NCBI RefSeq assembly: GCF_051465655.1
Contig: NZ_CP195791.1
Location: 4,880,734 to 4,912,733 of the forward strand
Source of the DNA: Planctomicrobium sp. SH661
GTDB lineage: Bacteria > Planctomycetota > Planctomycetia > Planctomycetales > Planctomycetaceae
DNA: 32,000 nt
Direction: 5' to 3'
Shown: positions 1-32,000 of the stretch, one piece after another
Layout of the letters: every line of letters starts with the position of its first letter
How positions within the stretch are numbered: position 1 is the first letter of the stretch
Notes under the pieces: generated by a model
Told to the model about the DNA's origin: nothing
Database searches by the model: none
Seen by the model: only the letters and a program-made list of their open reading frames with translations
Made by a program: the position numbers and the translations under genes

Positions 1-216
1 ATCAGCGGACATCAGGTTTTCCGGGAACAGTTCTCCACGCGGAATCTTGACGTCAAAGGCCTTTTCGAGACGAAAGACGATATCCAGGAAATCGATCGAT
101 TCGGCTCCGAGGTCACCCATCAACGTAGCAGTCGGAGTGACTTCATCGTCGTCGACTCCCAATGCATCCACCAGGATTTCCTGCACCTTGGCAAAAACCT
201 GTTCTTCACTCGCCAT
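1..216 (-). CDS. acyl carrier protein (phosphopantetheine-binding), C-terminal end cut by the window edge
   Basis: Absent from the ORF track because there is no stop in the window. My reverse-strand translation from the ATG at 216-214 gives MASEEQVFAKVQEILVDALGVDDDEVTPTATLMGDLGAESIDFLDIVFRLEKAFDVKIPRGELFPENLMSAD (72 in-frame codons). DLGAESID matches the ACP Ser attachment motif (DSL/ESI type). It lies downstream of fabG on the same strand. Confidence 0.8.
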   Translation of the reverse strand, partial: MASEEQVFAKVQEILVDALGVDDDEVTPTATLMGDLGAESIDFLDIVFRLEKAFDVKIPRGELFPENLMSAD

Positions 217-543
217 TTCTAAAACTCCGTATTGAATGTCCGGGACGATCCCCTGAGGCGTTTGCATTCAGCTCATGCCGGATTCTGAACCCGACACGCT
301 CTTCTGCCGCCGAAGGCAGTTCAGTCCAAATGGACGGCTTCTCACCGCGGGACCCCTGACCAGATCAGACTCGCAGACGACGGTGAGCACGTCCCGAACT
401 GAAACAAAAACTTCAAGATGCGCCGCATCACATCTGACCTCTGTGAACGGCCATCCTTGATTCCGATGTTACTGATGAAGCGTTCCTGACGGAAACACTT
501 CCTCCAGCGTTCTACAATTCGGCAGACTGGACCGGAAACTCTG

Positions 544-1296
544 TTAAAATCCACCCAGAGTCAGGCCGCCATCCACGACCAGCACGTGTCCGGTGATATA
601 TCCCGCCTCGTCACTGGCAAGAAATGCCACTGCATTGGCAATATCTTCCGGTTTCCCCAGGCGACGCACCGGGATCTGCTTCTTCAGATCTCCTTCAGCC
701 ACGGACCGGACCGCCTCGGTCATATCCGTTTCGATGAATCCCGGAGCAATCGCGTTCACGGTGATATTCCGTCGGCCGATTTCCGTGGCCAGACAGCGGG
801 TCAGACCTTGAATCCCCCCCTTGCTGGCTGCGTAGTTGACCTGCCCCTGATTCCCGAACTCCGCAGCGACGCTGGACATATTGATGATACGTCCGTATCG
901 CTGAGACATCATCTGCCGCATTGCTGCCTGGCAGAAGTTATAGACGCTGTTCAGGTTTGTATTGATCACCGACAACCAGGCGTCTTCTTCCATGACCGCC
1001 AGCAGACCGTCACGGATGATCCCGGCGTTGTTCACCAGAATATCGAGACGTCCCCATTTCTCGATCACGGCAGCAATAATGCGGTCGGCGTCGGCTTTAA
1101 TCGCCACATCCCCTTGCAGGGCCATGACTTCAAAGCCCTTTTCCGCCATCTCAGCGACAATCTTATCCGCTGATTCTTTGCTGGATTTGTAGACGAAAGC
1201 GACTTTCGTACCCTGCTTCGCCAGCGTTTCGACAATCGCCTTGCCGATCCCTCGGCTTCCCCCGGTCACCAGGGCTGTTCGTCCTTCTTTACTCAT
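544..1296 (-). CDS. fabG: 3-oxoacyl-ACP reductase, short-chain dehydrogenase/reductase family
   Basis: 250 aa ORF. TGGSRGIG cofactor-binding motif near the N-terminus, NNAG motif, catalytic S...YxxxK (SSVAAEFGNQGQVNYAASK), and the PGFIETDM segment typical of FabG. Confidence 0.9.
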   Translation of the reverse strand: MSKEGRTALVTGGSRGIGKAIVETLAKQGTKVAFVYKSSKESADKIVAEMAEKGFEVMALQGDVAIKADADRIIAAVIEKWGRLDILVNNAGIIRDGLLAVMEEDAWLSVINTNLNSVYNFCQAAMRQMMSQRYGRIINMSSVAAEFGNQGQVNYAASKGGIQGLTRCLATEIGRRNITVNAIAPGFIETDMTEAVRSVAEGDLKKQIPVRRLGKPEDIANAVAFLASDEAGYITGHVLVVDGGLTLGGF

Positions 1297-1416
1297 GATT
1301 CCACTTTCTTCCGAATTAGGTTGCCAGCGTCTGATCGATGTTTCCAGCGAGCGGGGGATGTCAGCCCCCCGATGAAGTGAACAGGAGTCTGACGTCTCCC
1401 GCTCGCCGCGAGACTC

Positions 1417-1896
1417 TCAATGACTTCCTTCTGGCCACAGCACTGCAAACAAGCTCTTCAGGCTCGCGACCTGTGTCTCATCCGAACTTTTCATTTGGGG
1501 AGAACGGTCCGCCAGATTGTACTGTTCCAAAACCAGCCGGGCATTAACAGCGTTCACGCCGTCCACGGTTCCCGCCGTTTTGAGCGTCCACTGCCCGGCC
1601 TCCTTCTTATGGACCGTTGCAGTGATTTCCAGGGTTTTTCCGGGTGAAACGAAACTGTTGAACTTCACAGCCCGGGCTTCCTTCAGCAGCACTGTGCTGT
1701 AACGGAAGTCTTCACTGGCCCGCATCAACCAGGCACTGGACTGAACCATGGCTTCGACCATCAGCACTCCCGGCATGATGGGAAAACCCGGAAAGTGGTC
1801 TTGAAGGTACTCTTCAGCCAGCGACAGCGTCTTAATAGCTGTCAGCGATTCGCCGGGTTGAAGCTGAGTGATTTTGTCGATCAGTGAAAATCGCAT
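1417..1896 (-). CDS. FabA/FabZ-like hotdog-fold 3-hydroxyacyl-ACP dehydratase
   Basis: 159 aa ORF. The N-terminus MRFSLIDKI... and the HFPGFPIMPGVLMVEAM segment match the FabZ active-site His region (HFP..P.mPGvl..Ea). It is co-directional with fabG and the ACP gene. Confidence 0.8.
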   Translation of the reverse strand: MRFSLIDKITQLQPGESLTAIKTLSLAEEYLQDHFPGFPIMPGVLMVEAMVQSSAWLMRASEDFRYSTVLLKEARAVKFNSFVSPGKTLEITATVHKKEAGQWTLKTAGTVDGVNAVNARLVLEQYNLADRSPQMKSSDETQVASLKSLFAVLWPEGSH

Positions 1897-2458
1897 CGTC
1901 CAGGCCGTAGCGCGCAGGGACCGTGTGTATGTACTCCGCCGCGAATCAACTTGGAAACGCTGAGGATTGACGGATCAAATTTGAACAAATGACTATAGAG
2001 CAGATTCCAGGTGGGCACAACTACCGGCAGGCGACGGGGAAATGCGGAACCCAGGAGAGCATTCTGTTGAATCCCGCGACGTCCTGAACGTGCCCACAAT
2101 CGGTCACCTGCCATCAGCTCCGTCATTGCTCTGCGATGGCCTCTTCGACGACCGCGCTTCCTCTATCGGAAACCTCGGCCCGACGGGACAACCTATTACA
2201 AACGGCTCTAACTATCTGTGCATCAGAGTGTTCCGTCAGTCTGCCCGTGTCGGTTTTGCCGGTTTTGGCAGTCTGATCTCTTGGATCTCTCGAAAACGAA
2301 CGCCGACCGGCAAATCCGCTCAGTATCGCGCATCAGGAGATTCGATCCTCGAAATGTGAAGTTCTATACGAACTCGGAAATTGCTTGCGCCCGATTTCGC
2401 TCTTAAAATTTGAATCTGGGCAATTTGGACCACGACTGAGGATCGCGAGGAACACGCT

Positions 2459-3154
2459 GTGGGTAAACTGGGTCTCGCTGGGACATCACTGGCAGCCGCC
2501 ATACCGGGCGCGTTTCTCTTCTACATCCTCCTGATGGCGGTGTTGAAGAGCCTGGAGCCGATGCCCATCACGATGAAGGTCGCGGCGCTCCTCATGCTGG
2601 TGATCGCCCTTGTCATGGCGCTGTTCCCTGCCTATCTGCTTATCTGGTTCCGCCGGGACAAAGTCTCTCTGGCCAGCCAGAAAGGTGCCGCGGGTGCAGC
2701 CGCTCTCGCTGGGGGAGCCGATGCCGAGGTCTTCGCCGAAGATCTCGTCGGTCAGGAGTTCGACGATGCCGAGGATCTGGCACCCGCCGATAACTGGGCT
2801 GACTCGGAAACGATTGGTGACGACACCGAGTCTGCTGACGGCGGACTTCCGGATCTCGACGATGTCGAAGCAGTCGCAACTGTCGATGAGGACTCCTTCC
2901 CGACTGCCGAATTCGAAGTCGATGACGACCTCGAAGCGTCCTTTGGAGCTGAGGACAAGTTCGATCAGCCTGCCGGCGCTTCTGACGACTCGATGCAGAC
3001 CATGGAATTCGAAGCTGAAGAAGTCGACGAATTCGGGCAGACGCTGCAGGAGTTCGGGTCGGCAGAGGAAGAAGAGTTCAATCCGGCCGTCGACTTCGAC
3101 GACGAATTCACCTTCGACGACTTCGAAGACGACGACGATATGAAAAAGAAGTAG
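2459..3154 (+). CDS. hypothetical membrane-anchored protein with an extremely acidic D/E/F-rich C-terminal half
   Basis: 231 aa ORF with a GTG start. There are two hydrophobic segments (SLAAAIPGAFLFYILLMAVL and VAALLMLVIALVMALFPAYLLIWF). The tail is long and D/E-rich, with repeated (D/E)F dipeptides, and ends DDFEDDDDMKKK. I recognise no family. The start codon is uncertain. Confidence 0.6.
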   Translation: MGKLGLAGTSLAAAIPGAFLFYILLMAVLKSLEPMPITMKVAALLMLVIALVMALFPAYLLIWFRRDKVSLASQKGAAGAAALAGGADAEVFAEDLVGQEFDDAEDLAPADNWADSETIGDDTESADGGLPDLDDVEAVATVDEDSFPTAEFEVDDDLEASFGAEDKFDQPAGASDDSMQTMEFEAEEVDEFGQTLQEFGSAEEEEFNPAVDFDDEFTFDDFEDDDDMKKK

Positions 3155-3187
3155 CCGTCACGCGTCTCTCCGCGCCCTCTGTTCTGC

Positions 3188-4600
3188 TCACGATTCGGGT
3201 GTGTTGAGCGACCGCCACCGACCGCTCTGGCTCAACAGATCTCCCAAAAAGGCGACCAGACAAGGTCCAATCCACAGACCAGCAGCATCCGTCATGCGTC
3301 CGATGGGTGGACAGACGACGATCACGAGAATCAGACTCATCGCCGCGTAGGCTGCTGCAATGACGAATAGCAGTCCTGCATTCTCGAAAGTCCGGTACGG
3401 GATGATCTTCGATTTCCAGATCCAGCGCGTCACAATGTGAAGGCTGATGAAGACCACACCCACGAACGTCAGCAGCCCTCCCATGGGATTGAAGACGAAA
3501 TCTCCCAAGAGCTTGAAAATGCATTGCCGGCTCGCCTTCAGCAGCCAGATCACGTACAGCCGAGGGTGCTTTTCGACAAGTTCCAGTCCCAGGCGTTTCA
3601 GCTGAGTGTTGACCAGCACTGGATCGTCCCCATACACCTCGTGAGCCGCCGGAGTAAAGACGCTCCAGATGAACAGATCGCTGTTCGACTCCATCCTGAT
3701 GTAGCTGGTCGGTCCCAGCTCGACATACTGGAAATCACGCAGTGGAATCGACCGCAGTCGGTTCATCGCTGCCTGCGCAAGTGGACGAAGTTCTTCCGAG
3801 ATGAGCGGGAGAGTCTTCTCATCCATGAACTGGCCGGAGATTCCGATCAGGTTATAGCCTCCGAAAGCCACGATCGAAAACTTGCCGACCACCGCCAGCC
3901 GCAAGCTGCAATAGAGAATCAGCGGCACCAGTCCGATCACACTGCAGATCCCCAGACTTCGAAGAAATGAAAGGACATTCCCCGATTCCGGTCGCGACCG
4001 TAGTCTGAACAGCGGAGTCAGCACCAGAACGAATGGGACGAGAAACAATGCCGCTGGCCGGATCAGCCAGGCCGACAAAACAGATGCCGCAAGAAGGATT
4101 CCCCACAACACGGATCGTCGCGGATCGCTTCCCCAGAGCAACATGAAGCCCACGCTCGCAATGCCGCAGGCCCCTCCAAGGGTGTCGGTCGCGATGGTCG
4201 AGACGAACAGCCACAGGTTATTGGTTGCCAGCAGCGCTCCCGCGATCCAGGGACTTAACCACGGCGGAGTTCCGCTGGCGAGCAGACCAGCATGAAAAAC
4301 CATGACTGCGAAAGCAAAGCAGCCATACTGCAATAACGACACTGGTCTTAAGTCGCTGCCCAGCTGTCTCACTGCTGCAAGAAAGAGGGGATACCCCGGC
4401 GTCCTCTGGTGGTTCAACGTGCCCTTCAACGAGTTGAGAGGCATGTTTGCATAGGACGCAGTGTCGTTCACTTCGACAGAGACCAGTTGCCCCGTGGCCG
4501 CCAGCAGGCAACCGGTCATCAGAATCAAAATGACAAGCAGCCCCCAGGCGAATCCTCGAGTCGAAATCAATCGCAACATCACTGTGCCCTCCAGTTGCAA
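3188..4600 (-). CDS. polytopic integral membrane protein, possibly a GT-C fold glycosyltransferase (GT39/ArnT-like)
   Basis: 470 aa ORF with many hydrophobic helices. The first loop (NDTASYANMP...RTPGYPLFLAAV) resembles the acidic-loop plus R.PGYP.FLA pattern I associate with GT-C / PMT_2-type enzymes. Only the fold-level call is supported, and it was not checked with an HMM. Confidence 0.6.
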   Translation of the reverse strand: MQLEGTVMLRLISTRGFAWGLLVILILMTGCLLAATGQLVSVEVNDTASYANMPLNSLKGTLNHQRTPGYPLFLAAVRQLGSDLRPVSLLQYGCFAFAVMVFHAGLLASGTPPWLSPWIAGALLATNNLWLFVSTIATDTLGGACGIASVGFMLLWGSDPRRSVLWGILLAASVLSAWLIRPAALFLVPFVLVLTPLFRLRSRPESGNVLSFLRSLGICSVIGLVPLILYCSLRLAVVGKFSIVAFGGYNLIGISGQFMDEKTLPLISEELRPLAQAAMNRLRSIPLRDFQYVELGPTSYIRMESNSDLFIWSVFTPAAHEVYGDDPVLVNTQLKRLGLELVEKHPRLYVIWLLKASRQCIFKLLGDFVFNPMGGLLTFVGVVFISLHIVTRWIWKSKIIPYRTFENAGLLFVIAAAYAAMSLILVIVVCPPIGRMTDAAGLWIGPCLVAFLGDLLSQSGRWRSLNTPES

Positions 4601-4669
4601 TGACCGACCACATCGAGCAGCTGTACCATCCCATTCAACAAAGGTGCGGCCGGCGCGATGTCGTCTTGT

Positions 4670-5803
4670 TCACCGCTGTTCTCTTGCAACATTACGAAGG
4701 ATCTCTGCCCCCCGCAGCAGGGTTTCATCCGGAGCTGCATAGGAAATGCGGAAGTGAGTGTCCTGCTCGCTGAAAACGTTTCCTGGAATGATCAGCAGTT
4801 CATTCTCAATGGCCCGTTTCACGAATTCCGTCCCTGTTCCCCACGGGGCACGCGGGAAGAGATAGAACGCTCCCTGAGCCCCTTCAATTTCAAAGTCTTC
4901 CGAGAGTTCGCGAATCATCAGTTCGCGCTTCCGCTGGTAGTCGGCAGCCCGGTCGCTGATGTCGTAGTTCCACGCTGTGCACGCGGCCCACTGCACCGGA
5001 TGGGGAGCACACACGAATGTGAACTGCTGCAGCTTGATCATCTGCTGCAGAATGTGTTCGGGACCATGGCACCAGCCAATCCGCCAGCCCGTCATTGAAT
5101 GGGACTTGCTGAACCCGTCGATCACAATGGTCTGATCGTAGAACTGAGCCGGACTGACAAACTTTCCTGGAGGCGAGAAAGCGCGGTAGATCTCGTCGCT
5201 GAGCAATGCGATGTCATGCTCCCGGGCGATTTCGGCCAGTCCCCGCACTTCTTCTTCCGAAGCGACGTAGCCTGTCGGGTTGCACGGGCTGTTCAGAAGG
5301 ATCAGCTTTGTCTTCTCGTTGATCGCTTCCCGGACCTTGTCCAGCGGGATACGAAAATCAGGGTACGTGGAAATCGAGCGGATCTTTCCCCCCGTCAGCG
5401 TCGTGAGATGCTTGTACATCACGAAATACGGATCGAAGACAATGACCTCATCTCCGGGATTGAGCAGCGTGCACAGCGTGAGCATCAACCCGCCGCTCGT
5501 GCCGCTGGTGATGAACGCCTTGCGGTCCGAATGGTGATATTCTTCTGTGATGCTCGCCTGGATCATCTCCAGCAGAGGCTTGATGCCCTGGGTCTGGCTG
5601 TAGGCGTTCTTCCCCTCTTCCACTGCTTTCTCGAGTGCTTTACGGATCGGCTCCGGCGTTTCGAAATGTGGCTGCCCGATGCTCAGATTGACCGGGTTGG
5701 CCATGTTCGCAGCCAGATCGAACACTTTCCGAATCCCGGAGGCATCGATCTTCGTCATCCGGTCGGCGATCCAACGTTCACTCATAAGGTCACTCGAATT
5801 CAT
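4670..5803 (-). CDS. pyridoxal-phosphate-dependent aminotransferase, class I/II (aspartate aminotransferase-like)
   Basis: 377 aa ORF. NPCNPTG motif, a DEIY segment, and SKSHSMTGWRIGW containing the Schiff-base lysine context (SKs..mtGwRiG). Confidence 0.9.
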   Translation of the reverse strand: MNSSDLMSERWIADRMTKIDASGIRKVFDLAANMANPVNLSIGQPHFETPEPIRKALEKAVEEGKNAYSQTQGIKPLLEMIQASITEEYHHSDRKAFITSGTSGGLMLTLCTLLNPGDEVIVFDPYFVMYKHLTTLTGGKIRSISTYPDFRIPLDKVREAINEKTKLILLNSPCNPTGYVASEEEVRGLAEIAREHDIALLSDEIYRAFSPPGKFVSPAQFYDQTIVIDGFSKSHSMTGWRIGWCHGPEHILQQMIKLQQFTFVCAPHPVQWAACTAWNYDISDRAADYQRKRELMIRELSEDFEIEGAQGAFYLFPRAPWGTGTEFVKRAIENELLIIPGNVFSEQDTHFRISYAAPDETLLRGAEILRNVAREQR

Positions 5804-5875
5804 TGCATCTGATGCCCGCTAAGGGGTCAGATTGAACCTATTGCATTTTGAAATTGGAAAGTCTGTGGCAGCCCC

Positions 5876-5954
5876 GGAGGGCGAAGCTCCTGACGAGCCG
5901 CAAGCGTCAAGTACGCGTGAACACTCATGAGGCTCAGCAGGAGCTTCGCCCTCC
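5876..5954. repeat. perfect 17-bp inverted repeat with a 45-nt spacer, downstream of queC
   Basis: GGAGGGCGAAGCTCCTG at 5876-5892 and CAGGAGCTTCGCCCTCC at 5938-5954, read directly from the sequence. Confidence 0.85.
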
Positions 5955-5965
5955 CGAATTCGGAA

Positions 5966-6670
5966 TTACTCACTCTGTGTGGGATCAGGCATTCCTGCTT
6001 CAGCGAATCCTTTCAGCCGCAACTGACAGGCATCGCATCGGCCGCACGGACGGCCATCCGCATGAGGATCGTAACAGCTGTGGGTCCCACCGTAATCAAC
6101 TCCCAGCTCCAGCCCCTTACGGATGATTTCAGATTTTTTGAGCTGAAGCAGGGGAGTGTGAATCCGGAAGTGACCAGTCCCTTCGACCCCCGCCTTGGTG
6201 GCAAGGTTCGCCAGCCGTTCGAACTGCTCAATGAATTCAGGTCGGCAATCGGGATAGCCGCTGTAGTCAACCGCATTGACCCCGATAAAAATATCAAACG
6301 CTCCCAGGACTTCCGCCCACGCCAGTGCCAGCGACAGGAACACCGTGTTCCGGGCCGGGACATAGGTCACGGGGATCCCGCTGGACAACGTGGATTCATC
6401 CCGATCCTTCGGAACTTCCACAGCTGAAGTCAAAGCAGACCCTCCCCAGCGGGCCAGGTCCAGCTTCAGCGTGACATGTTCGACGACACCAATCGCGGCA
6501 GCGGTCTTTTCAGCGGCTTCCAGTTCAAAGCGATGCCTCTGACCGTAGTCGAACGACAGGGCGTAGCAGGCAAACCCTTCGCTTTTCGCGATGGCCAATG
6601 CTGTGGCGGAATCGAGACCACCACTTAACAACACCACCGCACGGGATGAAGTATCCTTGTTCGGCGACAT
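5966..6670 (-). CDS. queC: 7-cyano-7-deazaguanine synthase
   Basis: 234 aa [17 protein letters not shown]-loop motif, FDYGQRH, and a C-terminal Cys cluster (SCYDP...[10 protein letters not shown]), all typical of QueC. Confidence 0.92.
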
Positions 6671-6706
6671 CTCTTCTCCATCCCTTTCCGCACAAGAATT
6701 CAGCAG

Positions 6707-8788
6707 TTATCCACGCATCTCATCCAGCACACTCTGCGGTGCGAGATCATACTTCAGCGGCTCCATGGAGTACGAAGCGCGACCTTGAGACAGGCTGCGG
6801 ACGTGCGACGAGTACCCGAACATCCGGGCCAGCGGAGCTTCGGCCTGAAGTGCTGTCAGATGTCCGCGGTGTTCGCTGGCGAAGATCTTGGCATGTCGCT
6901 GATTGAGATCGCCCTGAATATTCCCGACGAACTCCGAAGGAGTCACGACTTCCACTTTCATGATCGGCTCGAGCAGGCCAATCTCGGCATTCGTCAAAGC
7001 ACTTTGAACCGCGTGTGACGCTGCGGCCCGCAATGCTTCTTCCGTCGTTTCCCCCGGACGATATCCGACTTCCAGAATCGTCAGCTTCACGTGCAGCAGC
7101 GGATACCCAAGCACGCCGCCCGACTGCGCTGAGTCTTTGACGGCTTCCCGCAGCACCATGTCCAGTTCCGGCGGAAGCGTTTCCGGAGGCAGGGCCGAGA
7201 GGACCGTAATCGGCTGTTCGGATTCAAATGGCTCGATCCGCACTTTAACGCTCGCAAATGCGGATTCACCGGCGTTCGTGCGATGGAACGACTCTTCCGC
7301 TTCGGACTTCCCTTTGACCGTTTCGCGATAAGACACCCGGGGCCGGTGCACGCGGACGTTCAGGTTGAAGTCACGCTGCAGACGCTCCTTGAGAATTTCC
7401 AGATGAAGTTCACCCATCCCGCTGATGAGTGTCTGTCCGGTCTCTTCGTTCACCTTGGCCTTGAACGTGGGGTCCTGACGCGAAAGCCGGACCAGAGCAT
7501 CTTCCAGCTTCTTGCGGTCCGCATTGGTTTCCGGCTCGACCGCCATCGAGATCACGGTTTCCGGAAACGCGATCGACTCCAGCAGCAGCGGCTGTGTCTG
7601 CTCGCAAAGTGTATCGCCGGTGGCGACATCCTTGGGCCCAATGACTCCGCAGATGTCTCCCGCTTCAACGTAATCTGTTTCAATCTTCTCCCTGGCATCC
7701 GCCTGGATGTGCCACAGCTGGCTGCAGAACTCTTTCTTTCCGGTGCGGGGATTCAACAGACGCGAACCTGATCTCAACACTCCGGAATAGACTCGCACGA
7801 AACACAGGTCGGCATGCTTGTCGGCGACGATCTTGAAGATCAACGCTGCCAGCGGGTCTTCCTTTGTGGGATGGCAGAGAATCTCGGCGGGCTCGTTCTT
7901 CTTCGGCTTCGGATTGCGATTGATCGCCTTCACCGGCGGGATGTCCAGCGGGCTGGGAAGATACCGGGCGACCCCATCCAGAATCGGCTGCACACCCACG
8001 TAATCCAGCGACGAACCTGTGAATGTCGGCTGCAGGTCGCCGGCGATTGTCGCTTCGCGCAGAAGCCGGTGAATCGTCTCTTCCGGGAGATCACCGTCGG
8101 CGAAGAACTGTTCCATCGCGGCGTCATCACGCTCGGCGATCGTATCGATCAACTTGCTCCGCCATTCTTCAGCGATCTCGACGTACTCTTCCGGAATCTC
8201 TTTCTCTTCGATGTTCTGCCCCATCGAAGCGGAGTCGAAATACAGGGCCTTGCGGCGGACCAGATCCACGATTCCGGTAAAACCGTGTTCAGCACCGATC
8301 GGGATGAAGAGCGGAACCGGATTGGCATTCAGGCGCTTCCGCATCTGCTCGAGCGTGCGCTCGAAGCTGGCACCGATCCGATCCATCTTGTTGATGAAGC
8401 ACAGTCGGGGAACGTGGTAGCGGTCGGCCTGGCGCCAGACTGTTTCACTCTGGGCCTCCACTCCTTCGACGGCACTGAAAACAACCACAGCGCCGTCGAG
8501 CACACGGAGACTTCGTTCGACTTCCGCCGTGAAGTCGACGTGTCCCGGAGTATCGATCAGGTTGATCGTACAGTCCCGCCAGCGGCAGGTGACAGCTGCG
8601 GAATAGATGGTGATCCCGCGTTTGGCTTCTTCGGGATCAAAGTCGGTCTCGGTGGTGCCGTCGTCGACGTTCCCCATTTTGTGGATCGCGCCGGCGTAGA
8701 ACAGAATCCGTTCGGTAGTCGTCGTCTTGCCGGCATCAATGTGGGCAACAATGCCGATGTTTCGCAGCTTTTCAATGGGACCGGGCAT
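6707..8788 (-). CDS. fusA: translation elongation factor G
   Basis: 693 aa ORF. NIGIVAHIDAGKTTTTERIL G1 motif, DTPGHVDF G3 motif, NKMD G4 motif. It sits directly downstream of rpsL-rpsG. Confidence 0.97.
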   Translation of the reverse strand: MPGPIEKLRNIGIVAHIDAGKTTTTERILFYAGAIHKMGNVDDGTTETDFDPEEAKRGITIYSAAVTCRWRDCTINLIDTPGHVDFTAEVERSLRVLDGAVVVFSAVEGVEAQSETVWRQADRYHVPRLCFINKMDRIGASFERTLEQMRKRLNANPVPLFIPIGAEHGFTGIVDLVRRKALYFDSASMGQNIEEKEIPEEYVEIAEEWRSKLIDTIAERDDAAMEQFFADGDLPEETIHRLLREATIAGDLQPTFTGSSLDYVGVQPILDGVARYLPSPLDIPPVKAINRNPKPKKNEPAEILCHPTKEDPLAALIFKIVADKHADLCFVRVYSGVLRSGSRLLNPRTGKKEFCSQLWHIQADAREKIETDYVEAGDICGVIGPKDVATGDTLCEQTQPLLLESIAFPETVISMAVEPETNADRKKLEDALVRLSRQDPTFKAKVNEETGQTLISGMGELHLEILKERLQRDFNLNVRVHRPRVSYRETVKGKSEAEESFHRTNAGESAFASVKVRIEPFESEQPITVLSALPPETLPPELDMVLREAVKDSAQSGGVLGYPLLHVKLTILEVGYRPGETTEEALRAAASHAVQSALTNAEIGLLEPIMKVEVVTPSEFVGNIQGDLNQRHAKIFASEHRGHLTALQAEAPLARMFGYSSHVRSLSQGRASYSMEPLKYDLAPQSVLDEMRG

Positions 8789-8832
8789 TGTTTTTCAGCA
8801 CTCGACGGGAAAATGATCGGTTCATGAAACAA

Positions 8833-8865
8833 GTTTAGCCACACACTTGAAGTGAGTGGCTAAAC
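8833..8865. repeat. 33-nt palindrome (16-bp arms, one mismatch) in the rpsG-fusA spacer; copy 1 of a two-copy family
   Basis: GTTTAGCCACACACTT-G-AAGTGAGTGGCTAAAC read directly from the sequence. The second copy is at 10570-10602. Confidence 0.85.
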
Positions 8866-8896
8866 GGGAAATCAATTCAAGCAGTAAACGACACTC

Positions 8897-9370
8897 TCAC
8901 CATGCAAAGTGAGCGAATGCCTTGTTTGCATCAGCCATACGGTGGACGTTTTCCCGCTTGGTCATGGCTGTTCCTTCGCGCTTGTAAGCGGCGATGAACT
9001 CTTCAGCCAGCGACTGAGCTGCAGGACGGCCTTTACGACCGCGGACAGCTTCGAGGATCCAGCGAATGGACAGGGCCTGCTGCCGCTTGTAGTTCACGGG
9101 AGTCGGCACCTGATAGGTGGCTCCCCCGACTCGCTTGGAGCGGACTTCGATGTGCGGCTTCACGTTTTCAATGGCGGTATTGAAAACTTCCAGCGGAGCA
9201 ACGTCGGTGATCTTCTTCTCGATCACTTCCATAGCGTCATAGAAAACGCCGAAGGCGACGCTCTTTTTGCCGTCATGCATCAGGCAATTGACAAACTTGG
9301 TCACCAGTTTGGAATTGAAGCGGGGATCCGGCTTCAGCTGGGTTTTGCTCGCTGTAAAACTCTTGGCCAT
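8897..9370 (-). CDS. rpsG: 30S ribosomal protein S7
   Basis: 157 aa ORF. The sequence is typical of S7 (..DGKKS.A..I.Y.A..., [10 protein letters not shown], ending AFAHFAW). It lies between rpsL and fusA. Confidence 0.97.
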
Positions 9371-9491
9371 GAATCGTTCTCGACAACAACGCAGACAGTC
9401 TTGGTAATGTCAGTCGCTGAAGGTTTATGGTTGAAGGTTAAAGGCCGGAAAGACACTCTTTCCCACCCTAACAGTTCCAGGCATTGCCTGA

Positions 9492-9863
9492 TTATTTAGG
9501 ACGCTTGGCTCCGTAGCGGCTGCGAGCCTGACGGCGCTTCTGCACGCCCAGGGTATCCAGCACACCGCGGATGACCTTATATCGCACCCCGGGCAAGTCG
9601 CGAACACGACCGCCGCGAACCAGCACAATGCTGTGTTCCTGCAGGTTGTGGCCTTCACCGGGAATATAGGCAGTCAGTTCTTTGCCGTTCGACAACCGGA
9701 CGCGGCAGATCTTCCGCAGAGCCGAGTTCGGCTTCTTCGGAGTCATGGTCCGCACCTGCAGACAGACGCCCCGTTTTTGCGGAGCCCCTTCCAGCAATGG
9801 AGTCTTGGTCTTGGAAGTCTGCTTTTTCCGAGGCTTGCGGATCAGCTGGTTGATTGTCGGCAT
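9492..9863 (-). CDS. rpsL: 30S ribosomal protein S12
   Basis: 123 aa [13 protein letters not shown] start, [11 protein letters not shown] and [15 protein letters not shown] motifs. Confidence 0.97.
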
Positions 9864-9958
9864 GGAACCGTTCGTCGCGTCTGAAAGTCAATACTGGCCA
9901 TAACTTAACTAAAATCTCCCCAGCCGCCACGCTCAGGCGGCAAGAAAGGGAATCTCGA

Positions 9959-9987
9959 AATGTATCGAGGCACGCAAAGCTGGTCAA
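9959..9987 (-). promoter_or_regulatory. candidate sigma70-type promoter for the rpsL-rpsG-fusA operon
   Basis: On the minus strand, TTGACC (9987-9982), a 17-nt spacer, then TACATT (9964-9959), about 95 nt upstream of the rpsL ATG. Direct TTTCCACA repeats lie just upstream (10004-10034 on the plus strand). A GCCGCC-N7-GGCGGC hairpin (9923-9941) would fall in the leader. Planctomycete promoter rules are poorly known, so this is tentative. Confidence 0.4.
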
Positions 9988-10191
9988 GCGAGTGACGATT
10001 CAACCACAATTTTCCACATGATTTCCACAAAACCGCACGAACCCTCGCCCAGCCCCCTTGCAGTCCCCGGGTTCATACAGATCACTGGATCGTTGCCGAC
10101 AAATTCGAGCCCGTGAACTTCAGCCACTCGACGACACCCCCTATGATTGCTGGCTCAAAAAAAAACAGACACAGCCTCCGGAGCCGACTCA

Positions 10192-10518
10192 ATGCCCACC
10201 CCACACGAAATGTACGATGAAGCCGTCAAACTCAAAAACGACGGAGACCTGACCGGAGCAATTGCCAAGCTTCAGGAAATCACCGCTGCCCACCCAAACC
10301 ACGCGGACTCACATTCCGCCCTCGCTGTCTACCTGCAACGACAAGGACGATTCGAAGAAGCGATCGAGCACGCCAAGAAAGTGTGTGAACTCGTCCCGAA
10401 CGACGCCTTCTCCTACACGCAGCTCTCCGTGATCTATGTCAAATGCGGAAAGATCCCGGAAGCAGAAGAAGCCAAAGCCCGCGCCCACATGGTGCAGGCT
10501 GGGATGGGAATGCGGTAA
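10192..10518 (+). CDS. small tetratricopeptide-repeat (TPR) protein
   Basis: The ORF track entry starts at TTG 10147. I prefer the in-frame ATG at 10192 (MPTPHEMYDEAVKLKNDGDL...). The sequence shows a helical A/Y/L repeat pattern (AIAKLQEITAAHPNHADSHSALAVYLQRQGRFEEAIEHAKKVCELVPND) typical of TPR units. Confidence 0.7.
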   Translation: MPTPHEMYDEAVKLKNDGDLTGAIAKLQEITAAHPNHADSHSALAVYLQRQGRFEEAIEHAKKVCELVPNDAFSYTQLSVIYVKCGKIPEAEEAKARAHMVQAGMGMR

Positions 10519-10569
10519 AGAATCGCGAATTTTCGCGACAGTCCGAAGAACATCAACATCCAATCGGCG

Positions 10570-10602
10570 GTTTTGCCACACACTTCAAGTGTGTGGCAAA
10601 AC
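10570..10602. repeat. 33-nt perfect palindrome between the convergent TPR and gatB genes; copy 2 of the family
   Basis: GTTTTGCCACACACTT-C-AAGTGTGTGGCAAAAC read directly from the sequence. It has the same core as 8833-8865, in the opposite orientation. Confidence 0.85.
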
Positions 10603-10623
10603 ACCCACACTGCAATCAGGCGA

Positions 10624-12135
10624 TCAGGACAGTTTCGCGAAGATCAGTTCGCGAACCAGCTTCGGGTCGGCCCCTTTCACCTGCTTCATCACTTTCCCGA
10701 TGATCGCCCCCAGGGCCTGCTGTTTCCCGGCTCGGAAATCCTCAATCGCGCGGGCATTTTCCGCCATGGCCGCTGTGATGGCTGCCTCCAGCGCCCCGGT
10801 GTCATTGACCACTGCCAGACCGCGCTCTGCGATGAGTCGGTCGATGTCGGACACGACAGGAACCGTATACTCTTCGCAGCTCTCGCCCTCCTCATCGTCC
10901 CGTTCAGGGGGAAGCAGAAGCGAGAAAACTTCGCGGGCACTTTTCACCGTCAGAACCTTGTCAGTGACTCGCTTCAAGAGAGTTCCGAGCACGTCGGAGC
11001 TGATCGGAAACTCATCAACGGACAGTCGGCGGTCGTTCAGCTCCCGCAGCACATCCTGCGTCACCCAGTTGGCTGCCTGCTTGGCATCACCACAAAGAGC
11101 AAAGACCTGTTCATAGTAGTCAGCGACCGCTGAGCCCTGATTCACGAGGACATTTGCATCATACGGACTCAGCCCAAGTTCCTGTTGAAAGCGGTTCCGA
11201 CGCCGGGCAGGGGACTCTTTCAGCGAGGAACGGATTTCCTCAATGGTCTCCCGGGAGACCGTCACTGGCAGCAGGTCGGGGTCGGGGAAGTAACGATAAT
11301 CGGCAGCGGCTTCTTTGCCTCGCTGGGCGAACGTCAGATTCCGATTGGCATCCCAGCCGCGAGTTTCCTTCTCTACCCCGGGATCACCGAGCTTCTTCCC
11401 GGTCGCAGTGAATTCCTTGAGCTGCCGCTGAACTTCATACTCGATGGCTGCCTCGACGCCACGGAACGTATTCAGGTTTTTGATCTCCACAATCGGCGTG
11501 GCGATCTTCTCGCCCATGTCGATATGCAGGTTCACATTCGCATCGCAGCGCATGCTCCCTTCCTGCATGTTGCAGTCGGAGACCCCCAGAAATGTCAGCA
11601 GCAGGTGCATTTCTTCGAGAAATGATTTCGCCTCAGCTGCCGAGCGAATGTCTGGCTGCGTCACGATCTCCAGAAGCGGCGTCCCGGCACGGTTGAGGTC
11701 AACCTGACTGTCGGCTCCGCGACCGGACTCATCGTGAATGTTCTTCCCGGCATCCTCTTCCAGGTGAGCACGGAGAATCCGCACCTGGCTGGTCGTGCCG
11801 TCCGCCCGTGTCGCTTCCAGATAGCCGTCATGGCTGAAGGGGAGATCGTACTGGCTGATCTGATACCCCTTGGGAAGGTCGGGGTAGTAATACTGCTTGC
11901 GGTCCCACTTGGTGAACGGGGCAATCTCGCAATTGAGCGCCAGTGCTGTGATCAGCGAGAGCCGAAACGCCTCCTGATTCATCACAGGCAACGCACCGGG
12001 AAGCCCCAGACAGACTGGACACGTCTGCGTATTCGGGGCGTCTGGATTGAACCGGTTCAGGCAGCCGCAAAAGATCTTGGTCTTAGTCTGCAGCTGCACA
12101 TGGACTTCCAGTCCGACGACGGTGGTGTATTGCAT
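10624..12135 (-). CDS. gatB: Asp-tRNA(Asn)/Glu-tRNA(Gln) amidotransferase subunit B
   Basis: 503 aa [22 protein letters not shown]-terminus, [12 protein letters not shown] motif, and a C-terminal YqeY/GatB tail (GKVMK...GADPKLV). Confidence 0.95.
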
Positions 12136-12164
12136 GGGAAGAAGGGGACAGGGGTCAGGGGACA
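12136..12164. repeat. G-tract / heptamer repeat, GGG-N5-(GGGGWCA)x3, abutting the gatB start codon
   Basis: GGGAAGAAGGGGACAGGGGTCAGGGGACA directly follows CAT (12133-12135). It has the same heptamer core as the 23391-23449 array. Confidence 0.8.
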
Positions 12165-12215
12165 GCGAAGAGAGAGTAGTGTATGGAACTGGTTGCGTTT
12201 GTCACATCGGATGGG

Positions 12216-12374
12216 GATTTGAAACGCAGAGATCGCCGAGGACGCAGAGAGGAGTTGCCCAGCACTCTCCCTTGCACCGATTCCGTCCTCCCCCCACCAA
12301 TCCAGCAACGTCTTCCAAACCGCGACGCGTCCATCTCTCCCTAGATTTCTCTGCGCTCTCTGCGTTTCAAAATC
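12216..12374. repeat. inverted repeat with 9-bp-periodic arms, (CGCAGAGNN)x3 left and (CTCTGCG NN)x2 right, around a roughly 93-nt C-rich spacer
   Basis: Left arm 12216-12253: GATTTGAAA CGCAGAGAT CGCCGAGGA CGCAGAGAG. Right arm 12347-12374: TTCTCTGCG CTCTCTGCG TTTCAAAATC. The reverse complement of the right arm (GATTTTGAAACGCAGAGAGCGCAGAGAA) matches the left arm apart from a 1-nt indel and one looped-out unit. Confidence 0.8.
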
Positions 12375-12570
12375 TTTCTCCCACCCCCCGGACACGGCCA
12401 CCACCCCCGTGGCAGTCAGAGCCCAGATTCCGCGACCAGAAATGTGCAAAAGGTGCAAACAGCTGAAAAATGAAGACCCTTCTCTGAAAACTTGACCGCG
12501 GGCTTTCCGAATACTAGACTGTTCCACTTATTCTGGGCTGGGCGATCTATTCAAAACACTTATCAATCCC

Positions 12571-13503
12571 GTGAACCTCCGAAACACCGAAATCTTCTGT
12601 GACATTGCCACGCACCGCAGCTTCTCCAAGGCTGCGGCGTTTCGGCAGATTTCACAGCCTGCTGTCAGCCAGGCGTTGCAGCAACTTGAAGATGACATTG
12701 GTGTTACGCTGATCGACCGTTCCAAACGCCCGATCGAACTTACTGCCGCCGGCAGTGTCTACTTCGAACGATGCCAGAAATGGCTCATCGATTACCGGGC
12801 CATCGAAGACGCGGTCCATCAATTCAGCGGACGTGTGGTGGGGAAGGTTCGGGTTTCGTCAATTTACTCGGTCGGTCTTCTGCAGATGTCGTCGTACGTC
12901 GCCCGTCTGCGGGAGGAATACCCGGATATTGAACTGCATCTCGATTACGGGCATCCGGACGCCATTTACAACCGGTTGCTGCGAGACGAGGTGGATCTGG
13001 GGATTGTTTCGTTTCCGCGGGACGGCGGAGAGATTGGATGCATTCCCTGGCAGGATCAGGAAATGGTGCTGGCGGTTCCGGCGGGACATCGCTGGGCGGG
13101 CCGGGACCAGATCAGTATTCAGGAACTGGACGACGTTGATTTTGTCGCATTTACCGCAGACCTCACAATCCGCCGGAAGACAGAAAAATTATTGAAGAAT
13201 GCGGATGTCGCGGTGAACGTGACCCATCAGTTCGATAACGTGGAGACCATCAAAAGGGCAGTGGAGATTGGCCTGGGAGTTGCCATTCTGCCGCTGCCGA
13301 CCCTGCGACGCGAAATGGAATTCGGCGTTCTGCACCCTGTGCCGTTTTCAGATGTGAAATTCGTTCGTCCGCTAGGGATCGTGCATAAGCGCCACAAGCA
13401 CTTGTCCCGTGCTGCTGAGAAGTTTGTGGAGTTATTGCATGAAGATCCAGGTGATGGGGCCATCGCCAGCCCTCAGCTGACGGCCATGGGCAGTCAGATC
13501 TGA
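12571..13503 (+). CDS. LysR-family transcriptional regulator
   Basis: 310 aa ORF with a GTG start. The N-terminal wHTH region (FCDIATHRSFSKAAAFRQISQPAVSQALQQLEDDIGVTLIDRSKRP) is a textbook LysR signature. Confidence 0.9.
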   Translation: MNLRNTEIFCDIATHRSFSKAAAFRQISQPAVSQALQQLEDDIGVTLIDRSKRPIELTAAGSVYFERCQKWLIDYRAIEDAVHQFSGRVVGKVRVSSIYSVGLLQMSSYVARLREEYPDIELHLDYGHPDAIYNRLLRDEVDLGIVSFPRDGGEIGCIPWQDQEMVLAVPAGHRWAGRDQISIQELDDVDFVAFTADLTIRRKTEKLLKNADVAVNVTHQFDNVETIKRAVEIGLGVAILPLPTLRREMEFGVLHPVPFSDVKFVRPLGIVHKRHKHLSRAAEKFVELLHEDPGDGAIASPQLTAMGSQI

Positions 13504-13613
13504 ATCACCTTGTCGATTGAAATCCTTGTTTGAATTCACCTTGCCGAATGGGTCGGCGTCACAGCCTTTGAGCTGAAGTTCCCGTTTTTTTGTCCTCCAG
13601 GTTCGAGAATCCA

Positions 13614-14162
13614 ATGGTCACTCTGACACGGTACATCACGGCCGAAGAATACGGTCAGATGCCTCGTTCGGGGACCGTTACGGAACTGGTGCGAGGAGAA
13701 ATTGTGGATTTCAACCAATCATTCCCGCGTCAGGGACAGGTCTGTGCTGCGGTTTCCTATGCACTGAGCAGACATCTGGAATCCGCACAGCTGGGTCATG
13801 TCGTCGTGAATTCCGGCATCCTCACGTCCCGCAATCCGGACACGGTGCGGTGCGGGGATGTCTGGTACGTCTCGTATCGCAAGGTTCCTCGCGGCCCCTT
13901 GCCAAAAGGCTATCTGGATGTTTCGCCGGACATCGTGTTCGAAGTGAAATCACCCGGTGACCGCTGGGGCCAGATTCTCGCGAAAGTCGCGGAGTATCTG
14001 GATCTCGACGTGGGAGTGGTGTGTGTCCTCGATCCCGAGGAAGAGATGGTTCGGCTGTACTACGCCGACCGCCCGGAAGTGATTCTGGCGGGAGAAGATC
14101 CCGTCACGTTTCCCGAGCAGCTGCCCGGGTTCGAAGTTCAGGCACAGAAGTTTTTTCAATAG
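13614..14162 (+). CDS. Uma2-family (DUF820) putative endonuclease, PD-(D/E)XK-like
   Basis: The ORF track entry starts at TTG 13590. I prefer the ATG at 13614 (MVTLTRYITAEEY...). A T.EEY start, TELVRGEIV, and the PDIVFEVKSPGD segment (D...E-x-K) are typical of Uma2 proteins. Confidence 0.8.
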   Translation: MVTLTRYITAEEYGQMPRSGTVTELVRGEIVDFNQSFPRQGQVCAAVSYALSRHLESAQLGHVVVNSGILTSRNPDTVRCGDVWYVSYRKVPRGPLPKGYLDVSPDIVFEVKSPGDRWGQILAKVAEYLDLDVGVVCVLDPEEEMVRLYYADRPEVILAGEDPVTFPEQLPGFEVQAQKFFQ

Positions 14163-14246
14163 AGAACGCGTTCACGGGTGAGCGGGCGATTCGTCCGTCA
14201 GTCAGGTTCGCATTGTAGAAGTCGTTTCAAGTTGGCAGGAATTGTA

Positions 14247-18860
<4,614 letters not shown>

Positions 18861-18872
18861 CGGAGAAAAAAA

Positions 18873-18910
18873 GATTTCACCACGGAAGGCACGGAAATCA
18901 CGGAAGAAGA
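18873..18910 (+). repeat. arm A: (CACGGAANN)x3 nonamer-periodic repeat immediately after the gltB stop
   Basis: GATTTCAC CACGGAAGG CACGGAAAT CACGGAAGA AGA, with units at 18881, 18890 and 18899. Confidence 0.85.
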
Positions 18911-19018
18911 AATTGAATTGAGGTCTCTAACTCCCTGTGAGGCAGTTGGAGTGATCGGAGACTTAAAAGTAAAAACAAGTTAAACGTCTGACTGAAAGAT
19001 CAGGGCTGCCGGACGAGA

Positions 19019-19056
19019 AGTTTTTCCGTGCTTTCCGTGTCTTCCGTGGTTAAAAA
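19019..19056 (-). repeat. arm B: inverted copy of arm A, upstream of the GxxExxY gene
   Basis: TTTTTCCGTGCTTTCCGTGTCTTCCGTGGTTAAAAAA, with TTCCGTG cores at 19024, 19033 and 19042. The reverse complement matches arm A at 26 of 29 positions, and two of the three differences would be G-U pairs in RNA. Confidence 0.85.
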
Positions 19057-19073
19057 ATTCTTCAGGTCAAGTC

Positions 19074-19448
19074 ATGGCGCTGATTTACGAAGAAGAGTCG
19101 TACGCCATCCTTGGAGCATGTTTTGAGGTTTACAACGAGATGGGGCCAGGGTTTTTGGAGTCGGTATACCAGGAGTGCCTCGCGTTAGAATTCGCTTCAC
19201 GAGGCATTCCATTTGTTGCGAAGACAGGCCTGCTGCTTCAATACAAGAACGTGAAACTCACTCAGACTTACGAAGCCGATTTTGTTTGTTTTGGGAAGAT
19301 TATCCTCAAGATTAAAGCGGTCAGCAGCCTGCATGAAGTTTTTCGAGCTCAGCTCTTGAACTATCTGGCTGCCACGGACTTCAAGCTTGGATTTTTAGTC
19401 AATTTTTGCAGCCACCCTAAATTGGAATATCAAAGAATCGCACGTTAG
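19074..19448 (+). CDS. GxxExxY protein (small PD-(D/E)XK nuclease-superfamily member)
   Basis: 124 aa ORF. The eponymous motif is GFLESVY in ...GPGFLESVYQECL.... An E-x-D...K-type core (YEADFVCFGKIILKIKA) is present. G+C is visibly lower than in the flanking gltB/gltD: my hand counts on single 60-nt lines gave about 40-52% versus about 58%. Confidence 0.85.
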   Translation: MALIYEEESYAILGACFEVYNEMGPGFLESVYQECLALEFASRGIPFVAKTGLLLQYKNVKLTQTYEADFVCFGKIILKIKAVSSLHEVFRAQLLNYLAATDFKLGFLVNFCSHPKLEYQRIAR

Positions 19449-19461
19449 TGAAATTCATCTG

Positions 19462-19506
19462 TCTTCTTTCATTTCCGTGCATTCCGTCTCTTCCGTGGTT
19501 AAGAAG
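19462..19506 (-). repeat. arm C: second inverted copy of the nonamer-periodic arm, ending 9 nt before the gltD ATG
   Basis: TTCTTTCATTTCCGTGCATTCCGTCTCTTCCGTGGTTAAGAAG, with cores at 19473, 19482 and 19491. It is a direct repeat of arm B and inverted relative to arm A. Confidence 0.85.
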
Positions 19507-19514
19507 TATTCGTC

Positions 19515-21035
<1,521 letters not shown>

Positions 21036-21115
21036 ACAACGGTAGAAATGCTACAGGCAGAAATGTCTGGGGCAGCGGAACGTCAAAAACCGCAACCTGA
21101 AGAATTCTCTCCCTT

Positions 21116-21154
21116 GGGCCGCATGCTTCTGGCATGCGGCCCAATTTTCATTTT
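21116..21154 (+). terminator. rho-independent terminator downstream of gltD
   Basis: GGGCCGCATGC-TTCTG-GCATGCGGCCC gives an 11-bp perfect stem, followed by AATTTTCATTTT. Confidence 0.8.
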
Positions 21155-21234
21155 CAGACCTGGGAATTCGATCCCCGTCTCACTCAGAAGATCTCTCACA
21201 ACCGCGTCGGACGGAGAAGTCGGCAGGGGAACCT

Positions 21235-21250
21235 GTTGCAAAATTGCAAC
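21235..21250. promoter_or_regulatory. operator-like palindrome GTTGCAA-AA-TTGCAAC upstream of the STAS gene
   Basis: 7-bp inverted half-sites, 71 nt upstream of ATG 21321. It shares a GCAA-A-TTGC core with the palindrome at 22288-22302. Confidence 0.3.
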
Positions 21251-21320
21251 TTTCCCACTTCACCCCGGCTCGCTGCGGGATAGGAATTGGTATCGAACAT
21301 GTGTGATACGGAGTTGAGAT

Positions 21321-21674
21321 ATGCCTCACCTGAACGCCACCCTCCGCAACGATTATCTGCGAATTACGATTCACGATGGCCACGCTGACGCCCCCGCATT
21401 GAACGCCATGCAGGCGGAGTTTGTGGAGCATCTGCAGTCGGCAGCATTCTCCGACGTGGTCATCGTCGATCTGCCGAGTGTTGACCAGCTGGGATCCGGT
21501 CTGGTCAGTATGCTGCTGACATGGCGCCGGATTGCCGCACTGGCCGGACGCAAGTTCCGGATCAACGGGGTCAGCCGAATCGTTTCACAGATCGAAGCCC
21601 AGATGTCCGCCAAAATGCCAGCGACGCGTTCGGGACCGCATCATCTTCGCAGCCCACGACACGTCATTGCATAG
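21321..21674 (+). CDS. STAS-domain protein (anti-sigma-factor antagonist-like)
   Basis: 117 aa ORF. VVIVDLPSVDQLGSGLVSMLLTWRRIAALAGRKFRINGVS resembles the STAS core (vDls.v.fidSsGl..Ll). The assignment is by eye only. Confidence 0.55.
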   Translation: MPHLNATLRNDYLRITIHDGHADAPALNAMQAEFVEHLQSAAFSDVVIVDLPSVDQLGSGLVSMLLTWRRIAALAGRKFRINGVSRIVSQIEAQMSAKMPATRSGPHHLRSPRHVIA

Positions 21675-21676
21675 AC

Positions 21677-21706
21677 CGTAGGTCGACGACATGCCGGCGA
21701 CCTACG
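21677..21706. terminator. hairpin between the convergent STAS and thioredoxin genes (possible bidirectional terminator)
   Basis: CGTAGGTCG-N12-CGACCTACG, a 9-bp perfect stem. There is no clear U-tract on either side. Confidence 0.4.
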
Positions 21707-21718
21707 CAAACATGAAAA

Positions 21719-22255
21719 TCACTGAGAGACCAGCAGCCCGACCTCGTGTCGCTGCTCATGGTTCTCCGTCTTATCCTTATCGGCGGCAGGAGGAGCTTCC
21801 GTCGGAGCTGCGGGCGAAGCACTCTTCGCGGTTCCCAGATGGGGCTGAATCAACTGCTCCACCGTCTCGTAGCGCATCATTCCCGGTTCATAAGCGACCA
21901 CCTTCCGGTCTTTCACAACCATCAGGGTCGGTAATCCATTGACCTGATACGCGGCTGCCACTTCGGGATGCTTGTCGACATCGACAGCCACCACCGTGAT
22001 TTGATCGCCGTAATTCTTTTTGATGTCCTCCAGGACAACGGCCAGCTGCTTGCAGTAGCCGCACCAGGTCGCTGTGAAATCGACAAGAACCGGCTTGGAG
22101 CTGTCGAGGACGGTGGCCTGAAACCAGGCGTCGTTGGGTGGTTTGTCGGAGAATTGCGGGATTCCCTGATGGGGATTGTCGACCCTGCTGAGTGTCGCAA
22201 ACACCAGCAACAGCAGTGTCAACCCGCCTCCGACCAGTAACAGTATGCGTTCCAT
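21719..22255 (-). CDS. membrane-anchored thioredoxin-domain protein
   Basis: 178 aa ORF. N-terminal hydrophobic anchor (ILLLVGGGLTLLLLVFATL), a WCGYCK redox motif, a thioredoxin-like GLPTLMVV segment, and a Pro/Ala-rich tail. Confidence 0.85.
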   Translation of the reverse strand: MERILLLVGGGLTLLLLVFATLSRVDNPHQGIPQFSDKPPNDAWFQATVLDSSKPVLVDFTATWCGYCKQLAVVLEDIKKNYGDQITVVAVDVDKHPEVAAAYQVNGLPTLMVVKDRKVVAYEPGMMRYETVEQLIQPHLGTAKSASPAAPTEAPPAADKDKTENHEQRHEVGLLVSQ

Positions 22256-22287
22256 GATTCAGGCGCTCGGCTTCAGGAGCAGTCAGG

Positions 22288-22302
22288 CTCGCAAATTGCG
22301 AG
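22288..22302. promoter_or_regulatory. operator-like palindrome CTCGCAA-A-TTGCGAG upstream of the thioredoxin gene
   Basis: 7-bp inverted half-sites, 33 nt upstream of the thioredoxin start (22255, minus strand). It is flanked on both sides by direct AGTCAG repeats. Confidence 0.3.
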
Positions 22303-22437
22303 TCAGTCAATCATAGCGAGCACCACCGACGACTGGGAACGAATTTCAGAAACTTCATGCGGCTGAAAGGAGAGAATTTCCGGCATCCCACTGAGAACAA
22401 TGCAGATCACCTGCCGTCTCAGCCATCATGCAGCCGA

Positions 22438-23382
22438 TTATTGCGTGATCAGCTGGCGAATCATCATGATCGCTGCCGGACCGACGAGCACCACAAAAAT
22501 CCCTGGAAAGATGAAAAGCACCAGCGGAAAGATCATTTTCACAGCGGTCATCGCTGCTTTTTCTTCCGCCAGCTGGCTGCGCTTGATCCGCATGGCGTCG
22601 GACTGCACCCGCAAAGCATGTGCGATCGATGAACCGAACTTGTCAGCCTGAATCAGAATAGCTGCGAGGGCTTTGACGTCATCCACTCCGGTGCGGACCC
22701 CCAGGTCATGCAGCACTTCGCGTCGATTTCGCCCCATCTGCAGTTGAAAATTCGAGTGATTGATCTCATAGCAGATGTCCTTGGCTCCGTCACTCAGCTC
22801 TTCAGCCACCCGACGCATGGCTGCATCCAGCCCTAGCCCGGCTTCCACGCAGACCACGAGCAGATCGAGCGCGTCCGGCAAAGACAGGAAGATGCGACTC
22901 TTACGGGAATGTGCCATCAGTCCCAGCACGATGTCGGGCAGGAACATTCCCAGACCCCCGCCGATTCCTAACACCATCAATCCTTCCGTGGTGAGCCCTT
23001 TGGTGTACAGACCGATCCCGCCTCCCAGGACCAGTCCAACCAGCAGGGAAATTGTTTTGATCGCCAGGAAGAACGTGCTGGCATGCGGTGAAGAGAACCC
23101 GGCATTCGCCAGTTTGACTTTCAGCTTGCTCTCTTCGAGTTCCGTCTGAGGGGTCAGCACTTTCGAAATCGCCGGGGCGGCTTTTTTCAGTGCAGAGCCG
23201 ATTCCGGTCGCTTTGGAATCCGGTTCTGCCCCACGCTTCCGGGGATCCTTCAACTCCTGCAATCGCTCCGAGACCCGCGTGTCGCCAGCGTTGGTGAACG
23301 CAGCCGCGATCGCCCAGACCCCAACCATCACAGCTCCGAAAACGGCGAGCGGCAGCAGATTCGAGAAGGAGGAAATGTCCAT
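22438..23382 (-). CDS. tadC: type II secretion system F-family protein, TadC-like pilus platform protein
   Basis: 314 aa ORF. N-terminal TM helix, a cytoplasmic T2SSF domain (LPDALDLLVVCVEAGLGLDAAMRRV) and C-terminal TM helices. It follows the TadB-like gene. Confidence 0.85.
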   Translation of the reverse strand: MDISSFSNLLPLAVFGAVMVGVWAIAAAFTNAGDTRVSERLQELKDPRKRGAEPDSKATGIGSALKKAAPAISKVLTPQTELEESKLKVKLANAGFSSPHASTFFLAIKTISLLVGLVLGGGIGLYTKGLTTEGLMVLGIGGGLGMFLPDIVLGLMAHSRKSRIFLSLPDALDLLVVCVEAGLGLDAAMRRVAEELSDGAKDICYEINHSNFQLQMGRNRREVLHDLGVRTGVDDVKALAAILIQADKFGSSIAHALRVQSDAMRIKRSQLAEEKAAMTAVKMIFPLVLFIFPGIFVVLVGPAAIMMIRQLITQ

Positions 23383-23390
23383 GGGTGAAA

Positions 23391-23449
23391 GAGGTCAGGG
23401 GTCAGGGGTCAGGGGTCAGGGGTCAGGGGTCAGGGGTCAGGGGTCAGGG
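23391..23449. repeat. tandem heptamer array GAGGTCA + (GGGGTCA)x7 + GGG in the tadB-tadC spacer
   Basis: Counted directly: the TCA of each unit ends at 23397, 23404, 23411, 23418, 23425, 23432, 23439 and 23446. The array begins 8 nt beyond the tadC start codon (CAT 23380-23382). Confidence 0.95.
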
Positions 23450-23503
23450 AAAATTGAGGAGAAGGACATTGGAGATTCTGTCGCGCGTCCACTTTCCCCG
23501 GCG

Positions 23504-24493
23504 TTAAACTTTAATTGCAATGATTTTCTTGATCGTGATCGCACCCAGAATCTGAAGCACAATTGCCACCGCAACCATCTTCCGTCCAAGGTCATCGGTG
23601 AACAGCAACATCACATAGTCCGGGTTCAGCCGCCAGACGGCAAAGAACAGCAGAATCGGCAATGCCATCAGCACGATACCGCTGATTCGACCTTCCCCAG
23701 TCAGGGCCTGCACCTGTCCGAGGATGCGGACTCGTTCCCGGATAATATGGCCGATCTTGTCGAGGATTTCCGCGAGGTCCCCGCCGGACTGCCGTTGAAT
23801 CGCCACAGCCATGGCGAAGAACTTGTAGTCCATGTTCGGCATGCGGACATAAAGATTTTTCAGGGCATTCTCGAGAGGAATCCCCAGATTCTGCTCTTCG
23901 TAAGCAATATTGAATTCCTTGGAGATCGGGTCGGGAAGTTCATCCACCACGACCTTCATCGCCGATGCCAGCGAGTGCCCTGATCGCAGTGCCCGCGCGA
24001 TCAGTTCCATCGCGTCCGGCAACTGGCTTGCAAACTTCTTGAACCGTCGTCCCCGCATAAACATCAGCCAGCCGAATGGAAGCATCGCACCGGCCAGAAC
24101 AGCGAGAGGATAGATCGGCAACGGGACCCGAGCGATCACAGAGCCGACAAAGCCTAAAACTCCGCAAACGACCATGATGATGCAGAATGTTTCCGGCTTC
24201 ATCTTCGTGTCAGCCTGAAGATACAGCAGCTTCAGATTGGCGAAGCGGTCCATCAAATTGGAAACGAAGACCGACAGTCCGCTGAGCCCCTCTTTAACCA
24301 GGGCTTCCCGGGTCACCTTGGGACCTTCCGTCTGAGCCGCCTTCTTCCCCGCCAGGACGTCCAGACGTTCTTCGACCGAGCTGCTGCTGGAAGAATCCAG
24401 GAGCAGGACGATGGCGCCGATCAACCCCGTGACACCGACAAAGGCGATGATCGACGTGACGAACGGACTGAGTGTAAACGCAAGAAGCATCAT
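23504..24493 (-). CDS. tadB: type II secretion system F-family protein, TadB-like pilus platform protein
   Basis: 329 aa ORF. N-terminal TM helix, a T2SSF domain (LPDAMELIARALRSGHSLASAMKVV) and C-terminal TM helices. It lies downstream of cpaF. Confidence 0.85.
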   Translation of the reverse strand: MMLLAFTLSPFVTSIIAFVGVTGLIGAIVLLLDSSSSSSVEERLDVLAGKKAAQTEGPKVTREALVKEGLSGLSVFVSNLMDRFANLKLLYLQADTKMKPETFCIIMVVCGVLGFVGSVIARVPLPIYPLAVLAGAMLPFGWLMFMRGRRFKKFASQLPDAMELIARALRSGHSLASAMKVVVDELPDPISKEFNIAYEEQNLGIPLENALKNLYVRMPNMDYKFFAMAVAIQRQSGGDLAEILDKIGHIIRERVRILGQVQALTGEGRISGIVLMALPILLFFAVWRLNPDYVMLLFTDDLGRKMVAVAIVLQILGAITIKKIIAIKV

Positions 24494-24815
24494 GGGAGTT
24501 GATGTTCACTGAATGAATGAAAACTCTGAATTCACATCGAAAGCTGATCTCTCACCTGCCTCAGAGGGGTGCGGTCACACTGTCGTGAGACTTCTGGAAA
24601 TTCTCTATGAATGATCTGCCAGAACACGAAGCTTGAGCGAGTGCATTTTTTGACATGATGCGACTCAATGCACTTCCTCACGCGGGGTGCTCTGAAAAAT
24701 CAAACGGCAGTCCTAGACCAGTTTGGTCTATCATGTGCAGGCGATTCAGGGTTTTCACCGCATGTAAGTCCATATTATCGCCTGCGGAACGTAATAGATT
24801 ATTAGCAAAACCGCT

Positions 24816-26150
<1,335 letters not shown>

Positions 26151-26724
26151 TGGATTCGTGGTCGCGGCACCGAATGAGATGAGGCTCCGGGACGCGGAAC
26201 ATCATGACTTCAATGCGAGTGGGATCGGAATAATCCAACCCTAGCTCAAGAAACTGGCGAGCGGGGGAGCAGTGTTCCGAAATGTTGAGAAAAGACCACA
26301 ACCCGTTCCGCGATCGATTGATACGATAAAGCTGATCATCCGGATCGTATCGAAAGTATGGAAAATTGTGGGTCTACGGGCGCAGGATATCTTCTCGTGA
26401 AACAGGCGATCATCTGACTTTTCAATTGACTGGCGGTATCGAGATATCTACGCTCATAGTGAAATTAGCAGCGATTGATGGATACATGCGCAAACCATCG
26501 CATCGTCGCTGATTCCACGAAATTTCCTTCGAACATGAAGAAGATTTCAGAGGTAATTCAGAGTTCCGTTGGAGCGAGGCGTTAAGTCACCTTCTCGCCT
26601 TCGTCGGAACTGACCTTGCACCTGCCGATGTGAACCTGCTTTCCTTCAGGATGCCTCAATCCCTGGAAAGCCCCCCAAGAGATGTCTCACCCAACCTGGC
26701 ACCTGCCTGAATGGAGACCCGCCG

Positions 26725-28053
26725 ATGGCCCTTGCTTCCAGCAGTTGTTCGCCCACCCACTTTAAGCAACTCTCCCGACGCGGATTTCTGCAGATCGGCA
26801 TGCTGGCCGGCACCAGCCTGACTCTGCCTCACCTGCTCGCCCGACAGGCTCGAGCAGAACTCAAGGACTACGCGAACTTCGAAGGGACCGCCAAGTCCAT
26901 CATTCACATCTTCCTGCCAGGCGGAATCGCACAGCAGGAATCGTTCGATCCGAAGCCGTATGCTCCGCTTGAATACCGTGGGGAGATGCAGTCCATCGAG
27001 ACGAATCTCACCGGCGTGCGGTTTGGACAGACGTTCCCGCAGATGGCACAGATCGCCAACAAGATCTGTGTGATCAACTCCATGACGCACGGAGAAGCGG
27101 CACACGAACGCGGCACGCACAACATGTTCACCGGATACCGCCCCAGCCCGGCGCTGCAGTATCCTTCGATCGGCTCTGTGATGAGTCAGCAGTTGGGGAG
27201 CCGGAACAATCTGCCTCCCTACGTCTGTATCCCCGGTGTTCCGAATGAATTCGCTGGAAGCGGTTACCTCAGTTCTGCGTTCGCTCCGTTCGCGCTGGGA
27301 AGTGATCCCGCCAACGGAGGCTTCAAAGTCCGCGACCTGGAACTGCCCGGTGGGGTGGATGACAGCCGCTTTGCAAGCCGTCGCTCCGCTCTGGAAGCGG
27401 TGAACGACTACTTCCGGAAGCGCGAATCCTCCGACCAGATCACCGCCATGGATTCGTTCTATGACGCGGCCTACAGCCTGATCTCTTCTCCGGAAGCTCG
27501 CGAAGCGTTCAATCTGGAAAAGGAAGCTCCGGAGCTGCGAGACAAGTACGGCCGCAACACCGCTGGTGCCCGCATGCTGCTGGCCCGCCGACTGGTCGAA
27601 GCAGGTGTTCGTCTGGTGAACCTGACCTACGGCGGCTGGGACATGCACGATAACATCGTCAATGGCTTCAAAGGGACCGCCCCGGCGTTTGATCAGGCCT
27701 TCACCCAACTGGTGAACGATCTGGATGAACGAGGACGTCTCGATGAAACCCTGATCATGGTGTCGTCCGAATTCGGACGCACTCCCAAGATGAACGCAAC
27801 GGCCGGCCGCGATCACTGGCCGAAAGTGTTCAGCGTTGTGCTGGCAGGGGGCGGCATCAAACGCGGTATGGTGTACGGATCGTCCAACGCCACTGCGAGC
27901 GAACCGGAAAACGATCCGGTCACCGTCGAAGACCTGTTTACAACTGTTTACCACACGTTGGGAATCGTGGCCGACAAGGAATTGATGGCTCCGGGCGACC
28001 GTCCTATCGAAATCGTCGATGGGGGCAGCGTCATCAAGGAACTGCTGGCCTAG
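26725..28053 (+). CDS. DUF1501-family protein (sulfatase/alkaline-phosphatase-like fold) with a twin-arginine signal
   Basis: 442 aa ORF. SRRGFLQIG Tat motif. IHIFLPGGIAQQESFDPKP, GRDHWP and SEFGRTP are segments I recognise as typical of planctomycete DUF1501 proteins. Confidence 0.9.
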   Translation: MALASSSCSPTHFKQLSRRGFLQIGMLAGTSLTLPHLLARQARAELKDYANFEGTAKSIIHIFLPGGIAQQESFDPKPYAPLEYRGEMQSIETNLTGVRFGQTFPQMAQIANKICVINSMTHGEAAHERGTHNMFTGYRPSPALQYPSIGSVMSQQLGSRNNLPPYVCIPGVPNEFAGSGYLSSAFAPFALGSDPANGGFKVRDLELPGGVDDSRFASRRSALEAVNDYFRKRESSDQITAMDSFYDAAYSLISSPEAREAFNLEKEAPELRDKYGRNTAGARMLLARRLVEAGVRLVNLTYGGWDMHDNIVNGFKGTAPAFDQAFTQLVNDLDERGRLDETLIMVSSEFGRTPKMNATAGRDHWPKVFSVVLAGGGIKRGMVYGSSNATASEPENDPVTVEDLFTTVYHTLGIVADKELMAPGDRPIEIVDGGSVIKELLA

Positions 28054-28211
28054 TGACCATGAGTCATTGGCATAAGCGACCTGCGTCTGATCGCGGGTCG
28101 TGACGTCGAGTGGGGCGCTCGACGAATCGAGGTCTGGTCTGAGCGCACTGGCTGCCGGGTTCGGTTGCCAGTGCAGCTCCCATGAACTGAATTGAATTCT
28201 GGGGTGGGACG

Positions 28212-30695
28212 ATGCGTTTGCTTTCTTTCGTGCTTGTCTGTTGCGCCGCTGGCTTTCTCTTCTGCCCGGCCGCAGAAGCTGCCAATCCGCGATTCAATCG
28301 GACAGAGCCCATCGGCGGACAGCGTGGCACGGAAGTTGACGTCATCCTGAAAGGGGATCGTCTGGACGATGCCGAAGAGCTGCTGCTTTACGACTCCGGA
28401 ATGGAAGTCACGCATTTCGAAGTGATCCAGGAAGAAGAACGGAAGAAGCGCGGCGACCGGATTAAGGTTCGCCTGAAGATCGACCCGCAGTGCAGGCTGG
28501 GCACTCAGAGAATGCGGGTCCGCACCAAAACCGGGATGTCTGAACTCGTCAACTTCCATGTCGGCGCCTTCCCGATTGTCGAGGAAGTCGAGCCGAATAC
28601 AGAATTCAGCTCACCTCAGGTCATCCCGAACAACTCTTCAGTGGCCGGAAAGATCACTCCCGAGGACGTCGATTACTATCAGATCGAAGCCAAAAAGGGA
28701 GAACGCATCTCCGCAGAGATTTTCGGAATGCGATTCGGAATGTCAGACGGCACGAACTACTTCGACCCGTATCTGGCGATTCTCAACTCCGATCGATTCG
28801 AACTGGCCGTCAGTGACGATTCCCCCCTGGTCTGGAACGACGCCGTTGTGTCCATCATCGCCCCCGAAGACGGGAAGTATTACCTGCAGGTGCGGGACGC
28901 GTCCTACAACGGCGACAATAATGCCCATTATCTGCTGCATGTTGGAAACTTCCCACGCCCTGTGGCGGTGCTGCCTGCAGGGGGGCGGCCCGGGCAGACT
29001 CTGGACGTCACGTTCCTGGGCGATGTCTCCGGGACCGTCACGCGCCAAGTGACCCTGCCTGCCGAAATTCCGGAAGACGGCTTTGGGCTCGACCTTCAGG
29101 ATGATCATGGAATCACTCCATCCCGCCTCCCCTTCCTGCTCTCGGACATCGACAACTTCATTGAGCAGGAACCGAACAATGATCTCGCGACTGCAACCGC
29201 AGGTTCAGTTCCGGGGGCCTTCAACGGGGTCATCTCCGAAAAGGGAGATCAGGACTTCTTCAAGTTCACCGCACAGAAAGATCAGGAGTTCCAGTTCGAA
29301 GTGTATGCCCGGCGCATCCGCTCGGGACTCGACCCTGTGTTGACGATTTTCCGAATTCGCGACGGTGCCCGACTCGCCAGCGACGATGACGCTCGTCGAC
29401 CCGACTCCGCCCTGAAATTCAAGTTTCCGGAAGATGGCGAATACGCCTTGATGGTCAACGACCACCTGGGCAACGGAAGTCCGACTTACACCTATCGCGT
29501 TGAAGTCACGCTCCCGCAACCCAGGCTGCATGCAGAGCCGACCGAATTCGCCCGCTACGTGCAATCGCAGATCGTCATCCCGCAGGGGGGCGGAATCGGA
29601 ATCGTTGCCAACGTGCAGCGAGGTGATTTTGGCGGCCCGGTCAACTTCCGCAGCGAAGACCTGCCTCCCGGCGTGCGGATGGAATGCCCGGCCAACTGGC
29701 GGGAAGACGGCTCGGCGACCGTGGTGTTCTATGCCGATGAGACCGCTCCTCTGGGAGGCAAGTTCTCGAAGATCGAAGCCTTCCTCGATGACCCCAAGCA
29801 GCCGGATCGCAAGATCTCCGGACCGCTTCGCCAGGATGTGCTCATGATCCGGGCTCGGAACAACGACCGGGTCTGGGAAGAACGCATGAACCGCATGCCG
29901 GTCGTCGTGATTGAGAAGGCTCCATTCAAATGCTGGATCGAAACTCCTGCCGTTCCGGTCGTTAAGAATGGGAACATGAACCTGAAGATCCGCTGCGAGA
30001 AGGCAGAGGGCTGGGATGAAGAGATTCGTCTGGTCATGCTTCAGAATCCCCCCGGCGTGACTTCAAACGGTTCGGTGGTCATCGCCAAGGGAGCCAACGA
30101 AGCGGACATGGCAGTCAATGCGTCAGACGGCGCTGCTGTCCGTGAAAACATGATTGCCGTCCGCTGCATGGCGAAGTATGCCGGCGGTGATTACGAGTAC
30201 GTGACCCCGCTGGTCCCCCTCCGAGTCGAAGATCGCTATATCAATTTTGAATTCGCACAAGGGGCCGTCGAGCAAGGCAAGGAAACCCCGTACCTGATCA
30301 AGGTCACCAAGAACAAAGACTTCGAAGGTGAAGCCATCGCTGAACTTGTCGGACTTCCCGCGAACGCCACTGCGGAAAAAATGAAGCTCACCAAAGACAC
30401 CGCCGAGTTCATGTTCACCATCAAGGCAGCTGAGGACACTCCCCCCGGAATGTCCCAGAACGTGCAGTGCCGCGTGGAAGTGCCGGAAAACGGAACTGTC
30501 GTCCTGCATAATCTGGGGAACGGCCGTTTGCGGGTCGACAAGCCGGCTCCTCCTCCGAAGAATCCAGAGCCCACGCCTCCGATGCCAACCCCGATGCCGG
30601 AAGCTCCTGTCGCTCAGGCTGAAGCACCCCCCAAACCGCTTTCACGCCTGGAGCAACTGCGTTTGAAACAACAGCAGAAAGCTGCCGGCCAGTAA
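28212..30695 (+). CDS. secreted protein with two PPC (pre-peptidase C-terminal)-like domains and a Pro-rich tail
   Basis: 827 aa ORF. Signal peptide (MRLLSFVLVCCAAGFLFCPAAEA). There are two EPN(T/N)-initiated modules with the D.D(Y/F)(Y/F)-type pattern of PPC domains: EPNTEFSSPQ...EDVDYYQIEAKKGERI and EPNNDLATAT...GDQDFFKFTAQKDQEF. The tail is PAPPPKNPEPTPPMPTPMPEAP. Function unknown. Confidence 0.75.
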   Translation: MRLLSFVLVCCAAGFLFCPAAEAANPRFNRTEPIGGQRGTEVDVILKGDRLDDAEELLLYDSGMEVTHFEVIQEEERKKRGDRIKVRLKIDPQCRLGTQRMRVRTKTGMSELVNFHVGAFPIVEEVEPNTEFSSPQVIPNNSSVAGKITPEDVDYYQIEAKKGERISAEIFGMRFGMSDGTNYFDPYLAILNSDRFELAVSDDSPLVWNDAVVSIIAPEDGKYYLQVRDASYNGDNNAHYLLHVGNFPRPVAVLPAGGRPGQTLDVTFLGDVSGTVTRQVTLPAEIPEDGFGLDLQDDHGITPSRLPFLLSDIDNFIEQEPNNDLATATAGSVPGAFNGVISEKGDQDFFKFTAQKDQEFQFEVYARRIRSGLDPVLTIFRIRDGARLASDDDARRPDSALKFKFPEDGEYALMVNDHLGNGSPTYTYRVEVTLPQPRLHAEPTEFARYVQSQIVIPQGGGIGIVANVQRGDFGGPVNFRSEDLPPGVRMECPANWREDGSATVVFYADETAPLGGKFSKIEAFLDDPKQPDRKISGPLRQDVLMIRARNNDRVWEERMNRMPVVVIEKAPFKCWIETPAVPVVKNGNMNLKIRCEKAEGWDEEIRLVMLQNPPGVTSNGSVVIAKGANEADMAVNASDGAAVRENMIAVRCMAKYAGGDYEYVTPLVPLRVEDRYINFEFAQGAVEQGKETPYLIKVTKNKDFEGEAIAELVGLPANATAEKMKLTKDTAEFMFTIKAAEDTPPGMSQNVQCRVEVPENGTVVLHNLGNGRLRVDKPAPPPKNPEPTPPMPTPMPEAPVAQAEAPPKPLSRLEQLRLKQQQKAAGQ

Positions 30696-30761
30696 TTTCG
30701 ATCGAACGCGGCCCACCTCAAAATTGCGTTCGATCCTACCATCCAAAAAATTGATCCTTCC

Positions 30762-32000
30762 ATGAAACGAATCCTCGCCTTGTGTCTGCTCGCCAGCTGG
30801 ACCGCACAGTCTGTCGGCGCCGCTGAACTCGTCGAACTCCGGGTCTTCCCCAAAGAAGTCCGGCTCTCCACTCAGCGAGCCCGTCAGGGAGTCGTGGTGC
30901 AGGGTGTGTACGACGACGGAATCACCCGCGATCTTTCGTCTCGTGCGGAATGGAAGTTTGACAACGAATCGCTCGTCCGCCGCGAAGGAAATCAGATCTT
31001 CCCCGTTGCTGACGGTCAGACTCAACTGAACGTCACCGTAGACGGCAAAAGTCAGCAGGTCCCCGTCCTGGTCGAGAAGGCACAAGTGGACCGCCCCATC
31101 AGCTTCAAGCTCGATGTCATGCCGGTCTTCATGAAAGCCGGCTGCAACACCGGAAGCTGTCACGGAGCCGCTCGAGGCAAAGACGGGTTCCGGCTCTCCC
31201 TGTTCGGTTACGATCCGGATGGCGACCATTTCCGTCTGACTCGCGAACAGCTCGGCCGTCGTATCGATCTGGCTGTGCCTGAAGCCAGTCTGCTGGTCGA
31301 GAAGTCCATCGGAGCAGTTCCTCACACGGGGGGCAAGCGGTTCGAAATGGACTCTCCGCTGAACAAGTCCATCCTGGAATGGATCTCCAACAACGCTCCT
31401 CTGGATCCTCCGGAACAGGCCACCTGTACTTCCATCAGTCTGTATCCCTCACAGGCAGTGATGGATGGAGCTGGCGAAACTCAGCAGATGGTCGTGATCG
31501 CGACCTACTCCGACAACACAACCCGTGACGTCACGTCGCTGGCCTCGTTCTTCTCCAGCAACGATACCTCGGCCAAGATCGACGAAAACGGACTGGTCAC
31601 CGCTGGTGAACGTGGCGAAGCCTTTGTGATGGCTCGCTTCGACGTGCACACGCAGGGGTCTCAGTTCCTCGCGCTCCCGAAAGGCCTGCAGTACGAACAG
31701 ATTCCCGAAGAGCCCGCCAACTACATCGATGAGCTGGTCGCTTCGAAGCTGAAGAAGATCCGGGTCAATCCTTCGGAAATCTGCAGCGACGAAGAGTTCC
31801 TGCGTCGCGCTTCAATTGACCTCGTAGGACTGCTGCCCGACTACGAAGAGTTCACCGCCTTCATGGCCGACACAGATCCCGACAAGCGCACCAAGAAAAT
31901 CGACGAACTGCTCGGCCGCAAGGAATTCACAGAAATGTGGGTGGCCAAGTGGGCGGAATGGCTGATGATGCGGTCGGGGGGTGAAGGTCAGATCCCCGAG
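30762..32000 (+). CDS. Big_2/Ig-like + DUF1549 (PSD1-type) exported protein; N-terminal 413 codons, continues past the window
   Basis: Absent from the ORF track because there is no stop in the window. My translation from ATG 30762 begins MKRILALCLLASWTAQSVGAAEL (signal peptide). Two Ig-like segments follow (..VVVQGVYDDGITRDLS.. and ..VVIATYSDNTTRDVTS..). A CNTGSCHGAARGKDGFRLSLFG motif is present. The classic DUF1549 start NYIDELVASKLKKIRVNPSEICSDEEFLRRASIDLVGLLP comes next. Confidence 0.85.
   Translation, partial: MKRILALCLLASWTAQSVGAAELVELRVFPKEVRLSTQRARQGVVVQGVYDDGITRDLSSRAEWKFDNESLVRREGNQIFPVADGQTQLNVTVDGKSQQVPVLVEKAQVDRPISFKLDVMPVFMKAGCNTGSCHGAARGKDGFRLSLFGYDPDGDHFRLTREQLGRRIDLAVPEASLLVEKSIGAVPHTGGKRFEMDSPLNKSILEWISNNAPLDPPEQATCTSISLYPSQAVMDGAGETQQMVVIATYSDNTTRDVTSLASFFSSNDTSAKIDENGLVTAGERGEAFVMARFDVHTQGSQFLALPKGLQYEQIPEEPANYIDELVASKLKKIRVNPSEICSDEEFLRRASIDLVGLLPDYEEFTAFMADTDPDKRTKKIDELLGRKEFTEMWVAKWAEWLMMRSGGEGQIPE

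Follow-up and report, generated by a model that had tools for sequence, protein, structure and literature searches.

The 654 bp insert that parts gltB from gltD in Planctomicrobium sp. SH661 is almost certainly one copy of a widespread, promoterless GxxExxY cassette bracketed by hairpin-forming arms. No Rfam family, defense model or paper that we found describes such a cassette, and full-text literature searches on GxxExxY, four-helix-bundle and nonanucleotide repeats returned no description of the arms. The window, meaning the whole 32-kb stretch of DNA that was analyzed, carries the insert within the glutamate synthase operon (Table 1).

Table 1. Features of the gltB–gltD region, in window coordinates.
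Feature	Position	Strand	Remarks
gltB, glutamate synthase large subunit	14178..18860	+	NF008730, 1698.7 bits
Entire insert: gene-less hairpin (A-loop-B), cargo gene and arm C	18861..19514	+	654 bp
Arm A, forward: CC + (ACGGAANNC)x3	18875..18908	+	units start at 18881, 18890 and 18899
Loop of the A–B hairpin, AT-rich, 112 nt	18909..19020	+	between arms A and B
Arm B, reverse	19021..19054	-	three CACGGAA units; closes a local hairpin with arm A
Cargo gene, GxxExxY / PDDEXK_3, 124 aa	19074..19448	+	TIGR04256, PF13366
Arm C, reverse	19462..19505	-	units CACGGAA, GACGGAA, CACGGAA
gltD, glutamate synthase small subunit	19515..21035	+	TIGR01317, 751.2 bits

Profile matches and repeat mapping bore out the layout proposed in a first-pass annotation, in which arms A and B, the gene and arm C follow one another between gltB and gltD. 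Its arm placements were right but overshot the repeat cores by a few bases; the rest needed no correction. The insert is, as claimed, more AT-rich than its neighbors (GC 0.43–0.50 vs 0.55–0.65), the spacer between A and B contains no ATG, and the gltD ATG lies 9 nt past the end of arm C. The opening CC of arm A is 18 nt past the stop codon of gltB, whose product has GATase_2, Glu_syn_central, Glu_synthase and GXGXG domains. The A–B loop has no ORF and no detectable GxxExxY gene remnant, and resembles only weakly the loop sequences in the ~165-nt hairpin elements of one Planctomicrobium MAG. A promoter scan found no promoter-like site in the insert, nor did the insert contain a plus-strand terminator-like site, the sole two terminator-like sites lying on the minus strand inside gltB. 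Ten neighboring ORFs were scanned (GatB, a LysR regulator, Uma2, STAS, thioredoxin, T2SS F and E, DUF1501 and one without a Pfam match); none was an integrase, and a search for arms around the Uma2 gene upstream of gltB found none.

The cargo protein matched TIGR04256 over residues 8–122 (131.3 bits, cut-off 35) and PF13366 (128.9 bits, cut-off 22), with no further Pfam or NCBIfam match, and it equals a recorded protein of Planctomicrobium sp. SH661 at 100% identity. The motif residues G26, E29 and Y32 are present and, across 120 homologues, near-invariant; the family motifs are D...ExK and QxxxY. Foldseek matched the AlphaFold model (pLDDT 91) best to Cas4 SSO0001 and to the lambda exonuclease family, and the predicted fold is Cas4/lambda-exonuclease-like PD-(D/E)XK. 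A PDB sequence search gave one marginal match, to the unrelated Pcc1, and no PADLOC or PHROGs profile matched at E ≤ 0.01, so we did not assign the cargo to a known anti-phage defense or phage family. Position 79 is Glu in 119 of the 120 homologues and Lys solely in the window copy (E79K). This leaves the catalytic D...(D/E)-x-K triad incomplete, with D69 and K81 kept, in an ORF that is otherwise intact and retains all remaining invariant residues. With Lys in place of the catalytic Glu in the ExK motif, the nuclease in the window is probably dead. The earlier description of a PD-(D/E)XK-fold GxxExxY protein therefore stands for family and fold, with the qualification that this copy has lost its catalytic Glu.

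Within the insert, the arms are built from a short unit that is concentrated there. Exact CACGGAA heptamers number 13 in the 32-kb window, against 5.7 ± 2.5 expected, and eight of them fall within the 654-bp spacer; TRF reported period-9 arrays at 18881–18906 and 19023–19048. Three 9-bp units per arm with a CACGGAA core had been proposed and were found, a ninth unit in arm C being the variant GACGGAA. No arm beyond A, B and C is present in the window. Each is a head-to-tail array of three units at 9-nt spacing, without internal dyad symmetry. Arms A and B are 88% complementary over 34 nt and A and C 83% over 30 nt, with predicted duplex energies of −50.4 and −45.1 kcal/mol, respectively. The minimum free energy fold pairs A with B, and once B is blocked, A instead pairs with C at 31 positions; the suggestion that A can pair with either partner is thus upheld by complementarity and by both folds. 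The fold z-score is −2.6. Rfam gave no match at E ≤ 10 across 18700–19700, no gathering-score match in 10 hairpin loci and only sub-threshold miRNA-precursor noise in eight cassette loci; a known riboswitch, attenuator or other structured RNA was set aside for want of a covariance model match. Arms A and B make up a distinct and complete hairpin without a gene, one of a kind commonly found alone, and the window copy is a minority three-arm variant with its cargo between B and C. Arms B and C had been likened to cassette ends. They are indeed direct repeats (91% identical over 34 nt), but the canonical ends across the family correspond to A and C.

The arms proved to be a hallmark of the family, as the annotation's prediction of similar arms at other GxxExxY genes required. 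Among 81 GxxExxY loci collected without bias, with shuffled flanks as the control, a forward arm was found within 150 nt upstream at 74 loci (2.2 in shuffled flanks) and a reverse arm downstream at 76 (1.5), and this forward-upstream, reverse-downstream arrangement defines the family-wide ends. Two arms are the norm; about 10 of the 81 loci have an extra, third arm, and a mirror-image layout (F-gene-F-R) was seen at L071, L158, L193 and L194. The unit consensus is C-R-C-N-R-A-W-N-N, 9 nt long and usually present three times per arm, and CACAGAG nonamer arms occur even in distant members (33–36% identity) from Bacteroides and Bernardetia. The core heptamer varies between loci, its pattern and the 9-nt period being conserved as sequence across phyla. 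We dropped strict protein–arm co-specificity, as core type is only weakly associated with protein clades: the nearest protein neighbor has a matching core in 33 of 84 cases vs 14% by chance, and core type differs between close protein relatives as well as between orthologues at one site. At 61 of 68 loci, the cargo reads in the same direction as the ORF before it. The left arm begins a median of 7 nt past the stop codon of the preceding gene, and the median distance from the right arm to the following start codon is 14 nt. GxxExxY cassettes thus occupy short operon junctions, between an upstream stop and the next start codon.

Across loci, the stems are about 30 bp long and 88% complementary, and position-by-position covariation links the two arms. 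In alignment A3, 89.1% of cells are paired, compared with 80.7% in shuffles and 35–50% in slid controls, and both sides have changed in 20 of 30 pairs, a count reached by none of 500 shuffles. Units that differ within an arm are mirrored by the partner arm (L136, L125, L193). Stable, co-varying stems are what the first reading anticipated. The mismatches are less telling as to strand, with 54 of G-U type and 73 of A-C type on the sense strand and 25 of each at spacer positions. Since G-U mismatches are not in excess of A-C mismatches, this test does not support a sense-strand RNA reading. The 2-nt spacers between units are paired 64% of the time.

The insert is polymorphic between relatives. 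Six of them (L201–L206; gltD 79–89% identical) have gltB–gltD spacers with neither gene nor arms, while a more distant planctomycete (L121; gltD 66% identical) has an arm-arm-gene-arm layout at the same site. The 26-nt core of arm A, CCACGGAAGGCACGGAAATCACGGAA, is identical in the L121 forward arm, and the L121 cargo copy has an in-frame stop. The empty sites are too diverged for base-by-base alignment, and a target-site duplication could not be defined. Judged from these spacers, the insert is a discrete cassette that was gained or lost as a unit. Among 84 loci, best protein identities across sites are below 90%, with no near-identical copies at different sites, and at nuoK–nuoL, lolD–ftsX and a third recurrent site cargo identity (57–89%) tracks flank identity. 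Copies at orthologous sites have a pS of 0.44–0.91, saturated in most pairs, and a pN of 0.06–0.29, a pattern indicating that gene and arms persist there under strong purifying selection. Carriage on phage contigs (2 loci in IMG/VR) and on plasmids (8 of 72,556) is close to nil. The idea of a structured, possibly mobile cassette thus holds for a discrete structured unit but not for recent mobility, because gene and arms at orthologous sites have persisted over saturated synonymous divergence under purifying selection. The first-pass annotation had named an insert fixed among relatives, a lack of arms at other copies and a lack of covariation as findings that would speak against it; the polymorphic insert, the arms at other GxxExxY genes and the covariation are the reverse of these.

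Hairpins with GxxExxY-type arms also occur without the gene. They were found in many genomes, ranging among the matches listed from Bacteroidota to Planctomycetota and including two archaeal MAGs, and the ~165-nt gene-less elements of the Planctomicrobium MAG are diverged and multi-copy. Their neighbors are convergent in 19 cases, co-directional in 23 and divergent in 5, as judged from crude ORF calls that are noisy in high-GC DNA. At L124, the loop of a hairpin beside an intact cassette holds a decayed GxxExxY remnant, the only deleted-gene remnant in the hairpin loops examined; candidate remnants at L082 and L199 were rejected, the loop there being the gene itself. Solo arms form direct-orientation tandem arrays at L029 and L065, and as such arms cannot form hairpins, arms must also multiply at the DNA level. 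Four-helix-bundle genes have analogous inverted arms, 7- or 8-nt-periodic and at non-rRNA operon junctions. Arm type therefore follows cargo family, 9-nt with GxxExxY and 7- or 8-nt with four-helix-bundle genes.

As to what the arms do, we lean, at chances approaching even, toward an RNA-level role in which the arms pair in the read-through transcript and loop the cargo out. By analogy with ORF-bearing 23S rRNA intervening sequences (IVSs), the cassette would be transcribed only within the gltB–gltD mRNA, in which the arms would form a ~30-bp stem, A–B locally or A–C enclosing the cargo, and so set the insert apart from the host message as a loop. This stem would probably serve as a double-strand-specific (RNase III-type) processing site or as an insulating structure, as in those IVSs; processing would keep gltB and gltD expressed and give the cargo its own stabilized transcript. 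Slippage and template switching on the tandem-repeat arms may keep the six units alike, which would explain the concerted change of core sequence. We favor this role because the arms flank the family, and their stems pair, co-vary and form RNA duplexes of −45 to −50 kcal/mol; because the cargo shares the orientation of the gene before it, in an insert that has neither a promoter-like nor a plus-strand terminator-like site; because gene and arms are long resident under selection and are lost or gained whole; because arms are kept around a probably dead nuclease (E79K here, the in-frame stop in L121); and because four-helix-bundle genes, a family found in 23S rRNA IVSs, have analogous arms. The same role is weakened by the mismatches, which lack the G-U preference expected of a sense-RNA stem, by the conservation of core and 9-nt period as sequence, neither of which a purely structural RNA needs, by spacers that pair just 64% of the time, and by the direct-orientation solo arms, which have no hairpin to form.

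The main rival to an RNA-level role, which we consider unlikely though by no means negligible, is a REPtron-like DNA element. Here the arms would be recognition sites at the two ends, with three binding units each, which the GxxExxY nuclease cuts or binds so as to mobilize, home or maintain the cassette and its gene-less derivatives, and RNA pairing would be a by-product. The near 1:1 association of gene and arms, the sequence-level conservation of motif and period across phyla and the symmetric mismatch spectrum all fit such an element, as do the D...ExK and QxxxY motifs of the protein and its DNA nuclease fold of Cas4/lambda-exonuclease type. So do the gene-less hairpins in many genomes, with the ~165-nt multi-copy elements of one Planctomicrobium MAG, the decayed remnant beside the intact cassette at L124, the tandem arrays of solo arms, the presence or absence of the whole unit between relatives and the separate arm type of each cargo family (9-nt vs 7- or 8-nt). 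It is harder to reconcile with the history of the cassettes, in which recent transposition is not seen and orthologous-site copies have diverged like host genes under strong purifying selection. Core type changes among close proteins and same-site orthologues (33 of 84 neighbors match), arms are conserved around a copy without the catalytic Glu and a copy with a stop codon, and the family is nearly absent from phage contigs and plasmids. A target-site duplication could not be defined, and the 124-aa protein is a bare nuclease core.

We think it improbable that the insert is an inert relic, a decaying passenger whose arms are conserved merely through youth or mechanical homogenization and have no present function. 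The lost catalytic Glu, the in-frame stop in the L121 copy, the degenerate unit in arm C and the close relatives that lack the insert with no obvious consequence are all as expected of a relic; against this, the window ORF is otherwise intact with its other invariant residues retained, the forward arm shares 26 identical nt with L121 although the gltD proteins are 66% identical, and gene and arms are under strong purifying selection family-wide. Least probable is the proposal that mutually exclusive A–B and A–C helices gate gltD translation or stability upon some signal, which is thermodynamically possible (both helices are very stable, A–C forms when B is blocked, arm C ends 9 nt upstream of the gltD ATG, and L121 repeats the three-arm layout between its gltB and gltD despite 66% gltD identity, with mirror images at four other loci) but unsupported as a dedicated switch, given that an extra arm occurs in just about 10 of 81 loci and can also be explained by adjacent gene-less hairpins, common anywhere, that no Rfam match at E ≤ 10 or terminator after the arms was found, that six relatives run gltBD without arms, and that A–C should rarely form because A–B is more stable and transcribed first.

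Several known systems resemble the cassette in part. Among them are REPtrons and REPINs; a REPtron reportedly consists of REP sequences flanking a RAYT gene, and the RAYT, a REP-associated tyrosine transposase, acts on the REP sequences that flank it. REPtrons and cassettes alike have a small gene of nuclease type with inverted copies of a short repeat on either side. In both, the repeat also recurs as gene-less intergenic hairpins that lie mostly downstream of genes, for the arms in many other genomes, a Planctomicrobium MAG included, and the gene is vertically inherited and long-lived, unlike a typical insertion sequence. The RAYT, however, is an HUH Y1 transposase, whereas the cargo here is a 124-aa PD-(D/E)XK protein, and each REP is an imperfect palindrome, whereas an arm consists of three 9-nt units in tandem. 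The cassettes also lie within operon junctions and depend on read-through, and recognition of the arms by the cargo is putative. We therefore did not class the cassette as a REPtron: the gene is PDDEXK_3 rather than an HUH/Y1 (IS200/IS605-like) transposase, and the arms have no internal dyad. The second system comprises the reported ORF-bearing 23S rRNA IVSs, whose stem is removed by RNase III with host RNA function unharmed. In IVSs and cassettes alike, the transcript of the host contains a small ORF enclosed by a long inverted-repeat stem and distributed sporadically between relatives. The host here is instead an mRNA operon, the cargo has a nuclease fold, the arms are 9-nt tandem units with a conserved core, and RNase III cleavage, a feature of IVSs, is only predicted; lying between two protein-coding genes, the insert is not a 23S rRNA IVS.

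Integron cassettes are likewise promoterless small genes with read-through expression and imperfect inverted-repeat bounds, and the window gene lies between direct arm copies B and C much as a gene lies between two attC sites. In contrast, neither an integrase nor attI is nearby, with no integrase in the neighboring ORFs, the arms lack attC organization, and the GxxExxY cassette cargo is always of one family. One forward and one reverse arm surround the gene, vs one site per gene, and this forward arm-gene-reverse arm layout also speaks against an integron cassette. As in TIR transposons and MITEs, the cassettes have terminal inverted repeats, about 30 bp long and 88% complementary family-wide. 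The Correia elements of Neisseria are MITE-like and co-transcribed, exist in many gene-less copies and form RNase III-substrate stems that alter mRNA stability. They share with the cassettes a short intergenic form, inverted-repeat bounds and co-transcription with neighbors, but have no gene, non-periodic 26-bp ends and a TA duplication, whereas the cassettes have a cognate cargo and periodic ends.

The four-helix-bundle family PF05635 was named after 23S rRNA intervening sequences (PMC10053308). We consider it conceivable, if unlikely, that GxxExxY and stand-alone four-helix-bundle (Avd-like) genes are cargos of one previously unrecognized class of operon-junction cassettes with inverted arrays of 7–9 nt units. 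Each protein would recognize its own arms, the cassettes would spread or persist through gene-less hairpins of their own arm type (homing or gene conversion into 'empty' hairpins), paired arms would make insertion harmless, and the 23S rRNA IVS would be a special case.

Few small bacterial families of unknown function are as expanded as GxxExxY (PF13366) and four-helix-bundle (PF05635) proteins, and the family-wide periodic arms offer a concrete handle on how GxxExxY genes spread and persist. The arms define a substrate for tests of the protein and predict processing sites in operon mRNAs, and their signature is simple enough that it could find thousands of cassettes and derivatives. If it is true that the arms insulate insertions in essential operons, they would represent a general route by which genes hitch-hike on host transcription without polarity.

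The 654-bp spacer between gltB and gltD contains the GxxExxY gene (the cargo), as the first-pass annotation had proposed, and the TIGR04256 and PDDEXK_3 profile matches bear out that assignment. The three arms likewise consist of three 9-bp units with a CACGGAA core, only the middle unit of arm C deviating. Of 13 exact CACGGAA heptamers in the window, this spacer accounts for eight, against 5.7 expected for the entire 32 kb. Arms A and B are 88% complementary over 34 nt and arms A and C 83% over 30 nt, with RNA duplex energies of -50.4 and -45.1 kcal/mol, respectively. Both alternative helices were recovered by folding: the minimum-energy RNA fold of the insert pairs A with B, and arm A pairs with arm C once B is blocked. 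The insert is indeed more AT-rich than its neighbours, with a GC content 10-15 points below the flanks, and a promoter/terminator scan found neither promoter-like sites nor + strand terminator-like sites within it.

Coordinates of the gltBD insert and of other features discussed in the window
Feature	Position	Strand or orientation	Remarks
Uma2-family 'putative restriction endonuclease', 190 aa	13590-14162	+	PF05685
gltB	14178-18860	+	unambiguous profile assignment
arm A	18875-18908	forward	three units, 9-nt spacing
arm B	19021-19054	inverted	three units, 9-nt spacing
cargo ORF, 124 aa	19074-19448	+	TIGR04256 'GxxExxY protein' 131 bits (cut-off 35); Pfam PDDEXK_3 129 bits
arm C	19462-19505	inverted	three units, 9-nt spacing; middle unit GACGGAA
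gltD	19515-21035	+	unambiguous profile assignment
T2SS-F-type gene	22438-23382	minus	
(GGTCAGG)x8 tandem	23393-23449		perfect heptamer repeat
T2SS-F-type gene	23504-24493	minus	
AGGGGAC x3.3	12143-12165		short, imperfect relative of (GGTCAGG)x8

An unbiased sample of 80 metagenome loci encoding relatives of the window protein was scored for arms, defined as three consecutive C-R-C-N-R-A-W units, 1-4 nt apart and at most 150 nt from the gene. Among the 81 loci with enough sequence, 74 showed a forward arm upstream of the gene and 76 a reverse arm downstream of it, both inside this 150-nt limit, compared with about 2 in shuffled flanks on either side. Periodic arms characterise the GxxExxY protein family as a whole. 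Their core heptamer varies by locus (CACGAAA, CGCGAAT, CGCGAAA, CACGGAA, TACGAAA, CACCAAA and others), and members from Bacteroides finegoldii and Bernardetia, only 33-36% identical to the query, have CACAGAG nonamer arms. Arms B and C, previously read as the direct-repeat ends of a cassette, are direct repeats (91% identical), but the commonest family architecture is forward arm-gene-reverse arm (43 loci), most of the remainder being the same plus additional arms. The window's forward-reverse-gene-reverse layout is a minority form (2 of 81), and its A-B unit is best read as a gene-less hairpin adjoining the cargo. Other layouts include the mirror image, forward-gene-forward-reverse, and hairpin-gene-hairpin; about ten loci have an extra arm of these kinds. 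Placement depends on the orientation of the upstream gene: in 61 of 68 loci the cargo reads in the same direction as the ORF before it. Median distances are 7 nt from the upstream stop codon to the left arm and 14 nt from the right arm to the next start codon. At one Gallionella MAG locus (L071 4190-4790), the cargo is preceded by a CACGAAA-type forward arm and followed by a complete hairpin of the CACGGAA type that has four reverse units, so that two core types are combined at a single locus.

The stems average ~30 bp with 88% complementarity, and pairing reaches 95% at core positions versus 64% in the 2-nt spacers. When 23 arm pairs were aligned without gaps, 89.1% of cells were paired, compared with 80.7% in shuffles, and the arms covary: both sides changed in 20 of 30 pairs, a level reached by 0 of 500 shuffles. 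Sliding the partner arm lowered pairing to 35-50%, and differences between units inside one arm are mirrored antiparallel in its partner (L136, L125 and L193, handles of comparison loci from other genomes or metagenomes). Forward and reverse arms are genuine partners in pairing. Mismatches are distributed symmetrically (54 G-U-type versus 73 A-C-type; 25 versus 25 in spacers), and therefore sense-RNA-specific selection on pairing is not demonstrated by these data. Between same-site orthologues the core heptamer shifts in concert in all six units, and it follows protein relatedness loosely, the nearest protein neighbour sharing the core in 33 of 84 cases versus 14% by chance. From this pattern we infer homogenisation among repeats rather than strict protein-site co-specificity.

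Scanning one genome per species with the query ACGGAANNNACGGAANNNACGGAA returned at least 120 arm loci. The matches listed come from Planctomycetota, Verrucomicrobiota, Bacteroidota, Acidobacteriota, Gemmatimonadota, beta- and gamma-Proteobacteria, Firmicutes and two archaeal MAGs. Most of them are ORF-free and read CC ACGGAAnnC ACGGAAnnC ACGGAA, a loop of 6-340 nt and the mirror image, and a GxxExxY gene lies beside the arm in only 4 of the 121 sources listed, window included. In a Planctomicrobium MAG, a diverged ~115-nt loop is common to three hairpin copies, which makes the hairpin a repeated element in that MAG. Some of the gene-less hairpins, at least, are decayed cassettes: downstream of an intact cassette, L124 carries two more forward-reverse arm pairs (1900-2330), whose ~200-nt loops retain weak scores as GxxExxY remnants (E 1e-6 and 4e-5). 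This stretch of L124 is an array of decaying cassettes. The main rival to an RNA-level role takes the arms as DNA ends recognised by the GxxExxY nuclease, in the manner of REP/RAYT. Sequence-level conservation of the arms, their symmetric mismatches and their proliferation at the DNA level all speak for this reading, which we nevertheless regard as rather unlikely.

Solo arms also form direct tandem arrays. In an Opitutaceae MAG (L029 4900-7700), CACGGAA-type and CGCGAAT-type reverse arms alternate at least four times at intervals of approximately 58 nt, and a Prosthecobacter MAG (L065 6780-7500) has four 222-nt tandem repeats with one forward arm each. Long pure tandem arrays of ACGGAA-containing nonamers (9-14+ units; L007 6-120, L114 7-130, L014 1638-1851, L036 1504-1771), partly at contig ends and from Gemmatimonadetes, Chlorobiaceae and Helicobacteraceae MAGs among others, may be expanded arms, coding repeats or unrelated. 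Typical CC-ACGGAA nonamer hairpins were seen in two archaeal MAGs (Methanobacteriota and Methanosarcinaceae; L021 5531-5648, L060 6009-6080), whose bins are possibly contaminated.

The GxxExxY protein family is catalogued with its function listed as unknown (PMC3424549). The AlphaFold model of the cargo is confident (pLDDT 91), and its closest structural neighbours, at a marginal E of ~1e-3, are Cas4 (SSO0001) and lambda-exonuclease-type nucleases; a PDB search gave no relative by sequence, and no family in PADLOC or PHROG matched. Residues conserved across the family are G26/E29/Y32, E39, D69, E79-x-K81 and Q93-x-x-x-Y97. In the window copy, Lys replaces the catalytic Glu of ExK at codon 79 (19308-19310), a position that is Glu in 119 of 120 homologues and Lys in no other, while every other invariant residue is kept. 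By the general PD-(D/E)XK mechanism, this copy is probably catalytically inactive.

We fetched the gltB-gltD junctions of six relatives with GltD 79-89% identical, namely Planctomicrobium sp. SH527 and SH668, Maioricimonas rarisocia and three metagenomic contigs. At roughly 100-300 nt, the spacers of all six lack both the gene and any arm and are empty sites. A metagenomic planctomycete contig (L121) has a GltD only 66% identical, yet at this junction its cassette is arranged in the same way, with a forward arm, a 290-nt spacer, a reverse arm, the GxxExxY gene and a second reverse arm, followed 13 nt on by gltD. Its 26-nt forward arm equals arm A, 'variable' dinucleotides included. The L121 cargo ORF is well conserved except for an in-frame TAG at codon 51 (1540-1542), which could mark a pseudogene, reflect an error in sequencing or be read through. 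Both an ancient insertion that was cleanly lost more than once and recurrent insertion at this junction are possible. Recurrent sites are conserved-operon junctions, including nuoK-nuoL (7 loci), lolD-type ATPase/FtsX-type permease (5) and gltB-gltD (2). Among loci of one site family, identity of the cargo (57-89%) follows that of the host flanks; pS is saturated or nearly so (0.44-0.91), pN is 0.06-0.29, and dN/dS, where computable, is ~0.04-0.10. Gene and arms have therefore been in place for a long time under purifying selection, rather than being recently transposed DNA. Thus, of the earlier suggestion of a mobile or formerly mobile cassette, gain or loss as one unit stands, but recent transposition does not. 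Close relatives of the cargo are nearly missing both from viral contigs (2 loci) and from plasmids (8 of 72,556, mostly megaplasmids). That the cassette is an inert relic seems to us quite improbable.

A similar arrangement surrounds four-helix-bundle (PF05635/bAvd-like) genes, which we searched for with a four-helix-bundle consensus, confirming matches as PF05635/PF22296. These are promoterless inserts in operon junctions, with co-oriented genes on both sides, and are bracketed by inverted short-tandem-unit arrays whose cores and periods differ from those of the GxxExxY arms: AGGRTTCR octamers at L207, L211, L227 (34 nt, 88% complementary) and L235, and CACTGTY heptamers at L212 and L218. At L211, nine octamer units are translated into the N-terminus of the called protein, and L218 has six heptamers versus three in its near-identical neighbour L212. 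PF05635 is named after 23S rRNA intervening sequences (PMC10053308). Its periodic arms link the GxxExxY cassette to those elements. To our knowledge, 23S rRNA intervening sequences are the only known case of a small ORF carried inside a long stem within a host transcript.

Two further features of the window deserve mention. The (GGTCAGG)x8 tandem, in a 120-nt gap between co-oriented T2SS-F-type genes, resembles the heptamer arrays bracketing some four-helix-bundle genes and also cyanobacterial STRR repeats; neither it nor its AGGGGAC relative has an inverted partner within the window. A LysR regulator and gltB flank the Uma2 gene, whose stop codon is 15 nt ahead of the gltB start; it is therefore a second small PD-(D/E)XK-type passenger in the gltBD operon. 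Its product matches the PADLOC candidate system PDC-S03 (E 9e-11), and no periodic arms surround it.

The cassette is akin to known hairpin-bounded intergenic elements (REPtrons, intervening sequences and MITEs) and is a member of none. In line with the first-pass annotation, which knew of no described mechanism, we found no Rfam model for the arms or cassette and no paper describing either, although subscription papers or curators' family notes may hold an earlier mention. The dedicated A-B/A-C switch controlling gltD that had been envisaged is highly improbable. We instead propose an RNA-level mechanism, to which, taken whole, we assign an even chance. The cassette would be transcribed solely through read-through from gltB, and its arms would pair within that transcript, A-B forming first and A-C being the other option. 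The tandem units would stay alike through slippage and template switching among them. The ~30-bp stem would serve as a double-strand-specific processing or insulating structure, letting gltB and gltD flank an insert harmlessly and providing the cargo with a defined, stabilised RNA.
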